Part shown: positions 1 through 64,000 of the stretch, one piece after another
How positions within the stretch are numbered: the stretch's first letter is position 1
Layout of the letters: each line of letters opens with the position of its first letter
Virus record (IMG/VR): IMGVR_UViG_3300028370_000004
Location: 1-64,000 of that record
Length of the DNA stretch: 64,000 nucleotides
Reading direction: 5' to 3' (one strand)
From: a virus
Taxonomy: Duplodnaviria > Caudoviricetes
Made by a program: the position numbers and the translations under genes
The notes under the pieces: model-generated
Databases searched by the model: none
What the model was told of the DNA's origin: nothing
The model's input: the letters and a program-made list of their open reading frames with translations, nothing else

Positions 1-387
1 ATCAAGTCCTTTTAGTACGCCCAGCCATTTGTTTCGTAGTAGTGCAAACTCATTGATTAATTGTTCGTAATCGCAGACTGCTGTCTCGCCGTCTACATAC
101 TTTTCACAATCGCGACTGGATAATGCACGCTGATAATTTTCTAAATATTTTCTAAAAAACGAGCTACGCAACTTACGTAATTCGATATTTAGATATTCCA
201 GTATTGCCTCAAGTTCTTGAAGTTGATTAAATCGTTGTTCAACAATTCCAGGCATCATTGCTGCTGCTTTTTCAATACTACCCTTAATCTGAGTTTCAAA
301 GCGAGCTGTTGCCAGCTCGCTTTCAAAGTATTGTATAGCATTTGGAATTTCAGTAATGTCATTAGTGACTTTGCTGTACCATCCCAT
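1..387 (-). CDS. uvsY: UvsY-like recombination mediator (3' end runs off the window)
   Basis: Manual translation MGWYSKVTNDITEIPNAIQYF...RKYLENYQRALSSRDCEKYVDGE...; helical; lies downstream of uvsX. Confidence 0.7.
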   Translation of the reverse strand, partial: MGWYSKVTNDITEIPNAIQYFESELATARFETQIKGSIEKAAAMMPGIVEQRFNQLQELEAILEYLNIELRKLRSSFFRKYLENYQRALSSRDCEKYVDGETAVCDYEQLINEFALLRNKWLGVLKGLD

Positions 388-389
388 GC

Positions 390-617
390 TTAGTCCTCGT
401 CTTCTTCATCGTTGTCGTCGTCAGTATCTAGATCAAGATAGTAATTAATAGCGTGATCTAAGAACTTGTCAGTTCCGCTAACCTCTCTAAGAGTCATGTC
501 GTTAACACCGTAGTCTGCTAATAAATCAACATACTTTTCTGCTGCAAGTTCGACATGCTTTTTATCAAGATACTCCTTGAATAAATTCCAAATATCGGCT
601 ATCTGGTCTTCGTTCAT
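390..617 (-). CDS. Small acidic hypothetical protein
   Basis: 75 aa ORF with ATGA overlap to uvsX. Confidence 0.7.
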   Translation of the reverse strand: MNEDQIADIWNLFKEYLDKKHVELAAEKYVDLLADYGVNDMTLREVSGTDKFLDHAINYYLDLDTDDDNDEEDED

Positions 618-1720
618 TCTTCTTGCTCCTCAACATAATCAGCAGTGTCAACTTCTTCAACTTCGGGTTCGCTTTCTCCGTTGGCCCTGGCTGTTAATGC
701 TGTTTCTTTCTTAATAAGAAAATCGGCCATTGCACGATCAAGGAGATCGCCTGTCCATCTTTTGCGGAATTCAAGAATCACTTCTCCATCTTCCATGACA
801 TACTCGTACCGGTTTCCCTTTTTTTCAAGTAGACCATTTCCGTCAAACAAGTCAAACAACCCACTGTATGGGTCCATGCCTGTTGCGTAAGGAATGCGCA
901 CTTCAACGCTTTCAAACGGCTTTGAATACCGTGTTTTCATTATCTTGCACTTGGCACGAATACCATGTACAGTTGCTGATTTAACACCGTTTTCGTCTTC
1001 TTTTAACTTTAGCTTTTTCATAGCAACAACAATCGATGATGCGTAGATAAAACCTTGGCCTCCAGAAATCTTGTCGTCTGGGTCAAACATATCTTGACTT
1101 TGATAAGTGTGGTTGGTAACAACCATACCTACGTTGTAAGAACCAAACATGTTAACACAGTTAGTAACCAATGCTTTGAGTTGCTTGGCCTTACGACCAA
1201 AGTCACCTTTCATGTCGCCGGCTTCGAACTGATTAAGTTCTGTTGGCGACATAAGCATGCCCAACGAATCAACAACAAAGAGTACCTTTGGTCGATCTTC
1301 CTCTGCCATGTCTCTGTAGTCTTTCATAAACATATGAATTGTTTTAGCAACATCGTCGATCATTGCCATGTTGAGTTTCAACATTTTACTGTCGTCAGTG
1401 TCTACATCAAGAGCTTTTAACCAGCTCTCGTCTAGTGCGTTCTCGGTGTCAACAAGAACTACGAAGATTCCTTGCTTCTGTGCTTCACGTACAAGTGTAC
1501 CAGAACAGATGAAAGATTTGCCAGCGCCTGACTCGCCTGCAAAAACACTTACTTTTCCTAGTGGAATACCTTTACTAAAGTCTCCGCTAATTAAATAGTT
1601 AAGTGCAAAGTTTCCTGTTGAGACCCAATCTGTTGGGTCGTGGAATCCCGAACTCATTCCTTGAATAGATTTTGTTAAACTATTGCGAAATTTCGAGGGA
1701 TCAAATGATTTAGTAGCCAT
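614..1720 (-). CDS. uvsX: RecA/UvsX recombinase
   Basis: Walker A GESGAGKS, DTENALD, Walker B VVDSLG, SGGQG motif. Confidence 0.95.
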   Translation of the reverse strand: MATKSFDPSKFRNSLTKSIQGMSSGFHDPTDWVSTGNFALNYLISGDFSKGIPLGKVSVFAGESGAGKSFICSGTLVREAQKQGIFVVLVDTENALDESWLKALDVDTDDSKMLKLNMAMIDDVAKTIHMFMKDYRDMAEEDRPKVLFVVDSLGMLMSPTELNQFEAGDMKGDFGRKAKQLKALVTNCVNMFGSYNVGMVVTNHTYQSQDMFDPDDKISGGQGFIYASSIVVAMKKLKLKEDENGVKSATVHGIRAKCKIMKTRYSKPFESVEVRIPYATGMDPYSGLFDLFDGNGLLEKKGNRYEYVMEDGEVILEFRKRWTGDLLDRAMADFLIKKETALTARANGESEPEVEEVDTADYVEEQEE

Positions 1721-1743
1721 TAATTTCTCCTATTAAGCCAAAG

Positions 1744-1783
1744 AATAACAGCCTTGAATATTTCAGTAGACAGGGCTGTTATT
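1744..1783 (-). terminator. Stem-loop between ssb and uvsX (terminator or attenuator)
   Basis: AATAACAGCC...GGCTGTTATT inverted repeat followed by CTTTT on the minus strand. Confidence 0.5.
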
Positions 1784-1788
1784 TAATT

Positions 1789-2763
1789 TTATGTGTTTTG
1801 ACGTGATCGAATCATTGCAAGGATATCCTGTGCACCGCCTGCGTTTTCTGCCGGAGCAGGAGCAGGTGCTGATTCTTGTGCTACTTCAGCGTTAGACTTG
1901 GATGGAACGTCTTCGGTCTTAGCTGCTGGAGTAGCTGCTGGAGTAGCTGACGAAGCTTTTGGATCACCTGTGCGCTGTGACATGCCGGCAGGGCGGAAGT
2001 ATTGGCCCCAACGATCCGGATCATATGGTTCTCCATCAACACTTGCTTCGAACATTTCAGTCAATACCTTAACTTCAATTTCCGATGGCTTCTTAGGAAG
2101 GAAGTCACTTAGATCTAGCAATCCATTTTCTGTTACAGCAGCCAATTCTTCGTCAGCAAGGGGGCGGTCTCTACGTGCCCAATTTGAAGTTGAATAGTCT
2201 GCATAGCCGCCCTTGCTGGACTTGGTTAGGCGGAAGTCCACCCCACCAGCATAATCTGTTGGTAGTTCTTCCATGTCTGGATCCATGAGTGCTGCTTTGA
2301 TGATCTTAAAGATCTGGGGACCGATAATAAATCTGCGAACTGGGTTCTCGGGTGTATTATCTTCTTTTAGTGCACTGTCTGTTACCAAGCCTTGGAAAAT
2401 GTACGAACGCTTTTTCCAATACTTTCTGCCCATGTCTTCTAAACTTGGGTCTTTGAACCAAGCGCGTACTTCTGCAAGTATCGGGCAACTTTCGTTATAC
2501 ATTTCCATGCACGGAACTTGTACCTGCACAGGGCGAGAATCAGTTTCTCCTTTGATGCCTGCAAACGGAAGCTTAATCATCAAACGTTCTGTCCAGAAAA
2601 ATGTGTTGTCTGCATTACCGTCTGGTAGGAATCTGATAGTAGAAGTATCACCTTCGTTCATATTCCAAAATGGGTAAATTGCGTTATCGCCCCCGGTTTT
2701 ATTTCCACCTGCGCGAGATTCTTGTTCTTTTAGTTTAGCTCTAATTTCTGCTAGTGATGCCAT
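1789..2763 (-). CDS. Single-stranded DNA-binding protein (T4 gp32-like)
   Basis: IRFLP, CPI, YWKKRSY, GYADYSTS motifs; low-complexity tail; adjacent to uvsX. Confidence 0.9.
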   Translation of the reverse strand: MASLAEIRAKLKEQESRAGGNKTGGDNAIYPFWNMNEGDTSTIRFLPDGNADNTFFWTERLMIKLPFAGIKGETDSRPVQVQVPCMEMYNESCPILAEVRAWFKDPSLEDMGRKYWKKRSYIFQGLVTDSALKEDNTPENPVRRFIIGPQIFKIIKAALMDPDMEELPTDYAGGVDFRLTKSSKGGYADYSTSNWARRDRPLADEELAAVTENGLLDLSDFLPKKPSEIEVKVLTEMFEASVDGEPYDPDRWGQYFRPAGMSQRTGDPKASSATPAATPAAKTEDVPSKSNAEVAQESAPAPAPAENAGGAQDILAMIRSRQNT

Positions 2764-2904
2764 AGTGATGCCTCCTGTTAATGCTATTGCCTATGTGTCT
2801 TTATTTGTTCTTAATCGTGTGCCTGTTTGTAGTGTAGCACAAGTATTATACTACACTATTTTATTTATCCTGTCTATCTTTATTTTAATTAATCCTAAAG
2901 AAAA

Positions 2905-4365
2905 TTACATTCCGGATAGCCGTCTTAGCCTTGCTGTGTCGTCTGCCTGTGTGTGTTGTTGTGGTTGTTCTTGTACCGGTGCGTGTTGTTGCGCATGGGT
3001 AAAGTCGGTGCTTTCCACTTTTTGTATAAACTTTGCGGAAGGTTTTACATACTGGTCGCCGTATTCTTTTTGTACCGCAGTTAATACTGCTGTTTCACCT
3101 TTTGGAAATTTTCTAGTCTCTCTGTCAAAGTAGCTAAGGATGAATTCACCCAATGGAGTTTTTGCAGGTTGTTCCTTGCTGATGTTCGAATCGTTGGTAG
3201 GAACTTCATCATCGCGGTCGGGCGACTCGCTCCATTGACCCATTAACTTGTCAAATGCACTTTCGATTGCAACCTCGGCTTTGGACTTTTTGTCCTTGAC
3301 TGCTTTTTTAAATGGCTCTTTTTTGTTGCCATCTTTGTCTACATCAAGGAAGTCCGGCTTTGCTTCTGCTACAAGGTCATCATAAGATATTTCTCTGGCC
3401 CTTGATGCTTCGCCGACTAACCTATAAATGTAAGGAAAAATGTCTGTTAATTCTTCATTAAATTGCTTAATAGTAAGTTGATCAATCCAGTTCTCCGAAA
3501 CATCGTCTGGCACATCCTCTATCAATGCCGGTGTAAACTTTGCAATTGCTTCCTTGTAATAGGATTCTTTTTGCAAGCCTATAATTTCTTTTTTAACTTC
3601 TGTGACTCTGCTCTTAACAATATCTTTGTATCCGCCTAGTGTTTCAGCCATAACCGAACTACGACCGATATATTGGTTGAACTTGCGCAGTTTGGATGCT
3701 TCTTCTGACAGTCCTGAAATATACTTGCCAAAATCGTCGTATGCGTTACCACCTTCGCTAACATGCATTGCCATTGCGCGGGCGCCACTTAGGTGTTTAA
3801 ATGGATACTTAAATCTCTCACCAGATGGTGATTCAACGTAAATTGCTTTGATTTTTTGGGTTCTGCTATTTACACTCTCTACGTTAATGGGTTGTGAGTG
3901 CTTGATTGCTAACCTAGCATTGCCTATTTTTTGATAACTGGTATTCAGTGTACCATACATTTTTGATTCAGACATCTGATCATCTCCAGAACGATTTTTT
4001 GCTAAAAAGTAATAATCTTTTTTGTTTAATTGTTTTTTGTTTATATCACGCACCGAAAATGCCATTAATCTCTTTTTAGAAAACATTCGTATTTCTCTTA
4101 AAAAGTTATACCAGGCATCTTGTACAGCTTCGTCTTGATCGGCTACCAAGTCCTTGCTAGTGATAACAGAAATTCCAGTATCATTATCAAGACTTACACT
4201 AATTTTACCAAGGTCTTCGCCGTTGCTTATGTACGAAAAGTCGTAATAACGGGCGTCATCTGGTATATTTGTTACGTTGCCTTCTTTGTCGCCGATGGTT
4301 ACGTTGGGGAAACGTCCGCGGATTTTATTGAATAATTCCGCACCAATGCGATCTAAGTTTTTCAT
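2905..4365 (-). CDS. Hypothetical, probably head-associated protein
   Basis: Long ORF; start moved to ATG 4365, 5 nt after TAAATA; carries the EAKPDFLDVDKDG module. Confidence 0.7.
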   Translation of the reverse strand: MKNLDRIGAELFNKIRGRFPNVTIGDKEGNVTNIPDDARYYDFSYISNGEDLGKISVSLDNDTGISVITSKDLVADQDEAVQDAWYNFLREIRMFSKKRLMAFSVRDINKKQLNKKDYYFLAKNRSGDDQMSESKMYGTLNTSYQKIGNARLAIKHSQPINVESVNSRTQKIKAIYVESPSGERFKYPFKHLSGARAMAMHVSEGGNAYDDFGKYISGLSEEASKLRKFNQYIGRSSVMAETLGGYKDIVKSRVTEVKKEIIGLQKESYYKEAIAKFTPALIEDVPDDVSENWIDQLTIKQFNEELTDIFPYIYRLVGEASRAREISYDDLVAEAKPDFLDVDKDGNKKEPFKKAVKDKKSKAEVAIESAFDKLMGQWSESPDRDDEVPTNDSNISKEQPAKTPLGEFILSYFDRETRKFPKGETAVLTAVQKEYGDQYVKPSAKFIQKVESTDFTHAQQHAPVQEQPQQHTQADDTARLRRLSGM

Positions 4366-4376
4366 ACTATTATTTA

Positions 4377-5477
4377 TCAAAAGCTACTGCTGACAAAGAT
4401 AGGCATCGGCTGCTCATAATCTTCGTCGGGTTCAAGATGAATAAAGGTATTATAAATCGAAGGATCCCAATCTTTGATCACAGTAATCATTCGCAGAGCA
4501 AGCAACGTAGCGCTAACCAAATCGTCGCCGTGTCCTTGCTTTGCTTGAAAACTGGTATTCGACTTTACATAATTTTTTAATTCGGATATAAGCGGTCTGC
4601 TTCGCAACAACAGTTGATCGTTTTCAATCATTGTTTTTAATCTTGCGCAGATGGTCATTTTTGCGCCATGTGTGGTGTTAAATCCTTTACGAAACTTTCT
4701 TACATGACCTTTTCTCATGGGTTCACTGATAAACAATCCTGGTATATTTTCTTCGCCATAATCGTTGATTACAATCAGTGCTGCTTCGCCCAATCCATTG
4801 TTCTCGACGCTCCAGTATATGTTGTCGCCACCGCTCTTGGTTTCGTCAGCAATGTATTGGCAGATATCTTTTAATACACGAACCTGGCCAGGGATTCCGG
4901 TTTCGTTGTGACACCATTCCCCAACTTGTTCATACGTAGGAATTTCATATATTTGTAATGCTGCGTTGTTGCCGCCTGTGCCCATAGCAGGATCTAGTGA
5001 CACCACATAACTGTATTTCGAGCTTGGCTTTTTGAACCAACGAGTATGACCCATATTTAATAGAGGCGCTTCGCCTTCCATTGTAGCAAGTTTGATCGAA
5101 TGTATTAGCGTCTCGTCGAACACAAGGAATTCACAGTTCGAGCTGAGTATTTTGTTTGTATAATATCGGTGGCCGCCATTGACTTCTATAAGATCATAAA
5201 CCGGTTCTGAATAACCTAGATCTATTTTGTTGAGTAATTTTATATCGCCTTCGGTTGTAACCACTGTGTTTCCTATTGCAATGTCCTGGGCTTGTTTTGA
5301 AGTTTCCGGGCCTATGTAAAATTTGTGATCGTGGGTGCATTCAACATATGCGCCTTGTTCAAACTCCATTCGGAGCAACGGTTTTATTCCCATCATGCTA
5401 ACACCGGCAAAGTCTTGAAACCCTTCCGGTGTTAGCACCTTGTACCCCTTGATGTTCTCTTTAAAAGTCTTTGTCAT
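4377..5477 (-). CDS. terL: Terminase large subunit fragment 3: IntC-2 (aa 1-114) plus C-terminal RNase H-like nuclease extein
   Basis: Intein block B (ECTHDHKF) and blocks F/G (VYDLIEV..HRYYTNKILSSN|C); then CEFL, SLDPAMG, VENNGLG, GHGDDLV nuclease motifs. Confidence 0.93.
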   Translation of the reverse strand: MTKTFKENIKGYKVLTPEGFQDFAGVSMMGIKPLLRMEFEQGAYVECTHDHKFYIGPETSKQAQDIAIGNTVVTTEGDIKLLNKIDLGYSEPVYDLIEVNGGHRYYTNKILSSNCEFLVFDETLIHSIKLATMEGEAPLLNMGHTRWFKKPSSKYSYVVSLDPAMGTGGNNAALQIYEIPTYEQVGEWCHNETGIPGQVRVLKDICQYIADETKSGGDNIYWSVENNGLGEAALIVINDYGEENIPGLFISEPMRKGHVRKFRKGFNTTHGAKMTICARLKTMIENDQLLLRSRPLISELKNYVKSNTSFQAKQGHGDDLVSATLLALRMITVIKDWDPSIYNTFIHLEPDEDYEQPMPIFVSSSF

Positions 5478-6488
5478 TTAGTGTCCTATACGAATATTTA
5501 TTCTCAAATATCCAAACTTCGTAGTCATACCCTCTGTCTACAACAGCTTGGCGTTTTTTAAGGTTGTTAACCAATCTATTCTTATACTTTTCCTTGCCAT
5601 GGCCGTTCCACCACCATTGACTCTTGACTCTTGACTCTTGACTTCGATAATTTTATTTTCTTTAGGAATGAAGATATCGGGGTAATATTTTAAGTGATGT
5701 CTATTTTCAGCAACGTACTTAAATACCTCGATAGCGTAGTCTGAATAATCGTCGTGTATAATTATGTCATCTTCGCTGTATTTCAGCTGGTTAAATAATA
5801 TATCCAAAGCAAAAGGTTCATGACCGCGTACACCTACAACCTTGCCGCCTGGCATTGTATAGTCTTTTATTGTACAGTTGCCTTTGTTGATCTTGCTAGC
5901 TGTTGTTCCTGACAATAGTACGTTTTCGACACCGTATCTTTCTAAGTTAGTAGCCCGCCTTTGTTGGTTGCTCTTATTCTTTTCTTCAATAGAACGGTTT
6001 ACTCTACTTAAACTAGCCTGCTTGCTGTTGTTGTATTTTTCGTCGCCATATTTTACTAGCTTGGTCTGTCTTGACTTTTCTTTTTGGCTCTCCAACTTTG
6101 ATCCCCACGCAACTCCGTACTTCTTTTTAAACGTAGCTTGCGCTTTGTTAAGTTGTTTTTCTTTTTGTGCATCTGTTCGCAATGCTGCTGCCTTCTTTTT
6201 GTTAGCGGAATCAATTTGTTTTTTGGTTGCAGTCCACTGTGACTTTGTAGTCGACCCACTTACTCCTACGCACTTAGGATCCCCGCAACTGTTGGCATAA
6301 GTTTCTTTGTGTTGATAAAATGAAAGTTTCTCTCCGCATATACACCTAGGACTTGTTCCAGTTGTATACTTTTCGTAGTAATCTCGATACGTTAAGTTAT
6401 GTGTTTTTAAATGTCGCGTGAATTGACCATTGGTTTTGCAGTATGTCTTATTATCTAATCTTGATTCGACGTAAATTGCGACGCTCAC
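5461..6488 (-). pseudogene. Free-standing PD-(D/E)XK-type endonuclease splitting intein 2; frameshifted by a 14-bp repeat expansion
   Basis: KYG repeats and YYPDIFIPKENKIIEVKS; removing two TTGACTC copies restores ...EVKSQWWWNGHGKEKYKNRLVNNLKKRQAVVDRGYDYEVWIFENK...DF* ending at 5461; GGAG RBS before GTG 6488. Confidence 0.75.
5617..5643. repeat. 7-bp tandem repeat (TTGACTC)x3 + TTGACT
   Basis: Read directly from the sequence. Confidence 0.95.
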
Positions 6489-6518
6489 AGTATTCTCCGT
6501 TAAATCGTTCTTGTGCAA

Positions 6519-7256
6519 TTATTTATTAATGGTGCTAAACAGGTTGCCTATTTCTGAGTCAAATATATTACCGTGTATATCCTGGAGGGTGATGATTGTA
6601 GGTGCGCTCACACAACCATACTCGCGCCTGAATCGTTCTTCGCCAATTCGGCCAACCTCACCTTTTTTCCACTCTTCGTCTCTATCTGGGTGATCGTGCC
6701 ACTCTGAGATAAAACTACGGAATCCATTGATGCCTAATTCTTGTTCAACGCCATATTCGTCAAATCTCTTTTCGGCATCTTTCCAAATAGTAGCAAATGT
6801 ATCTTCATCTGAGTTTGGTGTGCTTGTGATAATTGCGCGTCCACCAGTTGCTAGTGTAGGCGAAATTGATGCCCAAAATTCTTCAGCAATGTTTGGTTGC
6901 ACAAATGCGAATTCATCACATTGATGAGAGTTAATATTATTTGCAATTATTACATGATTTTCTGCATTAAATATTTCATAAGTGTCTTCTAAAACTACAG
7001 ATGTTAGGTCTGCCACAGTTTTAATAGTATTGTGCGAATCTAACCTGTCACCTACAATTATATCATTTACTCTTGTTTCTACACCGTTAATAAAAAACCG
7101 GTGTTCTAACGTTGCAGTAACGAAAGTACCGTCGGTAAATGTTATTTTACAAGATTCTTTATTTGCATTTTCATTTAAGAAAATACCTTCAAATTCTTCC
7201 CACCCGTTAGGAGTTAATATTTCATATTCTGTATTAGGTGCGTATATTTGTTTCAT
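6519..7256 (-). CDS. terL: Terminase large subunit fragment 2: IntC-1 (112 aa) + 102-aa middle extein + IntN-2 (31 aa)
   Basis: VTATLEHRF block B; ...IIANNINSHQ|CDEFAF (Walker B); ITSTPN coupling motif; FRREYG|CVSAPTIITL IntN; AAGGA RBS. Confidence 0.93.
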   Translation of the reverse strand: MKQIYAPNTEYEILTPNGWEEFEGIFLNENANKESCKITFTDGTFVTATLEHRFFINGVETRVNDIIVGDRLDSHNTIKTVADLTSVVLEDTYEIFNAENHVIIANNINSHQCDEFAFVQPNIAEEFWASISPTLATGGRAIITSTPNSDEDTFATIWKDAEKRFDEYGVEQELGINGFRSFISEWHDHPDRDEEWKKGEVGRIGEERFRREYGCVSAPTIITLQDIHGNIFDSEIGNLFSTINK

Positions 7257-8130
7257 TGAATTCCTTTACTAACCTTGCTCCACTAACAGGTGCCGCATGC
7301 TGCATGTCGGTATTAATCATCTTAGCAAATACGTCAAACTCGTACAATGATTTATTAATAGTATAACTAGCGTTAGTTAACAACAAATCTATTGTAATAC
7401 TGCACGCACTGTGCTTTGATATGTTTTCTTTCCACGGAAGCATTTGTAAGTTATGTATACTTCCGATAAGCAACGGACTAACACGGTTTTTGTATCCTTG
7501 CATAATAGAAAATATATGGTCTATATGATGTGCACCTTCAACTCCGGCAAGTCCAGTTTTATAACCCGAGGTTATTGCTAGTCTATGCTGTTCAGTGACA
7601 TACGTTACAACTGACTTATACCGATAAAACTCATTACGCTGCGCCGGATCTAATATAAGACCCTTGGCTGCTTTTGTTGCGTTACCTTTAGTAATTGCAA
7701 GAGTTGCTAATTGCGAATAACCGTTACGGCCGAACTCGTCAACATTGCTCATATGCGTTGCTCTAGTTTTTTGGCCTTTTTTACTATATCCACTAATACC
7801 ATCGGCGTCTAGCTTAGATAGCGTTTGTTGGGCAGCAACTTGCGATGTTTCGTAAGCAGTTAGCCCAGTAGCAGAGTCAACTGTACTAAGTCCTTTTTTG
7901 ATGTTTGCTTTTCGTGCATTGCTAACTCCCCGAACTCCTGGGTGCAGTCTATCGTACTCTGCCACGCTCATATGTAACACTCGCTCAATGTACGATGTCT
8001 TGATCATACTAAGACGTTCGTCACTTACAGGACATAATATATAATCTATGCCCGATTGTAATGACGATTCGTACAAATGCGCGTTACGCTTTTGGTTTCG
8101 TTTCTTAAATGCTTGTATTTTTATATCCAT
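7234..8130 (-). CDS. Free-standing HNH-type endonuclease splitting intein 1
   Basis: HHIDHIFS...HNLQMLPWKENISK; ATG 8130 lies 4 nt after TATAAATA; stop overlaps the start of fragment 2. Confidence 0.75.
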   Translation of the reverse strand: MDIKIQAFKKRNQKRNAHLYESSLQSGIDYILCPVSDERLSMIKTSYIERVLHMSVAEYDRLHPGVRGVSNARKANIKKGLSTVDSATGLTAYETSQVAAQQTLSKLDADGISGYSKKGQKTRATHMSNVDEFGRNGYSQLATLAITKGNATKAAKGLILDPAQRNEFYRYKSVVTYVTEQHRLAITSGYKTGLAGVEGAHHIDHIFSIMQGYKNRVSPLLIGSIHNLQMLPWKENISKHSACSITIDLLLTNASYTINKSLYEFDVFAKMINTDMQHAAPVSGARLVKEFNETNIRT

Positions 8131-8156
8131 GCAGTATTTATACAAATGCAAACTTA

Positions 8157-8798
8157 TCACCCGATAATTCTTTTAGGGTTGTGTGTCCTGATATACAAAT
8201 CTCGAAGAGTTATATCTTCTTCAATAAGTGTATGCTTATTACGAACTCGGACAGTAGTTGTATCGCCATCTAAACAGTATAGTAGCGAGATAGCCAAACC
8301 ACGTCCTGTAGTAGGTGTGGTTGTTTGACTGATAATACGCGAGCCGTTTTCAAATTCAATTGAGCCTTTGTTGTAACTGGTTACTCCGGCTCTAATGTGG
8401 TCAGGACACAATTCGTAAACATACCGGATACGCTGCATAATTTCCTGTGCACCTGTGTATTTGTGTGCTGCAATCAAGATAGTCTGATCCGGCTTGAACA
8501 TTGCAAACCACGCAAGATAGATACTTGCACAAGTTGTCTTACCAGTTTGTCTAGGCATCATATTGATGTTGAATCGATAGTTGTGATACGTGTGCATCAA
8601 TCCTAACTGATAATCATACGGATCATACAACAGCTTTCCCTTAAGGGGATGCTGAATATATGCAAACATCTTAGCAAAGTAAAGATAGCCAACATCAGGA
8701 TCCATGCACCCAACTAGTTGTTCAATTTGTTGTTCAGTGAATGTTTCCTGACGGTTGGCTTTCTTAATTAATACGCCGTCTAAGGTAGATGGTGCCAT
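8157..8798 (-). CDS. terL: Terminase large subunit fragment 1: N-terminal ATPase extein (174 aa) + IntN-1 (39 aa)
   Basis: PYDYQ adenine-binding motif, PRQTGKTT Walker A, FENGS, GRG..SLLY|CLDGDTTTVRV intein block A. Confidence 0.95.
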   Translation of the reverse strand: MAPSTLDGVLIKKANRQETFTEQQIEQLVGCMDPDVGYLYFAKMFAYIQHPLKGKLLYDPYDYQLGLMHTYHNYRFNINMMPRQTGKTTCASIYLAWFAMFKPDQTILIAAHKYTGAQEIMQRIRYVYELCPDHIRAGVTSYNKGSIEFENGSRIISQTTTPTTGRGLAISLLYCLDGDTTTVRVRNKHTLIEEDITLRDLYIRTHNPKRIIG

Positions 8799-8801
8799 GG
8801 G

Positions 8802-9791
8802 TTACTTTCCCTTTGCAGCCTTATCTGTTTTCTTAGCAAACGGATCGGCTTTTTTATCTTTAATTGCTTTTTTCATCGGCTCTTTTTTGTCGCCATCTTT
8901 GTCCATATCAAGGAAGTCTGGCTTTGCTTCTGAAAGAGCTTTGTAAAGGCGAGCTTTGATATCTTCAACAGCCATTTTCCTCGACTCCATAGCATCGCGG
9001 TCGTCTTGCCGTTGGTGCATTTTGTGATCGCCGTAATCATCTGCGTTGCGCTGCATCTCGTCTCTGATCATTTCTTGATAATTACGTGTTTGCTTGTCAT
9101 CTAGATCAATTTCGTTGTCGTTTTTGTCAAAGGCAGATATTTCAATTTCGTCGTATGATTCATCATCGTAAACCCAGCTAATTGTTAAGTCAAGATCGTC
9201 GTCAAAGAACTCGCCGGACTTCTCAGGTGTATACTTTTCGGTAACTGCCATTGGATTGTCGCCATCTTCTGCATCTGCATATGCACCTTTTTCACGATTA
9301 AGACCTCCAGCAAGGTCTTTGATCATGTAGTCAGTGTCACGATAATCTTCTTCGGGTTCATTGGCATACTCGTCGGTTATCTTGTCGCCGATTGCGCCGC
9401 CTGCTGCGCCCCCAACGGCGCCGCCAATTGGCCCTGCTAGTGCCGCGCCGCCTGCTGCACCTAGTGCGCTACCTGCTACAGTACCAAGAAGGCCTTCATC
9501 GGAATCTCTATCAAACGGATTGCTGTCTACTCCAGGAATTGCCGGATTGTCCACAGTTGATAAGTTTCTTGTAGTACCGTTTGATTCAATGCTTGCTAAC
9601 TTTGATATCATAGCGCTAATTGCACCTACATCCCCGGTGATGCTAATTTGGCCACTGGCCGATTCTGCTGGGGCACCCATATCGGCATCTGGCGGGCATT
9701 CGTATATTGATCTAGATTCGCTTATATTTTTTCTAGTTGAGAGCTTGTTAAAGCCTGCTAGAATTCTTCTCATATCTTCGTTGTTGTCCAT
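8802..9791 (-). CDS. Acidic hypothetical protein, possibly an internal head protein, with glycine zipper
   Basis: GxxxG-rich segment; C-terminal EAKPDFLDMDKDG module. Confidence 0.7.
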   Translation of the reverse strand: MDNNEDMRRILAGFNKLSTRKNISESRSIYECPPDADMGAPAESASGQISITGDVGAISAMISKLASIESNGTTRNLSTVDNPAIPGVDSNPFDRDSDEGLLGTVAGSALGAAGGAALAGPIGGAVGGAAGGAIGDKITDEYANEPEEDYRDTDYMIKDLAGGLNREKGAYADAEDGDNPMAVTEKYTPEKSGEFFDDDLDLTISWVYDDESYDEIEISAFDKNDNEIDLDDKQTRNYQEMIRDEMQRNADDYGDHKMHQRQDDRDAMESRKMAVEDIKARLYKALSEAKPDFLDMDKDGDKKEPMKKAIKDKKADPFAKKTDKAAKGK

Positions 9792-9792
9792 G

Positions 9793-10344
9793 TTATTTTC
9801 CTATCACACTTTTGTTGTTTTCAGCTTCAATTTTTGGTTCTTCGATGCTAAATCCGCTGTCGCCTATGTTGCGTTCATTACGGGCTTTTTCCAGCTCTTT
9901 TAATAATTCCATAACACGGCTATCACCGACTGAATCTTGTGCAGAATCGCAATCAAGTTCCTCTTTGGTTATTAGAGCTTCATACGGTGAATCGTCACCA
10001 TCTGGTTGTTCTTGTCTGTTAACTGGACCAAGTGCGTTTCGTACCATGATGTTAGAATCATGTATAGTGCAAAAGTTTCCTAAATATTGTCTTAGAACTT
10101 CGTCAGTTGTTGGGTAATTTAAAATTGCATCCCAGTATGCTACTTCCATATTTTCCAGCTTTGGAAAATCTAACGGATGTGACTGAATTGGTGTTTTTTT
10201 AACGGCACTTAACGATTCAAGACCGAACTTTCCAAGAGCATCTTTGAGGGTATTTTCAAAGTCGTTGGTTAATTCTCCTGCAATACCAATCTTAAACGGA
10301 TACGTCTTTTTTGATTCTGATAAAAGTTGTTTTAAAGTTTTCAT
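9793..10344 (-). CDS. Hypothetical protein
   Basis: 183 aa ORF with AGGA RBS and upstream GATAAATA. Confidence 0.75.
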   Translation of the reverse strand: MKTLKQLLSESKKTYPFKIGIAGELTNDFENTLKDALGKFGLESLSAVKKTPIQSHPLDFPKLENMEVAYWDAILNYPTTDEVLRQYLGNFCTIHDSNIMVRNALGPVNRQEQPDGDDSPYEALITKEELDCDSAQDSVGDSRVMELLKELEKARNERNIGDSGFSIEEPKIEAENNKSVIGK

Positions 10345-10363
10345 TTTAGGGTCCTATTACTTA

Positions 10364-10873
10364 TTATTTATCTTTGTTAAGACCTTTGAGACGCTCAAGT
10401 AAGCTGTTTCTGTCTGTTACAACATAACCCTCGCCTTCGGTAAATCCATCAGGGGTGACATTACTGTCGTTGTCCATCTTTTCTTTTTTAAGCTGCAATT
10501 CTACCATTTTTAGTTTTTTGTCTAATTTGGCTACTTTTGCATCAAGATTTGTCTTTAGCATATTGCCTGCAACTTCAAATATCCTGCCGCTATAACGTGC
10601 TTCGACATTCATACCCAAGTCCATTAAATCATCATAAGCTGCCATTGCTTTTTCTGAAACTTCATTTAATTCAGTATCTGCTAGTTCGCCAAGCCCTTTT
10701 ACTGCAGGCAACGCTAGACTGATCTTGTCAAATTCTTCAATGTCTCTAAAGGTTTTTGCCTGTTGGTCTATTTTATAAGTTACTTGGTCGTGTTCTTGCT
10801 TTTTGGCCTTTTTGATTACTTCTTTTGAACTCGGTAATCCCAGCAAATCCTCTAATTTTTTTGTCATAACCAT
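10364..10873 (-). CDS. Probable terminase small subunit (gp16-like)
   Basis: Helical; GRIFEVAGNMLK resembles the gp16 PRAYEV motif; upstream of terL. Confidence 0.55.
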   Translation of the reverse strand: MVMTKKLEDLLGLPSSKEVIKKAKKQEHDQVTYKIDQQAKTFRDIEEFDKISLALPAVKGLGELADTELNEVSEKAMAAYDDLMDLGMNVEARYSGRIFEVAGNMLKTNLDAKVAKLDKKLKMVELQLKKEKMDNDSNVTPDGFTEGEGYVVTDRNSLLERLKGLNKDK

Positions 10874-10903
10874 ATCCTATAATATACTACTATTATTTAG
10901 CAA

Positions 10904-11338
10904 TTATTTTCTAGTTCCATTGTGAAACATGTCGTGTTCATTTACTACTCTAAATACCAAGCCGCTTTGTTTGCACCAAGCTCTTGCAGCTTCCCACTTG
11001 GCCTGATTCAACACCCAATGTGCTTGCTGCACTTGACTTTTTGCTTTTTCTTTAATTTGTTGATTTGCAGGCTTTACTTCAATTAGCTCTGCATGTTGCT
11101 TCCCTTTTGCATCAGTATATGCTATGAAAAAATCAGGTACATATATTGTGTTTTTTCCTGTGAACGGATTTTTATAAGGAATACGTATAGCTTCACTTGC
11201 CCAGCTAGTCACATGTGGATTCTCATCGCAAAACTTCATAAAGGCAAATTCCCATCCACTTCGAAACGTAGGAGAATTTTTACCTACGTATTTATCAGGA
11301 TTTTTAATAGTGTATTTGCCTTGTGCATATTTTGCCAT
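10904..11338 (-). CDS. Head completion nuclease (T4 gp4-like, TnsA-like fold)
   Basis: FRSGWE..FCDENP..WASE..IPY..YVPDF..IEVKP..NQAKWEAA. Confidence 0.88.
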   Translation of the reverse strand: MAKYAQGKYTIKNPDKYVGKNSPTFRSGWEFAFMKFCDENPHVTSWASEAIRIPYKNPFTGKNTIYVPDFFIAYTDAKGKQHAELIEVKPANQQIKEKAKSQVQQAHWVLNQAKWEAARAWCKQSGLVFRVVNEHDMFHNGTRK

Positions 11339-11706
11339 TAGACAACAATGTTTCTTGCTTCGAGATTGTCTAGGTTAGGAGACTCTCGGTATCCAAGTTT
11401 GCTAACTTTACTACGATTAGCATTTAACACAGCCGTTACCAAGTTGCTCAATTTTACCTTGTCAAACCCTTTTAAGCTGTCCAGTAGCTCGAACACGTTT
11501 GTTCCATCAATCTTTGCTTGTTGTAATAGTACACCTGTGACACTAGTTGATGCAAGTTCGTCAAATCCTCTTTTTTCAAAAAACCCTACTACTGCGTTAA
11601 CTTGGTTGCTCGGATACGATAATTGTTGTGTAAAATATCTGTCAAACAGTAAGCGCGTCTTGTCTGCACTGTCTGCAGGTTGTTGTGAATTTCCAATTGT
11701 TGACAT
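11338..11706 (-). CDS. Hypothetical protein
   Basis: 122 aa; TAATG overlaps on both sides. Confidence 0.75.
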   Translation of the reverse strand: MSTIGNSQQPADSADKTRLLFDRYFTQQLSYPSNQVNAVVGFFEKRGFDELASTSVTGVLLQQAKIDGTNVFELLDSLKGFDKVKLSNLVTAVLNANRSKVSKLGYRESPNLDNLEARNIVV

Positions 11707-12719
11707 TAAAATCTCTTTGCTTCTGCTATAGTCTCACTACCTACTAGTGGTATATTGGCAAACGAATACGCGCCAAATTGTCTTGCAGGTGTCGAAGTGG
11801 GTGGGGCGCCGGGCAGTGGCTGGTCCTTGATGCCTAGATAGAATCTACGTTGAATTTCAGACGCTGTGCTGTTTCTGCCGCGGCGGTTTAATTCCGTTAC
11901 GCTATTGGCAGCGCCAAGTATTGATGATTCTGGGCCAGGTGTTGTATGCAACGGTGACGGATATGTATCGTAATGTTGTGGTGTACCGAATCCTTGCGGC
12001 GCAGAATCAACACTTGTTTGTCCTCTTCCGTACTGCACAGATTCGTAGTTAATTGACATTCTGTTGACTGAAAATTCGGAACCTTCTTGCCGCATTGTAT
12101 CATGCACCAGCGATTCAATATACGGATTAACCAATGTAAAGCTGGTAAATGTAGATCTTCCGTTTTGCGGATGTAATTGATACACTTGAATACTGTTAAG
12201 AAAGTTCTGTGACTTGTTTGGACGATCCAGTCCGTATCTAAAGTTCTGTGTTTCGCTGTTGCCATAACCTCTATTGAGCCCATTTGCAACTTTTTGATAA
12301 GCTTCTGTTGTTGAATTAGGAGCACCCGATGCATCACGAGAAGTATAGCTGCTATCGGTATAATAATACCTAAAATACGCTTCCCAAAACAGACTGGTTA
12401 GTCCAGCATTGTCGTCGTGAAATTCTAAATTAATTGGCACATACTGGATGCCAGTTTGCACAATCTTTTTTCTGTTGTATTGATTAAGCGAAGCTGTCTG
12501 CAAATTGTATCTCGGCAACTCAACACTCTTTGCTAATATGTTTACTTCTGACGCGTCAACTCCGGATAACAATGGTGATTGTAATTTTGCTTGTGAATTA
12601 ACATTGAATACAACATGGTATAAATGTTTAAACTTCGGAGCAAGACGCATGTCACCAGAGACATATAATTTTGAAGCATGTGCGTAGTCTTTTACCGTAA
12701 GATTGTCAAAGTTATTCAT
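11706..12719 (-). CDS. Tail tube-like / baseplate tube-initiator protein
   Basis: AKSVELP..NQYNRK..YVPINLEFHDD tube-fold motifs; next to the tube gene; start moved to ATG 12719. Confidence 0.6.
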   Translation of the reverse strand: MNNFDNLTVKDYAHASKLYVSGDMRLAPKFKHLYHVVFNVNSQAKLQSPLLSGVDASEVNILAKSVELPRYNLQTASLNQYNRKKIVQTGIQYVPINLEFHDDNAGLTSLFWEAYFRYYYTDSSYTSRDASGAPNSTTEAYQKVANGLNRGYGNSETQNFRYGLDRPNKSQNFLNSIQVYQLHPQNGRSTFTSFTLVNPYIESLVHDTMRQEGSEFSVNRMSINYESVQYGRGQTSVDSAPQGFGTPQHYDTYPSPLHTTPGPESSILGAANSVTELNRRGRNSTASEIQRRFYLGIKDQPLPGAPPTSTPARQFGAYSFANIPLVGSETIAEAKRF

Positions 12720-12757
12720 ACTAATATTTATCTTATATAATTCTATGCGTACATAAT

Positions 12758-12788
12758 AGAAAAGGAGAACAAGTTGTTCTCCTTTTCT
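12758..12788. terminator. Intrinsic terminator after the tail tube gene
   Basis: Perfect inverted repeat AGAAAAGGAGAACAA-G-TTGTTCTCCTTTTCT. Confidence 0.75.
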
Positions 12789-12810
12789 AAGCAATTATGT
12801 GTTGGTTAGA

Positions 12811-13440
12811 TTAAGTACCAGTTGAAAGAGATCCGCCAGGTCTACCTACTAATGTGCCGACTCCTGCTGCTCCGCCGCTGCCGTCGACTTGAATTGCGTT
12901 GTCGTACTGCATTGTTAGAGAAACTGTTACAGGTTCGCTGTTTGAATAAGCAAGTGTGTTGTAGTTTGCTTCGCTGACGTAGCAACCGTATACTTCCCAT
13001 GTTTCAAGTACAACTGGGACAAACGCGCCGTTGCCGCCGTCTAGGATTTCAATTCTAGTTAAGAACTTATAATCTTGTCCAGATACCGCACTAGCCTGTT
13101 CCATAAAATCAAACTGTTGTTGTAGTTGTTCGCCAACTAGTTTTTGAACGTTGTTGTTCACGTCTTCGCGCAAGTTAAGCGTGATTGGGTTCCAAGTATG
13201 CTTGCCTGCCAAGTTTACCTTTGAGTTATAAACATCAAGTACCATGTTTTCAAAAGTAAGGTTTGGCCTAGTTACATCAATAACCTGTTTGGTTAACTCT
13301 GTGCTAGGTGTACTGGTTCCAAAACCTTCGAGTGTTACACGGAAACGATATTGCAGCTTGGGCATAAGCAAGCCCTGTGCGCTTGCACTGTCGTTTGTTG
13401 CCAGAGGCACTGATAGTTTTGTTAATGATGATATTGCCAT
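12811..13440 (-). CDS. Tail tube protein (gp19-like)
   Basis: PKLQYRFRV..AGKHTWNPITL..YDNA; follows the sheath gene. Confidence 0.88.
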   Translation of the reverse strand: MAISSLTKLSVPLATNDSASAQGLLMPKLQYRFRVTLEGFGTSTPSTELTKQVIDVTRPNLTFENMVLDVYNSKVNLAGKHTWNPITLNLREDVNNNVQKLVGEQLQQQFDFMEQASAVSGQDYKFLTRIEILDGGNGAFVPVVLETWEVYGCYVSEANYNTLAYSNSEPVTVSLTMQYDNAIQVDGSGGAAGVGTLVGRPGGSLSTGT

Positions 13441-13579
13441 TTATTATTAACTCCTTATTACAAGTATTTATCATTTAGAGGGTTATATTTCATTTTGCAT
13501 ATTAATTGTTAATCATATTTAAAAATTTTCATAAAAAGTTACATAAATATGTTAGTTGACTGAATAAGGATATCAACAT

Positions 13580-15160
13580 ATGATTAGGTGTAAAATTTGC
13601 TTGCAAGAGTTTTCAAGTATAATAACATGGAAGCATTTAAAATCTCACGGAATATCGACAATTGATTATAAAAAGAAATATGGAGAAGTAGCATCTCCAG
13701 AATATAAAGAGCTAAAAAAACTTCAAAATTCTGGAAAAAGAAATCCTAACTTTAACAATAAAATGTCATCAGAATCCAAAGATAAGATCTCTCAATCTAA
13801 CAAAGGAAATATTCCACATAACAAGAACAAGTCAATGAGCCAGAAACAAAAAGAAATACTTTCTGCAAAAGCAGTTGAGCGTAATATTTATTGGCGAGAA
13901 ACTGACAGTCATCCTGTTAAAGGAACTTCACGATCTATGGAAACTAAAAATAAAATTAAAGAAAAGAGAGCAACGCAAGTTATATCCAAAGAACAAGCAT
14001 TAAAGTCAATCGAAACTAAAATTAAAAATGGATACAACATTGCATTCTTTAAAGGAAAAACTCATTCAAGTGAATCAAAAGAAAAGATTTCCAATAGTTC
14101 CAAAAAAACAGCATTATTAAAAAAAAACAACAGTATCAAAGATGCATCTGCCAGGCTTGCTGACAACGGGTATACGTTAATTTCAGTTATAGACAACTTA
14201 TTACATATTAAGTGTAATTTGTGTAATAACAAATTTACACGATCTCGACAATACGCTACTACAAGTAAGATTACTCAAGAAATGTGCAATGTTTGTTATC
14301 CGTTACAGACCGGAACCAGTAATCAGGAAAAAGAATTAGCTGAGTTTTTATCAAAATATGTACAAATTGAAACCAACAATCGTTCGATCATATCTCCGAA
14401 AGAATTAGATATATTTATTCCTAATCATAGTTTAGCAATAGAATACAATGGTCTATACTGGCATAGTGAAGTATACAAAGACAACAAGTATCATTTAAAT
14501 AAAAAACTACAAGCCGAGGACAAAGGAGTTGATTTAATTCATATATTTGAAGATGAATGGGTCAACAATATAGATATTGTTAAATCAAGATTGTTAATGA
14601 GGCTAGGTAAAATTGAAAATAAAATTTATGCGAGAAAATGCATAATCAAAGAAATTGATGCATCTACAGCTAACACGTTTATAAAACAAAATCATATTCA
14701 AGGAGTAGGAAGATCAAATGTTAGAGTTGGATTGTACTATAACAGTCAACTTGTTAGTGTAATGACCTTTTTAAATGGAGACATTTCGAAGGGTATTAAA
14801 GGATGGGAGTTAAATAGATTTTGTTCTTTAATTAACACGCAAGTTACAGGCGCAGCTGGAAGATTGTTTAAATGGTTTATTAACAATTATGATCCCGAAA
14901 CTGTAATTAGTTTTAGTGATAGGAGGTGGGAAACATCTAGTAGTGTGTATAGTAAAATTGGATTTAAGTATGCTTCGACATCAGTTCCTAATTATTGGTA
15001 TTTTTGTAACAATGAAAATCAAAGGTATCATAGATATTCGTTACGTAAGCCAACAGGTTCTATATTATCTGAAAGAGAATTAAGAGAATCGCAAGGCTAC
15101 CTAAGAATATACGATTGTGGTAGTAGTAAATGGATTTGGTCAAAGACAAAGGCGGCATAG
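13580..15160 (+). CDS. Free-standing homing endonuclease (NUMOD3-like repeats, Zn ribbon, Vsr/DUF559-like nuclease, GNAT-like C-terminus)
   Basis: FKGKTHSSESKEKIS; ELDIFIP..AIEYNGLYWH; NHIQG..ELNRFC..YDCG; antisense and AT-rich. Confidence 0.8.
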   Translation: MIRCKICLQEFSSIITWKHLKSHGISTIDYKKKYGEVASPEYKELKKLQNSGKRNPNFNNKMSSESKDKISQSNKGNIPHNKNKSMSQKQKEILSAKAVERNIYWRETDSHPVKGTSRSMETKNKIKEKRATQVISKEQALKSIETKIKNGYNIAFFKGKTHSSESKEKISNSSKKTALLKKNNSIKDASARLADNGYTLISVIDNLLHIKCNLCNNKFTRSRQYATTSKITQEMCNVCYPLQTGTSNQEKELAEFLSKYVQIETNNRSIISPKELDIFIPNHSLAIEYNGLYWHSEVYKDNKYHLNKKLQAEDKGVDLIHIFEDEWVNNIDIVKSRLLMRLGKIENKIYARKCIIKEIDASTANTFIKQNHIQGVGRSNVRVGLYYNSQLVSVMTFLNGDISKGIKGWELNRFCSLINTQVTGAAGRLFKWFINNYDPETVISFSDRRWETSSSVYSKIGFKYASTSVPNYWYFCNNENQRYHRYSLRKPTGSILSERELRESQGYLRIYDCGSSKWIWSKTKAA

Positions 15161-15177
15161 AGCCGCCTTTGTCTTTG
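15141..15177. terminator. 16-bp perfect hairpin between the convergent sheath and endonuclease genes
   Basis: CAAAGACAAAGGCGGC-ATAGA-GCCGCCTTTGTCTTTG. Confidence 0.8.
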
Positions 15178-15184
15178 TACTATT

Positions 15185-18100
15185 TTATAGACCTGAAATT
15201 TCGCCTGTGTTCTTCAAGCGCAACGGAATATAAATAAATTCAACTGCCTTAACTGGTTCGATTGCAATATCAACATAAAGTTCATTCCTATCAATCCTTG
15301 AAGGTGTGTTGTTTGATTCGTCACATACTACAAGGAAGTCATATAATGCTCGTAAACTAACTAATTCAATCATCAAGCTTTCGACTTGCTGCTTGAGTTC
15401 GTCACGTGTGATTTTGTCGTTTGGTTCGTAGATGTATGGCTTTGCAACCATCTTCAACTGGCTACGTAAGTATATTACCAGTCTGGCAACATTGACTCTA
15501 TCCAACGAACTTGCATTTCTTGCACGAGTCTTCTGACCAAATATAACAAGTCCTGCTCCATTTAAGAAAGTAATTGGATTAACATTGTTTAGTTGCAATG
15601 TGCTTCGTTGTCCTTCGTTTAGTGCAATGCTTACAAATTCACCTTCGCTGCTGATATAACCTGCTGCTGTTGCGTTGGTTACACCACCACGGCGTGTTCC
15701 TGCTGGTGCAAACCACGGATACGAAACTTGATCGCTGAGTGCAATTGTTCTTAGTGCCATGTGACTTGCTGGGACAACAATGTTGTTGCCTGCGTTGTCG
15801 CTTGTGAATCCTGCAGGGTAATAAACACCCAGGTATTCGTCTCTGCTTACCAAGCCATTGTCATTGTCTTCAACTGCTAGGTTAACGTTTGTTGCCCAGT
15901 TGTTGAGCTCTGTTGTATTTGGTTTTAGTCTTAATGGACTGTCACCAATGACAAAAGATGTTAATCCTCTATCAAAGTTTAAGTTGACCATTTCGCCAAT
16001 TAATTCTGGATATCCTGGTGTTGAAATCAAGTTAAAGATACGCGATTCATCATCACGTGCATCGTCACTGCTATTGACCACAGATTGTAGTTTTTGTACA
16101 ATTACCTTGCGCTGTGCAATACGTCCAAAACTTCCCGATCCATCTGCATTGTTAGCACTTTCGGTAACCCATCGGTTAGGAGCGTAGCCATTCATTGATT
16201 CGTCGTTGAACCTAGTGTTCAAGTCATTAATATCAATATAGTCTCTTTCAAAACGCTTTACATTAAATCCGCTTCTACGCAGGTTCCACAGCAACATGCC
16301 TCGTGGGTAAAGTGCAGGATCCGGTGCATCTGGATCTAGATAATCACTTGACATCATTTCACCAATATCCCCTGCAACATCACTGTTTGCGCCGCCTGTA
16401 TTATAACGTGCGTCTGCAAATAATATGCCAGTTTCACTGGTTTGATCAGTTTTGTCAACCAGTTCCCACTTGCCAGCAGTACGTTTATAAATTGTTGGAA
16501 AGTTTTCGATGTCAGCAGTAGAGATCCAAATATCTCCTTCGACTAATGCAGAGTTGTCTGCTTGTAACGTCGGAGCAGATGCTGCAACCATTGGCCCAGA
16601 TGGGTTTGCTCCTGGGACTGCATTTACGTCTGCATAACCAACCCATTTATTTCCGTCGTGATACATTATATCAACTTCGTCAATGATACTACTATACCAG
16701 AGTGCGCCGTCTGCGGGAGTTGTAGTCGGTTCTCCTATACTTGCAGTGCTGTTCAAAACCTTCCAATATGATACCATGTACTCGGCTATGCCAGAACCGT
16801 CGGTTCCTGGAACATGATACAAGTTGGTAGTTGATGCTGGTGCACCAGCGGCAAACACTGTAAATATTTTAGATATTCCACCGTCGGTGTCAACTATACG
16901 GATTTCGCCGCCGGTGTTGTGACTGATTACCACACGGTTTTGACTATCAACACTTGCAATAACGTGGGTTAATCCTGCTGTGTTTATTGCGCTTGCAATT
17001 GCTTCTGCGTCGGTGACGGCGCCTGTGGCATCAAATTCCACAGATGTTATACCGGACAAACTTGCTGATCCAATTACACTTTCTTGTATTTCAAATGTAT
17101 ATGTTGCTGTAGTAACCTGCGTTGTTACCTTGGCGCTGACAATCGACACCGGTCCTGTGCCGTTTCTGCGATAAATTTTAAATGATCCAATAGGACTAGT
17201 ATCTTCTGCAACATTGCTTTGAATATACAAACTACCCTCAGAAATATTTGTGCCGCCTCCAGTTTGGTCAAGTGCAAATAATGCTGCATGATTTGTTGCG
17301 TAAATTGGTGCAGGCACCTGTGCCCATGCATCAGTTGATGAATTGTAAACTTTAACGTTCCAGTTTGCACCAAGGTTAGGCGATGTTGTTTTTATCCATA
17401 AGCTGCCACTTGGGGCAACGTCGCTGCTGCCTGTTTTGTACTGAGGAACCTGTGTATGAGGTGCAATTGTTAATCTTGGTAATTTGTATGTACCTGCTGG
17501 TATTCCGATTGCAGTTAACAATGCGGTATCTCCGGCAATTGTAAGATCGGCGCCAGGGGCACCGGCAACTGAGATTGTAATTCTACCGTTTACAAGCGTG
17601 GCTGATATATTTGCAAGGGCACTGACATCATTAACAAAGTCAGCAACTACTGTTCCGTTTACCGGAACGTCGGTGCCATTGATAGTAAAAGTTGTGCTGT
17701 CAACGACACTAGTAACATTGGCAGTACTAGTAACTGCCGGAATGCTGCCAACCCAGCTAGATGATCCAACTTCGTGCCATATACCGCTTGCTGCTTTGTA
17801 CCATAGCTTGTTGACTGTTGTAACTGCTACAATAATATAATCGCCAATTGCACCGACACTGCCTTTTGGAGCAAAGTCCTGGCCAGCAAAGTTAACAACT
17901 TTGGTAGTGTCTGTGATCACCAACGGAACTTTGTTTGAAAAACTCTGTCCGTTGGTTGCAGTTGCAGGAGCAGCATTCCATTCAAAGATTCCGTAGTTTG
18001 TATCATTGGTGGCAAACCAATATGCGCCATTGGTCGGCTTGCCAGCAGTTTCTTCTGCACTTGCGTCCAGTGCTGCAAGATCAATATCTGCTCTTACCAC

Positions 18101-18424
18101 GTATGCTCTATTTGAAACACCTAGGAATGAATAAGCAGCTTGTAGACCGTATTCGTTTTGCTCGCCGCCGTGTATTGGGTTATTGTTTAAATCTGTATAA
18201 AATTTTGCGTCTCCGAATGTTTCCGAAAGTTCTCTTTGCGAACTTACCAGATAAACTTTTTCGGCGTTTGATGCTAATGTTCCCGGTGCAATTCCAGTTT
18301 TTCCTGGATTTGGTTTGTTTTCAGTTGTTGCTATAAAAATTATTGGGGTTGTACCCGGTTCTGATGGAGTATAAAAACTCTCGTCGATAACTGAAACTTG
18401 AACGCCCGGTGATACTAATGCCAT
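15185..18424 (-). CDS. Tail sheath protein (gp18-like) with inserted domains
   Basis: MALVSPGVQV; PWFAPAGTRRG; DRVNVARL; CDESNNTP; EFIYIP. Confidence 0.96.
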   Translation of the reverse strand: MALVSPGVQVSVIDESFYTPSEPGTTPIIFIATTENKPNPGKTGIAPGTLASNAEKVYLVSSQRELSETFGDAKFYTDLNNNPIHGGEQNEYGLQAAYSFLGVSNRAYVVRADIDLAALDASAEETAGKPTNGAYWFATNDTNYGIFEWNAAPATATNGQSFSNKVPLVITDTTKVVNFAGQDFAPKGSVGAIGDYIIVAVTTVNKLWYKAASGIWHEVGSSSWVGSIPAVTSTANVTSVVDSTTFTINGTDVPVNGTVVADFVNDVSALANISATLVNGRITISVAGAPGADLTIAGDTALLTAIGIPAGTYKLPRLTIAPHTQVPQYKTGSSDVAPSGSLWIKTTSPNLGANWNVKVYNSSTDAWAQVPAPIYATNHAALFALDQTGGGTNISEGSLYIQSNVAEDTSPIGSFKIYRRNGTGPVSIVSAKVTTQVTTATYTFEIQESVIGSASLSGITSVEFDATGAVTDAEAIASAINTAGLTHVIASVDSQNRVVISHNTGGEIRIVDTDGGISKIFTVFAAGAPASTTNLYHVPGTDGSGIAEYMVSYWKVLNSTASIGEPTTTPADGALWYSSIIDEVDIMYHDGNKWVGYADVNAVPGANPSGPMVAASAPTLQADNSALVEGDIWISTADIENFPTIYKRTAGKWELVDKTDQTSETGILFADARYNTGGANSDVAGDIGEMMSSDYLDPDAPDPALYPRGMLLWNLRRSGFNVKRFERDYIDINDLNTRFNDESMNGYAPNRWVTESANNADGSGSFGRIAQRKVIVQKLQSVVNSSDDARDDESRIFNLISTPGYPELIGEMVNLNFDRGLTSFVIGDSPLRLKPNTTELNNWATNVNLAVEDNDNGLVSRDEYLGVYYPAGFTSDNAGNNIVVPASHMALRTIALSDQVSYPWFAPAGTRRGGVTNATAAGYISSEGEFVSIALNEGQRSTLQLNNVNPITFLNGAGLVIFGQKTRARNASSLDRVNVARLVIYLRSQLKMVAKPYIYEPNDKITRDELKQQVESLMIELVSLRALYDFLVVCDESNNTPSRIDRNELYVDIAIEPVKAVEFIYIPLRLKNTGEISGL

Positions 18425-18502
18425 TGTATTTTTCTCCTATGGATCTGTTGTTAATATTATTTAGCAGATCTGTAGATAAAAAACGGTTTTAACCCAATTA
18501 AA

Positions 18503-19009
18503 CTAGCAGTTAATTAGATGTTTCATTAGTTGAGCAACGTTAAATTCCAGTTCCTCGAGTGTGCCATTGTTATCAATAGTGAAGTCGGCCATCCACTGTT
18601 CCAATGTCATACTTGACCTATTTTCCAAAAGGAGGTGGTCAGACCGATCTACCCAGATAGCACAATCGAACACTCCTGTGTTCTGCATTGCAAAGAATTC
18701 TTTCTTGTTGCGCAGTCCACAATATATATCGTGTTGTTTGAATATATCTCGGCCTAGGCGCGCTGCATCAGGAACATTATAATTGCAGATAAAATTATAC
18801 CATTCTGCTCTGTGAGCATGGCGGTTATTGTAACACTCTTCCTCATCAGCATATCCGTACTTGTCCTTTAGGTCGTTGTATATAAAAAGTTTTGAACAGA
18901 ATCTTGAACTACTCTGAAAACTAAACCCGTACTGTTGTTCTAATATTTCACAAACTGTGTCTTTGCCATGTCTTCCGTGGCCTATAACTAATAACTTAGG
19001 TAGCGTCAT
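18503..19009 (-). CDS. Deoxynucleoside monophosphate kinase-like P-loop protein
   Basis: IGHGRHGKDT P-loop; C-terminal IDNNGTLEEL. Confidence 0.75.
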   Translation of the reverse strand: MTLPKLLVIGHGRHGKDTVCEILEQQYGFSFQSSSRFCSKLFIYNDLKDKYGYADEEECYNNRHAHRAEWYNFICNYNVPDAARLGRDIFKQHDIYCGLRNKKEFFAMQNTGVFDCAIWVDRSDHLLLENRSSMTLEQWMADFTIDNNGTLEELEFNVAQLMKHLINC

Positions 19010-19026
19010 TTTGATCCTTTCTTTAT

Positions 19027-19055
19027 ATAATAAAGTATTATCAAGATAATGTCAA
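19027..19055 (-). promoter_or_regulatory. Sigma70-type promoter of the dNMP kinase gene
   Basis: TTGACA-17 nt-TATTAT. Confidence 0.65.
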
Positions 19056-19068
19056 CCAAAAATGTTAT

Positions 19069-19833
19069 TTAACCGATTACAAAGGAATATCCCTTACCGC
19101 CCGACACTGCCAGGCTTGCCTCGGCGTCTAGTTTTTCCATTTCTGCTTGGGCTTCGGCCTTCAAGCTTCCTCCATTGAGACTTGTTCCGCCTTGCGGACC
19201 AGCAATAGTAGCAAATTTTTCGCGCGCTTCACCTAGCATGTACTTGCAAGTGGCTAGTGTATAATCCTTAATCCACTGATTAGCCAAGTAGTCTAGCAAC
19301 AGCTGACTGTCAGGGCGATGATTGTAAACATATATCAGAACCGTTTCATCTCCCCTGGGCCGGGTAAGAATGGTTAGTTTCTTTGTTGTATTGTTCCATT
19401 TAAATTCTATGTTGCCGCCAAACATGCGTGCAAGCAATTCCTGCTTCTGTGAAAACAATTCATAAGTCGCAAGTCCGCCCATTCCCGATCCTGCCATCAA
19501 GTAGGTGTTGGTGTACGCCAAATTAAACGGATCAAACACGCCGGTTCCATCGCCGCCGCCGCTACGTGCGCCCACACTTCTTCTAAATATCTGTCTAACT
19601 TCCATTATTTCACGTGGCATAATATATTCGTTTTGGTCTTCAACAAATTGCAAAGAAACATAACTTTCTTCGACACTGTGATCGGACTTTTGTCTGTATC
19701 GTGCCAGTGCCCTAGTTAATGCGCTGTTATAATTTCTCGGTTCTAGTTCAACGTCAACCATGCCTCCGCCGAGCATGTCATAAACGTAATCAAATATTTC
19801 TTGTTTTTGTGTTGTTAAATCATTATCGGCCAT
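19069..19833 (-). CDS. Neck protein (gp13-like)
   Basis: LGGGMVDVEL; WIKDYTLA..LGEAREKF..GPQGGTSLNG. Confidence 0.85.
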   Translation of the reverse strand: MADNDLTTQKQEIFDYVYDMLGGGMVDVELEPRNYNSALTRALARYRQKSDHSVEESYVSLQFVEDQNEYIMPREIMEVRQIFRRSVGARSGGGDGTGVFDPFNLAYTNTYLMAGSGMGGLATYELFSQKQELLARMFGGNIEFKWNNTTKKLTILTRPRGDETVLIYVYNHRPDSQLLLDYLANQWIKDYTLATCKYMLGEAREKFATIAGPQGGTSLNGGSLKAEAQAEMEKLDAEASLAVSGGKGYSFVIG

Positions 19834-19848
19834 TTTTGTCTCCTATAG

Positions 19849-19865
19849 TATTTATACGATAAATA
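19849..19865. promoter_or_regulatory. Back-to-back T4-type late promoters driving the divergent gp13 and gp14 genes
   Basis: TATAAATA on the minus strand (19849-19856) and GATAAATA on the plus strand (19858-19865). Confidence 0.7.
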
Positions 19866-19870
19866 TCTGT

Positions 19871-21025
19871 ATGCCAAGACTCAGTTTATTTAGACCCGAA
19901 AAAACCAAAGACTACGAATTTCTAGATAGGATTATCTATGAGCAATTTGCAATCGGCGGCACTGACTTGCACATCTACAAATATCTAGGACCAAAGAATC
20001 CTACAGATGCAAGTGCTACGCCCGGAACACCGCAGTACAGCACCAACAGTCCGTTTAATATTCAAGATTTTGTTTTCTTGGAAAACAGAGATCGAAAGTA
20101 TGATACTGATGTTTACAAAATAAGGGCTGTATACAATGTGTCAGACAATGATTTTAATTTAAGTCAATTTGGTTTGTTTTTGTCAAATGATATTCTTTAT
20201 CTAACTGTTCACATTAACGGTTCTGTAAAAACAATTGGACGAAAAATTATTGCAGGCGATGTTGTAGAACTTCCTCACCTCGAAGATGAGTATGCGCTAA
20301 ACGACTTTTCGGTGGCATTAAAGAGATTCTATGTCGTTGAGGAAGTTACAAGAGCAAGCGAAGGATACAGCCAAACTTGGTATCCACATCTTTATAGACT
20401 CAAACTAAAGCAAATTACAGCCAGTCAGGAATACGAAGATATTCTTAACATGCCAACCGGCGAAGGTACTACCGAAACCCTCGGCGACGTATTAAGCACA
20501 TACGAAACCGATATGCAAATCAATAATGCAATCATCGGTCAGGCCGAAACCGATGCAAAGCTAAGTGGATACGACACCAGCCACTTTTATACTTTACAAG
20601 TTGATGCGGACGGCAAGCCCGAACTAGTTACTGTTGACTCGTCTGACATCAATGTTAGCTCTAATATACTAGCAGATAGAATAAGCATGTCTCCAGAAAG
20701 ATCAGGATACTGCGGATATCTACTAGGAGACGGGTTGCCGCCAAACGGAGAATACTTTGGTGTAGGCGGAGAATTCCCTACAAATGGCACAGAAGGTGAT
20801 TATATTTTACGCACCGATTTTATGCCAAACAGATTATATAGATTCAACGGCACAGCATGGTCAAAGATAGAAGACAATGTAAGACACACTTTGACAAATA
20901 CCAACGATAGACAAACTCAGAAGTCTTCGTTTGTCAACAATACAACTATTAACAGCATTGGCGGAGAAAGTGTTGAAGAACGGCAAAGCCTTTCAAATGC
21001 GCTTAGACCAAAAGCAGACGACTAA
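19871..21025 (+). CDS. Neck / head-closure protein (gp14-like)
   Basis: FLENRDRKYD; LSQFGLF; GDVVELPHL; divergent from gp13. Confidence 0.75.
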   Translation: MPRLSLFRPEKTKDYEFLDRIIYEQFAIGGTDLHIYKYLGPKNPTDASATPGTPQYSTNSPFNIQDFVFLENRDRKYDTDVYKIRAVYNVSDNDFNLSQFGLFLSNDILYLTVHINGSVKTIGRKIIAGDVVELPHLEDEYALNDFSVALKRFYVVEEVTRASEGYSQTWYPHLYRLKLKQITASQEYEDILNMPTGEGTTETLGDVLSTYETDMQINNAIIGQAETDAKLSGYDTSHFYTLQVDADGKPELVTVDSSDINVSSNILADRISMSPERSGYCGYLLGDGLPPNGEYFGVGGEFPTNGTEGDYILRTDFMPNRLYRFNGTAWSKIEDNVRHTLTNTNDRQTQKSSFVNNTTINSIGGESVEERQSLSNALRPKADD

Positions 21026-21058
21026 TGCACTTTCATTTAGTCATACAGGAGAAATAAC

Positions 21059-22591
21059 ATACAACATTTTTACGACGGCCAAGTAAAAAGATATATTACT
21101 CAGGTAATACGCTTGATGAGCAATTTCCATTGGAAAAATGGCAGTGGCGACATAAAACAGATTCCTGTTATGTACGGCGATATGACTCGTCAGGTTGCAT
21201 CGATCATAAAAGAAAACAGTGAAAATAAACTAATCAGTGTTCCGCGTATGAGCGTGTACATTACAGGGCTGGACATCGACCGTACTAGAACCAGTGATTC
21301 TAGTTTCGTAAGTAAAGTAAACATTCGAGAACAGGCATTTGACGTTGACGGGAATGAATACCTAAACACACAAGGCAAAAACTACACAATTGAACGGCTT
21401 ATGCCAACACCGTACACAATGACGCTAAACGTGGACATTTGGTCAAGCAACACTGATCAAAAACTGCAAATTTTAGAACAGATACTAATGCTGTTTAATC
21501 CAAGTTTAGAAATACAAACTTCTGACAACTATTTAGATTGGACAAGTTTGAGCGTTGTTAATTTAGACAAGGTCGAGTTTAGCAACAGAACTATTCCAGT
21601 AGGAACCGACAGCGAAATTGACATTGCTACATTAAACTTTAGTACACCTATATATATTTCGGCGCCAGCCAAAGTCAAAAGACTTGGTGTTGTTACCAAC
21701 ATTATTACAAGCATTTTGACAGAAAGCAACAACATCAACCTTGACCTTGACCTCGCCCCTGACCTTGACCTTGACCTTGACACACCTAGGTTTAGTTCGC
21801 CGGGTTTGACGGAAAAATCAAGTGTATCAGACAGTACCGGAAACAATACGCCTACTGTTGACAAGGAAGAATTTCCTAATGTTGGCAGCGGACTAGTTGA
21901 TATCAAAACCCGGCGTAGCCTTGCCGCCGGACCTGGCGCGTCACTTGTGTTAAGTACAACATATAAAGACTATGGAATATATGTAATAAACAACACTGCC
22001 AAGCTTGTCAAAGGAACTGTCATAGGAACAGTGTCATGGAAGTCGTTGATGGATGTGCAGCCTGGAACATATCAGGCAACTATCAGCCAAATTAGAATTA
22101 AAAAGGCCGAGCAAGGACTGTATATAATCGGCTATGTTACCATTGACAGCAATGACGAAACAATATTAAACATTTCGTGGGATACCGACACTATCCCGTC
22201 AAATACTGTGCTAGAAGGCCCAGCAAGAAATCCATCAAGTTGGACAACAGTTGATTTTATTATTGACCCGTTGAGATGGAGTCCTGTTGACAGACTGGTT
22301 CCAGGATTGAGATTACTAATACTCGACAACATCGGCAACACTATAAACACAGATGGTGCCGACGCATGGAAGAACGCCGACAACACAGACTTTGTAGCAG
22401 ACGAAGGTGATATTATCGAATGGAGTGGAACACAGTGGTCCGTTATTTTTGATGCAAGTACTGCAACTGATACAATATACACCAGCAACCTCAATACTGG
22501 CGTACAGTACAAGTGGACACCCAAGGGATGGATTAAATCCTTTGAAGGCGAATATTCAGGAGGAACCTGGATGCTGTACTTAGATGGCTAA
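21059..22591 (+). CDS. Tail terminator / sheath stabiliser (gp15-like); probable ATA start
   Basis: QHFYDGQVKRY..IPVMYG..PRMS..PTPY..QILEQILMLFNP; AGGAG 7 nt before ATA 21059. Confidence 0.8.
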   Translation: MQHFYDGQVKRYITQVIRLMSNFHWKNGSGDIKQIPVMYGDMTRQVASIIKENSENKLISVPRMSVYITGLDIDRTRTSDSSFVSKVNIREQAFDVDGNEYLNTQGKNYTIERLMPTPYTMTLNVDIWSSNTDQKLQILEQILMLFNPSLEIQTSDNYLDWTSLSVVNLDKVEFSNRTIPVGTDSEIDIATLNFSTPIYISAPAKVKRLGVVTNIITSILTESNNINLDLDLAPDLDLDLDTPRFSSPGLTEKSSVSDSTGNNTPTVDKEEFPNVGSGLVDIKTRRSLAAGPGASLVLSTTYKDYGIYVINNTAKLVKGTVIGTVSWKSLMDVQPGTYQATISQIRIKKAEQGLYIIGYVTIDSNDETILNISWDTDTIPSNTVLEGPARNPSSWTTVDFIIDPLRWSPVDRLVPGLRLLILDNIGNTINTDGADAWKNADNTDFVADEGDIIEWSGTQWSVIFDASTATDTIYTSNLNTGVQYKWTPKGWIKSFEGEYSGGTWMLYLDG

Positions 22592-22599
22592 CTATTAGT

Positions 22600-23034
22600 A
22601 TGAAAAAGATTGTATGCTCTGGTGCCCTGTTCTACACATTAGACACCAATAGATTTTTATTACTCCACAGAACTCAAAGTAAACAAAATAATGTTTGGGG
22701 GCTAGTTGGTGGCACCAACGAGGAAAAAGAAACTCCGTGGGAAGGTCTGCGAAGAGAAATTCAAGAAGAAATTGGAACTATTCCAGACATTAAGAAAACT
22801 ATTCCCTTAGAAACATTTGTTAGCAACGACGAACATTTTAGCTTTCATACATACTTGTGTGTAACAAACCACGAGTTCATTCCTGTACTAAATGACGAAC
22901 ATGACGGGTATGCATGGGTTACTTTTGGAAAGTGGCCAAAGCCGCTTCACCAAGGACTTGCTAACACACTAAGAAGCAAGACTAACAAACAGAAACTCGA
23001 AACTGTGTTTAAGTTAATTGACTTAATTTCTTAA
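22600..23034 (+). CDS. NUDIX hydrolase
   Basis: Nudix box GG..E.ETPWEGLRREIQEEIG; LNDEHDGYAW. Confidence 0.9.
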   Translation: MKKIVCSGALFYTLDTNRFLLLHRTQSKQNNVWGLVGGTNEEKETPWEGLRREIQEEIGTIPDIKKTIPLETFVSNDEHFSFHTYLCVTNHEFIPVLNDEHDGYAWVTFGKWPKPLHQGLANTLRSKTNKQKLETVFKLIDLIS

Positions 23035-23047
23035 AAATAGTTATATT

Positions 23048-26000
23048 TTAAATAGACTTTTTAAAATGATAATCTCCATCGACATCGGTATTAATAAAAT
23101 TAGAAACTAATTCAAATCCAATTGATTGCAGGTATTCAATTACTTCAGGTGATTTCGGCGCCCCTTTGTTATAATCTACGTGCTGCGCTTCAAGGATAAT
23201 GTCAGTAACATTAGCCAACACACAAGTACTACCTCTGAGTACATCCAATTCGGCTCCTTGAACATCTAACTTAATCATATCTGGTAACGGCCAATTATTC
23301 TGTTTAGCAATATAATCTAGTGTATATCCTGTCCTGTTGGTTTTATGACTATTGTTATATGCTTCGGTGTTTTCTAAATAGTAAGAATTTCCACCTGGAT
23401 CATTACTATTTTCATAAAACTCAACCTCTTTGTTATCAGAGTCTGATAACACTGCTATTTTCCATTTGTGTCCCGAAGTTTCAAGAAACGGCTGAACTGA
23501 CATAGTAGCATCAACTAAGCAAAATTCTGCTTCTGGCCAGATACTACTAGCATGACGAGTCCAATGTAACACACATGCTCCGATGTCGTAAATTACCTTA
23601 GGATTGCTGTTTATTTTTTTTAGATACTCTACATGAAGTGCTGGTAAAAGATCTCGATCTGCTACGCTCTGCAAATGTGGTATTTCTTCTTTATCAGAAG
23701 TTACAACAAATTTAGTATTTCCGATATGATCGCAGCGAATAGATTCATCTGCCCATATAGTAAATCCGTGCGCGCGAGCTTTTTTGCAGAAGTAAATGTC
23801 TTCGGATATTGTGTCTTTGTGATCCAATGCTGATTGATAATAAAAATGTGGATATTCAAGTTGTCTAAACACATTACTATTAATAAGAACACATCCCATG
23901 CCACACCCTGCAATCTCTACTATTCCTTTTCCTTGTATAGCAGTAATTGGAATATTTGTGCAGCCGCCGTTTCCAGAATCCATGTACACCTCAAGTGTAT
24001 GAGTGTCAGGAATTCGCTGAATATACAACCCGCTAATAACATCTTTGTCAGCTTTTAACATTTTAACTAATGTATCAGGCTGTAATACAATATCGCTATC
24101 TACAGAAAACAAATAATCATAGTTTTTAGCCCATTTACCAATAAGGTTTCTTATTTGATCTATTTGATATCCGTAAAAAAATTGAAATTCTGTTTCATAA
24201 CCGTCGGGCACTATTAAGTCATATACTGACTTCATCGTTTCCGGTTCTATATATTTGTTAGTCGGAATTCCAATTAGTATTTTTTTATTAGTCATATACG
24301 ATCTTTCTGAATTTAGTGTTTGTTCTACTGCATTTACCTTGTAGTCGTTGAGAGGATTAATGTCATTGTAGTTAACTATTATTTCTTTTATAGCTTTTGG
24401 ATTTGTACTATCTTCGATCATTTTGTAGAACATAGGATTATCGGCGCCCGACTTCATGAACTCTCCACTGGAGTCTTTTACTACACTGGTATCAAACTTG
24501 CGAGCTAGTTTTCCGCTAACTGTTCTTAGATGAGTGTAGGGTATTCCCCAATTAAATTTACAAGATCTATATGTTTTATCTTGTATTACATCCGGTGGAT
24601 AATCCTGTGCAATTAAAGGAATGTCGTCTGCTAAACTTTGCATCGACCCGTACGTAAAATCGTGACCTTTGCTGTAGAGATTGTTGTACATATGAAAGAT
24701 AGTCGGATTGTTAACTAGCCAATCATCTCCGTCGAGCAACATAATAATATCGTCGTCTGCTGCAATATTAAACACATCTACTTGATTATTTGCTGCGCCT
24801 TTGCGATGATCGTTTAGCGTTACCGTGACACGATCTTGAATTTCTTGTGGTTGCTTTGCTAATTCTTCTTGAATAATTTTTGTAGTATCATCGTTGCTAT
24901 TGTCATCTGTTATATAGTGTTGCCAGTTGGTATAGTCCTGTGTCCACACTGACAAGCAGTGATTTCTGATATAGTCTTGTGCATTCCTAACAGGACTTAC
25001 GACTACAACATTACGTTGATGATTGTATGATATATACTTTTTTCTATCTTCCTTATTGTTAAATCGACGGCCGTATATTCGTGTCACAGATTGATTAATT
25101 TCGTCGGCTTGATGATAAGTTTCTACATCAAGAAATTCTCCAAGAATGTTGTAAAAATGTTGTTTCCACTGTATAGCAACCGTGCGCCAGCTGTACACGT
25201 CGTCTACTACATTGCAATAGTTTTGTTTTTGTTGTAATAAGTAAGGGTTCCTAACTGCGTCTACAACGGTTTTAACAAATTTCATCGCTTGCTCGGTTTC
25301 ATTAATGTTGTTAAAAAGTGCATTATTAGTCGACGAGTATGGTATTTTATAGCATGCTGTGTCAATTGCAGTTTCTTCTAGTGCCCCAAATGTGTTTGTT
25401 ATTATAGGAGTATTATATAATAAACTTTCCAAAGAAGAAATGCCAAATGTTTCAGGGAACGCCGTTGGGTACAGCATCATTGATGCGTTTGCTAAAATTT
25501 CTGCAATCTCAAACTGGGGTATTACCCCAGTAAAAGTTACGCCGTTGGGTGCTAATTCTATTAGCTTATTGACCATTAATTCTTGCGCGTCGGGCTGGGC
25601 ATTATCTCGATGTCTGTAAAATCCCCCAATGCATGTTAAGTGTGCAGATGGTAACGCAATTTTAATGTTTGGCCAAATATTATTTACAAGAGGAATTAAT
25701 CCCTTGGTTGCACTCGCATTATAAACAAAGTGCATAGGATCTTTTGCGTTTATGTTAACGAAAGGTATATGCTTTACTGCGCCGTTTCTAGTTTGAAAGA
25801 ATTTATGCTTGAGCATTTCAAAATTTCTTTTGTTTCCGTGGTCACAGCTGGTTACATACCAGCTGTGAAAATCAGATAATGTAAATACTTCGTCAATGTA
25901 TCCGTGTACTAGCATTGCTTCGAGATCACTGTCACCTTCGCAAAATGTGTCGTGCATCCACAATATGCGTTTTTTAGCAAGCATTGCTATTTTTTCATAT

Positions 26001-26281
26001 TTGTTGCTTGTACGAAATGGTAAAGTAGTGCGCGAACTTATAAAAATATCATACTCTACAGTTGGGCAGTGCTGAGAGTGGTCAATGTATGTCACTCCGT
26101 TATAATTACCAGGTGATGCCCGACTGTCAAGACAGTTATTATAAACTGTTACATCAAACCCTAAGTTAGATAACTCTTTGCTTATAAGGATTACTGCAGA
26201 TTCGCTCCCACCTAACCCTCGGACAGTTAGTGTATCTCCGTCATAGGCTAAGCCTAGTGTGTCAACGATTGCTATTTTCAT
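23048..26281 (-). CDS. Multidomain glycosyltransferase (GT-B/GT4 + two GT-A/GT2 domains) fused to an FkbM-family methyltransferase
   Basis: GLGGSE and ETFGISSLE (GT4); DDNSND and LDGDDWL (GT2); VDSDIV..SEDIYFC (GT2-like); YDIGA..IKLDVQGAELDVL (FkbM). Confidence 0.85.
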   Translation of the reverse strand: MKIAIVDTLGLAYDGDTLTVRGLGGSESAVILISKELSNLGFDVTVYNNCLDSRASPGNYNGVTYIDHSQHCPTVEYDIFISSRTTLPFRTSNKYEKIAMLAKKRILWMHDTFCEGDSDLEAMLVHGYIDEVFTLSDFHSWYVTSCDHGNKRNFEMLKHKFFQTRNGAVKHIPFVNINAKDPMHFVYNASATKGLIPLVNNIWPNIKIALPSAHLTCIGGFYRHRDNAQPDAQELMVNKLIELAPNGVTFTGVIPQFEIAEILANASMMLYPTAFPETFGISSLESLLYNTPIITNTFGALEETAIDTACYKIPYSSTNNALFNNINETEQAMKFVKTVVDAVRNPYLLQQKQNYCNVVDDVYSWRTVAIQWKQHFYNILGEFLDVETYHQADEINQSVTRIYGRRFNNKEDRKKYISYNHQRNVVVVSPVRNAQDYIRNHCLSVWTQDYTNWQHYITDDNSNDDTTKIIQEELAKQPQEIQDRVTVTLNDHRKGAANNQVDVFNIAADDDIIMLLDGDDWLVNNPTIFHMYNNLYSKGHDFTYGSMQSLADDIPLIAQDYPPDVIQDKTYRSCKFNWGIPYTHLRTVSGKLARKFDTSVVKDSSGEFMKSGADNPMFYKMIEDSTNPKAIKEIIVNYNDINPLNDYKVNAVEQTLNSERSYMTNKKILIGIPTNKYIEPETMKSVYDLIVPDGYETEFQFFYGYQIDQIRNLIGKWAKNYDYLFSVDSDIVLQPDTLVKMLKADKDVISGLYIQRIPDTHTLEVYMDSGNGGCTNIPITAIQGKGIVEIAGCGMGCVLINSNVFRQLEYPHFYYQSALDHKDTISEDIYFCKKARAHGFTIWADESIRCDHIGNTKFVVTSDKEEIPHLQSVADRDLLPALHVEYLKKINSNPKVIYDIGACVLHWTRHASSIWPEAEFCLVDATMSVQPFLETSGHKWKIAVLSDSDNKEVEFYENSNDPGGNSYYLENTEAYNNSHKTNRTGYTLDYIAKQNNWPLPDMIKLDVQGAELDVLRGSTCVLANVTDIILEAQHVDYNKGAPKSPEVIEYLQSIGFELVSNFINTDVDGDYHFKKSI

Positions 26282-26287
26282 ATTATA

Positions 26288-26316
26288 ACTATACAATTAA
26301 ATATACCAATTGTCAA
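26288..26316 (-). promoter_or_regulatory. Sigma70-type promoter 6 nt before the ATG (leaderless)
   Basis: TTGACA-17 nt-TATAGT-TATAAT-ATG. Confidence 0.6.
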
Positions 26317-26384
26317 TCTATATCTTCAGACAGTTTCGCTTAGTAGTTACTTCCATGTTGAACTACTCTCTATTTATGACTAAA

Positions 26385-27170
26385 TTAAAAACCTGTATGT
26401 TTGCTCCTGACAAAATCTAAATCATATAATGAATAGCTAATATCAACTTTTTCACCTTCAAAGGGCGATCCGTTCGGTTGTACATTTCTCCAACCTATAC
26501 CCCACTTTCTTGTCAAGTAATCAATATTCATAAGGTTAGATTTATCAAGAATAACTTTCAGATTTGGGTCTGATTTTTCAGTCTGTCTTCCGTGCTCGTA
26601 ATAGTCTTTCGCTTCGCCAGTACCATGCAAATAAGAGTGTTTTAATCCAACTATAGATTTAACACCTTTGTTCTTCATTTTCATTATATAGTCTGCGTCC
26701 TCGCAATATGCAGGATAAGTGTTCTCATCAAATAGTCCAAGCTGTTTTACTGTTCTTTCGTGCATAGCAAACAAATCCCAAGCCCCGAGACCGAAATCAC
26801 CTGAATTAGGATGTACCGTACCTACATCTGTATCACTCGACATAATACCATGAATCTCGTTTAGTAATCCAGAATTAAACGCCACATCATCGTTTGCAAT
26901 AATCCAATACGGTGCGTTCATGTAACATTTTATAATAAGATTCCAAGCACCTCCACATCCAATATTAGAAGGCATGTGTACAACTTTTATGTTGTCAATA
27001 TAACGATGCTTCATTTTGACAATCATGTTTAGTTCTTCGTCTAATTGGCCTCTACCATTGTTATTAATTATAACAAAGTCCTTTATAGGATAGTCAACAC
27101 TTAATAATAATCTATTGACCCAATAGCTACTATTTACAACCGCTGTGCCGATAACAGGTATTTTATCCAC
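26385..27170 (-). CDS. GT2-family glycosyltransferase
   Basis: NIGCGGAWN..ANDDV..GLFDENTYPAYCEDADY; likely GTG start at 27170. Confidence 0.85.
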   Translation of the reverse strand: MDKIPVIGTAVVNSSYWVNRLLLSVDYPIKDFVIINNNGRGQLDEELNMIVKMKHRYIDNIKVVHMPSNIGCGGAWNLIIKCYMNAPYWIIANDDVAFNSGLLNEIHGIMSSDTDVGTVHPNSGDFGLGAWDLFAMHERTVKQLGLFDENTYPAYCEDADYIMKMKNKGVKSIVGLKHSYLHGTGEAKDYYEHGRQTEKSDPNLKVILDKSNLMNIDYLTRKWGIGWRNVQPNGSPFEGEKVDISYSLYDLDFVRSKHTGF

Positions 27171-28422
27171 TATACATACCAAACATATATTTTTCGGCTT
27201 TCTTCGTGGCATCACCTTCTACTGTAAGTTTTTTAATTGTATCAGCATCTACAAGATCTGGATGAACAAACCAATCTTCATATGGTCTAGAATCGTCTGG
27301 TGATATATTAGATACTACTAATACATATCCGTAAGACTTCAAAAATGCTCTTGCCTTTTCTCTTACTTTTGTGTGTGGTTGTGCATAGTGGTCATGTTCA
27401 AATGTTACAACTGAAAACTTGAAAGTATCAAACGGCATAGAATAAAGAACCTTCAGAGACACATCTGAAGGATCGACATCAATCTGTAGATAATCTATAT
27501 TAGAAGGCAAACTCATCCCTGTAAAATATTTGTCGTAATTTATTGTAGTCGCATCTTTTAATATGGCAGTGTGCTTTCGCTCGCTGCTATGCTGTGTGAT
27601 GGAATTTTCATCTACATCTAACGAAATTCCATTCCATCCAAAGTCTTTTTCCAACAGATATGTGTTATTGCCGTATGATGGGTGTCCCGAACCAATTTCC
27701 ACGTACGTTCCGTTTCTCTTGCCGTTGGTTGCTGTTAATACAAACATGTCTTGATATGCCTCAGAGTAGTTTCTTTCCACATTCCCCGCGCCATCGAACC
27801 TAATCTGGAGATTAGGCAATTTGCCATGTTCGTAATTAATCAGTGTCTTGGTGCTAAATGCGCCCATGTTGATCAGATTGTTTCTTACAGAAGTTTTATA
27901 TTCTTCCGCCATATCATAGTTCATATGAAGGTCTAAGAATATGGTTTTTGTTTCTTCATTGAGTCCGTTCCACCAACCCATGATGCCTTTTTGAAATAGT
28001 AGTTGGTACTTGCCGTGAAAATTTACAGAATGTCTGAGACCATCTCCATCAAATTCGCACACTGTGATGGCAATAGAACATAATGTGTACGAATCGAGAT
28101 ATCTTCCTTGATTGGCCTCATTGTGTTCTTGCATTTTACTTAAAAGAAAGTAGGCTTCTGGTCTTTTCGGTAAAATTGATATTGCTTGCTGTAACATTCC
28201 TTTGACTGTAAATCTACGTGTCCCTTGCATTTCAAAGCAATTTGCGCCATGTAAGAGACATTCATATCTTAACAACAAGTCTTCTGTTCTTTCCGCCGTC
28301 CTGATATAATAAGATACCGCAGAAGCAGTTTGTCCAATATCATGATAATATCTTGCAAGTGCAAAATTTGTTTCAGGGTCATTTGGCGAACATACAAATT
28401 GATTCAGTAGAGTATCTATCAT
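27163..28422 (-). CDS. TPR-repeat protein fused to an FkbM-like methyltransferase
   Basis: PKRPEAYFLLS TPR-like helices; SEAYQDMFV, YVEIGS, IDYLQIDVD, FEHD, YEDWFV. Confidence 0.8.
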   Translation of the reverse strand: MIDTLLNQFVCSPNDPETNFALARYYHDIGQTASAVSYYIRTAERTEDLLLRYECLLHGANCFEMQGTRRFTVKGMLQQAISILPKRPEAYFLLSKMQEHNEANQGRYLDSYTLCSIAITVCEFDGDGLRHSVNFHGKYQLLFQKGIMGWWNGLNEETKTIFLDLHMNYDMAEEYKTSVRNNLINMGAFSTKTLINYEHGKLPNLQIRFDGAGNVERNYSEAYQDMFVLTATNGKRNGTYVEIGSGHPSYGNNTYLLEKDFGWNGISLDVDENSITQHSSERKHTAILKDATTINYDKYFTGMSLPSNIDYLQIDVDPSDVSLKVLYSMPFDTFKFSVVTFEHDHYAQPHTKVREKARAFLKSYGYVLVVSNISPDDSRPYEDWFVHPDLVDADTIKKLTVEGDATKKAEKYMFGMYSG

Positions 28423-28453
28423 AATATAATTATCCTGTATTCTGTTTGAAGAT

Positions 28454-29524
28454 TCATATGTGAAACGCGCAATTTGTGTTGACGAAATTGACCAAGTCTT
28501 TTAGTGTAGTTTGTAAAATGTATGCTGCATTGTCTTGGAAACCAAATGTAATTAAGATTTCATCGTTTTTATTAAAACACATACCTACTGCAAATTCGAC
28601 ATGGCCATTCATCATTGAGAAATCTGTTGTATATTTTACAATGTTCCAGTCACTGTCCCAAATTACAAAGCGGTGCCTATACACTGCATCTTTTCTGTTG
28701 TGTTCGCTCTGGAACAGATCAACTTCATGTATCAAAGCAATTCTGTGACCTTCATCACCAAATGGAATCACTTGCGTACCACCTCTAAAATCATTTGGTG
28801 CGTCTACATAGTTGGATATTTTTACAGTTTTGGATTCTCCAGTGTTTGGGTCAACACTAACCAATTCAGTTGGGTTGGACCATTTTACATATGTGTAATC
28901 CATGTCAGTAACAGGCATCCAATTTTTTTCACAATACGAATTTTGATCATTAGGTGGCGCAATTCTAACTCTTGATACTTCTGTAACTTTACCGTCTGAA
29001 TAATCAAGTTCAGACAATTCCATTCTTCCTTGACCGTTTGTAGTGGTGTCTCGTCGTACGCCAGTTGCATACATTTTCCCATCCCAAACAACCAATCTCA
29101 CATCTTCGAGACCGACAAAATCCCACATAGGCTCGTATGTGTCAAATTTGGTGGCGTCTATTTCGTTAAATGATGTGATATCAAGCGATTGGTCTAATTC
29201 GCAAAAGAAGTTTCTTGTTCTGAGATATTGGTCATTTTCTGGATGTAGATATGTAAGCGGACCCCATTGGTGTTGCAACAACTTTTTTTCGGAGTGATAA
29301 AAAGTGTAATTTACATGTCTGATGTTCACTGCTAATTTGCCGTTTGGTAGCTTATATATGGTGGGATTCATCAACCCTGTTCCACTGGTATTTTCAGATG
29401 GAATGACAAGCGGTTTAATTTTGCCACCGAGACTGATCGCATATTTCGCAAAAGATTCGTCGTTTCCGAATCGGTATTGATTTTCTATCTCTGCATCGCT
29501 TTTTTTCAATTCTTTCATGTGCAT
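28454..29524 (-). CDS. Five-bladed beta-propeller glycosidase-like protein
   Basis: MNPTI, GLEDVRL, CEKNWMP, RGGTQ, VEFAVG motifs. Confidence 0.65.
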   Translation of the reverse strand: MHMKELKKSDAEIENQYRFGNDESFAKYAISLGGKIKPLVIPSENTSGTGLMNPTIYKLPNGKLAVNIRHVNYTFYHSEKKLLQHQWGPLTYLHPENDQYLRTRNFFCELDQSLDITSFNEIDATKFDTYEPMWDFVGLEDVRLVVWDGKMYATGVRRDTTTNGQGRMELSELDYSDGKVTEVSRVRIAPPNDQNSYCEKNWMPVTDMDYTYVKWSNPTELVSVDPNTGESKTVKISNYVDAPNDFRGGTQVIPFGDEGHRIALIHEVDLFQSEHNRKDAVYRHRFVIWDSDWNIVKYTTDFSMMNGHVEFAVGMCFNKNDEILITFGFQDNAAYILQTTLKDLVNFVNTNCAFHI

Positions 29525-29568
29525 CCTATAATCACTAGTTGGTTTTCAAAAATTCTATTACGATGTAT

Positions 29569-29895
29569 TTATATCATATTTCTTGGACACACAGATATTC
29601 GATGGAGTTGCAATATTCCATGGTGTTGACAGTGTACATCTTGGCACCATCTGGTTTGAAGAAAATACTCAGTGGGCTGTTGTCTTGGGAATTGACCGAA
29701 AACGACATCGTTTGTTGGACCATTTGGGACTATAGTAACACTAATATTAAATGCAAGTGCAGATGAATATACTCTTCTAACACTACCAAAGAATGTAATA
29801 TCAGAAACATCAAATTCTATATCATTAGAAAACAGTTCTAGATAAGCATAAAAATCTGTACCCTGATTCACATACAAATTTGATCTTGTATTTAT
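29569..29895 (-). pseudogene. Chimeric remnant: 5' half of a small virion adaptor gene fused to fragments of a propeller-repeat gene
   Basis: NTRSNLYVNQGTDF..VRRVYSS, then other frames read FSVNSQDNSPLSIFFKPDGAKMY and LSTPWNIAT. Confidence 0.55.
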
Positions 29896-30674
29896 ACGAA
29901 AATGGCATTTGCTTTTCTTTCAATATCTTCTTCGATGCAACTTTCACCATATTGAATTTCCACTATTCGCAGATCATTTTCAGTAGTATTAATCAATTGG
30001 TGCCAGTAAGTTTCAGGAATGCGAATTTCCTGATGTTTTGTTAGTGTTTTTGTTTCGAGTTTATTAACATCAGAACCAAATCTTATCGTAGCAATACCGC
30101 AAGAAACAATCCAATATTCGTTCCGGTATTTGTGTCTCTGTAGACTAAGACTGTGGTTTGGTTTGACTACTAGTTCCTTAACTTTGGTAGAAGGACCATC
30201 AGAATGTAAAACACGATAATAACCCCAATCTTTTTCTGTTTTTGGTGTCTTCCAGTCACTTAAAATTTTACTACTTGAGTTTATTTTGTCAAAACCACCA
30301 ACTGAAAACACCCACTGAACTCTTGGATTTGTAATTGCAAACATTTCTGGGATATTACTTGAAGTGCGGTCGCCGCCATTTGCAAATATGATAGTGTCGT
30401 TGGGGTACTTGTCTAAACAATACTGAATAGCATCTGCGGCACTACCGTCATCATCGTTAAAAAACATCGTCGAATTGATCATAGAGAGGTTGGATATCAT
30501 ATCCAACCTCTCTTTTATGTTCATGAAAGATTGGCCTTTCTTTCTGACAAGCCAATTGTCACTATTTAAACCAACTACAAGAATGTCGCCTAATTTTTTA
30601 GCCTCATTAAAATATGCTATGTGTCCACTGTGTAACGGGTCAAAGCCGCCAGTAACCAAAACTATTTTCGTTAT
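29892..30674 (-). CDS. Cytidylyltransferase-family nucleotidyltransferase + cupin (mannose-6-phosphate isomerase-like); probable ATA start
   Basis: KIVLVTGGFDPLHSGH; FANGGDR; WGYYRVL..SLSLQRHKYRNEYW..EEDIER. Confidence 0.88.
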   Translation of the reverse strand: MTKIVLVTGGFDPLHSGHIAYFNEAKKLGDILVVGLNSDNWLVRKKGQSFMNIKERLDMISNLSMINSTMFFNDDDGSAADAIQYCLDKYPNDTIIFANGGDRTSSNIPEMFAITNPRVQWVFSVGGFDKINSSSKILSDWKTPKTEKDWGYYRVLHSDGPSTKVKELVVKPNHSLSLQRHKYRNEYWIVSCGIATIRFGSDVNKLETKTLTKHQEIRIPETYWHQLINTTENDLRIVEIQYGESCIEEDIERKANAIFV

Positions 30675-30760
30675 GTAATCTCCCGCGAGCTTTTTGGTTG
30701 GTTTTCTAAAATACTATTATGGTGTATTTTCACAAATCTATTTGGCTGAAAGTTATTTTT

Positions 30761-31987
30761 TCAATAATCCAAGATGTCAAGTATGTGTTCGGTTGTTGGT
30801 GTTGTATATGTGTATGCAGAACCTGAACTACTTCCTGCGTCATCATCAAATCGTGCACCAACTACAATTCTACCCGAACCGACTGCCACAGACCATCCAA
30901 ATTGGTCGTTCGTTGCACTATCACTTGCTGTTATTTTTGCAATCTGGTTTCCATCAAGATCAAATATGTGTGCAGAACCTGATTGGGCTCCTGCACCATC
31001 ATTACTCCATGCACCAACTACAATTCCACCTGAACCGACTGCCACAGACCATCCAAATCGGCTGCCCGCTCCACCACGTGATGATATCTTTGCAATCTGA
31101 TTTCCATCAAGATCAAAAATGTATGCAGAACCTGAAACACTTCCTGCATCATCATCACCATATGCACCAACTACAATTCTACCTGAACCGACTGCCACAG
31201 AATATCCAAAAAAGTCATCCGCTGCACCATCCCTTGCTGTTATTTTTGCAATCTGGTTTCCATCAAGATCAAATATGTGTGCAGAACCTGATGATGGTCG
31301 TCGACCATCATCTAGCCATGCACCAACTACAATTCTACCTGAACCGACTGCCACAGACTGTCCAAATCGGCTGCCCGCTGCAACACGTGATGATATCTTT
31401 GCAATCTGGTTTCCATCAAGATCAAATATGTATGCAGAACCTGAATTGCTTCCTGCGTCATCATCAAATCGTGCACCAACTACAATTCTACCCGAACCGA
31501 CTGCCACAGACCATCCAAAATAGTCAAATGCTGCACCATCACTTGCTGTTATTTTTGCAATCTGGTTTCCATCAAGATCAAATATGTGTGCAGAGCCTGA
31601 TTGGCCTCCTGAATCATCATCGCCTGGTGCACCAACTACAATTCTGCCTGATCCGACTGCCATAGAATATCCAAATTCGTCACCCGCTGCAACACGTGAT
31701 GATATCTTTGCAATCTGGGTTCCATCAAGATCAAAAATGTATGCAGAACCTGAATTGCTTCCTGGGGCATCATCAAGTGGTGCACCAACTACAATTCTAC
31801 CTGAACCGACTGCCACAGAATATCCAAATTGGTCGTTCGCTGCACCATCACTTGCTGTTATTTTTGTTTCATTGGTGGGTACTGTTGTGTTATCATACCC
31901 CCCAACAAAATCATTATTTGCATTCATGAACATCAAATCTTCGTTTATGTGAGTTCCGCCCGTAGATTGTCCTATCTTGAAACTCAT
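30761..31987 (-). CDS. FG-GAP seven-bladed beta-propeller protein C
   Basis: 7 repeats FGxSVAVGSGRIVVGA..SGSAYIF; TAATG-coupled start at 31987. Confidence 0.9.
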   Translation of the reverse strand: MSFKIGQSTGGTHINEDLMFMNANNDFVGGYDNTTVPTNETKITASDGAANDQFGYSVAVGSGRIVVGAPLDDAPGSNSGSAYIFDLDGTQIAKISSRVAAGDEFGYSMAVGSGRIVVGAPGDDDSGGQSGSAHIFDLDGNQIAKITASDGAAFDYFGWSVAVGSGRIVVGARFDDDAGSNSGSAYIFDLDGNQIAKISSRVAAGSRFGQSVAVGSGRIVVGAWLDDGRRPSSGSAHIFDLDGNQIAKITARDGAADDFFGYSVAVGSGRIVVGAYGDDDAGSVSGSAYIFDLDGNQIAKISSRGGAGSRFGWSVAVGSGGIVVGAWSNDGAGAQSGSAHIFDLDGNQIAKITASDSATNDQFGWSVAVGSGRIVVGARFDDDAGSSSGSAYTYTTPTTEHILDILDY

Positions 31988-32577
31988 TACAATCTCACCA
32001 CATCGTCGATTAGGTGCCACGTCTGTTCATCTGTCAAAGAGATGTCTCCTAAAATGTCCTTGTTTTTTTGATATGTGCCTAACAACGCACCGTAAAAATG
32101 CTCATATACTTGAGTATTTTCAAGTACAAATGATACAAAAAGAGATATTGACACGCCTCTTGCTGCGCATATAGAAGATAGAAGTGGGGTGGGCGAAGTA
32201 TTATCGATATTATATGCAATTGCCTCTGATCTTTGCTGACTCCAAGACTCTCTTTCAAAATCGCTGTACTCTCCTGCAAGCTCCATGGATCTTTGTTTGA
32301 ATGTCTTTTCATTTTGTTCTGCTTTTTGTTTTTTAAGTGTAGTGATGGCTTTTAATTTTGCCTCATTTGTAGCAAATTTGTCTGTCGGCGTTTCGTACAA
32401 TACGAAGTAGTTGCCATCAACGATCTCCACACCACTCCACATTATTTTTTTGTCCCATGTGACAGTGGGTGCGTTAGTGGTTGATACTTCTACAATATCA
32501 TCGGACAAAATCTGACCTCGTATACTAACAGGAAACTCAATGACATTCCCACTCTCGTCTATCCGTGCGTATAACAT
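31987..32577 (-). CDS. Tail fibre assembly/chaperone-like protein
   Basis: YSDFERESWSQQRSEA..TPLLSSICAARG; lies between fibre/adhesin genes. Confidence 0.55.
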   Translation of the reverse strand: MLYARIDESGNVIEFPVSIRGQILSDDIVEVSTTNAPTVTWDKKIMWSGVEIVDGNYFVLYETPTDKFATNEAKLKAITTLKKQKAEQNEKTFKQRSMELAGEYSDFERESWSQQRSEAIAYNIDNTSPTPLLSSICAARGVSISLFVSFVLENTQVYEHFYGALLGTYQKNKDILGDISLTDEQTWHLIDDVVRL

Positions 32578-32592
32578 ATTAAACTCCCTGTT

Positions 32593-33807
32593 TCAATTTA
32601 TAATGCCTTCGATATATACATCGAAGGTTTCGTCTATTTTATATATGTATGCAGAACCTGATTGGCCTCCTGCGTCATCATCACCATATGCACCAACTAC
32701 AATTCTACCTGAACCGACTGCCACGGAATATCCAAAAAAGTCATCCGCTGCACCATCGCTTGCTGTTATCTTTGCAATCTGATTTCCATCAAGATCAAAT
32801 ATGTATGCAGAACCCGAATCACTTCCCGCGTCATCATCAAATCGTGCACCAACTACAATTCTACCTGAACCGACTGCCACAGACCATCCAAATCGGTCAA
32901 ATGCTGCACCATCACCTGCTGTTATCTTTGCAATCTGGTTTCCATCAAGATCAAAAATGTATGCAGAGCCTGAAGCACTTCCTGCATCATCATCACTCCG
33001 TGCACCAACTACAATTCTACCTGAACCGACTGCCACAGAATATCCAAATTCGTCACCCGCTGCACCATCACTTGCTGTTATCTTTGCAATCTGGGTTCCA
33101 TCAAGATCAAATATATATGCAGAACCTGAATCATCTCCTGCGTCATTGTTGCCCCATGCACCAACTACAATTCTGCCTGAACCGATTGCCACAGACCATC
33201 CAAATTGGTCACTTGTTGCACCATCGCTTGCCGTTATCTTTGCAATCTGATTTCCATCAAGATCAAAAATGTATGCAGAACCTGAAACACTTCCTGCATC
33301 ATCATCACCATATGCACCAACAACAATTCTACCTGAACCGACAGCAACAGAATATCCAAATTGGTCGTTCGCTGCACCATCACTTGCTGTTATTTTTGCA
33401 ATCTGGTTTCCATCAAGATCAAAAATGTATGCAGAACCTGAAGTGGATCCGTTATCATCATCACTCCATGCACCAACTACAATTCTACCTGACCCGACTG
33501 CCACAGAATATCCAAATCGGTCTCCTATTGCACCATCGCTTGCTGTTATCTTTGCAATCTGGTTTCCATCAAGATCAAATATATATGCAGAACCTGAATT
33601 GCTTCCTGCATCATCATCACTCCATGCACCAACTACAATTCTACCTGAACCGACTGCCACAGACTGTCCAAATTGGTCATCCGCTGCACCATCACTTGCT
33701 GTTATTTTTGTTTCTGTTGCAACAATGTTTGTTGTTATCTTGTTGAAAGACTCGTGTATAACCGAAGCGTAATCATCAATTACAACTGATGTTGTTTTAA
33801 ATGTCAT
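32593..33807 (-). CDS. FG-GAP seven-bladed beta-propeller protein B
   Basis: 7 FG-GAP repeats; TAATG-coupled start at 33807. Confidence 0.9.
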   Translation of the reverse strand: MTFKTTSVVIDDYASVIHESFNKITTNIVATETKITASDGAADDQFGQSVAVGSGRIVVGAWSDDDAGSNSGSAYIFDLDGNQIAKITASDGAIGDRFGYSVAVGSGRIVVGAWSDDDNGSTSGSAYIFDLDGNQIAKITASDGAANDQFGYSVAVGSGRIVVGAYGDDDAGSVSGSAYIFDLDGNQIAKITASDGATSDQFGWSVAIGSGRIVVGAWGNNDAGDDSGSAYIFDLDGTQIAKITASDGAAGDEFGYSVAVGSGRIVVGARSDDDAGSASGSAYIFDLDGNQIAKITAGDGAAFDRFGWSVAVGSGRIVVGARFDDDAGSDSGSAYIFDLDGNQIAKITASDGAADDFFGYSVAVGSGRIVVGAYGDDDAGGQSGSAYIYKIDETFDVYIEGIIN

Positions 33808-35048
33808 TATGTTCTGCTCCAATCTTGTACATCATACGGTGTTACAACAGGTGGTGTTGTATATGTGTATGCAGAACCCGAATCACTTCCCGCGTCATCA
33901 TCAAGTGGTGCACCAACTACAATTCTACCTGAACCGACTGCCACAGACTGTCCAAATCGGTCAAATGTTGCACCATCGCTTGCTGTTATTTTTGTGATTT
34001 GGGTTCCATCAAGATCAAATATGTATGCAGAACCTGAAGCACTTCCTGCGTCATCATCTAGCCATGCACCAACTACAATTCTACCTGAACCGACTGCCAC
34101 AGAATATCCAAATCGGCTGCCCGCTGCACCATCACTTGCAGTTATCTTTGCAATCTGATTTCCATCAAGATCAAAAATGTATGCAGAACCTGAAGCACTT
34201 CCTGCATCATCATCACCATATGCACCAACTACAATTCTACCTGAACCGACTGCCACAGAATATCCAAAAAAGTCGTTCGCTGCACCATCGCTTGCTGTTA
34301 TCTTTGCAATCTGGTTTCCATCAAGATCAAAAATGTATGCAGAGCCTGAAGCACTTCCTGCATCATCATCACCATATGCACCAACTACAATTCTACCTGA
34401 ACCGACTGCCACAGAATATCCAAAAAAGTCACCTGCTGCACCATCGCTTGCTGTTATCTTTGCAATCTGGTTTCCATCAAGATCAAATATATATGCAGAA
34501 CCTGAATTGCTTCCTGCATCATCATCACCATATGCACCAACTACAATTCTGCCTGAACCGACTGCCACAGAATATCCAAAAAAGTCACCTGCTGCACCAT
34601 CGCTTGCTGTTATCTTTGCAATCTGGTTTCCATCAAGATCAAATATATATGCAGAACCTGAATTGCTTCCTGCATCATCATCACTCCATGCACCAACTAC
34701 AATTCTGCCTGAACCGACTGCCACAGACCATCCAAAATAGTCAAATGCTGCACCATCACTTGCTGTTATTTTTGCAAGCTGGGTTCCATCAAGATCAAAT
34801 ATGTATGCAGAACCCGAATCACTTCCTAAATCATCATCAAGGCGTGCACCAACTACAATTCTACCTGAACCGACTGCCACAGACCATCCAAATCGGTCAC
34901 CTGCTGCACCATCACTTGCTGTTATTTTTGTTTCATTGGTGGGTACTGTCGTATTGTCGCCTGTGTTATACATAAATGGTATACCTCTTGGTGATGTGGC
35001 ATCTTTGGCAGATGTCACCGTACCGTCTTTGCTTGATTTAAACCCCAT
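33807..35048 (-). CDS. FG-GAP seven-bladed beta-propeller protein A
   Basis: 7 FG-GAP repeats. Confidence 0.9.
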   Translation of the reverse strand: MGFKSSKDGTVTSAKDATSPRGIPFMYNTGDNTTVPTNETKITASDGAAGDRFGWSVAVGSGRIVVGARLDDDLGSDSGSAYIFDLDGTQLAKITASDGAAFDYFGWSVAVGSGRIVVGAWSDDDAGSNSGSAYIFDLDGNQIAKITASDGAAGDFFGYSVAVGSGRIVVGAYGDDDAGSNSGSAYIFDLDGNQIAKITASDGAAGDFFGYSVAVGSGRIVVGAYGDDDAGSASGSAYIFDLDGNQIAKITASDGAANDFFGYSVAVGSGRIVVGAYGDDDAGSASGSAYIFDLDGNQIAKITASDGAAGSRFGYSVAVGSGRIVVGAWLDDDAGSASGSAYIFDLDGTQITKITASDGATFDRFGQSVAVGSGRIVVGAPLDDDAGSDSGSAYTYTTPPVVTPYDVQDWSRT

Positions 35049-38043
35049 TTTTAATATCTTCTATTTGTGCCTGTATGTCTTTTACAGCTTCGATTAGCAG
35101 TGCAACTATATTACCATATGCAACAGACTTCATCCCATTAAACTCATAAACTACTTCTGGCACGTGTTCTTCTGTCTTCTGTGCGATTAGTCCCATGTGG
35201 ACTCTGTCCGATTCGTCGGATATCATGGTGTAGTTTACACCTTCAAGCATTAGGACTTTTTCTAAAGAAGATTTCAATCTAGTTATGTTTGTCTTTTTTC
35301 TTTCGTCTGATAGAGAAGTCACGTCTCCCGAAACAGTCAAGTTCGCACCATCAAAAATGAGATTGGCTGATCCTTCTGCAGTGTTTGAAGAGTTTTTATA
35401 TATTACTTGGTTTGCTGAGCCTGCTACTGGGCCTGTGGAACCAGTTGTTCCTTGGGTTCCAGTTCCAGTTGTTCCCTGAATGCCTTGAATACCCTGTGCA
35501 CCTTGTGCACCCAGAGTACCATCTATGCCCTGAATGCCAGTAGTTCCCTGAATGCCTTGAATGCCTTGAATACCCTGTGCACCCAGAGTACCATCTATAC
35601 CTCGAATACCAGTAGTTCCTTGAATGCCTTGAATACCCTGTGCACCTTGTGCACCCAGAGTACCATCTATACCTCGAATACCAGTAGTTCCTTGAATGCC
35701 TTGAATACCCTGTGCACCTTGTGCACCCAGAGTACCATCTATACCTCGAATACCAGTAGTTCCTTGAATGCCTTGAATACCCTGTGCACCCAGAGTACCA
35801 TCTATACCTCGAATACCAGTAGTTCCTTGAATGCCTTGAATACCCTGTGCACCTTGTGCACCCAGAGTACCATCTATGCCCTGAATGCCAGTAGTTCCTT
35901 GAATACCAGTAGTTCCTCGAATACCTTGAATACCTTGTGCGCCCAAGGTTCCATCTATGCCCTGAATGCCAGTAGTTCCTTGAATACCAGTAGTTCCTCG
36001 AATACCCTGAATACCTTGTGCGCCCAAGGTTCCATCTATGCCCTGAATGCCAGTAGTTCCTTGAATACCTTGAATGCCAGTAGTTCCTTGAATACCTTGT
36101 GCGCCCAAGGTTCCATCTATGCCCTGAATGCCAGTAGTTCCTTGAATACCAGTAGTTCCTCGAATACCCTGAATACCTTGTGCGCCCAAGGTTCCATCTA
36201 TGCCCTGAATGCCAGTAGTTCCTTGAATACCTTGAATGCCAGTTGTTCCTTGAACGCCTTGTCTACCTTGAATACCAGTAGTTCCCTGAATGCCTTGAAT
36301 GCCAGTAGTTCCTTGAATACCTTGAATACCTTGAATACCCTGAATACCCGCTGTTCCTTGAATACCCTGGGACCCAACTGTTCCTTGAATGCCAGTAGTT
36401 CCTTGAATACCTTGAATACCTTGAATACCCTGAATACCCGCTGTTCCTTGAATACCTTGAATACCCTGAATACCCTGTGCGCCCAAAGTCCCATCTATAC
36501 CTTGAATACCTTGGGACCCATCTATGCCTTGAATGCCAGTAGTTCCTTGAATACCTTGGATGCCCGTTGTACCTTGAATACCTCGGGACCCAGTAAATCC
36601 GAGAGATCCAGTATAGCCAAGATTACCCTGTGATCCAGTATAGCCAAGATTGCCCTGTGACCCAGTAAATCCGCGAGATCCAGTATAGCCAAGATTACCC
36701 TGTGATCCAGTATAGCCAAGATTGCCCTGTGACCCAGTAAATCCGCGAGATCCAGTATAGCCGATTGGGCCACGTATTCCCTGAGATCCAGAAAACCCAG
36801 TGCCAACAGATCCAGTAAATCCAGTGTCACCTTTTATGCCTGCAACTCCGTCTAAGTTTACATCCCATGTACTATATGTGCCAGATCCAGTTATCGATGT
36901 AACATTAACTTCAAGATCTCCATTAACAGGATTGTAGCTAACTACTTCGCCTGTCATAAAGTTTATGCTGTCAAATGATATAATAACTGTTTGAGAGATA
37001 GAGTATGATAAATCTTCGTCAACAACTAAGTTTTTTGTACCTGTGCTAATAGTAAGTGTCGATGAACTAGTTGTTTTGTAGCGGTCGCTGCTACTACCAG
37101 TATCACCTTGTGGTCCTTGTGGACCACTAGTGGTTACCCATTGTTGACTTGTTCCATCATCATAATATATATTAAGAGTCGAGTCAGACGTATTAAACCA
37201 AACTTGTCCGTCTACTGCATTGCTTGGCTCTGTATCAGAGGTTTCGGCTCCAAGCAATGCAGTTGTTGACGTTAATATTTGCCATGTAGAACCATCAAAT
37301 ATAAACCTATTAATCTCTTCAGAAACTGATAATACATAGTCATTAGTCTGTCCTTCGATTGTATTCCCGTTGCGTATTACTGTAACATTATTAACCGCTA
37401 CATTGCCACCGTCGCCGATAATAACAACACTACCCGATACTGGTGCAGCCGGCAATGTAACATTAAATGATCCAGTAGTAGTACTATCAAGTAATAATGC
37501 ATCTCCGGAAATAGCAGTATAATTGCCAGTTATATATGTCCAGTTTGAATACTTTCCAGAATTAAATGTGTCAACATAGTTCTTGGTAGCAGCATCTTGC
37601 GGGCCAGTTGGCGGTAATACATTAATAATTCTTGAATTAGTTACAGAAACAACCCCAGTGCCGTTAGGGTTGAGTACAATATTTTCATCAATCTCTGATG
37701 TAATTGTAACACCACTAATATTTAAGTCGGCAACATTTATGCCGTTTTCAAACGTTGAAATGTCCTGAAATGTTTTAAGTCCATTAATAACTTGGTCACC
37801 TGATGTTCGAATAACAGTGCTATCAACGCTAATTGAATCATCGTTATTAACTTCTATGCCATTGTCAAAGTTTAACCATTTTCGTGTACCAGAAATATCT
37901 GATGCCGGAACACTATTTTCAACTGTGGGTACTCCTAAGTCTGGCTCGGCATTTTGTAGATCTATAAAATCATAACGGTCTGCAGAGGCATCTGCAGACG
38001 GAGTTTTTTTAACTTTATTACTTAAAAGTTTTAAATTACGCAT
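35038..38043 (-). CDS. Collagen-like tail fibre with C-terminal intramolecular chaperone (peptidase S74)
   Basis: Long Gly-X-Y run; SDERKKTNI..GLIAQ..PEVV..SVAYGNIVALLIEAVK. Confidence 0.9.
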   Translation of the reverse strand: MRNLKLLSNKVKKTPSADASADRYDFIDLQNAEPDLGVPTVENSVPASDISGTRKWLNFDNGIEVNNDDSISVDSTVIRTSGDQVINGLKTFQDISTFENGINVADLNISGVTITSEIDENIVLNPNGTGVVSVTNSRIINVLPPTGPQDAATKNYVDTFNSGKYSNWTYITGNYTAISGDALLLDSTTTGSFNVTLPAAPVSGSVVIIGDGGNVAVNNVTVIRNGNTIEGQTNDYVLSVSEEINRFIFDGSTWQILTSTTALLGAETSDTEPSNAVDGQVWFNTSDSTLNIYYDDGTSQQWVTTSGPQGPQGDTGSSSDRYKTTSSSTLTISTGTKNLVVDEDLSYSISQTVIISFDSINFMTGEVVSYNPVNGDLEVNVTSITGSGTYSTWDVNLDGVAGIKGDTGFTGSVGTGFSGSQGIRGPIGYTGSRGFTGSQGNLGYTGSQGNLGYTGSRGFTGSQGNLGYTGSQGNLGYTGSLGFTGSRGIQGTTGIQGIQGTTGIQGIDGSQGIQGIDGTLGAQGIQGIQGIQGTAGIQGIQGIQGIQGTTGIQGTVGSQGIQGTAGIQGIQGIQGIQGTTGIQGIQGTTGIQGRQGVQGTTGIQGIQGTTGIQGIDGTLGAQGIQGIRGTTGIQGTTGIQGIDGTLGAQGIQGTTGIQGIQGTTGIQGIDGTLGAQGIQGIRGTTGIQGTTGIQGIDGTLGAQGIQGIRGTTGIQGTTGIQGIDGTLGAQGAQGIQGIQGTTGIRGIDGTLGAQGIQGIQGTTGIRGIDGTLGAQGAQGIQGIQGTTGIRGIDGTLGAQGAQGIQGIQGTTGIRGIDGTLGAQGIQGIQGIQGTTGIQGIDGTLGAQGAQGIQGIQGTTGTGTQGTTGSTGPVAGSANQVIYKNSSNTAEGSANLIFDGANLTVSGDVTSLSDERKKTNITRLKSSLEKVLMLEGVNYTMISDESDRVHMGLIAQKTEEHVPEVVYEFNGMKSVAYGNIVALLIEAVKDIQAQIEDIKNGV
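35420..36840. repeat. Nested 9-bp-unit tandem repeats encoding about 150 Gly-X-Y triplets
   Basis: GIQ/GTT/GID/GTL/GAQ and GYTGSQGNL units; CCTTGAATA-type DNA repeats. Confidence 0.95.
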
Positions 38044-38374
38044 TAAGCGACTCCAGTACACTCAGTGTAATTTTAAATGCATTATCTGACGATGCATATA
38101 TTTTAATACTGTTGCCTTCCTCGATAATTAGTTTACCTGTAATTAAGCTAGTTGAATCGTTTCCAGGGATTGTAAATCCCTTTACTAATTCTGTATCTGT
38201 ATTAGTCGAACTGTTAAAATGTGTAAAAGTTATTTCAGCACTTGACGTAGTTATGTTAGCAACTTGTGCCATTAGAACAATTCCGGTGTTTCCTAGTGGT
38301 GAACTATATATTATTTCGTTAGCAGTTGTTACGTCTGCTGTTATAGTTCTAAATACGTTAATAGGTGATGCCAT
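38036..38374 (-). CDS. Small beta-rich virion protein
   Basis: 112 aa; similar pattern to 43388..43750. Confidence 0.7.
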   Translation of the reverse strand: MASPINVFRTITADVTTANEIIYSSPLGNTGIVLMAQVANITTSSAEITFTHFNSSTNTDTELVKGFTIPGNDSTSLITGKLIIEEGNSIKIYASSDNAFKITLSVLESLNA

Positions 38375-38379
38375 TATTA

Positions 38380-41300
38380 TTAATCCTCAATTGCTAGTAT
38401 GTATGGTGTTAGCACAGCAAACAAACTTCTATCAAAAGTGTCGCCTTCAATTGTACCTGTCGTTCTATTTATCGTTAAGTCATCACCGATTCTAAAATCG
38501 CCTTCCTGATCTGTACCAGTATAGTAGACTCTGCCGCCGTTTTGTTGTATAACTTGATTTTCTAGAATTGGCCGTCCACCTTCGTACGGTAATGCAGCGT
38601 TAACGTCTATGCCGGCGCCGACCCACTCAAATGTATGTCCGCTTGCAGTAATTAAACTATACTGATGGAAACTAACTGAAGATCCTGATATAATGTCGTT
38701 GGTATCAAGTGGAATAGTTTCATCAAGTGTTACCTGACATACATATCCGTTATCAACCAGTCTAATTACAATGTCAAACAACTCCTCAACTTTGATCACT
38801 TCGGTAGCTGTAGCAGGTGCAATCGAAGTATCTTGTACACTTACGGATTGCAGTGAATTAACTGTAATGTTAGTTATGCAATCAGATACAACATCTTTTA
38901 ATCTTGCATAAGTTGCAAGGGTGACAGATTTTTGACTTGCCGGAATCTGTAATGTGCCGCCGCTATAATATTCATCAGCGGCATCAATTGTTTGACTGTT
39001 TCCATTGTATAATAAATCGTATGTAATTGCATCTATTATAAATGCAATATCTTCTTCACATTTTGCAGAATTGTATTCGAGTAACGGATAATATAAAGAA
39101 ATAAATGCAGTACCCTCGTCGATTATAAATTGTTTGTTATTTTGCAAAATATCTCTTGACTGTTCTACATTTACATTTACGCCAACCGGCGCAGTGTAAT
39201 TAATCGCAGGTGCTACACTAGTACCGTTAGATATAATGTTAATTAACATATCAAAACTATCCGAAATTGTACTATAGTCGCTAATAGAACTATCTATTAA
39301 TTCTAGTATTTTTATCTTAACGAAGTTAATCGCCGCAGTTGTTTCTGATAACTGATTGCCAATAACTTTTGCTGCGCTTGCTCTATAATAACTCTTTCCT
39401 GCTAATATAGTTTTATAGTTAGTATCAAGTGCCAAGTCGTCAACAACTGCTTGTATAATAAGCTTAATATCCCTTGCACACTTTGACTGGTTGTAATTGA
39501 ACTTACTAAATCGAGTATTAATATAATCTATTGTCGCTGCTCGCGTGTCGATACTACTGGTAACTATTTCTAAATAGTCACTTTGTAATTCTGTCGGTGC
39601 CCACGCAATTGACGGATTAATTTTTGAAACTACTGAATCGGTATTACCTGCTCTTATAACAGAGATCACTAATTCTAATTTTCTTGCAATTCCTGTTGCT
39701 GTAACTGCATTTGATGGAGTTGAATTAATCACCTGTGATTCTATATTTCCAGTAGTTACCGAGATTGCCACTTCCTGTACAACATCGGTGATTACCGAAC
39801 TAAGATGATCATAAGCTGAAATAGTTTCCATAACTTCGTCGGCACCTAGCTGACTTGTCCTGCCCGCAAAGTAACTCAATGCTACTGTGCGCATTGCAGT
39901 ATTACCGCCATAAAGTGTATCGTATGTTAATGCATCAACAATAAATCCTACATCTCTTGCACACTTGTCTTCGTCAAACGCAAAGTCTGCAATTTCATTG
40001 TTAATCTCGGCAATAGCAAGTAACGAAACAGATGACTTGTTACCAATAATTGTTGCATAATCAGCCTGAGCAGTTGTTGCCGTCCAAGTTATTGAAGGAA
40101 GTTCTTTTTCGTCCAAGCCGGCAGCTGATCCTGCTTGTACAATATCAATGGTTATTTGAATTAATGAAGTTGCGTCATTTGCTTCATTGACACTTGCTGC
40201 GTCGCCGGTAATATCTTGCACACTGGCATTGCCAGTTGACACTACTACACTTTGTTTCTGTATGACCTGAGCAACTACTGTTTGTAATCTTTCAAATACT
40301 GCAATAGTCGGAGCCGTTTGACCCGTGCCGAGTTGTAATACAGCGTTATCAAAATAGCTCTCTGCGACAACTCTAGAAGCAGTATTACCACCGTATAATG
40401 TATCAAATATTAATGCATCGATTATAAATCCAACATCTCGACGACATGCAGCAGCGTCATATGTAAATGATAAAGTAAATGGTGAAATGTTCTCTGCAAC
40501 TTGAACAGTAATCCATGCATCAATTTCGTCTTGCATAAAGAGTTTGTTTGCAACAAATTGAGAATTAGCATTGAGTGTATTTTCTGTTGCGTTAATCGGT
40601 AACGTGTTAACTGTTGTACTCTGTGCATTTGTGTTTATTATGTTAGTTATTTCATTAAATAACGTAGCAACTCTAATTTTGCTAGTTGAACTAATATTTA
40701 ATGCAAGTATTGTTACTTTTACAAATTCTATTGCTGCTAGTGTCTGTGACAATTGATTAGCAAGTACTACTGCCGAACTTCCTCTTCTGTATGAAAGTCC
40801 TGCTGTGATAGAATTATGATTTGAATTTAACACAACATCCAGTGAAACAGCATCTAAAATTAATCCAACATCTCGTATACATTTTTCTTCATTGTATATA
40901 TGGGGAGGAAATGCGTCGTTAATAAACGCAATAGTCTCTGCTATAAGAAAATCTTTATTTAATTGTAATAAATCCTTAGCATTAATAGTTGCACTATCTG
41001 CATTAGTAGGTTCCGGAAATGTTATCGAGTCCGGATTATTGTTTTCAAAAATGTCCAGCATTTCGTTAAATGATAGATTAATCCTTGAGGTTGCAGTAGT
41101 ACCAACCTCAAGGGCAATTAAGCTATCTCTAACAAATTCAATTGCCGATTTAGTTTGTACAAACTGGTCTTGTTTTACTTTAAGAGAGTTTATTCTTTGA
41201 TAAGACAAACCTGCAATAACCGAGTTGTAATTTGTTCCTAGTGCAACGTCCATAGAAACAGCATCAATGATTAAGCCAACGTCTCTTGAACATAGTACTT

Positions 41301-43386
41301 CGTCGTAAACAAAACTAGAAAATTGGTCATTTAAAAACTCAATAGTATCAATAGAAATTTTAGTTTTATTGTCGAGTATAGTTTGTCTTGAAGACAACGA
41401 AGTAGCATCCTGTGACGAAAAGTCTGGCTCATTGTTGTCAATAAAATCATTTATAAAACTACCATTCTCTATATAACCTGTTATAGTGTCATATAATGTA
41501 TTTGTTTTAATTGTCATCTCTACTGTAGACGAATTAGTGCTAGTATCTTGTGTAGTAACTGAATTTTTACGCACAACTGTAATGTTTAATAGGCAATCTT
41601 TTGTAACTGTTCTAATATAATTATATACAGCAAGAGTTGAATCTTTTTCATCTTCGCCTAATTGCAGTGCAGTACCAAAATAATATTGTTGACCCGCTAC
41701 AAGACTTTGACTGTTTCCACCGTAAAGGACATCGTATGTAATAGCATCAACTATATAACCAATATCAGTTCTGCATACTGCTTCGTTATATGTCGACGAG
41801 GGATAATTTTCGTTAATATATGCAATACCTTCTTCAATAATAAAGTCTTTGTTTAATACTAAAATAGATTTAGCTCTTAGTTCAGCACTTGATACACCAA
41901 CTGGGTCGTTGAACTCTATTGTGTCGGCATTACCAATGCCATTGGTTACAATATCAATGATTTCATTAAGGTTAGATTCTATTCTTATATATGGAACAGT
42001 ACCATTAGTTAGTAATGCTAGCATTTCTGTTTTTAAGAATTCAATGGCTGCAATTGTTTCCGTTAACTGGTTACTAATTAATCCACTTGCTGACCCATTA
42101 TAGTACGACCTTGCTGAAACAATACTACTGTAATTAGTATTCATTACCATGTCGCTAGTAGCAGCTTTAATAAGGATGCCAACGTCTCTTGCACATTTAG
42201 ATTGACTGTATTGCAATGATGGATATGTTGTATTAACATAAGCTACTGTATCAACCTTTAATGCATCAGTTGCTGCAATTATTGTATTTCTTGCAATCTG
42301 CAGGGACGACAATTGATTAGTAAAATTAGGATTTTCAACCGTTGTTTTACCAATTTTAACATCGGATGTTGTAGAAACTGTGTAATATTTTGATCCGTCG
42401 AATGATAATGCGTCTCCGGAGTTTGGACGCTTAACTAAATTATTTATTAATATATCCGAGCCACCAAATTTTGGTGCTGTAATTGTCTGAGCAACTGACC
42501 CGTAATACTTCGGAAGACTTACTCCATCGGCTTTTAATCCAAATGTACCAAACGAGCTGTTTGAGTTTGTTAATGAACAAAATCCTCCAGATTCGCATAG
42601 AATTGCAATTTCGCAACAAATTGTAAATACCGAAACTAACTGAGTGTTACCTAGGTTCAGCATGTGAATTCCAGTGCCGCCTTGGTTATATTGAGTAAAT
42701 GCGTCAACAACCATAGACTTTAATCCAGTTGCATGTGCGCCGTCGACTCGCATACCAGTACCGGTAGTAGTGATAGACGTACAGTTTTGTACGTACGGAG
42801 ATTTAAAAATTTGTCCAGCTGATCCATCAGGGTTAAATGCTACAACAGCTGCCGGTGCTTCGTGATCCTTAAAAGTGATACCGGCAAGATACGAACCGTT
42901 GTTTACCCAAAACATGTCTACCTTTGGTGAAGCTGATCGTATTATAACTGTACGTAAACTATCTCCAATGATTCCTACATCCTTTGGAACAATAACAGGA
43001 TTTTCTAAAGTATAATCACCTGCTTTAATGTGCAAAGTTGCACCCTCGGGTACTTTGCTCAATGCATATTTAATAGATGAAAATCCACTGCCTATTGTTT
43101 TGCCATTGTTTGAGTCTGACCCATTCTTGGTAACATAAAACACATTGTCGGCTATGTCAATTGCATTAGTCCATTCGTTGCCTTCAAAATACTCAAATTT
43201 AAGCGTGTCTGTGTTGTATCGTGCCGATCCAGCTGCGGCTCTGAGAGGACGTAACGAAGTTGGGCCTTTGGGAATAATTAAAGATCCGCTAACATCAAGT
43301 GACACTTGTTGCTGCGATGGATCTACCTTTAGGCCACTTCCTTTGATGTTTCTTGAGTTTGTATTTTGTGATTTAAGTAATCTCAT
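38380..43386 (-). CDS. Large virion structural protein: pectin-lyase-like N-terminal domain + 8 helical C-x-x-D repeats
   Basis: FYVTKNGSDSNNG, GDSLR, SPYVQNCTS, DAFTQ; repeats such as YNQSKCARDI..D..N. Confidence 0.8.
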   Translation of the reverse strand: MRLLKSQNTNSRNIKGSGLKVDPSQQQVSLDVSGSLIIPKGPTSLRPLRAAAGSARYNTDTLKFEYFEGNEWTNAIDIADNVFYVTKNGSDSNNGKTIGSGFSSIKYALSKVPEGATLHIKAGDYTLENPVIVPKDVGIIGDSLRTVIIRSASPKVDMFWVNNGSYLAGITFKDHEAPAAVVAFNPDGSAGQIFKSPYVQNCTSITTTGTGMRVDGAHATGLKSMVVDAFTQYNQGGTGIHMLNLGNTQLVSVFTICCEIAILCESGGFCSLTNSNSSFGTFGLKADGVSLPKYYGSVAQTITAPKFGGSDILINNLVKRPNSGDALSFDGSKYYTVSTTSDVKIGKTTVENPNFTNQLSSLQIARNTIIAATDALKVDTVAYVNTTYPSLQYSQSKCARDVGILIKAATSDMVMNTNYSSIVSARSYYNGSASGLISNQLTETIAAIEFLKTEMLALLTNGTVPYIRIESNLNEIIDIVTNGIGNADTIEFNDPVGVSSAELRAKSILVLNKDFIIEEGIAYINENYPSSTYNEAVCRTDIGYIVDAITYDVLYGGNSQSLVAGQQYYFGTALQLGEDEKDSTLAVYNYIRTVTKDCLLNITVVRKNSVTTQDTSTNSSTVEMTIKTNTLYDTITGYIENGSFINDFIDNNEPDFSSQDATSLSSRQTILDNKTKISIDTIEFLNDQFSSFVYDEVLCSRDVGLIIDAVSMDVALGTNYNSVIAGLSYQRINSLKVKQDQFVQTKSAIEFVRDSLIALEVGTTATSRINLSFNEMLDIFENNNPDSITFPEPTNADSATINAKDLLQLNKDFLIAETIAFINDAFPPHIYNEEKCIRDVGLILDAVSLDVVLNSNHNSITAGLSYRRGSSAVVLANQLSQTLAAIEFVKVTILALNISSTSKIRVATLFNEITNIINTNAQSTTVNTLPINATENTLNANSQFVANKLFMQDEIDAWITVQVAENISPFTLSFTYDAAACRRDVGFIIDALIFDTLYGGNTASRVVAESYFDNAVLQLGTGQTAPTIAVFERLQTVVAQVIQKQSVVVSTGNASVQDITGDAASVNEANDATSLIQITIDIVQAGSAAGLDEKELPSITWTATTAQADYATIIGNKSSVSLLAIAEINNEIADFAFDEDKCARDVGFIVDALTYDTLYGGNTAMRTVALSYFAGRTSQLGADEVMETISAYDHLSSVITDVVQEVAISVTTGNIESQVINSTPSNAVTATGIARKLELVISVIRAGNTDSVVSKINPSIAWAPTELQSDYLEIVTSSIDTRAATIDYINTRFSKFNYNQSKCARDIKLIIQAVVDDLALDTNYKTILAGKSYYRASAAKVIGNQLSETTAAINFVKIKILELIDSSISDYSTISDSFDMLINIISNGTSVAPAINYTAPVGVNVNVEQSRDILQNNKQFIIDEGTAFISLYYPLLEYNSAKCEEDIAFIIDAITYDLLYNGNSQTIDAADEYYSGGTLQIPASQKSVTLATYARLKDVVSDCITNITVNSLQSVSVQDTSIAPATATEVIKVEELFDIVIRLVDNGYVCQVTLDETIPLDTNDIISGSSVSFHQYSLITASGHTFEWVGAGIDVNAALPYEGGRPILENQVIQQNGGRVYYTGTDQEGDFRIGDDLTINRTTGTIEGDTFDRSLFAVLTPYILAIED

Positions 43387-43387
43387 T

Positions 43388-43750
43388 TTATACTTCCAGG
43401 TAACTTACTGATACTGATAAATTAGTTAATTCTCCAACTAGGGCCGGAAAGGCAACAAAACTTAATTCTTCTCCTTGGTCAAGAATAACTTTTTCAGTAT
43501 CAAATGTAAAAGTTTCTCCTGCGACCAAGTCTAATGATCTTACTACGCATGTAACACTGTTTGATAGTGCCTGACCTGCTTTTCTAAAATGCATATCAAA
43601 ACTTGCAGTATTTGCACTAGCGTCTCCGGCATTTGGATCATACGTGTTGCATACCATGATGCTGGTAATAGCAAATCTTTTATTTGCTGGCACGCCGCCT
43701 ACAAATAAGTCTAACCGAGAAGTAGTTAGTTGTGCATTTTCTAGTGCCAT
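43388..43750 (-). CDS. Small beta-rich virion protein
   Basis: AITSIMVCN..GETFTFDTEKVIL; AGGA RBS. Confidence 0.7.
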   Translation of the reverse strand: MALENAQLTTSRLDLFVGGVPANKRFAITSIMVCNTYDPNAGDASANTASFDMHFRKAGQALSNSVTCVVRSLDLVAGETFTFDTEKVILDQGEELSFVAFPALVGELTNLSVSVSYLEV

Positions 43751-43760
43751 TTTTATTCCT

Positions 43761-44681
43761 TTATAAAACCATACTAAACAATAATGCTCTATTTCTAGAT
43801 ATTAATTCGTCAGTATTTGCGTCTTCGTCTATGTAGTATACTCCTGAGCCGCCCTCAGATGGTGTGTTAACGTAAAAACTATGACCGCTAACTGGAGCAT
43901 TAGGAACAGTATCAACCCGTTCAATTTCTAAAATTTTACTGATCTTAATTGTACCTTGCCCGGTAACAACTAACGTTATTGAGTCGTTTATGTTAGAAGT
44001 CTGAAAAGTTGTAACTGTTCCAAGTGATACAGAAGTTTCTGTAATCGTTAATCCATTAACTCCGTCGACTTCAACATCAATTTTGCTAGGCGCGCCCGAC
44101 ACACTAAAATCACTTATTTCAATTTTAGTGTCGCCTTCGACAATTTTATTTTTAAAATCTTGTGATGTAAAGTCAATTATTGCTTTAACATTTGGAATAG
44201 CATCGTCATCAATTGGTACACCAGTGTTTTCGTCATTAACATAAACAAACACTTGCTGTTCGTAATCAGTTGTTCCTGTTACACTAACAATACTAGTACC
44301 GGAATTTATTAAATATAAATCTTCGCCATTGGTAGTTATGCTACTGGTCTTAATACCTATTAGATCTCCTAATGTGTTCTTAAATTCAAAATTTCCAAGA
44401 ACAGTAGTACCATCAGACGGGTCCATCCATCTATTATCTTCATTAAATAATATAACAGTATCAGGAAGTGTTCCTCTGTCAATTTGAATACCCGAGGTAT
44501 TTAAACTAATGCCGCTGCCAGTTTCTCCCTTGTTAATATGAACTATATTGTCAAAAATATCAAGGTTTCCAAGAATTTTTACTGACCCAGCAGCACCAGG
44601 ATCAAGGGCGATTTCGCCGCCGGTATTAATTTTAATCTTATAGTAATCGACTCCGTAGTTTGTTACCTTACTTAATGCCAT
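43761..44681 (-). CDS. Hypothetical virion/fibre-associated protein
   Basis: DNIVHINKGE..SGIQIDRG motif; in the structural operon. Confidence 0.7.
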   Translation of the reverse strand: MALSKVTNYGVDYYKIKINTGGEIALDPGAAGSVKILGNLDIFDNIVHINKGETGSGISLNTSGIQIDRGTLPDTVILFNEDNRWMDPSDGTTVLGNFEFKNTLGDLIGIKTSSITTNGEDLYLINSGTSIVSVTGTTDYEQQVFVYVNDENTGVPIDDDAIPNVKAIIDFTSQDFKNKIVEGDTKIEISDFSVSGAPSKIDVEVDGVNGLTITETSVSLGTVTTFQTSNINDSITLVVTGQGTIKISKILEIERVDTVPNAPVSGHSFYVNTPSEGGSGVYYIDEDANTDELISRNRALLFSMVL

Positions 44682-44694
44682 CTCAAGTCACCTA

Positions 44695-45069
44695 TTATAT
44701 TGCAGTCAGAACTAGAATATTAGATGTTGAATCGTCTTGAACTTCCCAAGTATAACGGTTGTTGTCAAAATCGATCATGGTTCTGTTATGAAATTTGCGT
44801 ATGTTGACACCGTCGCCGTTGCCGCCGATGTATCCCTTGACAACCATTTCGTTGTCAGATGGAATGTCTTTGTCAACTAGAACACACGAACCGGAATTGC
44901 CGTCGCCGCCTGCTAGATCATTAACTCTAAATTTGGTTTCTGATCTTTGTGAAAGAATTATTCCGGTTAGTGTAACGTCGTTTGTTCCGATCTTAACCGT
45001 TGCTGGAATTGTTCCATCGTCGGCATCATTTGTAGTACCAAGATATTGTTTGTTAATTGGACGTCCCAT
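44695..45069 (-). CDS. Hypothetical protein
   Basis: MGRPINK..; AGGAG RBS. Confidence 0.75.
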   Translation of the reverse strand: MGRPINKQYLGTTNDADDGTIPATVKIGTNDVTLTGIILSQRSETKFRVNDLAGGDGNSGSCVLVDKDIPSDNEMVVKGYIGGNGDGVNIRKFHNRTMIDFDNNRYTWEVQDDSTSNILVLTAI

Positions 45070-45090
45070 TTGTTTCTCCTATGTTGACGT

Positions 45091-45141
45091 TCTAGGTCTA
45101 CGCGGAGGGTATCCGCATAAGTCTGCTTGCGCAGCACTAGA
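45091..45141 (-). promoter_or_regulatory. Structured 5' leader (three-way junction) after the late promoter GATAAATA (45148-45155)
   Basis: UCUAG/CUAGA closing stem; CUGC-GCAA-GCAG; UAUGCGGA-UACCC-UCCGCGUA. Confidence 0.55.
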
Positions 45142-45180
45142 CACTTATATTTATCAAAAGAACAGAATAGGTAGTCAAGG

Positions 45181-45211
45181 AAAAAGACTAGTCCGAATCG
45201 GACTAGTCTTT
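45181..45211 (-). terminator. Intrinsic terminator
   Basis: AAAGACTAGTCCGA-A-TCGGACTAGTCTTT hairpin with T-tract on the minus strand. Confidence 0.85.
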
Positions 45212-45218
45212 AATAAGA

Positions 45219-45493
45219 CAGAGAAGAAAAAGTATTAAAAACTGGCTGATCAAAGTGCATACAGTATACGGTTCGCTAGGCGCACCCACTGTGGCAAAAG
45301 TCAAAAAGCAAAAAGCATAAGGATCCTATTTCCAGCCAGCAATATGCAGGCACAGTTAAGGCTAATAAGTGGCTGGGACACAATCTTGCTATGATCAAAC
45401 GATCTTAATTGAAAGTGTATGACCTCATACATGGTACCGGTCTTCTTTTATCTTTCTCCTCTGGGTAATTTACGCTTTCAACGCATAATCACC
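45219..45493 (-). ncRNA. Candidate ~275-nt structured RNA downstream of the 193-aa coiled-coil gene
   Basis: No ORF; closing stem 45451-45463 / 45219-45231; internal stem 45370-45376 / 45332-45338; 5' hairpin 45464-45493. Confidence 0.5.
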
Positions 45494-45500
45494 AAACTGT

Positions 45501-46082
45501 TTACAGGATACCAGCTGCTGTAAGTGCTGGTACACTGTCTGCGTCAACTTCAATTTGAGTCTTCACATTTAATTCAAGAAGTGTATCTTGTAACAAGAGC
45601 TTTCTCTTTTTCATTTCAGCAGCCTTCTTGCGGAATTCATCAATTTCAGCTACTTCGAAGATCGAAGTAGCAACTTCGTCTTCATTAGCGCTTGCAAAGC
45701 GGTAAGTATCGGCTGAGCCAGATTCTCTGCTTCTAATCTTGCCAAGCTTGCCGCGCATAACTTCTGCAGCAACACAAGGCTTTGATTTTGACAAACGTGT
45801 CATGTGCCCAATTTGTTTTTCAAGCAATGCTACCTCTGTAAGTATATCGTTAATACCTACAGCGGCGTTTGCTCTAGCAACATTGCGTCGGATATCATAT
45901 AATGCTGCAAGCATTACTTCGCGTGTTTCTGAATTCTCAGTGAATACAATTCTTGCCGCTGCAATTTTTTCATTTGGCTTTTCAAATTCATTAACACTAA
46001 CATTTGTGTCAAGATCCAAAGCAGTAATTGCTTCATTGATTGCTGCTTGTACAGCGTTTGCCTTGCGTAGTGTAATTTTCAT
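45501..46082 (-). CDS. Coiled-coil protein, possibly DIP1984/DUF6847-like
   Basis: MKITLRKA..IRRNVARAN..LQDTLLELNVKTQIEV pattern; has its own promoter-like region. Confidence 0.55.
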   Translation of the reverse strand: MKITLRKANAVQAAINEAITALDLDTNVSVNEFEKPNEKIAAARIVFTENSETREVMLAALYDIRRNVARANAAVGINDILTEVALLEKQIGHMTRLSKSKPCVAAEVMRGKLGKIRSRESGSADTYRFASANEDEVATSIFEVAEIDEFRKKAAEMKKRKLLLQDTLLELNVKTQIEVDADSVPALTAAGIL

Positions 46083-46229
46083 GTGCCTATGTCTTCCTTG
46101 TTGTTATGTATTTAATATAACATCACATGCAGCAAAGGTCGACCTCTTTAACACTTAACCAAGAGAAATATATTTTTAAATTATGTCTAATTATTTTTAT
46201 AAATTTTATTTAATGTAGTTAAGATTAAT

Positions 46230-46258
46230 TTGATTTTTTGCATACTCAATGTTATAAT
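46230..46258 (+). promoter_or_regulatory. Sigma70-type promoter of the endonuclease gene
   Basis: TTGATT-17 nt (ending TGT)-TATAAT. Confidence 0.55.
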
Positions 46259-46309
46259 AAAGTTAAATACAGCTAGTTATATAACAGGCTCAAAGGTATA
46301 TAGAACAAT

Positions 46310-47896
46310 ATGAAACTTCAATTACAACAATTAATTAACCAATATCCAAAACACTATACTAGAATGATTAAAAAAGATACTAATATTAACAAATTTGTAG
46401 AAACATTTATTGGAAATACAATTGCAGAAAAAGCATATAATGCATTACACAATCCTATAACACAATGTCCTCATGGCCAGCAATATAAATTTAAAGGAAT
46501 AACCCAGGGATACTCCTTTTGTGGCAGGGCAAATGCGTGTAAATGTGCTAGAGAAAGTGTTTCTCTAGCAGTGTCTAATACTAAGAAAAAGTTTACCGAA
46601 GAGAAAAAACAACAAATACAATCAAAAAAAATTAATAGCTTAAATAAAAAATACAATGTCAACAACGCAGGAAAATTAAAACATGCTATACAAAATCATG
46701 CAGACTTTTATAATAATTCCGATAACGTAAATACAGTTGTATCAAAAGTACAACAAACAAAACTTATCAAATACGGAAATTCTAATTACAATAATCCTGA
46801 AAAAATTAAACAGACTTTTAAAGAAAAGGATACTGTTTTTTGGCAACAGCGATTTCCTGAAAAAGATATTTCAACATTACATGATAAATTGGCATTAAAA
46901 AAAATGTTTGAAACTATACCCATTACTGACATTGCAACAACACTTGGCGTTCATATACAAACCGTTTATCAGTACCTCAATAAGCATAAAATTAAAAGTC
47001 CTTACCAGAGCTCGTATGAGCAAGAAATAGTATTGTTTTTGCAGAGTTTAGGAATTACAAACATAATACGCAACACACGGAAACTGTTACCTAGCGGCAA
47101 GGAAATTGATATTTATTTGCCGGACTACCGTTTAGCAATTGAATTTAACGGAATTTATTGGCACCACGAAGATATAAGTCACATCACTCGGTCTTATCAC
47201 AAAAACAAGTTTATAGAAGCCGAGTATTTAGGAATACAGCTAATTACTATCTTTTCAAACTTTTGGAACACGCGCAAAGATATTGTAAAACAATCTTTAA
47301 TAAATAAACTAGGCTTAGATACTCAATCGATTTATGCCAGACAAACAGTAGTCAGACTGATATCTGCAAAACATACAACAGAGTTTTTAAATAAAAATCA
47401 TATACAAGGATACACGCCGGCTTCGGTATGCTACGGATTATTTGATCATAACGATATATTAGTTGCTGTAATGACGTTCTCGCGTTCACGCATTGCACTA
47501 GGCAAGCAAACTCGGGGATTTGAATTAGTAAGATATGCTAGTGCGTTACGGGTAGTTGGAGGCGCAGGAAAATTATTAGCAGCATTTTGTAAAGAATATC
47601 CTGATCAAGCAGTGTATTCTTACAGCAACAACGAATGGAGCAACGGCAGTTTGTATAAAACACTTGGGTTTGATTTAGAAAGAGACATTGATGTTAGCTA
47701 TTGGTATATTCATCCAAGAGAAGAAAAACTAATGCACCGGTTTAATTTTTCAAAACAAAAGTTAATTAAAAAAGGATACGATAAATTAAAAACAGAAAAA
47801 GAAATATGCAAAGAAATTGGGTTACTTAAAGTGTGGGATTGCGGCAAGCGGCGATGGATGTTAGAATCTAGTAATTCACGAAAATCAGGGTTATAA
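46310..47896 (+). CDS. Free-standing homing endonuclease (Vsr/DUF559-like + GNAT-like C-terminus), paralogue of 13580..15160
   Basis: EIDIYLP..AIEFNGIYWH; NHIQG..ELVRYA..WDCG; antisense, downstream of the capsid gene. Confidence 0.8.
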   Translation: MKLQLQQLINQYPKHYTRMIKKDTNINKFVETFIGNTIAEKAYNALHNPITQCPHGQQYKFKGITQGYSFCGRANACKCARESVSLAVSNTKKKFTEEKKQQIQSKKINSLNKKYNVNNAGKLKHAIQNHADFYNNSDNVNTVVSKVQQTKLIKYGNSNYNNPEKIKQTFKEKDTVFWQQRFPEKDISTLHDKLALKKMFETIPITDIATTLGVHIQTVYQYLNKHKIKSPYQSSYEQEIVLFLQSLGITNIIRNTRKLLPSGKEIDIYLPDYRLAIEFNGIYWHHEDISHITRSYHKNKFIEAEYLGIQLITIFSNFWNTRKDIVKQSLINKLGLDTQSIYARQTVVRLISAKHTTEFLNKNHIQGYTPASVCYGLFDHNDILVAVMTFSRSRIALGKQTRGFELVRYASALRVVGGAGKLLAAFCKEYPDQAVYSYSNNEWSNGSLYKTLGFDLERDIDVSYWYIHPREEKLMHRFNFSKQKLIKKGYDKLKTEKEICKEIGLLKVWDCGKRRWMLESSNSRKSGL

Positions 47897-47908
47897 GCAC
47901 AATAATTC

Positions 47909-47932
47909 AAAAGAAAAGGCCCCAAGGGGCCT
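47909..47932 (-). terminator. Terminator after the major capsid gene
   Basis: AGGCCCC-TT-GGGGCCT followed by TTTCTTTT on the minus strand. Confidence 0.7.
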
Positions 47933-47956
47933 AATCTTGTTTTCTTGTTGCTACGT

Positions 47957-49138
47957 TTAGCTAAAGCTAAGATTACCAGTGTTGACTCCAACAACACCCA
48001 GGTAGTCAGCTGCGTTACCAAGTGATGACGCAGTGTTAGTTAGTTCTACATAACCATACCGTGTCATAAAGCTAACCACTGGCTCGAATGTTTGTGGATC
48101 AAGCACAACGCCGGAACTCATTAGTGGAATGTATGGGCAATAGAAGGCCGCTGCATCTGATTCACTTGTTCCTTTGTAGCCAATGATCACATCATCTGAA
48201 GTTGCATATGTGTTGACATATACTTTCATTGCGTTGTTAAGAGTACCGACCATTTTAGTGTTGGTTGGTGCTTCAAATGTGCCTTCGGTAGTACGAGCAA
48301 ATGCCGAAGTAGTTGCTGACTGTAGAAGTGTAAGAACAGTTGGGGAAACAACTGCCCAGTTACCTGCACCGCGACGAGTACGCTGAGCGATTAGGTTTGA
48401 TACTCTGTTGATCTGAACAGCTAGTGCAGCATGCTCGTCACCGACAAAGGTAGCAGTACCGGATACTGCTGCTTGATCGTAAGTTTCTACAGCAGAACCA
48501 GCTAGTGAGCGCAGGCTGCGTAGTACTTCTTGATCAATTTCAGCAGTAATTTCTTGTGCAAGAGCAGCCATGATTTCTGCTTCTACGTCGATGCCATGCA
48601 TCGCTTGTGCGTCTTGTGCAGCTTCAAAAGTCCAACGTGCTGATAGCTTACGTGATTTAGCTTCAACAGTCTGCTTGAGGATCTGGATAGACATCCTGTT
48701 ACCAGCAACGCCTTCGAGCGCCGCAGTATTTGCCGGACGACCATTGCCAGTGCCAATGTTACCTGAGTAACCTTCAGCAATCTTGAATGGACTTAGGGCT
48801 TCTTCACCAGCTGTTACGTTTCCGCCGACACCGTCAGTGAAGCCGTCACTGTAACGCACACGTAGAGTGTGAATCTGCGATACTGGTCCCTGCATTGGCT
48901 GTACACCAACAAGCTCGTTTGCAATAACAGTAGGCATAACACGTCTAATCACTGGAAGGATTACACGGTGTAGTGTTGCGATATTACCAGCAGAAGTGGC
49001 ACCGGCAGTTGCACTTTCTGAAAGATACTTACGAGTATTTTCCAGTGTAACATTCATTACTGCTTTTTTGTTGCCTGCAAGGCCTTCAAGAAGGGCACCC
49101 TTGGTCTCCTGCCATCTACTTTCTAATAGTTCTGACAT
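47957..49138 (-). CDS. Major capsid protein (gp23-like)
   Basis: GVQPMQGP; VEAKSRKL; EITAEID; FYCPYIPL; TRYG. Confidence 0.97.
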   Translation of the reverse strand: MSELLESRWQETKGALLEGLAGNKKAVMNVTLENTRKYLSESATAGATSAGNIATLHRVILPVIRRVMPTVIANELVGVQPMQGPVSQIHTLRVRYSDGFTDGVGGNVTAGEEALSPFKIAEGYSGNIGTGNGRPANTAALEGVAGNRMSIQILKQTVEAKSRKLSARWTFEAAQDAQAMHGIDVEAEIMAALAQEITAEIDQEVLRSLRSLAGSAVETYDQAAVSGTATFVGDEHAALAVQINRVSNLIAQRTRRGAGNWAVVSPTVLTLLQSATTSAFARTTEGTFEAPTNTKMVGTLNNAMKVYVNTYATSDDVIIGYKGTSESDAAAFYCPYIPLMSSGVVLDPQTFEPVVSFMTRYGYVELTNTASSLGNAADYLGVVGVNTGNLSFS

Positions 49139-49150
49139 TTTTGATTCTCC

Positions 49151-50239
49151 TTATTTCAATCCTGCAAGACGACGTATGTCTAATACATTTGTGTCTGCTG
49201 TTGATGTCATGTGTTCTTGTTTACGATTGCCTGTGATTTCTTTGCCTTCTTTAAGGGGTGCCTTTTGTCTTGCGCGAGGATGCCCATCTATTACAGATGG
49301 AAGGTACTTGTTAAACGAACTTTGCAGTCTGTTTGTTTGTACCGATTCTAACAAGTCGTTCATTATTGCCTTTTGACTCTTGTTTAAGGGGCCAGTGAGG
49401 TCGTTTAGTACTTTTGCTCTGTCTCTAGATTCAACTAGGTGCTTGACTTCGTTATTCTTTGATTCTGCTAAGTTCTTTGCTTTAACGGCAAAGGCTTTGG
49501 CTTCTGCAAGCTGTTTGTCTTTTGCATTAAGTACCTTTAGTAGTTTCTTGGTTTCTGACTTCTCATTTAAGTGACTGTTCAGATATTCACCAGCAAACGC
49601 CTCAAATATTTTACGACCAAAGTCGTTCATGCGTGCAACTTCGATATCTTCTTTAAGTTGAAGAATTTCGGAACGTAGTCCCTTTTCAACTGTTTCGGAT
49701 AGTGCAGTTACGCTTCTGTTAATAAAGTCTTGCTTAACTTTAGCAAAGTGCGATTTGGATTCTCTTACGAGACGTACTTTAGTTTCTGCAAGGTCGTTTT
49801 TATCTTCCTGGAATTCAGCAAGTTCTTTTGCAAGTTGCTCTACAACAAAATCTTCAAGTACAGCAAATTTAGTTGCTGTTGTCTTTTGATCGTTGTGTAG
49901 TTCAGAAATTTCACCAGCAAGTTGTTCCATTACAAAGCGCTTCATTAATTTTGCGTCTTCACGCATCTTAATTGCATACTTTGCTTTAGCTTCAGCTAGC
50001 TGTTTGCGGTCTTCATTGAATTCTACCATTTCCTCTATGAGCTTTTCGCTCACAACAGTATCAATTGCTTCGATCATAGCACTTTTATCATGCTCATATT
50101 TCTTAGCAAATTCTTCACGAAGTGCCGTTGTTACCTGTTTGCGGTTTTCTACAACCTTAATGTCCCAGGCTTCTTGAATCTCTGATTTCATTTGCTCAGA
50201 TATCGCGTCACTCTCTAAAAGGGCTTTTAGTGCTTCCAT
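49151..50239 (-). CDS. Prohead scaffolding protein (gp22-like)
   Basis: Coiled coil between the protease and capsid genes. Confidence 0.8.
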   Translation of the reverse strand: MEALKALLESDAISEQMKSEIQEAWDIKVVENRKQVTTALREEFAKKYEHDKSAMIEAIDTVVSEKLIEEMVEFNEDRKQLAEAKAKYAIKMREDAKLMKRFVMEQLAGEISELHNDQKTTATKFAVLEDFVVEQLAKELAEFQEDKNDLAETKVRLVRESKSHFAKVKQDFINRSVTALSETVEKGLRSEILQLKEDIEVARMNDFGRKIFEAFAGEYLNSHLNEKSETKKLLKVLNAKDKQLAEAKAFAVKAKNLAESKNNEVKHLVESRDRAKVLNDLTGPLNKSQKAIMNDLLESVQTNRLQSSFNKYLPSVIDGHPRARQKAPLKEGKEITGNRKQEHMTSTADTNVLDIRRLAGLK

Positions 50240-50251
50240 TATTTTCTCCTT

Positions 50252-50875
50252 TTAATTGAGTCTGTCTATTATGTTCAATAGACTCTCTGCAATGTATTTT
50301 TGTGCCTGTGGGTTGCCTGTTACTTCTTTACTTCGCATAAATGCTTTATAACCGCCTCGTTGATTCATAAGGTGCTCATAAATTGGTGTTGGGTATGCAC
50401 CCGGAGCACTGGGTTGTGCCACTACATCAACAGTAATAATTTCAAATTCTGATACTTCGCCGCTGCCGTCTTCTTTAACGTTGCCACTTCCACGCGATGA
50501 AACACCTAGTTTAACACCCGCTTCGAGCATTGTTTGAACTAGTTGTCCCATCGGTGTAGGAAGTATCTTTAGTTTACCATAACCATTTGGGCCATCCATC
50601 CACATTTCTGTGATCATATGACTTACGCGGTCTAGGTTGATATTAAGGCCTTCAGGATGATCTACTTCACCGAGAACTGAGTATCCTCCGCTAACCTGAT
50701 CGTTAAGAGTTCTGACAGCCCTGCCAATTTCATTTACGGGATACAAACGTTGATTTGCGTTACGTATTCCGCCTTGAATAACAATACCCTTCATATGAAG
50801 AGTTTTGCCATCTTCGGCAGACTCAACTATCATTTTAGCCTGGTCGAAACTAAGACTCTCTGTTAAGAAATTCAT
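50252..50875 (-). CDS. Prohead protease (gp21-like)
   Basis: NANQRLYP; LGEVDHP; LGVSSRGSG; DVVAQPSAPGA. Confidence 0.95.
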   Translation of the reverse strand: MNFLTESLSFDQAKMIVESAEDGKTLHMKGIVIQGGIRNANQRLYPVNEIGRAVRTLNDQVSGGYSVLGEVDHPEGLNINLDRVSHMITEMWMDGPNGYGKLKILPTPMGQLVQTMLEAGVKLGVSSRGSGNVKEDGSGEVSEFEIITVDVVAQPSAPGAYPTPIYEHLMNQRGGYKAFMRSKEVTGNPQAQKYIAESLLNIIDRLN

Positions 50876-50897
50876 CTGTTGTCCTTACCTTCTTGCC

Positions 50898-51917
50898 TTA
50901 CTTCTTGCGCACAGTAGTTTTGATTGTACTACCAGCGCCTCTGTCGGCAGTTTCTGGCTTGCCTTTCTTTTCGGCGCCATGACCTGGTTCATTCTTCTTA
51001 AAAGAAGATTTCCCAGCCTTCCCGCCTGGAACGTTTATATTCCCTGCGTTATCTGTTTTTGGGTTACCTTTAAACACACTTTGGCCCTTCAAGTGACCCT
51101 TGTTTGCTTCAGTTGGAGTTTCTGTGTCTGTGCGTAGTATGTTAGCAGATGATCCTCCCATGTCATTCTTCGAAGCAACTGTTGACTTGGAGTTTGCTCC
51201 GTTGTCGCCGCCAATTTTGGAACCTAATTCACCGCCTTGAACTTTTTCAACATACTCGCGCATTTGTTCGCCAGCGCTTTTTGGTCCTCTTGGAGATTTT
51301 GATGATTCATAAGCAAATGATTCTTCTTCAGCTTCGTCTTCTTCAGCTTCTTCTTCTTCGCCTTCTTCTTCGCCTTCTTCTTCTTCGTCATTTCCAAATG
51401 GATTTGCTTCGTCATCGCCGTCGTTGCCGATTATGTCTTGAAATTCTGATCTTAGCTTTTCCAATGCATCTGCAAGGTCATCAATTGCTGCCAATGGGCC
51501 GGCACCACCCTCGTCGTTCATCATGTCGTCCATGCCATCGTCTGGATCCATTTCACCGTCTTCGTCGTCCATGCCAACGTCGCTTATCATGTTATCAGTA
51601 GCGTCGCCGCCCATCATTGATGGATCTTCTTCGGACATATTGTTAAGACCAAACATTTCGTCTAGGTCTTCCTCGTCGTCCTTGTCTTCGTAAGAGCCTT
51701 CGGATACTTCCTCGTCATCAAGATCGTCCTCTTCAGCTTCGTCAAGGTCGTCCTCTTCTTCTTCATCTAGATCTTCGTCTTCATCAGACTCGATGATATT
51801 TTGATAAATTGCTCTTGATTTCTCTACCACAATCTCGTGGAATAATTCTTCGGCACCGGCTCTGTCTTCATTAATAAGACGCTCTACCATTTGTTCAAAT
51901 TTGCTACGTTCAGTCAT
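50898..51917 (-). CDS. Highly acidic prohead core-like protein
   Basis: D/E-rich; AGGAG before ATG 51917; upstream of the protease. Confidence 0.65.
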   Translation of the reverse strand: MTERSKFEQMVERLINEDRAGAEELFHEIVVEKSRAIYQNIIESDEDEDLDEEEEDDLDEAEEDDLDDEEVSEGSYEDKDDEEDLDEMFGLNNMSEEDPSMMGGDATDNMISDVGMDDEDGEMDPDDGMDDMMNDEGGAGPLAAIDDLADALEKLRSEFQDIIGNDGDDEANPFGNDEEEEGEEEGEEEEAEEDEAEEESFAYESSKSPRGPKSAGEQMREYVEKVQGGELGSKIGGDNGANSKSTVASKNDMGGSSANILRTDTETPTEANKGHLKGQSVFKGNPKTDNAGNINVPGGKAGKSSFKKNEPGHGAEKKGKPETADRGAGSTIKTTVRKK

Positions 51918-52015
51918 GTTGTTCTCCTGTATGTCCAAGGCTGTCAATTGTATTTACATACAATTAAAAAAAGTATGCCGAAATGGGCCCAAACGAGCCC
52001 ATTCATTTATTTACC

Positions 52016-52732
52016 TTATACTAGTCTAAATCTCTTCTTAAAATTTTCAACTGTTATATGAGTAAGATTAGGTATTCCTATTAACGTGTCGGGTATAAAT
52101 GAAGTTGCTGTTTCAATTACACGTATGTATTTAACCGTTGTATTTCTTTTAATGCAACTTGTTGTTTGTTTTTGCCAGTTTCCAAAGTAAGTTGCTCTGT
52201 CGTTGACATTTTTATAGTTAGCCGATCCCGAGTACACGTTGTTCACTAATTCATTTTTGTTTCCAATACCTTTGTAATCAAATCCTAAAATATAAATTGT
52301 TTTATTTTCGTGGGTGCTTGCTAAATTTAATGCACTTGGGCCGCTGCTCCATCCTAAGTTCGGGTCAAATAAATTTAATCCTACAATCTCTTTTGAGTAT
52401 TTGTTTGTATTAGTCCACACAGAATGTAGTTTGTGATACCCAGCAGTTGCAATTTCTCTAACCATCTTAGTATCAACTGCAATCAGGTAGTCGGGCGAAA
52501 ATTCTCTATACAGTGCGTTGCAGCCATATGTAATTCCATGAATTCCAAGGTCAAATGGATTGATACTCTGTCGACTAACCCCGTTGCCTAACACAAATGC
52601 AACACTAGTGTATGTGGTTGTTGGAATTATTTTTTCAACAATTAAGTTTTGTTCACGGATTACAGCTTTTTCGTCACGCTTCCTGTTTTTACGTTGTTGT
52701 GTTGTTTCGTTTGGTAAAAGATCTTTGGTCAA
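52016..52732 (-). CDS. Hypothetical protein with GNGxS / GFD motifs (MptE/DUF115- or sialyltransferase-like fold)
   Basis: FVLGNGVSR..YGCNALYR..SSGPSA..IYILGFD; TAAGGAG before TTG 52732. Confidence 0.6.
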   Translation of the reverse strand: MTKDLLPNETTQQRKNRKRDEKAVIREQNLIVEKIIPTTTYTSVAFVLGNGVSRQSINPFDLGIHGITYGCNALYREFSPDYLIAVDTKMVREIATAGYHKLHSVWTNTNKYSKEIVGLNLFDPNLGWSSGPSALNLASTHENKTIYILGFDYKGIGNKNELVNNVYSGSANYKNVNDRATYFGNWQKQTTSCIKRNTTVKYIRVIETATSFIPDTLIGIPNLTHITVENFKKRFRLV

Positions 52733-52742
52733 AAGAATCTCC

Positions 52743-52994
52743 TTACATTGGAGGTTGCTCTTGCATCTGCGCAGCAATGCCGTACATTGCTTTAATGTGA
52801 TCCAAGTCTTTATTAGCTTCTTTTCTATGCATGTCGTCTGCGCGCCGGGCCTTGTTTATGTCTTTTAAGGTAAGTCTCGTTTTGCGCAAGTCATCAATGT
52901 CCATAATGGAATCGTCTTCGCCTGCGTCATAACGTTCGTCGTCAACGGGCTCCATTGTCTCTTTGTCAAAGTAATATAATTCACGTATTATCAT
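52743..52994 (-). CDS. Hypothetical protein
   Basis: RKTRLTL motif; ATG 5 nt after TAAATA. Confidence 0.7.
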   Translation of the reverse strand: MIIRELYYFDKETMEPVDDERYDAGEDDSIMDIDDLRKTRLTLKDINKARRADDMHRKEANKDLDHIKAMYGIAAQMQEQPPM

Positions 52995-53002
52995 ACTATT
53001 AT

Positions 53003-55897
53003 TTATGACCCAAACGGCGCATTGCCGCCTTGTGTATCTGCAGATGCTCCAGGCGATGCACTTGCGTCACCGGTTGTATCATCTAAGTCTATATCAGAGT
53101 CTGGTCCATCTGCTGCACCCATGTCTGCACTAATATCTGCGCCTGTAATGCCAGCATCTCTCATTTGAGAGCTTGCATCTTGCTCGCCTGTTTCAAACTC
53201 ATCTTCGTTTTCTTCTCTCCAAAGCTTTTCGTTGGTGGCAATTTCTTCCTTGGACAATCCTAAAAATCTCTCTAACGCAAAACGGTTGGCAATAAACGGA
53301 ACAGCTTGCATAGATGAGAAAGTTGAAATTCTATTGCTGTCAAGTTCTGCTTGTCGATAGCTTGCAAAGTTTTGCGGTGGCTGTAATTTCAGATCAAACA
53401 TTGCAACATCGATGTTGATGCCTTTTTGACTTAGATAAAGTTTAAATTCTTTGTTAAACACTTCGGCAACAAGGCTCTGTAGTCGTTCACAATAGTTGTT
53501 GAAGCGTAGCTCTTGAATGTAAGCAGTACCAACACGTCCGTCATTGAATTGGCTTGCACTATCATCGGCACCGGTTGGAAGGTACGAACTGGGAATACGA
53601 AGACCGCGTAACAATTTGTTGGTAAAGTATCTTAAGTCGTCAATCTCTCCAAGGTTGGTACCGCCCGGAAGTGTTTCAACTTTTGATCCTCTACCTTCAC
53701 TGTTGTGAACATATATTCCAGCTGCTAGTCCAAACCAATGGCTGTTACTGTCACTTAAAACAGTAATATCTCCAGTGTCCATAGTTTCAGTTAACCATTC
53801 AATAGCCGCAACTTTGTGATTTTGTTTGTTAGAGAACTTACTATGCTGACCAGTATAATCTTTTTTCCAATCGCCAAATGTTCTATATCCTACTACTCCT
53901 ACAATCTTGTTAAGAGTAGTATCAGTAACCTGTAAGTTGCTGCTTTTATTTTTGTCTCTCTTTAAATTTGTATTTGCATCTTTGAATGATTGTTGAAATT
54001 CCTCGTTATTTTGAAGATGCACTGATAACTTAGAAATACTATCATTGCCAGTATCAAATGCTTCCTTCATTTTATTAAACATGTTTATTGAGAAGTTTAT
54101 TGTCTTAGCAGCTGAGTTTTTGTTTCTTGATAATTGTAATGACTTGTAAACAGACTGTCTTGATTCTCTTGAAATTTTAGACCATCCAGCTAACGCATTT
54201 TTTTGATTGCGCTTACTGATTTTTTCCATAAAGCAACTATCCGAATTGGCATACAAGTTCTTCATTCCGTCTAATAACTTTTGTCGAGATTCTGGATTAC
54301 TCCACTGCTTATTAATGCTGTATGAACCTGCATTCCTATGTAATTCAATATGATCCGCAGTTAACAGTACTTGTAAATTAGTCGGATTATTGTTTTTGCT
54401 GTTAAAGTCAACATGGTGAACTTGAGTATCTTTTCCCGGCTGCTTGTTTGCCACAGTAGCATGAACAAACTTAATACTTCCTTCGTTGTTACTACGGTAC
54501 CTTGTGTATTTTTTATTTTTTTGTTTTGGACCAGAATATCCATCGCGCAATTCTAGCGGCATTAAGCTGTCATTGATTAAAAGATGCTGAGCTTCTACTT
54601 CTCTACCGTCGCGCATAATGAACCTATGATCAGGCGTAGAGGTGATGGTTTCACCGTTGTCCAGTGTTATCTTTAAAACTTTAGCATTTTTACGAGTGAT
54701 ACCAGCCCACTTGATTTCAGCTGATTCCATTTCATGAGTAATGTTGCTCAACCCATAAGTCCAATTACGCTTGCCATTTTTATATTCTAAAATTATTTCA
54801 TCTAACGTTAGCGTCCTTCCGTCTAATAACGGTATTGGTGTTTCTAATGAAAGGCAGGTCTGGGGGAAGAAATAATCCTCATTGATAGACAACGGATTGT
54901 ATGAACTATCAATAACAGTTTGACCTCCGCCTGTCTTCGATGGAATTCGTCTTTGGTGAATTTCTGTTTTTACTCTTTCCACAAACTGCATAGCAAGGTG
55001 ACTTGGCATGTTGCCAACGTCTACATAAAATACTCTGCGCTCTGGCGCACGCTGAACGCGGTAGATGATGATTGCATCCTCTAGTAATTCTTTTTGCTTG
55101 TAAACTTTGAAGATGCTTTCCAGCAAACTGTTGCCAAACGGATAGTTTTGATCCATTCCTTCGCTAAGAGACATGTGTATAACATGTTCTGCATCAACTG
55201 CTGTCTCGTTCGATTCGTTTGAGAATCTACTTGTGTTCAAATCTGGTGTACTTCCGGGTGCGCCTCCGCCGCTGCCCATAGACGGTCCGCCCATGCCTCC
55301 TGCGCCGTTTGGTCCGTATGCATTAGTGGTGTTTAGCTTGGTCGCCGACAAGCTTTCAAATGATATGTTTATATCCTTAACCATGTATTGCTCTGGACGC
55401 TTGCCTTCACTTTCGTTTACAATAATTTTACTCAAGTTAGCAGGATCAACATGGAACCACTTTTTGGTTTCAGGGTCTCTTAGGAAAAATTGGTCACCAT
55501 ACTTGAAAATATTTCTAATAATTCTAAACATACGAGTTTCAAATTCTTGTAATTTTGCCCACCGGTGAAGATACTGACTTAGAATTTGCACTTCGCTGTT
55601 AGTAGGCGCGCCATTGTATTCAATTTTAAATGGTGTGTTGTTTTCTTTGTTCTTTTGAGTGCAAAACTCAGCAAGGATGTCCAATGCTGCATTTATTTCA
55701 GAATCACTGTCCATGGTGTTGTATTGTCCGTAGCGTTCAACACGGTTTGGATTGCCAACATAAACGTCTGGAAGATGTGAACTATAATTAGAGGCAGCAG
55801 GACCGAGCCCTTGTCCTTTTGAGAAACTAAAAGGACTATAGCTGCCTCCCTGATTCATGCTTGTCGGAACAGGCGAGAAGTATTTTTTCCACGACAT
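53003..55897 (-). CDS. Portal protein (gp20-like) with a 385-aa intein
   Basis: LEDAIIIYRVQRAPERRVFYVDVGNMP; EDYFFPQT|intein|SEGRGSKVETLPGG. Confidence 0.96.
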   Translation of the reverse strand: MSWKKYFSPVPTSMNQGGSYSPFSFSKGQGLGPAASNYSSHLPDVYVGNPNRVERYGQYNTMDSDSEINAALDILAEFCTQKNKENNTPFKIEYNGAPTNSEVQILSQYLHRWAKLQEFETRMFRIIRNIFKYGDQFFLRDPETKKWFHVDPANLSKIIVNESEGKRPEQYMVKDINISFESLSATKLNTTNAYGPNGAGGMGGPSMGSGGGAPGSTPDLNTSRFSNESNETAVDAEHVIHMSLSEGMDQNYPFGNSLLESIFKVYKQKELLEDAIIIYRVQRAPERRVFYVDVGNMPSHLAMQFVERVKTEIHQRRIPSKTGGGQTVIDSSYNPLSINEDYFFPQTCLSLETPIPLLDGRTLTLDEIILEYKNGKRNWTYGLSNITHEMESAEIKWAGITRKNAKVLKITLDNGETITSTPDHRFIMRDGREVEAQHLLINDSLMPLELRDGYSGPKQKNKKYTRYRSNNEGSIKFVHATVANKQPGKDTQVHHVDFNSKNNNPTNLQVLLTADHIELHRNAGSYSINKQWSNPESRQKLLDGMKNLYANSDSCFMEKISKRNQKNALAGWSKISRESRQSVYKSLQLSRNKNSAAKTINFSINMFNKMKEAFDTGNDSISKLSVHLQNNEEFQQSFKDANTNLKRDKNKSSNLQVTDTTLNKIVGVVGYRTFGDWKKDYTGQHSKFSNKQNHKVAAIEWLTETMDTGDITVLSDSNSHWFGLAAGIYVHNSEGRGSKVETLPGGTNLGEIDDLRYFTNKLLRGLRIPSSYLPTGADDSASQFNDGRVGTAYIQELRFNNYCERLQSLVAEVFNKEFKLYLSQKGINIDVAMFDLKLQPPQNFASYRQAELDSNRISTFSSMQAVPFIANRFALERFLGLSKEEIATNEKLWREENEDEFETGEQDASSQMRDAGITGADISADMGAADGPDSDIDLDDTTGDASASPGASADTQGGNAPFGS
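53702..54856 (-). mobile_element. Contiguous intein with HNH endonuclease domain in the portal
   Basis: CLSLETPI start; TSTPDHRF block B; VHHVDFNSKNNNPTNL (HNH); GIYVHN|S end. Confidence 0.93.
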
Positions 55898-55921
55898 TTT
55901 ATATTACCTTAATTTTTCTAA

Positions 55922-58381
55922 TCACAAGCCTGCACCCTTGAACATATCTGTTCCTAGTCCGCGTAGGCCTTTTCTTGTTCTTTCCTGAACTGCAACACCT
56001 TGTTGTGTTGCTCCCAGCAATCTTAATATGTTACTATTTAGCTCATTTAGTGCAGTTATTACGCCAGTTTGGTTATTACCAGAGTCTGTAGAAATCATTT
56101 TTGTCTGCTGTGACAACAGCTTTTCTACTACATCTTCTATGTCAGTATCAGAAGTTGCAATGTTGTGCATTACAGCCGGTGTTGACCTACTAGGGCTCTG
56201 AAAACCGTTTGTACTGTTTTGTTGGTCAAAGAAACTTGCTAACATTTCACCAGCAGGCGAATTTCTTGGAACAACTGCTTCTGATCCGTGCAACATAACC
56301 GGTGTGCCGCCGCCAAATTGTTCAAATCCGTCTGTGCCTTGCGAATATTGTTGCAGGCTTTCCAGCACACTTAGTCGATTCTCAGCAGCCCAAAGCGCTT
56401 CAGGATCTCGATACATGCCCAGCTGATTAGTGTTTTCGGGGCCTGAAAGTCGAGCAACTTCTGCTTGCATCCTTGAGATTTCGTTGCGAAGGGAATCTCG
56501 GTTTTCATCGCCGCCGAATTCCCTTTGCACTGATTGGTCTTCTCTGCGTTGTTCTAGAGCTCTATCGTTGATAAACAGTCCGGCGAAGCCATTGTTAAGT
56601 GTGTCAAATAAATTAATTATTTGATCTTCTAAAAATAATCTCATAGAATCCAGCATGCCTTGCACCTCGGAACCTTCCCAGAGATCAGTTATTTTTTGAA
56701 TAATATATTCAGAAACATTTACAAATGCAGTACTAATAGAGTTTCGCAACTCTGCATTTTCAAACAATCTAGTAAATACGCCAGACATCATACTACCAAA
56801 ATCACCAACTTCCTCAAGCAACGCAATCCATAACCCGTCTTCGCCTACATTTTCAATAAAGTTTTTGCCCCATTCGGTAATTACACCAAACGCTATTCCG
56901 GCACCTTCGAGTACTCCTTGGAATTTATCTGACTTAACAAAGTTAGCTAACTTTGTTAAGCCAATAGTAAATATGCCTGTTTCGCCAAATAAATATCTCA
57001 TAGTATTAGAAATAGTAGTTTTCATCATAGAAAATGGTCCACCCCCTTCGCCAAATGTATCCATCATTTCTTGACCAATTCTTCCAAGCTCAGTTGCAAA
57101 CTCACTGTCGAGGAAAGTAGTAAACAAGAAAGATCTAAATGCTGCTAATGCTTGTTCAAACTTGCCAAGTGTGCCTGTTATTCTGTTTCTCTTCTCCTGT
57201 TCAGCCGCTGCTTCTTCAGAGTTTAGGTTTACCATGTTGTTTAGTTGATATGTATCGTCAACCATTTGCGCCATTGCTCCTTGCACGCCGCCCATTCCTC
57301 TAAGTACCTGCAATGTTGCGTCAGGCATTTGTCGTGCAAATTGTTGCAAATGTGGCTGAACATTATTAGCCATAAAATCTACATACTCTTCTTGGCTAAC
57401 CGATCCGGCACCGACTCGTTGCATGAATTGTGTTATTCCAGGAACTGCGTTTTGCAATGCCCGGCCTAGATCGGATTGTGCGACTCCGTCGCTGAGATCC
57501 AACAACGACTTGTGGAAGCCAGGAAGTGCATTATCCTGTAAAGTATAAATTGCTCTAAGTTCTTCAGCTTTTGCTGCGCCTAGCCTCTCTTCTACTCTTG
57601 CAATTTGATTGCGCACCTGGCCGTCAGTTTGTAATGCTGCCTGAGAATCCATTAATGCTTCGCGTTGCTTGCCAGTTAGTTTAGCAAGCTTGTCCAGTTG
57701 CATGATGTATTCAGCTGCGCCTGCTTGCGATTCTGCATCGCTTCTGATGTTTCTTTTTCCTCGCATGGTTTCTAATGTCATGTATCCAATCAGCGATTCA
57801 TTGACACTTTCCATGGTCATGCCCATTTCAAAGAAACGCTGACCGATGCCCATCCGAATGTCTCTACTAAACTCTCCGACAAGTTTTGCACCAGAGGTTA
57901 CACTACCACCGAACTTAGCAAGTTCAGTACTGTTGCTTCTTACCATTCCAACAAATTCGTCCAAGTTCATTGCTGCGTCAAGGCTGGTTCTTACCATATC
58001 AGACAAGCTGTTGTTAAAACTTCCGCCCACTGAACTCAGTTCTCTAAACTGATCGATTGTTTTGTCAACAAAGTTTACAAAGAGAGTTATTTTGCCACTG
58101 CCCAACAACATTTCAGAAAAGTCGCCAAGTCTGTTACCAGTTATCAGCAGCTTGTCAGCAAATGTACCAACTGCACCAGTACCTGCTTTTATGCCTTTGA
58201 CAAATTTGCTTTGCTCTTTGGTAGCGGCTGCTGTGGATCTATTATAAAGGTCTCTTAATCTCTGCGCATCACTGTTGCCAGATCCGCCGGTGGTACCTTT
58301 GACTGCATCTATTAGTTGTAGTAATGTTGCTTCACTGGCGACTCCTCGGCCGCCTACATTTTTAATTTCAACTTCATCCAC
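55922..58381 (-). CDS. Tape-measure-like protein
   Basis: Long helical Ala/Gly-rich protein; LHGSEAVVP motif; divergent from the baseplate hub genes. Confidence 0.65.
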   Translation of the reverse strand: MDEVEIKNVGGRGVASEATLLQLIDAVKGTTGGSGNSDAQRLRDLYNRSTAAATKEQSKFVKGIKAGTGAVGTFADKLLITGNRLGDFSEMLLGSGKITLFVNFVDKTIDQFRELSSVGGSFNNSLSDMVRTSLDAAMNLDEFVGMVRSNSTELAKFGGSVTSGAKLVGEFSRDIRMGIGQRFFEMGMTMESVNESLIGYMTLETMRGKRNIRSDAESQAGAAEYIMQLDKLAKLTGKQREALMDSQAALQTDGQVRNQIARVEERLGAAKAEELRAIYTLQDNALPGFHKSLLDLSDGVAQSDLGRALQNAVPGITQFMQRVGAGSVSQEEYVDFMANNVQPHLQQFARQMPDATLQVLRGMGGVQGAMAQMVDDTYQLNNMVNLNSEEAAAEQEKRNRITGTLGKFEQALAAFRSFLFTTFLDSEFATELGRIGQEMMDTFGEGGGPFSMMKTTISNTMRYLFGETGIFTIGLTKLANFVKSDKFQGVLEGAGIAFGVITEWGKNFIENVGEDGLWIALLEEVGDFGSMMSGVFTRLFENAELRNSISTAFVNVSEYIIQKITDLWEGSEVQGMLDSMRLFLEDQIINLFDTLNNGFAGLFINDRALEQRREDQSVQREFGGDENRDSLRNEISRMQAEVARLSGPENTNQLGMYRDPEALWAAENRLSVLESLQQYSQGTDGFEQFGGGTPVMLHGSEAVVPRNSPAGEMLASFFDQQNSTNGFQSPSRSTPAVMHNIATSDTDIEDVVEKLLSQQTKMISTDSGNNQTGVITALNELNSNILRLLGATQQGVAVQERTRKGLRGLGTDMFKGAGL

Positions 58382-58460
58382 GGGCTAGATCATCCTGGTT
58401 AAATACGTGTATAACATATATCGATATATAGTGTTAGTATTATTTAGCCGGAGAAAATAT

Positions 58461-59318
58461 ATGGATCACGCATCACCGAACCCACTGTCAAAACATTTTA
58501 GACAGCCCAAACTTTTTGTAGAATTACCCAGTCGAGGACAGTACTATCCCAACGGTGCAATTAACATTCCTGACAACCATCAATTCCCAGTGCTAGCAAT
58601 GACAGCCAAGGACGAATTGATGTTTAAAACTCCAGATGCATTGCTAAATGGTCAGGCAACAGTGAGTGTTATTCAAAGTTGTTTTCCTAGTATAAAAGAT
58701 GCGTGGAGTGTTCCAAGCATCGACATCGATGCAATACTAATTGCTATTCGCATTGCAACATATGGAGAAATGATGGATCTTGAAATTAAGATTCCACAGA
58801 CCAATGAAGAAAAAGGGTTCTCAGTTGATCTAAGAGTGATGTTGGACACATTGTCAGCCAACGAATATGATAATATAGTAGTGTTTGGCCCGTATACTTT
58901 TGAACTTCGTCCACTTAACTATAAATCGTATACTGAAACAGCAATGAAAACATTTGAAGAACAAAGAATTTTTAAAACAATCAACGACAGAGATCTCGAC
59001 GATGTACAAAAATTAGAAATGTTTACAAAGAGTTTTGACAAATTAACAGACATCAACATCAGACAACTTGCAAAAACAGTTGCATCTGTTACATACGATC
59101 AAGAAGAAGCTGTTACTGATCCCGAATTTATCACTGAATTTTTTGAAAACACCGAGAAAGAAGTGTTTAAATCAATCATCGACAGGATTGACCAAGAGAA
59201 AGTTAAGTTTTCTGTTAGGCCACAAATAATTACAACAACAGACGAAGATAGAGAAAAGGGCGCGCCCGACACATTTGAAGTTCCAATAACGTTTGACCAA
59301 ACAAATTTTTTCGCATGA
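58461..59318 (+). CDS. Baseplate hub assembly protein (gp26-like)
   Basis: ELPSRG..MTAKDE..DIDAILIAIRIATYGE; ends NFFA; GGAG RBS before ATG 58461. Confidence 0.8.
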   Translation: MDHASPNPLSKHFRQPKLFVELPSRGQYYPNGAINIPDNHQFPVLAMTAKDELMFKTPDALLNGQATVSVIQSCFPSIKDAWSVPSIDIDAILIAIRIATYGEMMDLEIKIPQTNEEKGFSVDLRVMLDTLSANEYDNIVVFGPYTFELRPLNYKSYTETAMKTFEEQRIFKTINDRDLDDVQKLEMFTKSFDKLTDINIRQLAKTVASVTYDQEEAVTDPEFITEFFENTEKEVFKSIIDRIDQEKVKFSVRPQIITTTDEDREKGAPDTFEVPITFDQTNFFA

Positions 59319-59542
59319 GGATCTTAACCTGGCCTCTTGAAAAGATATTAGAGGAGGTTGAGGTCCTTGAAAGCCAATGCAAACAATTAAAATTTGATTT
59401 ATCCAAGCTTTGCTGGTTTATGAGAGGCAGTGTGAGCCTAACTGAAGCCTACGAAATGTGCGTCGAAGATAGAGAAATTATTTATAAATTAATCAAAGAG
59501 AATCTAGAAACAGCAAAGGCAACCAAGCAACCGTTCTGGTAA
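59315..59542 (+). CDS. Baseplate hub assembly chaperone (gp51-like)
   Basis: WFMRGSVSLTEAYEM..DREII; ATGA overlap with gp26. Confidence 0.6.
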   Translation: MRILTWPLEKILEEVEVLESQCKQLKFDLSKLCWFMRGSVSLTEAYEMCVEDREIIYKLIKENLETAKATKQPFW

Positions 59543-60265
59543 TTACTTGGTTACTTTGTAACCCTGTGCTTTTAATTTATCAATCATTGCAGCAGTATCG
59601 TCGCTGCCTGCACTGCTGGCGAACTTGCTTTTGCTGAAGCCTGCTTGGTCTCCATAAGCTTTGGTGATTACTTGCTTGAGTATGCCTCTAATCTGTCTTT
59701 TGGACAGTGACGGTTCTTCTTCTGCCTCAGAAATACTTTCAGTTGGTGAAGAATTATTTAATTCTGCTTTTTGTGCTTTACTTGCCATTCGACCAGTCCT
59801 TGAATCTCTCCATTGATTACCCAACCATTTGAATTCAGATCCGTCGGCAGTTTTTGCCACCGATCCACGTTCGCGTGGCTCAGCAGCAGCAGGACTCCCG
59901 GGGGCAGGAGCACTGGTGTCACCAGTAGGGGCACCTCCACCGGACAACGGTGGCTCTTGGCGAGGATTGTCCATTCCGACAGCCCCAGGTCCAGCAGCTT
60001 TATCAGCAGCAGCATCTACAATTGGGTTACCAACTGTCCCAAGACCTTTTTGATTTAAATAATTTTTTACAAGTGACGGTGTGGCAGTTTTGTTTCCTGA
60101 GTTCTTCATGTAAGTTAATAATTCAACTTCCATGGACTGAACTTCATCTTTCAATGATCCTCTAGTTGCTTTGTCAGCTCTCTTCAAATTACGACCCTGC
60201 TTGGTCAGTCCTAAATTCAATTCAACTAGATCATTATTCTCGCATATAACAGTGTACACTTGCAT
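59543..60265 (-). CDS. Hypothetical protein
   Basis: 240 aa; AAGGA RBS; upstream TATAAATA. Confidence 0.7.
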   Translation of the reverse strand: MQVYTVICENNDLVELNLGLTKQGRNLKRADKATRGSLKDEVQSMEVELLTYMKNSGNKTATPSLVKNYLNQKGLGTVGNPIVDAAADKAAGPGAVGMDNPRQEPPLSGGGAPTGDTSAPAPGSPAAAEPRERGSVAKTADGSEFKWLGNQWRDSRTGRMASKAQKAELNNSSPTESISEAEEEPSLSKRQIRGILKQVITKAYGDQAGFSKSKFASSAGSDDTAAMIDKLKAQGYKVTK

Positions 60266-60299
60266 TTACATATCCTTAACTACATTAATATTATTTATA

Positions 60300-60835
60300 C
60301 TTATTAGATGAACTAACGTTCATCTGTTCTTTCGCTGTCGCTCAATCACGTTTCAATCTCTTATAACAAAAGCTTAAAGTTATAATATACATATAGTGAA
60401 CGTCTATTAACACTAGATATTCATGTAGATTGTTTCGGTCAGACGGAACCTTTGTGTGGCCCCGTCGTCTAAAAGATTTACTTCATGTGAGTTATATCCA
60501 GCCATAGACTTTGGAAATAGGTATTTATTATACACAAGTTCATTGGGCTCTGACCTTTCCCAACCTACGTCGACATTGCGCCATGTACATAACATCATAT
60601 ACTAAAGATAATATACAATATAAGATACACAGCACTACCTCCCGCTTCGTTCCGATTGCTAAGGAGTTTTTATGAACTATGTTGTGTTTTTCAATTGACA
60701 GTAAACAATTTATACCAACCGGTGAGCCCAATTTGTTTGGTGGCTTCCTCCCTCTGGGGAGTTGATCAGTATGTTACGTGTGTTCCTATACGGTAACCTT
60801 TTCCACAGCGGAGAATTTATAATCTGGCCCGCCAA
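60300..60835 (-). ncRNA. Candidate large structured non-coding element (RNA or replication origin)
   Basis: ~540 bp with no credible ORF; several hairpins and a 9-bp long-range pairing. Confidence 0.4.
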
Positions 60836-60837
60836 CC

Positions 60838-61119
60838 TTATGTACTGTGATGTTTGCCTAAAAAATTATTTTTTTTTTGCCTTTGAGCGAGTTCTTTGAT
60901 TGCTATTTGTCTTGCATAACTTGTTTTGTCAAATCTACTAATAATAAATTCCAAGTAGCTAACAGTTAACTCAGATATCTCTTTGCCTTTGTGGATACCG
61001 TTTATTGGCCACACCCCTTTGTTTACAAGGTGCTGATAACTGGTATCGTCAATTTGTGATTTTATTAGTTTGCCTAATTCTCGTTGTCGCCAGCCTGTGT
61101 TTTTACTTTTTTTTGGCAT
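60838..61119 (-). CDS. Hypothetical protein
   Basis: 93 aa; GIHKGKEISEL..YL motif. Confidence 0.6.
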   Translation of the reverse strand: MPKKSKNTGWRQRELGKLIKSQIDDTSYQHLVNKGVWPINGIHKGKEISELTVSYLEFIISRFDKTSYARQIAIKELAQRQKKNNFLGKHHST

Positions 61120-61537
61120 GTTCTAACAATCGCTGCCGAAGTATATTTGATCCGCCTACTCTTACGTTAATGATACCGTTGTAGTAATCATCTGTTTCAA
61201 GAACTTTACGATCAAACTGCTGTTTTGCCTCTATGTAACTTAATTCACCTCTGCTCATGCAGTAGAAAAGTATTTCCCTAGTAAATTTGTCGTCACCGAG
61301 TGCAGCGATGTCAGCAAGCAACTTATCCGATGAGCCCCAGTAGGTTCTCCAGTCGCTTTCTTTAGTGCCGCGCCTTTTATTTTTTTTGCCTTTAAGAGGT
61401 GGTTTGGTTGTTTTAAACTCTGTGAGTTTTTTGCCTATGTATTTTCTATTGTTTGTCAAATTTGTAATAAGATAAACGAAGCCTATGTAGCCTTCTGGTA
61501 TATTTTCAACCGGTTCGTCATTGTACATCCATTGCAT
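61103..61537 (-). CDS. GIY-YIG endonuclease (Seg-like)
   Basis: GFVYLITNLTNNRKYIGKK..YWGSS..YYN. Confidence 0.88.
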   Translation of the reverse strand: MQWMYNDEPVENIPEGYIGFVYLITNLTNNRKYIGKKLTEFKTTKPPLKGKKNKRRGTKESDWRTYWGSSDKLLADIAALGDDKFTREILFYCMSRGELSYIEAKQQFDRKVLETDDYYNGIINVRVGGSNILRQRLLEHAKKK

Positions 61538-61559
61538 ACAGTACTTACCTATGAAGTTT

Positions 61560-61799
61560 TTACGGAGCCTTCTTTTTGATATTTTTCTTCTTGATGTAGT
61601 TTTTTTCGCCTTTATACCTGTGTGAATCTAATATTTCTTCTCGTCGATTCTTAGCTAATAACATAATAGTACTCAGCCATTTCCTTGCAGCAACTCGCTT
61701 GGCAAGCGAGGGTTTACGAATAAACACCTCGTTTGCTTTAAAGTATTCTAAAAATGCTCTTGCTAACTGATCGTGCAGGTCGTTATCATCATCTATCAT
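61560..61799 (-). CDS. Hypothetical protein
   Basis: 79 aa ORF in the operon. Confidence 0.65.
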   Translation of the reverse strand: MIDDDNDLHDQLARAFLEYFKANEVFIRKPSLAKRVAARKWLSTIMLLAKNRREEILDSHRYKGEKNYIKKKNIKKKAP

Positions 61800-61803
61800 T
61801 TAG

Positions 61804-63804
61804 TTACACAACACTGCTAATTTCAAGATCGTTACTAAAGGTTGTAAAGCCGTTTTCTTTAATCACCTTTAATAAGTGGTTAACTCTACCAATTAGCTCA
61901 TCTTTGTGAGATATTAAAAATATATTCTTATTTCTTTCTCTTCCCATCTTCTTTAGGATAGCAAGAGAATTTTCAACTCCGGCTGTGTCCATTCCGCTGT
62001 CAATAAGTTCGTCTATGAACAGTAAATTAACACCTTGGTACAACGATTCCCATACATCGCGGAATGCAAAGCTCAATCCTAGGATCAATCTGTTGCGTTC
62101 TCCTCTTGACAAGTTGTCAAAGTCCAAATCTTGGCCTAGTTGTGTGATTTCTACAGATAAATCATTTTGAAATTGTACCTGATGTGGTAATCCTAGCTTG
62201 TCAAGGTATGAAGTTAGCCTGCTGTTGAGGTAAGCAAGGTTTTGATCAATGATCTTCTTGCGAATAAAACTGTCCTTGTTGGTTAACAGCTTGAGAAGGA
62301 ACTCTTGGTGCTCTTTTAGCAATGTAAGTGTGTTTACTTCATCCCAACTCACATCTTGCAATGCAGTTTCGGTTAAATCGTCAATTTGCTGCTGGTAAGG
62401 GTCTTCGTCATCGAGTTTGGTTTGCAGAGCATTGGTTAGTGAGTCGACATTATTTCGATGCTCATAGGCTTCTTTGGCATTTTCATAATAAGTCTTTGGT
62501 CTGCCGTTGATATCGCCAATGTTTTCAAGTGCTGTTAGTACTGTACCGAGTTTACGAGCAACTTCGCTCTGGTATGTAGTAGCATCCTCTAGTTCTTTGT
62601 TCCGTTTAGCTGTAATCTCTGCTTTTTTGTCTGCATGAAGTTCTTGTCCGCATGTGTAACACGTTGCATTGTCTAACCCGGATATATCATTAACAAGTGT
62701 ACTCACACCTTTGTCAGCCCGTAACATAGCAGAGTCCAGTGTTGACTTTTCCTTGTTGAGTGCTGTTATTTCGTTGTTGTGCTTGGTCCAGTTGGCAAGC
62801 AAATCGTGAGCTTCTAGCTCTTTGTCAATGTCTAGACGCTCGAGTTCTGTAATTGCTGACTGAAACTTTACAATATCCTGCTTTGTCTTGGTGTTCCATG
62901 CATTCCGTCGAGTCTTTAGTGTGTTAATACTCTGGCCAATCTTCTCATTGCTTGTTTGAATGGAACTGATCTTAAGAGTTTCTTCGGTAATAGACTCTTT
63001 TGTTCGCTTTACCTTCTCTTTGAGTACTTCGGCCTTCTCGGAAAGCAAGGTAATACCTAATAGCTGTTCGATGATCTCTCTTTGATCATTGGTTCTCATA
63101 CTAAGGAACGGTTCGGAGTAGGTGTTTAGAGCTACAATATGCTTGAACATGTTGTGGGTCATTCCTAGTAATGTACCAATTGCCTTTTGTGTTTCTCTGC
63201 TGTCGCCTTGACTTTCGTCGGTAGTAGCGTCAACTTGTTCAATATCGTTTACATAAAATTTGAGTACATTAGGAGATCTTCCACGCTCGATGCGATAAGT
63301 TAGTCCTCCCTTTTCAAAGTTTAGTGTAACCAACATACCTTTGCGGTTGGTCTTGTTGATCAAGTTGTTCCGTTTGATGTTAGTAAGCGCTTGTCCGTAA
63401 AGCGCATACGACAATGCGTTGATGATAGTGGTATTATGCGAAAGTATGTTGTTTGAATAAAATCTGTGATCATTGCTATCTACTGTTACGTCAAACATAT
63501 TCTCGCAAAGGTCGGTTTTGATAAGTTTTACAACTAGATCAGGACCGTGCTTTGTTATTATTTTTGTTTTGTTTTTGATAATATCTTTAACAAAAATTTC
63601 ATCGAAGCTTTGGTCGAACACAATATGAGTATCAGCACATTCTAGAATTAATCCAGAATCAGTCTCTAGTTTCCACACTGTATATGGAACAGTTTTGTGA
63701 ATAGTAGTTACAGGATGCCACCCGCTATCTGTTTCAATTTCCAAGTTGGATAGATCCAGGCTATCAATAAACTTTCTTTCTATTGTGTTAGAAATTGTAT
63801 GCAT
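61804..63804 (-). CDS. gp46/SbcC/Rad50-like recombination ATPase, C-terminal fragment starting with a 124-aa IntC
   Basis: LECADTHIV block B; MFDVTV..HRFYSNNILSHN|TTIINAL; zinc hook CYTC; LSRGE; LFIDE. Confidence 0.92.
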   Translation of the reverse strand: MHTISNTIERKFIDSLDLSNLEIETDSGWHPVTTIHKTVPYTVWKLETDSGLILECADTHIVFDQSFDEIFVKDIIKNKTKIITKHGPDLVVKLIKTDLCENMFDVTVDSNDHRFYSNNILSHNTTIINALSYALYGQALTNIKRNNLINKTNRKGMLVTLNFEKGGLTYRIERGRSPNVLKFYVNDIEQVDATTDESQGDSRETQKAIGTLLGMTHNMFKHIVALNTYSEPFLSMRTNDQREIIEQLLGITLLSEKAEVLKEKVKRTKESITEETLKISSIQTSNEKIGQSINTLKTRRNAWNTKTKQDIVKFQSAITELERLDIDKELEAHDLLANWTKHNNEITALNKEKSTLDSAMLRADKGVSTLVNDISGLDNATCYTCGQELHADKKAEITAKRNKELEDATTYQSEVARKLGTVLTALENIGDINGRPKTYYENAKEAYEHRNNVDSLTNALQTKLDDEDPYQQQIDDLTETALQDVSWDEVNTLTLLKEHQEFLLKLLTNKDSFIRKKIIDQNLAYLNSRLTSYLDKLGLPHQVQFQNDLSVEITQLGQDLDFDNLSRGERNRLILGLSFAFRDVWESLYQGVNLLFIDELIDSGMDTAGVENSLAILKKMGRERNKNIFLISHKDELIGRVNHLLKVIKENGFTTFSNDLEISSVV

Positions 63805-64000
63805 TTCTCTAATACTTCCTCTTTATTTCTTTTAAAATCACTTTCCCAGACAACTAAAACTTCGTATCCTTGATCTTCGGCAAATTTAATTTTTTGTTCG
63901 TCTAACTTCCATTTTTCAGAAGCTATCAGTTTAGTTCTAGGATTTATATAATCTGCAGAATATTTTTTAGGATTACAGTGCCAAAAGTCTCCGTTGTATT
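63780..64000 (-). CDS. 3' end of a Vsr/DUF559-like endonuclease splitting the gp46 intein (partial)
   Basis: Manual translation YNGDFWHCNPKKY...DEQKIKFAEDQGYEVLVVWESDFKRNKEEVLEKCIQFLTQ*; stop overlaps the IntC start. Confidence 0.8.
   Translation of the reverse strand, partial: YNGDFWHCNPKKYSADYINPRTKLIASEKWKLDEQKIKFAEDQGYEVLVVWESDFKRNKEEVLEKCIQFLTQ

Follow-up and report, generated by a model that had tools for sequence, protein, structure and literature searches.

Genes fractured by a split intein have been described by Dassa, London, Stoddard, Schueler-Furman and Pietrokovski (2009; PMC2677866), a GOS terminase locus among them. In those loci the N-terminal part with its IntN, a free-standing homing endonuclease gene, and IntC with the C-terminal part follow one another on one strand, and each gene is fractured once, into two pieces. 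The AceL-TerL, GOS-TerL and Cat (PDB 6DSL) inteins pair a short IntN with an IntC of ~105-120 aa. Contiguous cis inteins of mycobacteriophage TerL, inserted in Walker B at site TerL1-e, splice in a reporter and in vitro (Kelley et al. 2016, PMC5050341). Finally, protein engineers have joined three chains with two non-cross-reacting pairs, the middle chain being built as IntC-extein-IntN (three-segment labelling, PMC12707363; orthogonal libraries, PMC7090010).

Here we describe an uncultured jumbo phage in which the packaging motor, the large terminase TerL, is encoded as three separate proteins. To our knowledge, work on the AceL, GOS and Cat inteins has dealt with one pair at a time, never with two pairs combined in a single natural protein. 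The window, a stretch of 64,000 nucleotides, carries five minus-strand ORFs in a row (4377-8798; Table 1). The order familiar from fractured genes, in which a split intein divides the host gene and the halves flank a free-standing endonuclease gene on the same strand, occurs twice (O1-H1-O2 and O2-H2-O3). In contrast to the published loci, a single gene is broken at two places, by two different inteins accompanied by two unrelated endonuclease families, and a middle chain has IntC at its head and IntN at its tail. Both inteins share the short IntN and long IntC of the AceL/GOS/Cat group. Intein 1 resembles the mycobacteriophage inteins in lying inside or beside Walker B of a terminase ATPase; those, however, are contiguous and reside in actinophage terminase_1 enzymes, whereas the halves of intein 1 are separated by a free-standing endonuclease gene and its host is a TerL of the gp17 type (terminase_6). 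The three-chain systems above are products of engineering; the present one occurs in nature, is conserved and lies in an essential gene. The first-pass annotation of this DNA, made from the sequence alone, knew of no characterised natural example, and the open-access literature likewise yielded no description of a natural double split intein or of natural tandem trans-splicing.

Table 1. Coordinates of the ORFs of the split terL locus and of the extein and intein parts they encode.
Feature	Position	Strand	Description
O1 (TerL N-extein + IntN1)	8157-8798	minus	213 aa; extein residues 1-174, IntN1 175-213
H1 endonuclease gene, free-standing	7234-8160	minus	308 aa; start chosen by gene callers = residue 11
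O2 (IntC1 + Walker B segment + IntN2)	6519-7256	minus	245 aa; IntC1 1-112, extein 113-214, IntN2 215-245
H2 endonuclease gene, free-standing	5538-6518	minus	DUF7487 family, PD..EVK motif
O3 (IntC2 + nuclease extein)	4377-5477	minus	366 aa; IntC2 1-114, extein from CEFLV
TerL N-extein, residues 1-174	8277..8798	minus	ATPase start, Walker A PRQTGKTT; ends ..ISLLY, first half of Walker B
IntN1, 39 aa	8160..8276	minus	CLDGDTTTV..; stop codon 8157-8159
IntC1, 112 aa	6921..7256	minus	block B TLEH, block F DTYEIFNAENHVIIAN, C-terminal SHQ (ends NINSHQ)
TerL middle extein, 102 aa	6615..6920	minus	from CDEFAF.. (Walker B Asp-Glu) to ..RREYG, end of ATPase domain
IntN2, 31 aa	6522..6614	minus	CVSAPT.., CVSAPTIITLQD..; stop codon 6519-6521
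IntC2, 114 aa	5136..5477	minus	block B THDH, block F PVYDLIEVNGGHRYYTN, C-terminal SSN (ends KILSSN)
TerL C-extein, 252 aa	4380..5135	minus	CEFLV..; RNaseH-like nuclease domain; stop codon 4377-4379

The three TerL ORFs are free of stops and frameshifts, and H1 overlaps both the stop of O1 and the start of O2. A promoter and terminator scan found no minus-strand terminator inside the locus and promoter-like sites at chance level, which fits a single transcription unit, albeit as weak evidence.

When the intein parts were removed in silico, a TerL of 528 aa remained. Against the uninterrupted 531-aa TerL of phage PA5oct it showed 52% identity (N-extein 57%, middle extein 61%, C-extein 45%) and aligned gapless at both junctions, the N-extein ending exactly where the middle piece began. 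On PA5oct DNA, the three pieces abutted in tblastn (128891-129385, 129386-129688 and 129692-130435), and they matched a single PHROG terminase profile, phrog_36964, in order (positions 432-522, 516-631 and 626-862). The N-extein was recognized as Pfam Terminase_6N (5.8e-09) and phrog_5989 (3.1e-45), and the C-extein as Terminase_6C (1.5e-05). With Walker A, Walker B including the catalytic Glu, a C-terminal RNaseH-like nuclease and colinearity with intact homologues, the product has the features of a gp17-type large terminase.

The natural counterparts of the ligation products are found in relatives whose sites are empty. In 47 uninterrupted IMG/VR relatives the sequence reads ISLLYCDEFAF and RREYGCEFL, the latter followed by V or I, just as predicted for ligation at ISLLY/CDEFAF and RREYG/CEFLV (a slash marks the junction); this agreement is far beyond chance. 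Together with the PA5oct alignment, the check that the first-pass annotation had proposed, these relatives bear out its seamless 528-aa product with the same two junctions, and its ORFs and piece boundaries were confirmed to the base. An alternative junction for intein 1, ..ANNIN/SHQCDEF, was rejected because the empty-site alleles read LLYCDEFAF with no added residues. Megablast with the locus as query found no match among 50,697 phage records.

Both elements carry the residues expected of class 1 inteins. Cys1 opens IntN1 (CLDGDT) as well as IntN2 (CVSAPT) and is conserved in all related loci, the Thr-x-x-His of block B is present in both IntC parts, and the C-terminal residue, Gln in intein 1 and Asn in intein 2, is followed by Cys+1. 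Metagenomes contain this middle piece in at least 93 protein clusters. All 93 preserve the His of block B, Cys+1, Asp-Glu in Walker B and the initial Cys1 of IntN2, and their IntN2 tails are 28-41 aa long; the IntC ends in Gln in 51 and in Asn in 42. The split itself is of the atypical kind (IntN of ~25-40 aa, IntC above 100 aa and containing every N-terminal motif but the first), with 39/112 aa in intein 1, 31/114 aa in intein 2, and block B in IntC. By dN/dS, the intein parts are under purifying selection (0.05-0.32; IntN1 0.13-0.32, IntC2 0.11-0.16) and the exteins under strong purifying selection (0.04-0.11).

Homology to known inteins was clearest for intein 2. IntC2, conserved in nine loci, matched CatC (PDB 6DSL_B; E 3.3e-10) as well as gp41-1 and VidaL, and these sequence matches are the support for its HINT fold. 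Homologues of IntN2 occur in related loci L011, L033, L035, L036 and others, and in the cis form L018 IntN2 is fused to IntC2. The 6DSL chain continues with Cys-Glu as its C-extein, as does site 2 (CEFL); Cat, however, ends Ser-His-(Asn), whereas intein 2 ends Ser-Asn, without the usual penultimate His. Judged from sequence, intein 2 is a member of the atypically split TerL group (AceL/GOS/Cat).

Intein 1 is more distant from that group (IntC1 against CatC, E 0.0094), sits at Walker B and ends in Gln. Its joint profile matched 22 solved intein structures, and ~30 related loci retain Cys1 of IntN1 together with its block A motif. We judged its HINT fold by proxy, modelling the natural cis intein 1 of relative L007 (89-91% identical to that of the window). 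With a 60-row alignment, AlphaFold returned pLDDT 90.2 and pTM 0.84; from the single sequence, pLDDT was only 36. The Foldseek matches listed for the model were intein or intein-like (BIL) structures, with TM up to 0.78. IntN1 maps to strands 8-13 and 19-23 and helix 24-38, and the only disordered loop, residues 39-50 directly after that helix, is the split point.

IntN1 and IntN2 alone found no match among PDB sequences, and the Pfam and NCBIfam intein models gave sub-threshold scores only, so that homology was established by PDB profile search and fold instead. Of the Hint-model and structure checks suggested by the first-pass annotation, the profile matches to CatC and other PDB inteins and the L007 fold thus came out in favor, while the Pfam and NCBIfam models stayed below threshold. 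Profiles and fold agree that both elements are inteins, as had been claimed. The label "atypically split" holds for the short IntN parts of both and for the group membership of intein 2; for intein 1, at another site, the link to the group is weak.

The sub-threshold scores and the non-canonical C-termini, His-Gln in intein 1 and Ser-Asn in intein 2, could be taken to mean that the intein fragments are catalytically dead and serve as high-affinity docking modules, the three chains assembling unjoined into a terminase that works without ligation. We consider this highly improbable. Cys1, the block B Thr and His, block F, the terminal Gln or Asn and Cys+1 are conserved over large distances, those that were counted in 93 of 93 clusters, and a HINT domain left within Walker B would part the beta-strand from its Asp-Glu. 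Moreover, SHQ/C is kept in all 28 aligned loci, cis forms included. In L007 and L026 it stands inside a single-ORF TerL, where excision is the sole route to an active enzyme. PolII inteins do splice with a C-terminal Gln, though more slowly than with Asn (PMC8175363).

Among the relatives, each of the two sites is found empty, with a cis intein or with a split one. Even among those with 80-88% identical exteins, empty sites, cis inteins, split inteins with an endonuclease gene and split inteins without one all occur. Between L007 and L008 the intein DNA is the same, and the sole difference is a 69-nt linker in the one where the other has an endonuclease cassette of ~930 nt. Compared with L008, the intein-1 cassette of the window is 85-98% identical in nucleotides, and the flanking exteins are 65-83% identical; pS is 0.18-0.30 for the cassette and 0.64-0.75 for the exteins. 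The greater closeness of the cassette indicates recent lateral transfer.

The two endonuclease genes differ in kind. H2 scored 101.5 bits (E 8.5e-29) with Pfam DUF7487 (PF24308), whose gathering score is 27, and also matched the homing endonuclease family phrog_3339 (2.1e-07). H1 matched phrog_5104 (3.1e-18) and the endonuclease VII family phrog_1035 (8.9e-04), and found no match in Pfam (searched also with its motif region), NCBIfam or PDB. An HHIDH..N..N motif visible by eye and weak Atlas leads to treble-clef/HNH clusters (scores <0.9) suggest that H1 is probably an endonuclease of the HNH/treble-clef type. Its dN/dS against L008 is 0.14, and in relatives its presence or absence is independent of the intein.

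Phage introns often carry endonuclease genes, and the Jug phages, jumbo phages of the gut, have a terL split by introns into two or three fragments (PMC12880540). The pieces might accordingly be joined at the RNA level, with H1 and H2 residing in group I or II introns and the mRNA being spliced before translation. However, an Rfam scan of 4000-9200 on both strands produced no match at E<=1, and on that result the intron reading was rejected. The endonuclease flanks, moreover, encode intein fragments under purifying selection and with conserved catalytic residues, which would be unexplained if they were intron RNA, and L033, L034 and L007, which have no endonuclease gene, keep the intein ORFs separate or fused. 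We assign RNA-level joining a negligible probability.

Relative to the intact homologues of 346-347 aa in L035 and L036, H2 is frameshifted after its EVK motif by expansion of an AAGAGTC repeat (~5617-5643), and its old C-terminal frame continues to the start of O3. Part of the locus is therefore decaying. One could go further and regard the whole as non-functional or redundant, a decaying gene in a defective genome or one backed up by an intact TerL; as the 151-kb record is ~43% complete, such a copy could lie in the unsampled 57%. Yet the selection on the exteins and the undamaged TerL reading frames speak against decay, no other copy of the TerL ATPase or nuclease exists within the 151 kb, and the layout recurs in the metagenomic clusters, on contigs of up to 356 kb. 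Several IMG/VR contigs show the same three-piece arrangement, which is thus common in uncultured phages and not a rarity.

A cultured phage argues the same way. The complete 440-kb genome of the jumbo Salicola phage SCTP-2 (MF360958) has its only TerL in three pieces, with no intact copy; gp224 is the only gene annotated as terminase. As in the window, one split intein lies at the Walker B junction, with a homologous IntN (CLDGETT..), a likewise homologous IntC ending VSQ/CDEFAFV and an H1-like endonuclease gene, gp225. In contrast to the window, where the second split is at the CEF site and the genes stand in a row, that of SCTP-2 is at Walker A (GK/C .. SHN/T), its three TerL genes are scattered over >200 kb, and its middle extein carries an extra cis intein. 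We thus give very little credence to a dead or dispensable locus.

Instead, the three chains are very probably joined into TerL by two different split inteins through tandem trans-splicing. The analysis establishes the anatomy of the locus, its homology and fold, the seamlessness of the junctions, and the pattern of conservation, selection and mobility; from these we infer the splicing, the orthogonality of the two pairs and the order in which they react. A gp17-type terL would have been invaded by mini-inteins at two sites, inside Walker B (LLY/CDE) and at the end of the ATPase (REYG/CEF). In each intein, a free-standing homing endonuclease gene would then have inserted into the loop that follows the first helix, leaving a short IntN of 39 or 31 aa and a long IntC of 112 or 114 aa. 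Translation of the locus would yield three polypeptides and two endonucleases. Each IntN would find its own IntC (IntN1 with IntC1, IntN2 with IntC2) and so make up a full HINT fold; that the pairs are orthogonal is suggested by the identity of only ~26% between IntC1 and IntC2. Two class 1 trans-splicing reactions, each proceeding through a Cys1 thioester, trans-thioesterification by Cys+1 and cyclisation of the last intein residue, Gln in intein 1 and Asn in intein 2, would ligate the three exteins into the 528-aa TerL. Only this product would have a complete Walker B and a covalently linked nuclease.

A bolder proposal, which we regard as unlikely, is that tandem trans-splicing has been retained as a post-translational gate that times or throttles DNA packaging, beyond mere tolerated parasitism, and that intein 1 is the first known natural split intein with a C-terminal Gln that splices at moderate temperature. 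The ATPase would then become active only once three chains had met and two orthogonal inteins had fired, one of them by slow Gln cyclisation.

If splicing is confirmed, this would be a natural protein made from three chains by two trans-splicing reactions, a design so far belonging to protein engineering. Wrong pairing of IntN and IntC would make the middle piece circular or leave it out; given that TerL is essential and that many uncultured phages preserve the layout, the problem of orthogonality must in that case already have been solved by selection. The locus would also be a source of ready-made atypically split intein pairs, and because IntN parts of 31-39 aa are within reach of peptide synthesis, they may be useful for three-segment protein labelling. 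For the phages themselves, a TerL in pieces explains why the gene seems missing or truncated in many jumbo-phage contigs. Their relatives display the full life cycle of such an element, from the empty site through the cis mini-intein, invasion and splitting by an endonuclease gene, and decay of that gene, to a split intein without endonuclease.

Five consecutive open reading frames on the minus strand make up the large terminase (TerL) locus (table): three terL pieces, O1, O2 and O3, and the free-standing endonuclease genes H1 and H2 between them. O1 encodes the N-terminal extein and the N-fragment of intein 1 (IntN1), O2 comprises IntC1, the middle extein and IntN2, and O3 consists of IntC2 and the nuclease extein. 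On re-checking, the ORF and intein boundaries of the first-pass annotation proved exact. The pieces match a single PHROG terminase profile colinearly, at positions 432-522, 516-631 and 626-862. The source record, whose first 64 kb constitute the window, spans 151 kb at a completeness of ~43% (CheckV), which points to a jumbo phage; the nearest cultured relatives of its TerL in tblastn searches are likewise jumbo phages (the PA5oct group, Atu_ph07 and Rak2-like phages).

Features of the split terminase locus and of related loci (a slash marks an intein boundary)
Feature	Source	Position	Strand	Length	Match or content
TerL locus	window	8798 to 4377	minus		O1, H1, O2, H2, O3
O1	window		minus	213 aa	Terminase_6N match
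H1	window		minus	308 aa	endonuclease
O2	window		minus	245 aa	middle piece
H2	window		minus	326 aa	DUF7487 endonuclease
O3	window		minus	366 aa	Terminase_6C match
Repeat inside H2	window	5617-5643	minus		AAGAGTC, three copies
Open frame beginning IntC2-like	window	~61800-64000	minus	672 aa	match at 63421-63681, E 9e-05
Cis intein 1	L007	701-900			69-nt in-frame linker
Split intein 1 with H1	L008	3963-5023			~930-nt H1 cassette
Third intein, cis	L006	2484-4106		~310 aa	..PRQTGK/ALAL.. to ..THN/TT
IntN1 read-through	L015-L017	3988-4119			C-extein-start copy, then stop
IntN1 read-through	L032	3987-4127			C-extein-start copy, then stop
IntN-ending ORF	SCTP-2	near 429.5 kb			ends ARQLGK, then 43-aa IntN (CVDYET..)
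IntC-starting ORF	SCTP-2	near 256.7 kb			IntC ending SHN/T; ends LLY + IntN1-like CLDGETT..

Removal in silico of residues 175-213 of O1, 1-112 and 215-245 of O2, and 1-114 of O3 gave the seamless product of 528 residues that had been claimed, which was 52% identical to the uninterrupted TerL of Pseudomonas phage PA5oct (531 aa) in an alignment without gaps at either junction; the three tblastn matches on PA5oct DNA abut to within one codon. For a stronger junction test, we dissected 80 related IMG/VR loci with nine window segments as queries. TerL is uninterrupted in 47 of them, with exteins 82-88% identical to those of the window, and in every case the sequence is ISLLYCDEFAF at site 1 and RREYGCEFL[VI] at site 2. 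These empty sites are identical to the ligation products predicted, both +1 cysteines included. Site 1 falls within Walker B, the LLY strand lying upstream and the acidic Asp-Glu pair downstream of the +1 Cys, and site 2 lies where the ATPase domain ends. RNA splicing of terL, documented in Jug phages (PMC12880540), could in principle join the pieces but finds no support here, as an Rfam search of the locus gave zero family matches at E<=1 and intein motifs under selection are not expected of intron RNA.

The proposal that the CEFL site harbors a TerL-type intein with a short IntN was borne out: IntC2 matched CatC, the C-fragment of the consensus atypically split TerL intein Cat (PDB 6DSL chain B), with an E value of 3.3e-10, and gp41-1 and VidaL were matched too. 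The match of IntC1 to CatC was weak (E 0.0094). Alignment A1, which combines both inteins with their relatives, gave a profile that matched 22 solved inteins, the best being CatC (1.9e-14) and gp41-1 (1.9e-12). At the related locus L007, intein 1 occurs as a contiguous mini-intein within a single 698-aa TerL ORF, its IntN and IntC being 91% and 89% identical to those of the window. The fold of this cis form, predicted using A1, reached a pLDDT of 90.2 and a pTM of 0.84, and its sole disordered stretch, residues 39-50, coincides with the cut after the 39-aa IntN in the window. The Foldseek matches listed for the model, which were inteins or intein-like (BIL) structures, had TM values of up to 0.78. 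All catalytic elements are present: Cys1, the Thr-x-x-His of block B, block F, the terminal Gln or Asn, and Cys+1. Profile searches, together with the fold of the cis form for intein 1, identify both elements as inteins. Elsewhere in the window, an open frame has an IntC2-like beginning, and the first-pass annotation lists it as a gp46/Rad50-like gene with a candidate third split intein.

The middle piece, which opens with an IntC and closes with an IntN, is diagnostic of this arrangement. Searching 5.8 billion proteins with it returned 856 matches; among the best 120 cluster representatives, 93 were 238-256 aa long, and every one of these kept the block B His, Cys+1, the Walker B Asp-Glu and Cys1 of IntN2, with IntN2 tails of 28-41 aa. 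Judged from these homologues, the three-chain layout is widely conserved. Intein 1 ends in Ser-His-Gln (SHQ) in 51 of the 93 clusters and in Thr-Lys-Asn (TKN) in 42, Cys-Asp-Glu following in all. The cis forms of L007 and L026 also keep SHQ/C, and there the intein must splice if TerL is to be an active enzyme. Being common among the clusters and kept in cis forms, the terminal Gln is thus a family trait rather than a sign of decay. A C-terminal Gln works, though more slowly, in Pyrococcus PolII inteins (PMC8175363).

Assembly of the chains by non-covalent association through dead inteins is argued against by these invariant catalytic residues and by the position of site 1 within Walker B. Ratios of dN/dS ranged from 0.05 to 0.32 in the intein parts, from 0.12 to 0.14 in the endonucleases and from 0.04 to 0.11 in the exteins. 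The incompleteness of the source record would allow the locus to be redundant or dead; evidence against this is that the exteins are under strong purifying selection, that the same layout recurs on contigs of as much as 356 kb, and that the 151-kb record contains no second TerL copy. The original observation is confirmed, and gap-free junctions, intein profiles and fold, invariant residues and purifying selection lend computational support to its interpretation: with high probability, the three chains would be ligated by two trans-splicing reactions.

Among close relatives, every combination of site states is represented. Both sites are empty in L037-L085; intein 1 is split and accompanied by H1 in L008-L017 and others, and is in the cis form in L007, L026 and L027; intein 2 alone is split in L035, L036 and L077; both inteins are split in the window, L006, L011/L012, L030, L033 and L034; and L018 combines a split intein 1 with a cis intein 2. 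L033 and L034 have split forms lacking one or both endonuclease genes. Between L007 and L008 the intein DNA is 100% identical on both sides, the sole difference being the H1 cassette of L008 versus the unrelated linker of L007; a mini-intein thus enters or leaves the split state when one of its loops gains or loses a free-standing endonuclease gene. The intein-1 cassette bears the signature of recent lateral transfer, as it is 85-98% identical in nucleotides between the window and L008, whereas the flanking exteins are 65-83% identical, with synonymous differences of 0.18-0.30 and 0.64-0.75, respectively. In L015-L017 and L032, the IntN1 ORF reads through into a short copy of the C-extein start (..DEFAFV, ..DEFGFV), possibly a scar left when recombination delivered the endonuclease cassette. 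In L006, the closest three-piece relative, Walker A of the first piece is interrupted by a third intein, which contains a LAGLIDADG-like region; this intein starts with Ala and hence may not be class 1.

H2 of the window looks like a spent endonuclease entering decay. Its 7-nt unit occurs once in the L035 and L036 homologues, and the two extra copies shift the frame right after the EVK motif; the last 50 aa of the original protein can still be read in the +1 frame as far as the O3 start.

Salicola phage SCTP-2 (MF360958; L001, L086, L087) is a cultured isolate with a complete 440-kb genome. Its gp224, the only product annotated as terminase, begins with an IntC1 homologue ending VSQ/CDEFAFV and is preceded by gp225, an H1 homologue. 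Together with the two ORFs in the table, TerL is encoded by three genes more than 200 kb apart. Split inteins interrupt it at Walker A and Walker B, and the middle extein contains a further, cis intein. No other nuclease domain or contiguous Terminase_6N match was found in this genome. As the only TerL of a complete genome is in three pieces, a viable phage relies on a three-piece TerL, which makes tandem trans-splicing in vivo very likely as a general mechanism. We found no paper discussing the pieced TerL of SCTP-2.

Single fractured genes were described in 2009, among them a GOS terminase whose IntC has 122 aa (PMC2677866), and the atypically split TerL inteins AceL-TerL, GOS-TerL and Cat have already been engineered. 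Cis inteins at TerL Walker B splice in vitro (PMC5050341), and in protein engineering tandem trans-splicing is well established (PMC12707363). Full-text searches of the open-access literature found no description of a natural tandem assembly by two split inteins. What appears to be new is the natural combination, in which two distinct split inteins, each accompanied by an endonuclease gene unrelated to the other, would build an essential enzyme from three chains. The parts are familiar; the natural three-chain assembly, the orthogonality that it implies and the split intein ending in Gln are directly testable.

What the first reader, a model, noticed from the sequence alone, without database searches (positions are those of the whole stretch)
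6519..7256. The middle fragment demands orthogonal inteins, or it would cyclise or be skipped
Seen: fragment 2 has IntC-1 at its N-terminus and IntN-2 at its C-terminus, the IntC-extein-IntN order used artificially for protein cyclisation. Both +1 residues are Cys. Inference: cross-reaction of IntN-2 with IntC-1 would circularise the 102-aa Walker B segment, and IntN-1 with IntC-2 would skip it and give a dead terminase. Selection should therefore have made the pairs mutually orthogonal, and also orthogonal to the gp46 IntC. That would be a natural toolkit for three-fragment ligation with synthesisable 31-39 aa IntN tags. Leaky cross-splicing could instead be regulatory.
Basis: inference. Interest (0 to 1): 0.85.

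Follow-up and report, generated by a model that had tools for sequence, protein, structure and literature searches.

The report
Three-piece terminase, two split inteins
This gene encodes only the middle third of a giant phage's DNA-packaging motor, with the back half of one self-splicing element in front and the front half of a different one behind. Three proteins must therefore be stitched in the right order; the layout is real and common in uncultured phages, but that the two elements ignore each other remains an untested inference.

Summary
Observation confirmed exactly. ORF 6519-7256 (-) is IntC-1 (112 aa, ends SHQ), then a 102-aa TerL extein (Walker B CDEFAF through REYG), then IntN-2 (31 aa, CVSAPT...). 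It sits between E1+IntN-1 (8157-8798) and IntC-2+nuclease (4377-5477). A free-standing homing-endonuclease gene lies in each gap.

In 110 uninterrupted relatives the TerL reads SLLYCDEFAF and FRREYGCEFLVF, which are the predicted spliced junctions. Catalytic residues are invariant across 92 middle fragments.

The layout is not rare. About 100 distinct middle fragments exist in metagenomes, relatives have four-piece TerLs, and the cultured Salicola phage SCTP-2 has a three-piece TerL. This scan had already found the layout in at least 10 other genomes.

Intein 2 belongs to the known AceL/GOS-TerL (Cat) family of atypically split inteins. Intein 1 is a different, Gln-ended lineage inserted at Walker B.

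The orthogonality reading is logical and fits the data. The two inteins share 26-28% identity, their profile scores separate cleanly, and their lineages at the two sites assort freely. Singly occupied relatives carry about 80-85% identical IntN halves, so any orthogonality looks inherited from old divergence rather than evolved in place. It cannot be decided in silico: short-IntN split inteins are the kind reported to cross-react. This is a new variant of a known kind, of moderate interest.

The parts
8157..8798 (-). TerL fragment 1. N-extein E1 is 174 aa with Walker A (MMPRQTGKTT) and ends SLLY. It is fused to IntN-1 (39 aa, 8160-8276, CLDGDTTTVRVRNK...).
   Evidence: Pfam Terminase_6N E 5.8e-9. 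phrog_5989 covers residues 11-209, including IntN-1. IntN-1 is highly conserved in 22 distinct relatives.
7234..8130 (-). Free-standing homing-endonuclease gene 1 (HNH / endonuclease VII-like) between the halves of intein 1. The ATG is 26 nt after the fragment 1 stop, and the 3' end overlaps the fragment 2 start by 23 nt.
   Evidence: phrog_5104 E 3e-18; phrog_1035 endonuclease VII E 9e-4; HHIDH...N...N...H motif. A homologous gene stands before the IntC-1 gene of phage SCTP-2.
6921..7256 (-). IntC-1, 112 aa. It holds blocks B (TLEH), F and G, ends His-Gln, and lacks block A.
   Evidence: T49 and H52 invariant in 92 sequences; pLDDT 81-94, all-beta; Foldseek best hit 6dsl_B.
6615..6920 (-). 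Middle extein E2, 102 aa. +1 Cys, Walker B Asp-Glu (CDEFAF), motif ITSTPN, ends RREYG.
   Evidence: C113, D114, E115 invariant. 61% identical to the same stretch of the uninterrupted TerL of Pseudomonas phage PA5oct.
6522..6614 (-). IntN-2, 31 aa (CVSAPTIITLQDIHGNIFDSEIGNLFSTINK). Stop codon at 6519-6521.
   Evidence: Cys215 invariant. The length is 28-41 aa in most of about 100 relatives, median 31.
5538..6518 (-). Free-standing homing-endonuclease gene 2, between the halves of intein 2. By eye the C-terminus has a PD-(D/E)xK-like D...EVK motif.
   Evidence: PF24308 DUF7487 E 8.5e-29; phrog_3339 'homing endonuclease' E 2e-7.
4377..5477 (-). TerL fragment 3. IntC-2 (114 aa, 5136-5477, block B THDH, ends Ser-Asn) is fused to C-extein E3 (252 aa, starts CEFLVF, RNaseH-like nuclease).
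   Evidence: Terminase_6C; 6dsl_B CatC E 1.4e-11, alignment runs into the CE of the extein; T48, H51, N114, C115 invariant.
61807..63822 (-). Third atypically split intein of the same genome. IntC-3 (124 aa, 63433-63804, ends SHN) is fused to the C-part of gp46/Rad50-like ATPase starting TTIINAL. Its Vsr-like endonuclease gene (63783-64898) and the N-fragment with IntN-3 (37 aa, 64858-65130) run past the window end.
   Evidence: 25-30% identity to inteins 1 and 2; IntN-3 scores 19.7 bits on the IntN-2 profile, the closest non-cognate.

Best explanation
The ORF is the middle piece of a large-terminase gene that two independent mobile elements have fractured into three genes. Each element is an atypically split intein, with a short IntN carrying only block A and a long IntC carrying blocks B, F and G. 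Each has a free-standing homing-endonuclease gene between its halves. Intein 1 sits in Walker B (LLY|CDEF) and ends in Gln. Intein 2 sits at REYG|CEFL and belongs to the AceL/GOS-TerL (Cat) family.

After translation, IntN-1 docks on IntC-1 and IntN-2 on IntC-2. Two class-1 trans-splicing reactions then join E1, E2 and E3 into a 528-aa TerL. The IntC-extein-IntN order of the middle piece is an automatic by-product of double occupancy.

Productive assembly requires that non-cognate pairing (cyclisation of E2, or skipping of E2) stays minor. The most likely reason it does is that the two inteins are old, separate, site-bound lineages with different IntN length, spacing and charge. On this view orthogonality was inherited when the second element invaded, not evolved in place.

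Shown: the anatomy, the junctions, conservation of the catalytic residues, and the prevalence. Inferred: that splicing happens, and that cross-reaction is low.
For: Anatomy and exact junctions:
- Searches give the anatomy. One search shows 110 uninterrupted relatives reading SLLYCDEFAF and FRREYGCEFLVF.
- Splicing residues are invariant. In 92 middle fragments these are T49, H52, C113 and C215; in 11 C-fragments they are T48, H51, N114 and C115.
- Only one Terminase_6N gene lies in the 151 kb held.

The layout persists and works:
- About 100 distinct ~245-aa middle fragments at 43-78% identity were found, some on contigs up to 356 kb.
- The cultured phage SCTP-2 encodes TerL as three dispersed genes, including an IntC-extein-IntN piece.
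- L032 and L089 have four-piece TerLs.

Independent invasions:
- Among 161 related loci all occupancy states occur: both sites empty 110, only site 1 split 21, only site 2 split 11, both split 8. Contiguous mini-intein alleles also occur at either site.
- IntN halves of singly occupied relatives are about 80-85% identical by eye to the window's.

Separate lineages:
- IntC-1 and IntC-2 share 28% identity, IntN-1 and IntN-2 share 26%, and the pairs need gaps to align. Within six doubly or triply split genomes IntC pairs share 26-37% and IntN pairs 20-32%.
- The IntN-1 profile scores 64-89 bits on IntN-1 sequences but -2 to 13 on IntN-2. The IntN-2 profile scores 23-84 on its own family but 2-17 on IntN-1.
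- The two site-1 classes (ending HQ, or TKN) both occur with both site-2 IntN classes: 27, 15, 26 and 9.
- IntC-1 is strongly acidic (-11). IntN-1 has 7 basic residues, while IntN-2 is nearly uncharged (net -2).

Family placement: IntC-2 hits CatC 6dsl_B at E 1.4e-11. Gln-ended inteins are known to splice (PMC4031507).
Against: There is no experimental or expression evidence for splicing, or for lack of cross-splicing, in this phage.

Low overall identity does not guarantee orthogonality for this type of split. An atypical IntC spliced with short IntN peptides of two other inteins that were only 40-50% identical (PMC3443213). In a 24 x 24 matrix most crosstalk involved inteins split at atypical sites with one short piece (PMC7090010). 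GOS-TerL and AceL-TerL IntN are interchangeable (PMC11766414).

The start of IntC, just after the split site, is similar by eye in all these inteins: YEILTPNGWEEFEGI in IntC-1, YKVLTPEGFQDFAGV in IntC-2 and IKVLTPSGFKSFSGI in Cat.

The genome record is only about 43% complete, so a second intact TerL elsewhere cannot be excluded. Free assortment of lineages shows tolerance, not zero cross-reaction.
Confidence: 0.7

Rival explanations
1. The pairs are only partly orthogonal. A measurable share of fragment 2 is cyclised or skipped, and the phage tolerates it because few terminase molecules are needed, or uses it to throttle TerL supply.
For: Cross-reaction is documented precisely for atypically split inteins with short IntN. 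The region of IntC next to the split site looks conserved by eye between inteins 1 and 2. Cyclisation would be intramolecular, so even weak affinity could count (inference). The Gln end of intein 1 may slow its last step, which would leave time for side reactions.
Against: IntN-1 and IntN-2 differ in length, spacing and charge, and their profiles do not cross-score. The layout has persisted in about 100 diverged lineages, and in four-piece form where losses would multiply. No feature points to regulation.
Confidence: 0.2
2. Correct assembly is ensured mainly by something other than intein-intein recognition. Candidates are extein context at each junction, order of synthesis from one transcript, or folding of the ATPase domain bringing the right ends together. 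On this view the inteins themselves could be promiscuous.
For: All five ORFs lie on one strand with no terminator-like site between them. The -1 to -3 and +2 to +3 residues differ between the sites (LLY|CDE against EYG|CEF). Cat-type inteins are reported to read N-extein residues.
Against: In the cultured phage SCTP-2 the three TerL genes lie about 40 and 170 kb apart on both strands, so co-transcription is not needed. Extein residues usually tune rate rather than partner choice (general knowledge of inteins).
Confidence: 0.07
3. The pieces are not spliced. The gene is a decaying relic, or the fragments assemble non-covalently and another intact TerL does the work.
For: The record is about 43% complete. 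Split genes that assemble without splicing exist in phages (nrdA of Aeromonas phage Aeh1, PMC3045599; seen only in the result list, paper not read).
Against: All catalytic intein residues and all TerL motifs are invariant across about 100 homologues. No second Terminase_6N lies in the 151 kb. A search of the cultured phage SCTP-2 with fragment 1 found the TerL N-part only in pieces.
Confidence: 0.03

Closest known systems
AceL-TerL, GOS-TerL and their consensus Cat intein (atypically split TerL inteins; PDB 6DSL; Dassa 2009 PMC2677866; review PMC11766414)
   Same: Host protein is TerL. IntN is short (25-37 aa) with block A only, and IntC is long (104-122 aa) with blocks B, F and G. The C-extein starts CE. 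IntC-2 matches CatC at E 1.4e-11, and the fold of IntC-1 has CatC as its best PDB match.
   Different: The described cases are single split inteins making a two-piece TerL. Here a second, unrelated atypically split intein sits in Walker B of the same gene. It is only weakly similar to Cat (E 0.009), ends in Gln, and creates a middle fragment with non-cognate halves at its two ends.
Fractured genes (Dassa et al. 2009, PMC2677866)
   Same: Same-strand order of N-part+IntN, a short spacer (26 nt here; 27-51 in the paper), a free-standing endonuclease gene, then IntC+C-part. The paper includes one terminase locus with the unusual split point.
   Different: In the paper each locus is fractured in two, with only a hint of a further intein in DnaE-1. 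Its endonucleases are GIY-YIG or Vsr-like. Here the gene is fractured twice, and the endonucleases are HNH-like and DUF7487-type. The Vsr-like type appears at gp46.
Engineered three-fragment ligation with two orthogonal split inteins, and one-pot multi-fragment assembly (Pinto et al. 2020, PMC7090010)
   Same: A middle block carries IntC of one pair and IntN of another, and success depends on orthogonality.
   Different: Those are designed constructs with experimentally chosen pairs, mostly split at the canonical site. Here the arrangement is natural, both inteins are split at the same atypical site, and orthogonality is unmeasured.
SICLOPPS-type split-intein cyclisation constructs
   Same: The IntC-target-IntN order in one polypeptide.
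   Different: Cyclisation constructs use the two halves of one intein. Here the halves belong to inteins that share 26-28% identity, so cyclisation is the unwanted side reaction.
TerL genes of Salicola phage SCTP-2 (MF360958.1; gp534, gp267, gp224)
   Same: A cultured relative with TerL in three genes. One is IntC-extein-IntN. It has a Gln-ended IntC at the same Walker B site (VSQ|CDEFAF) and a homologous HNH gene in front of it.
   Different: The occupied sites are Walker A and Walker B, not Walker B and REYG|CEF. The genes are dispersed over about 210 kb. The tail after E1b is about 104 aa rather than 39. E2 also carries a contiguous intein.

Membership tests
Class 1 intein (HINT splicing domain), split form | Cys/Ser at intein position 1 and Cys/Ser/Thr at +1 of the C-extein | tested here: met
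   IntN-1 and IntN-2 start with Cys and both C-exteins start with Cys. C113 and C215 are invariant in 92 sequences and C115 in 11.
Class 1 intein (HINT splicing domain), split form | Block B Thr-x-x-His and a C-terminal Asn (or Gln/Asp) able to cyclise | tested here: met
   IntC-1 has TLEH and ends His-Gln. IntC-2 has THDH and ends Ser-Asn. T and H are invariant. Gln ends are known to splice (PMC4031507). Gln is the commonest end in this lineage: HQ 57, TKN 39, HN 4.
Class 1 intein (HINT splicing domain), split form | HINT fold | tested here: met
   The AF2 model of the ORF gives residues 1-112 as all-beta with pLDDT 81-94. The 48 Foldseek matches at E <= 0.001 that are listed are HINT domains, nearly all inteins, with 6dsl_B best at E 9e-7.
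Class 1 intein (HINT splicing domain), split form | Actual trans-splicing activity | not testable with these tools
   Needs co-expression and detection of the ligated product.
AceL/GOS-TerL (Cat) atypically split intein family | Split between blocks A and B: IntN of about 25-37 aa, IntC over 100 aa | tested here: met
   IntN-1 is 39 aa with IntC-1 112 aa; IntN-2 is 31 aa with IntC-2 114 aa.
AceL/GOS-TerL (Cat) atypically split intein family | Sequence relatedness to the family and the same TerL insertion point (C-extein CE...) | tested here: met
   Met for intein 2: CatC E 1.4e-11, with the alignment running through ...N/A-C-E. Not met for intein 1: E 0.009, a different site (Walker B, Q|CDEF) and 28% identity to IntC-2. 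Intein 1 is a sister lineage, not an allele.
Fractured gene (Dassa 2009) | N-part+IntN, short spacer, free-standing endonuclease gene, IntC+C-part, all on one strand | tested here: met
   Present twice in tandem. The endonuclease families differ from those in the paper.
Mutually orthogonal split-intein pairs | Non-cognate IntN x IntC combinations give negligible splicing (for example below 0.2 of cognate, as in PMC7090010) | not testable with these tools
   Only indirect data: 26-28% identity, no profile cross-scoring, free assortment of lineages. Structure prediction gave no usable verdict (see Tried and rejected).
SICLOPPS-like cyclisation construct | IntC and IntN of the same intein flank the target | tested here: not met
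   IntC-1's cognate IntN is on fragment 1. The IntN at the C-terminus belongs to intein 2.

The most novel reading that the evidence does not exclude
This clade of T4-related jumbo phages holds a natural library of atypically split inteins that have been field-tested for mutual orthogonality inside single proteins. The library includes a P-loop lineage shared by TerL site 0 and gp46, two Walker B classes ending HQ or TKN, and at least two REYG|CEF classes. That would allow one-pot ordered ligation of three or four fragments with IntN tags short enough for peptide synthesis. The slow Gln end of intein 1 might also impose an order on the two reactions.
Probability: 0.45. Interest if true: 0.65.

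Novelty: new variant of a known kind. Interest (0 to 1): 0.5.

Why it matters
Split inteins with short IntN are valued for semisynthesis and labelling, but they are also the ones most prone to crosstalk. Only a few natural examples (AceL-TerL, GOS-TerL, VidaL) have been characterised.

A natural protein that must be built from three pieces, or four in relatives, by two or three such inteins is an evolutionary screen for pairs that work side by side. It offers dozens of ready candidate pairs, and paired alignments from which specificity residues could be learnt.

Biologically, it shows how far an essential phage gene can be fragmented by homing elements and still function. That includes dispersal of the pieces across a 440-kb genome in a cultured phage.

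I found no paper describing a natural three- or four-piece trans-spliced protein in the searched library. That library is incomplete, and this scan has already reported the layout from other genomes.

Tried and rejected
1. Complex prediction was set up as a competition: IntN-2 plus 12 extein residues as partner against IntC-1 and IntC-2 together. The verdict was 'no answer'. The score was 0.38, and a control in which the cognate IntC-2 was replaced by an unrelated protein scored 0.69. The tool states this is neither support nor evidence against, and no contacts are given. It does not decide which IntC the peptide prefers, and I draw nothing from it.

2. AF2 of the whole middle fragment gave the IntN-2 tail as beta-beta-alpha at pLDDT 75-90, with the start of the extein (113-139) below 50. 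To see whether that confidence came from docking on IntC-1 in cis, I folded E2+IntN-2 alone (11-sequence alignment). The tail was still beta-beta-alpha at pLDDT 65-81, but the extein collapsed to below 50. Alignment depth therefore confounds the comparison. No coordinates are returned, so the result is inconclusive.

I could not fetch the loci of the roughly 100 metagenomic middle fragments, so IntN-1 and IntC-2 families rest on 22 and 12 distinct IMG/VR sequences, and no paired covariation analysis was possible.

4. Searches of PDB sequences with IntN-1 or IntN-2 alone found nothing. The peptides are too short.

5. megablast of the locus against cultured phages gave no match.

6. The promoter and terminator scan showed nothing above chance.

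7. Rejected idea: that the pairs were reshaped by selection after meeting. Singly occupied relatives carry IntN halves about 80-85% identical by eye to the window's.

8. Rejected idea: that the ORF is a natural cyclisation device. Its two halves are non-cognate.

Full report
**What is there**

The window is the first 64 kb of a 151-kb IMG/VR virus record that CheckV rates about 43% complete, which fits a jumbo phage. Its closest cultured TerL relatives are jumbo phages: PA5oct, Atu_ph07, Phosso and SCTP-2.

Five ORFs lie head to tail on the minus strand:
- 8157-8798: TerL N-part (174 aa, Walker A, ends SLLY) plus IntN-1 (39 aa).
- 7234-8130: an HNH-like endonuclease gene.
- 6519-7256: the finding. 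IntC-1 (112 aa, ends SHQ), extein E2 (102 aa, CDEFAF...RREYG), IntN-2 (31 aa).
- 5538-6518: a DUF7487 / phrog_3339 'homing endonuclease' gene.
- 4377-5477: IntC-2 (114 aa, ends SSN) plus the nuclease part starting CEFLVF.

Pfam and PHROGs place the three exteins on consecutive stretches of one TerL profile.

**The junctions are exact**

Among 161 related IMG/VR loci, 110 have an uninterrupted TerL. It reads ...SLLYCDEFAFV... and ...FRREYGCEFLVFDE..., which is what the window's exteins give when joined, a 528-aa protein. Both +1 Cys residues are native TerL residues. Some empty alleles have Ala at the first site.

**The inteins look alive**

In an alignment of 92 middle fragments the invariant columns include block B Thr49 and His52, the +1 Cys113, Walker B Asp114 and Glu115, and Cys215, the first residue of IntN-2. 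In 11 C-fragments Thr48, His51, Asn114 and Cys115 are invariant.

AF2 folds residues 1-112 as an all-beta domain at pLDDT 81-94. Its best PDB match is the C-fragment of the Cat intein, 6dsl_B.

Intein 1 ends in Gln. Such inteins splice, sometimes slowly (PMC4031507). Gln is the commonest ending in this lineage: HQ 57, TKN 39, HN 4 of 100.

**Relation to known inteins**

IntC-2 matches CatC at E 1.4e-11, and the alignment runs into the C-extein 'CE'. Intein 2 is therefore a member of the AceL-TerL / GOS-TerL family of atypically split terminase inteins, first seen by Dassa et al. 2009 (PMC2677866) and later engineered.

IntC-1 is only weakly similar to Cat (E 0.009), 28% identical to IntC-2, and inserted in Walker B. 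It is a separate lineage with the same unusual split point. Each half-locus has the 'fractured gene' layout of Dassa et al., so the gene is fractured twice.

**How common**

The 5.8-billion-protein search returned 856 hits. About 100 of the best 120 clusters are ~245-aa IntC-E2-IntN proteins, 43-78% identical to the window's, on contigs up to 356 kb.

The related loci show every occupancy state:
- both sites empty: 110
- only site 1 split: 21
- only site 2 split: 11
- both split: 8
- contiguous mini-intein alleles at site 1 (L009, L028) and at site 2 (L020)
- split alleles that have lost the endonuclease gene (L021, L030, L035, L036)

L032 and L089 carry a third atypically split intein at Walker A (GK|T). 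Their TerL is in four ORFs, with two IntC-extein-IntN pieces.

The cultured Salicola phage SCTP-2 annotates three 'terminase large subunit' genes at about 216, 256 and 429 kb:
- gp534 is E1a plus an IntN.
- gp267 is IntC-E1b-CLDGETT... tail.
- gp224 begins with a Gln-ended IntC before CDEFAF.

A viable phage therefore lives with this design. This scan had already reported three- and four-piece terminases in at least 10 other genomes, with the same conclusion that orthogonality cannot be settled from sequence.

**The orthogonality question**

Data that fit orthogonality:
- In the window the three co-resident atypical inteins (TerL-1, TerL-2, gp46) are 25-28% identical in IntC and 26-30% in IntN. 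IntN-1 needs gaps to align with IntN-2. In five other doubly or triply split genomes the values are 26-37% and 20-32%.
- Family profiles do not cross-score. The IntN-1 HMM gives 64-89 bits on IntN-1 and -2 to 13 on IntN-2. The IntN-2 HMM gives 23-84 on its own family and 2-17 on IntN-1.
- Charge differs. IntC-1 is -11 and IntN-1 carries seven basic residues, whereas IntN-2 is nearly uncharged.
- Both site-1 classes occur with both main site-2 IntN classes (27, 15, 26, 9). No particular combination seems forbidden.

Data that caution:
- This is exactly the class of split intein for which cross-reaction is documented.
- The stretch of IntC that follows the split site looks alike by eye in inteins 1, 2 and Cat.
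- IntN-3 of gp46 scores 19.7 bits on the IntN-2 profile, close to the weakest true member at 23.2. The riskiest non-cognate pair may be intein 2 with the gp46 intein, not intein 1 with intein 2.

**Selected or inherited?**

The IntN halves of singly occupied relatives are about 80-85% identical by eye to the window's. L010 has only site 1 occupied and L037 only site 2. IntN-1 is strikingly conserved across both IntC-1 classes.

This favours independent invasion by already diverged, site-bound lineages, with incompatible combinations simply not surviving. It does not favour re-tuning after co-residence.

**What could not be decided**

Structure prediction gave no usable answer (see Tried and rejected). 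No tool can show splicing.

**Verdict**

The components are known and the tandem natural arrangement is, as far as I could search, undescribed. It is a new variant of a known kind, of moderate interest, mainly as a source of candidate orthogonal short-IntN inteins.

Noticed in passing
window 61807-64000, continuing to G000:C1:65130: gp46/Rad50-like ATPase is fractured in its P-loop (GK|TT) by a third atypically split intein: IntN 37 aa, IntC 124 aa, +1 Thr, with a Vsr-like endonuclease gene between the halves. Its IntC is 41-51% identical to the TerL Walker A ('site 0') intein of relatives L089, L032 and SCTP-2. One intein lineage therefore seems to occupy the P-loops of two different ATPases.
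   Followed up: partly
window 53003-55897 (-): The portal (gp20-like) gene carries a contiguous intein with an HNH-type insert, from ...FPQT|CLSLETP... to ...IYVHN|SEG.... PF14890 scores 41.6 bits.
   Followed up: no
G000:C1:150118-151107 (-), outside the window: A DNA-polymerase-like ORF at the contig end begins with the C-terminal end of another intein (...NNILIHN|SVYF). The contig end cuts it, so split or contiguous cannot be told.
   Followed up: no
L032:358-5435 and L089:2800-7836: TerL lies in four ORFs with three atypically split inteins, at Walker A, Walker B and REYG|CEF. Two of the ORFs are IntC-extein-IntN pieces. In L035, L026, L092 and L100 the Walker A site instead holds a contiguous intein of about 330 aa.
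   Followed up: partly
L017-L019, L034, L090 (end of the fragment 1 ORF): The IntN-1 reading frame runs on into a short duplicated remnant of the C-extein (...DEFAFV, ...DDEFGFVDK) before the stop. This looks like a footprint of endonuclease-gene insertion into a once contiguous intein or target.
   Followed up: no
L011:331-1113, L012:2644-3426, L031:1639-2244, L033:2117-3019, L037:2730-3473: A second, diverged partial copy of the TerL ATPase domain (33-42% identical to E1 and E2) lies directly upstream of the real TerL. In L033 the copy forms a near-duplicate IntC-E1b ORF fused to an E2-like stretch.
   Followed up: no
MF360958.1 (Salicola phage SCTP-2): 215993-218077, 256428-257321, 429356-429748: A cultured 440-kb phage has its TerL in three genes scattered over about 210 kb on both strands, plus a contiguous intein inside E2 (TIS|CLAPGT...LGSN|TGG). 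After E1b, gp267 carries a tail of about 104 aa rather than a 39-aa IntN. The papers I searched do not mention any of this.
   Followed up: partly
alignments of IntN-1 (22 sequences) and IntN-2 (99 sequences): IntN-1 is almost invariant (CLDG[DE]T..V.[IV]RNK.TL.EED.TL..LY), even across the two very different IntC-1 classes ending HQ or TKN. IntN-2 keeps little beyond Cys1, one Gly and a hydrophobic pattern. The reason for the asymmetry is unknown. One possibility is a DNA-level constraint from the neighbouring endonuclease's target.
   Followed up: no
L009:719-1213, L028, L020:2034-2432: Contiguous mini-intein alleles exist at site 1 (165 and 159 aa) and at site 2 (132 aa). They have a short linker where the split alleles carry the endonuclease gene. 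They would be useful for tracing how the atypical split arose.
   Followed up: no

Follow-up and report, generated by a model that had tools for sequence, protein, structure and literature searches.

Comparative evidence for a family of UG-heptad RNAs in large phages, coupled to a gene for a predicted helical, DUF6847-like protein

The locus described here lies in a window of 64 kb, by which we mean the whole stretch of DNA that was analysed, and this window is in turn part of a 151-kb viral record assembled from lake water. The virus is a T4-like phage with a gene for the Gp23 major capsid protein at 47957-49138 on the minus strand (Pfam, E 2.7e-101). Between the Gp23 gene and a row of minus-strand structural-type genes sit an open reading frame (ORF) of 193 aa and a structured RNA, with a homing-endonuclease gene of the opposite strand lodged in between. 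Among the sequencing runs listed as containing the stretch, all are of lake-water DNA. The RNA, which we call UG-heptad RNA, is single-copy in the window's own record, and no tRNA was found within the 64-kb window. The features of the locus are as follows.

45181-45213 (-): terminator-like 13-bp hairpin with a U-run (RNAfold), which would end the transcription unit of ORF and RNA
45219-45497 (-): whole structured RNA ('UG-heptad RNA'), 279 nt, an nhmmer profile match that opens with the GUUU ahead of P1 and takes in the whole of the closing helix to its end
45219-45246 (-): closing helix P2, 3' pyrimidine-rich strand, partner of 45436-45463
45251-45317 (-): UG-heptad array (box 2, P8 and box 3), with UG and UUG columns invariant in 53 sequences
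45251-45259 (-): box 3, UGCACUUUG, a conserved unpaired box with two more UG, just before the 3' strand of P2
45261-45292 (-): P8, a variable and optional hairpin, present in about three quarters of the sequences (per-sequence folding)
45295-45317 (-): box 2, a conserved box formed by the repeat GCUUUUUGCUUUUUGACUUUUGC, four UG at 7-nt spacing
45322-45385 (-): P5/P6 arm, with stems GAU.../...AUC and CCAGC/GCUGG and a conserved internal loop UGUG.U / GAAAUA (covariation)
45340-45348 (-): box 1, UGCAUAUUG, a conserved box in the loop of the P5/P6 arm
45393-45430 (-): P3 (45417-45430) and P4 (45393-45404), sequence-variable hairpins (per-sequence folding)
45436-45463 (-): closing helix P2, 5' purine-rich strand; 22 pairs in two segments, with both-sided changes in 21
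45464-45493 (-): P1, a 5' hairpin that P2 does not enclose, GGUGAUU...AAUUACC and extended at its apex; 7 pairs, 96% paired, with both-sided changes in 6
45501-46082 (-): 193-aa ORF, neighbour of the RNA in every linked locus; its product is modelled with a fold distantly resembling DIP1984/DUF6847 and is predicted to form a homodimer
46114-46142 (-): weak sigma-70-like match, TCGACC, 17 nt, TATATT, with TG (9/12), a lead only

The original prediction, made from this DNA alone, had read the region as a promoter-like stretch, a 193-aa helical ORF, a structured stretch free of ORFs and a terminator. The ORF lies on the minus strand at 45501-46082 and the 13-bp hairpin with its U-run bears out the terminator, but the promoter did not hold up, the sigma-70-like match upstream of the ORF (9/12) being no better than is expected from shuffled sequence. 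The T4-type late promoter ATAAATA was found upstream of the ORF in none of 59 distinct upstream regions.

Judged by its covariation, the stretch that follows the ORF is a member of an undescribed 260-300-nt family of structured non-coding RNAs. The window copy matches the profile of this RNA at E 1.3e-40, with all helices and boxes present. An alignment of 53 sequences, each less than 95% alike, supports five helices, namely P1, P2 in two segments, and P5 and P6, which make up a branched arm, and 89.6% of helix cells are paired in it vs 74.3% in column shuffles, with none of 500 shuffles reaching the observed value. Compensatory, both-sided changes occur in 36 of the 40 pairs, and pairing falls to 38-50% when the partners are slid by 1-3 columns. 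The highest mutual-information column pairs are almost all helix pairs of P1, P2, P5 and P6, and no further long-range pairing emerged from mutual information in this alignment. P5 and P6 are 90% and 95% paired, respectively, with both-sided changes in 9 of their 11 pairs and top mutual-information ranks, and P2 forms a duplex of -18 to -27 kcal/mol in every relative. Per-sequence folding places two hairpins, P3 and P4, at the equivalent place in nearly all 53 relatives. With RNAfold, the minus strand of the window reaches -95.9 kcal/mol (z -4.4) and the plus strand -84.1. The fold is better than chance because the helices covary over 53 sequences and because the heptad pattern described below exceeds expectation, being seen twice in the 64-kb window vs 0.16 times expected.

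Most of the structural elements that had been proposed recur in this comparative model. The 5' hairpin lies at 45464-45493, the internal CCAGCC/GGCUGG stem is present, and the repeated motif corresponds to GCUUUUUGCUUUUUGACUUUUGC at 45295-45317. The 13-bp closing stem CAGAGGAGAAAGA/UUUUUCUUCUCUG, for which G-U pairs on the minus strand only had been claimed, joins 45450-45462 to 45220-45232, and two of its pairs are G-U and turn into C-A on the plus strand, but the real P2 is longer than this stem. A GUGCG/UGCAC stem was not recovered, and the model has in its place a variable hairpin (45261-45292) followed by an unpaired box (45251-45259). The claim that the stretch is free of ORFs stands, as no conserved ORF was found in 45214-45500 on the minus strand, the longest sense ORFs of the 53 relatives (11-67 aa) lying in differing places and frames. 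A small protein encoded within the RNA was thus rejected, since no reading frame is conserved. Searches of Rfam 15 were empty for 45181-45500 even with E relaxed to 10, and at gathering scores they were empty for the whole 64-kb window, and the homologous RNA in 26 related loci also had no match there, GOLLD, ROOL, 6S, tmRNA and Y RNA included.

It could be argued that a regularly spaced sequence of this kind acts as DNA, in the form of iterons, a replication origin or a packaging site, and TTG at fixed spacing does resemble iterons. We regard this as very improbable. The helices retain G-U pairs, and these would read as A-C in the opposite orientation, folding is better on the strand that carries the ORF, and the compensatory changes keep the pairing and not the sequence. 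In addition, the orientation is fixed with respect to promoters, tRNAs and terminators, and a period of 7 bp mismatches the helical repeat of DNA.

The hallmark of the family is a UG dinucleotide every 7 nt, as four plus two or as six in a row, with two more in a side arm (box 1). These UG dinucleotides are the invariant nucleotides of the RNA and they lie outside the helices. Where P8 is absent, boxes 2 and 3 fuse into an uninterrupted run of six UG. The longest chain of UG has a mean of 4.55 at period 7 vs about 2 at periods 5, 6, 8, and 9, and the only repeat found by TRF is a 7-nt unit in 3 copies. The boxes alternate between UGCA and UGUG, each independently of the others, which speaks for sites that are recognised separately. 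Pairing between boxes through the palindromic UGCA was rejected on the basis of this independent switching, with no added covarying pairs. Three further candidates were also rejected: a triple helix of U-rich heptads with P2, as most relatives lack pyrimidine-rich spacers between the heptads; 3-bp mini-hairpins inside the boxes, where the changes are one-sided only; and a mimic of an anticodon loop in the loop of P4, which is not conserved in the window copy.

Close homologues of the protein in metagenomes number 220, and in a representative library it retrieves 1679 clusters at 50% identity (E up to 1e-3). Scanning viral contigs with a profile as guide gave 80 loci, and 81 loci were usable in having enough flank. 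In 75 of these 81, the nhmmer profile detects the RNA, on the same strand as the ORF. In the remaining group, with ORFs of 39-40% identity, a diverged copy of the RNA lies just upstream of the ORF in the sampled loci (E 1e-6 to 4e-3); the covariance model used for such diverged copies, R1, covers the 3' domain only (162 positions). With that group included, all 81 usable loci are counted as having the pair. The RNA also stands beside an ORF homologue in two MAG contigs binned with Alteromonadales. A scan of 2.9 million viral contigs with the RNA pattern alone gave 17 matches, 16 of them in ORF-bearing contigs, and the last (L087) lies inside a 654-aa CDS and was rejected as chance. The same layout of ORF and RNA is found in seven cultured jumbo phages, with either gene order over the whole set, and altogether the two are adjacent in about 90 large phages, both uncultured and cultured. 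The RNA and the protein probably function together because they are adjacent in so many phages. Homologues of the ORF are therefore not devoid of a conserved structured neighbour, and the tie between RNA and ORF that had been predicted from one genome is upheld across the set. Over the genomes compared, the RNA is genetically coupled to the protein family through rearrangements and, with the RNAs of the cultured jumbo phages as probable members, across two unrelated phage lineages.

The second of these lineages was reached through the protein. Searches of cultured phages by tblastn and blastn at strict thresholds gave no match. A tblastn search relaxed to E 10 brought up a 27%-identical protein in Brevundimonas phage Kikimora, and gp272 of the Caulobacter phage CcrColossus matches the protein profile at E 3e-19. 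The phiCbK-like jumbo siphophages that carry the homologue are CcrColossus, CcrPW, Kikimora, Gurke, Domovoi, Kabachok and Bambus. In all seven, an unannotated gap of 284-314 nt follows the homologue in a gene row that is otherwise tightly packed, and the gap after gp272, at 201299-201582 of JX100810 in CcrColossus, is unmentioned in the phiCbK genomics paper. These gaps are GC-rich and contain a 5' hairpin, a purine-rich strand that pairs with a 3' pyrimidine-rich strand, and an inner arm, with 5-6 UG heptads directly ahead of the 3' strand. The purine/pyrimidine helix shows compensatory changes among the seven phages, and the gap of Kikimora folds with a z of -5.7. The covariance model of the lake phages gives 12.3 bits in CcrPW (E 0.28) and 10.8 bits in CcrColossus (E 0.59), scores which are weak, yet the best in each locus, of full length and at the right place and strand; the Brevundimonas phages had no match to this model. 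The link between the lake RNAs and those of the Caulobacter and Brevundimonas phages rests on layout, motifs and the homologous neighbour gene, and with the same architecture beside a homologous gene the gaps probably belong to the same RNA family. In the jumbo phages the pair sits among hypothetical and nucleotide-metabolism genes with no tRNAs nearby, and the structural-gene setting seen in our window is considered incidental because of this. The idea that the pair had been inserted among structural genes is thus true of the window, but not of its relatives, in which the pair lies in tRNA/GOLLD islands or among metabolic and hypothetical genes.

In most loci, the window included, the RNA starts 1-6 nt after the stop of the ORF and a terminator follows, an arrangement that would also be produced by a cis-acting 3' untranslated element, i.e., a stabiliser, attenuator or processing signal of the ORF's messenger with no role of its own. 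We consider this improbable. The RNA unit starts at GUUUU and P1 regardless of the sequence that precedes it. Although downstream of the ORF in most phages, it is upstream in 8 loci and in the diverged group, and in some loci 27-430 nt of inserted sequence stand between it and the ORF. It is preceded by the CCA end of a tRNA in three loci (L050, L069 and L056) and by a TATAAT box 7 nt upstream in five others (L041, L053, L059, L073 and L083). Terminator-type hairpins or U-runs come after the RNA in most relatives, and 24 of 52 relatives have the U-run directly after the closing helix, others such as the window having a terminator hairpin of their own. A length of about 280 nt, eight helices and invariant unpaired boxes also far exceed the needs of a stability element. 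Because it is elsewhere found upstream of the ORF, after a tRNA or with its own promoter, the RNA is not merely the 3' region of the ORF; as its boundaries across the loci indicate, it is a discrete unit and more than a 3' tail.

The partner of this unit is, as had been expected, modelled as helical. The AlphaFold2 model of the 193-aa protein is almost all helix with short N- and C-terminal strands (mean pLDDT 88.6). Its best and only full-length structural match is 3kdq, an uncharacterised protein of Corynebacterium diphtheriae, which ranks first both in Foldseek (E 0.013; query-based TM 0.43-0.45, target-based TM 0.53-0.55) and in the independent VIA all-against-all comparison (Z 10.9, rmsd 5.8, 141/152 residues), where it should be noted that a Z below about 13 between helical bundles may reflect a common arrangement only. 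The other structural neighbours in VIA are helical hairpins. The ESM Atlas links the protein to a cluster that is partly DUF6847 (feature score 0.91, TM 0.58/0.72), a family rich in phage members, and in BFVD the fold is also present in other large phages and in giant viruses. A likeness to DIP1984/DUF6847 (PF20935; 3kdq; sometimes annotated as 'septicolysin') had been part of the original prediction, and it finds support at the level of fold, in two structure searches and the Atlas cluster, but not at the level of sequence. Pfam gave no match to the window protein at E up to 0.1, and seven relatives gave none to PF20935 at E up to 1. NCBIfam (DIP1984 included), PHROGs and PADLOC likewise gave no match to the protein, and a profile search of PDB sequences gave noise only (DNA polymerase beta at E of about 0.5), with 3kdq absent at E up to 10. 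The window protein is also about 40 residues longer than DIP1984/DUF6847. No literature on DUF6847 was found, 'DIP1984' and 'septicolysin' being annotation labels only.

Structure prediction further suggests that the protein probably forms a homodimer. The predicted dimer has an ipSAE of 0.69, and the best control scored 0.00; of 30 known homodimers, 20 attain this mark of 0.69, as does 1 of 23 monomers; the runs agree in at least 98% of contacts, with pLDDT of at least 88. No recognisable RNA-binding domain was found in the protein with Pfam, PHROGs or NCBIfam, and as a family these proteins are mildly acidic, with a median pI of 5.7 and a net charge of -2, a combination that is unusual in an RNA binder. 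Conserved basic residues (K2, R6, K7, R151, K158, K159 and K161) lie outside the predicted dimer interface.

A protein gene beside a repeat-containing RNA and a terminator is in general layout that of type III toxin-antitoxin systems such as ToxIN, in which a repeat RNA neutralises a toxic protein, and an RNA-antitoxin-like or abortive-infection pair of this type had been among the functions suggested for the locus. The resemblance ends there. The repeats of ToxIN are about 34-36 nt long, whereas those of the UG-heptad RNA are 7 nt and are set in a large fold, and no tandem repeats of 30-40 nt were found; RNA architecture and protein fold differ as well. The protein is an all-helical predicted dimer with no nuclease-like fold and no PADLOC match, and the carriers are lytic-type large phages of many lineages. 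A toxin-antitoxin role is therefore a highly unlikely explanation.

The main alternative comes from the genomic neighbourhood of the relatives. tRNAs are present within 2.5 kb in 41 of 60 distinct loci, numbering up to 21, and within 150 nt of the RNA in 13 of the 60. Of the 26 loci scanned, 6 have the large phage RNA GOLLD (198-214 bits) no more than 2.5 kb away and on the same strand. There are also phages in which the UG-heptad RNA comes after a tRNA and ends in a terminator of its own, the ORF having a separate promoter. The UG-heptad RNA could then be a stable RNA of phage tRNA islands that stands alone, as GOLLD and ROOL do, and acts through self-assembly or as a sponge for a host RNA-binding factor recognising the UG heptads; the neighbouring protein would not bind it and would be only co-regulated or part of the same pathway. 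The acidic protein with no recognised RNA-binding domain fits such an RNA, and a recent preprint describes GOLLD, ROOL and OLE as forming RNA-only complexes (bioRxiv 10.1101/2024.12.08.627333). However, the RNA was not found apart from the ORF in our scans, and within tRNA arrays the order is either ORF-RNA-tRNAs or tRNAs-RNA-ORF, from which it follows that the RNA keeps to the ORF's side and not to one end of the tRNA block. The pair is also kept in the Caulobacter and Brevundimonas phages without a nearby tRNA, and in the window, which has none. We see an RNA that works alone as a possible explanation, if on the unlikely side.

GOLLD (RF02032) and ROOL, large non-coding RNAs known from phages and prophages, do resemble the UG-heptad RNA in being phage-borne, ornate, of unknown function and found in or beside tRNA arrays. 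They differ in length (400-800 nt, compared with about 280 nt), and there is no covariance-model match between them. To our knowledge, GOLLD and ROOL also lack both the UG-heptad tract and an obligate neighbouring protein gene, two constant properties of the UG-heptad RNA. The stable RNAs C and D of T4 (rnaC and rnaD, or species 1 and 2) are likewise phage RNAs of unknown role near tRNA genes. These are 119-139 nt long with tRNA-like 3' parts, and, compared by eye, they have no UG heptads, purine-pyrimidine helix or partner gene. Kinship with them was rejected, no likeness being seen.

Oligomeric proteins that read short triplets at fixed spacing in RNA include HutP, which acts on the hut mRNA, and TRAP, which acts on the trp leader. 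The sites of HutP consist of UAG with 4-nt spacers, giving a period of 7. Here too a short invariant motif recurs with a small fixed period in unpaired RNA. The analogy is one of mechanism only, as HutP and TRAP are unrelated to the helical, predicted-dimer protein and their RNA is a terminator-switching leader, whereas ours is a large stand-alone fold. We tentatively favour a ribonucleoprotein (RNP) module in which dimers of the protein dock on the UG heptads of the neighbouring RNA, much as HutP or TRAP do on their triplets, and give it somewhat less than an even chance. The RNA would serve as a stable scaffold, with P1 followed by P2, which encloses P3, P4, the P5/P6 arm and the single-stranded UG tract. 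The heptads would offer the protein's dimers a multivalent landing strip, of which six sites lie in the tract and two belong to the arm. In the lake phage, the RNA would be transcribed behind the ORF, ending at the terminator, and one transcript would allow the protein to be made beside the RNA and to load in cis, giving a defined ribonucleoprotein. The adjacency may instead reflect shared regulation or a shared pathway, and the UG heptads may instead serve a host protein or RNA-RNA contacts.

If protein dimers do dock on the heptads, an accessory role in RNA handling or host takeover would be expected of the complex, and not a part in the virion, because the pair resides in tRNA/GOLLD islands in many relatives and has moved between unrelated phage lineages. 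A broader and more speculative proposal, which we hold to be rather doubtful as it stands, is that of a class of phage RNPs, mobile among unrelated large phages and at home in tRNA/GOLLD islands, in which the UG tract of a self-folding RNA would be a 7-nt 'ruler' for a counted number of DUF6847-like dimers, acting on the RNA metabolism of host or phage. Were this true, such an RNP might, for example, protect or manage the phage tRNA pool or blunt RNA-targeting host defences, and DUF6847, a virus-rich domain of unknown function, would thereby gain its first function along with its first RNA partner.

The RNA, its pairing and the function of the protein are undescribed in Rfam 15, Pfam, PHROGs, NCBIfam, PADLOC and the openly searchable literature. 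On this basis we regard the RNA family and its coupling to the protein gene as new, and its function is one that we infer. It is rare for a large structured RNA to have no known function, and time and again such RNAs have opened up new biology. The comparative support is uncommonly strong in this case, and the periodic motif is conspicuous. Unlike most orphan RNAs, the UG-heptad RNA has a constant protein neighbour, which is a direct experimental handle. The family of this partner is large (the 1679 clusters above) and, by its predicted fold, probably goes with the virus-rich DUF6847, a family with no assigned function. Cultured phages of Caulobacter crescentus, a model bacterium, and of Brevundimonas share the layout, although it is not annotated in them, which makes the hypothesis testable at the bench. 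As the pair shares RNA islands with GOLLD and tRNA arrays, it may also help to explain the purpose of these islands.

A second RNA element may adjoin the locus. The stretch at 45067-45138 resembles the freshwater-2 RNA (RF02980) over its full length, with 49.4 bits (E 3.9e-6) against a gathering cut-off of 49.9. An element at the equivalent place in two relatives scores as freshwater-2 RNA at 55.3 (L002) and 54.3 (L007).

Several elements adjoin the pair formed by the 193-aa ORF and its UG-heptad RNA in the window, namely:

45067-45138, minus strand: freshwater-2-like leader (full-length match to Rfam RF02980)
45148-45155, minus strand: T4-late-promoter-like GATAAATA, ~10 nt upstream of that leader
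46310-47896, plus strand: homing-endonuclease gene, 528 aa (PHROG 3339, E 1e-104)

The freshwater-2-like element forms the 5' leader of the neighbouring gene 44695-45069, for whose 124-aa product no family was found, and its score of 49.4 bits lies 0.5 bit below the Rfam cut-off. A like arrangement is seen in two related loci, L002 and L007, where the score exceeds the cut-off (55.3 and 54.3, respectively), and we suggest that freshwater-2 is a late-transcript leader in T4-like lake phages. On the other side of the pair, the homing-endonuclease gene separates the capsid gene gp23 from the ORF and is encoded on the strand opposite to the latter; in relatives such as L002, gp23 is followed directly by the ORF, ~100 nt downstream.

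Further structured RNAs accompany the pair in six T4-like viral contigs, where GOLLD RNAs (RF02032, 198-214 bits) are located in tRNA-rich islands:

L043:3798-4259, GOLLD RNA
L013:617-1081, GOLLD RNA
L052:2968-3430, GOLLD RNA
L057:4725-5186, GOLLD RNA
L065:4699-5165, GOLLD RNA
L081:3946-4409, GOLLD RNA

Each contains an embedded tRNA and lies <2.5 kb from the pair on the same strand. Dense tRNA arrays also occur in L032, L018, and L050, with ~21 tRNA genes in 5.5 kb and the ORF of the pair, 187 aa long in these loci, as the sole sizeable protein gene there.

In the phiCbK-like phages of Caulobacter and Brevundimonas, an 81-82-aa hypothetical gene is always found 3' of the RNA gap, as represented in CcrColossus by:

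L109:2379-2624, hypothetical gene gp273, after the RNA gap

Counterparts are present in CcrPW, Kikimora, Gurke, Domovoi, Kabachok, and Bambus, and in these phages the module may include this gene as a third component. Several relatives (L019, L020, L022, and L023) have a small ORF starting MKQKPWESK ~20-30 nt past the RNA, at the place of the window's terminator.

Apart from the RNA itself, the window matches the heptad pattern, UG recurring every 7 nt, only once more, at three perfect tandem copies of TGACTCT (5618-5640, plus strand) within the split terminase region; this match is probably unrelated.
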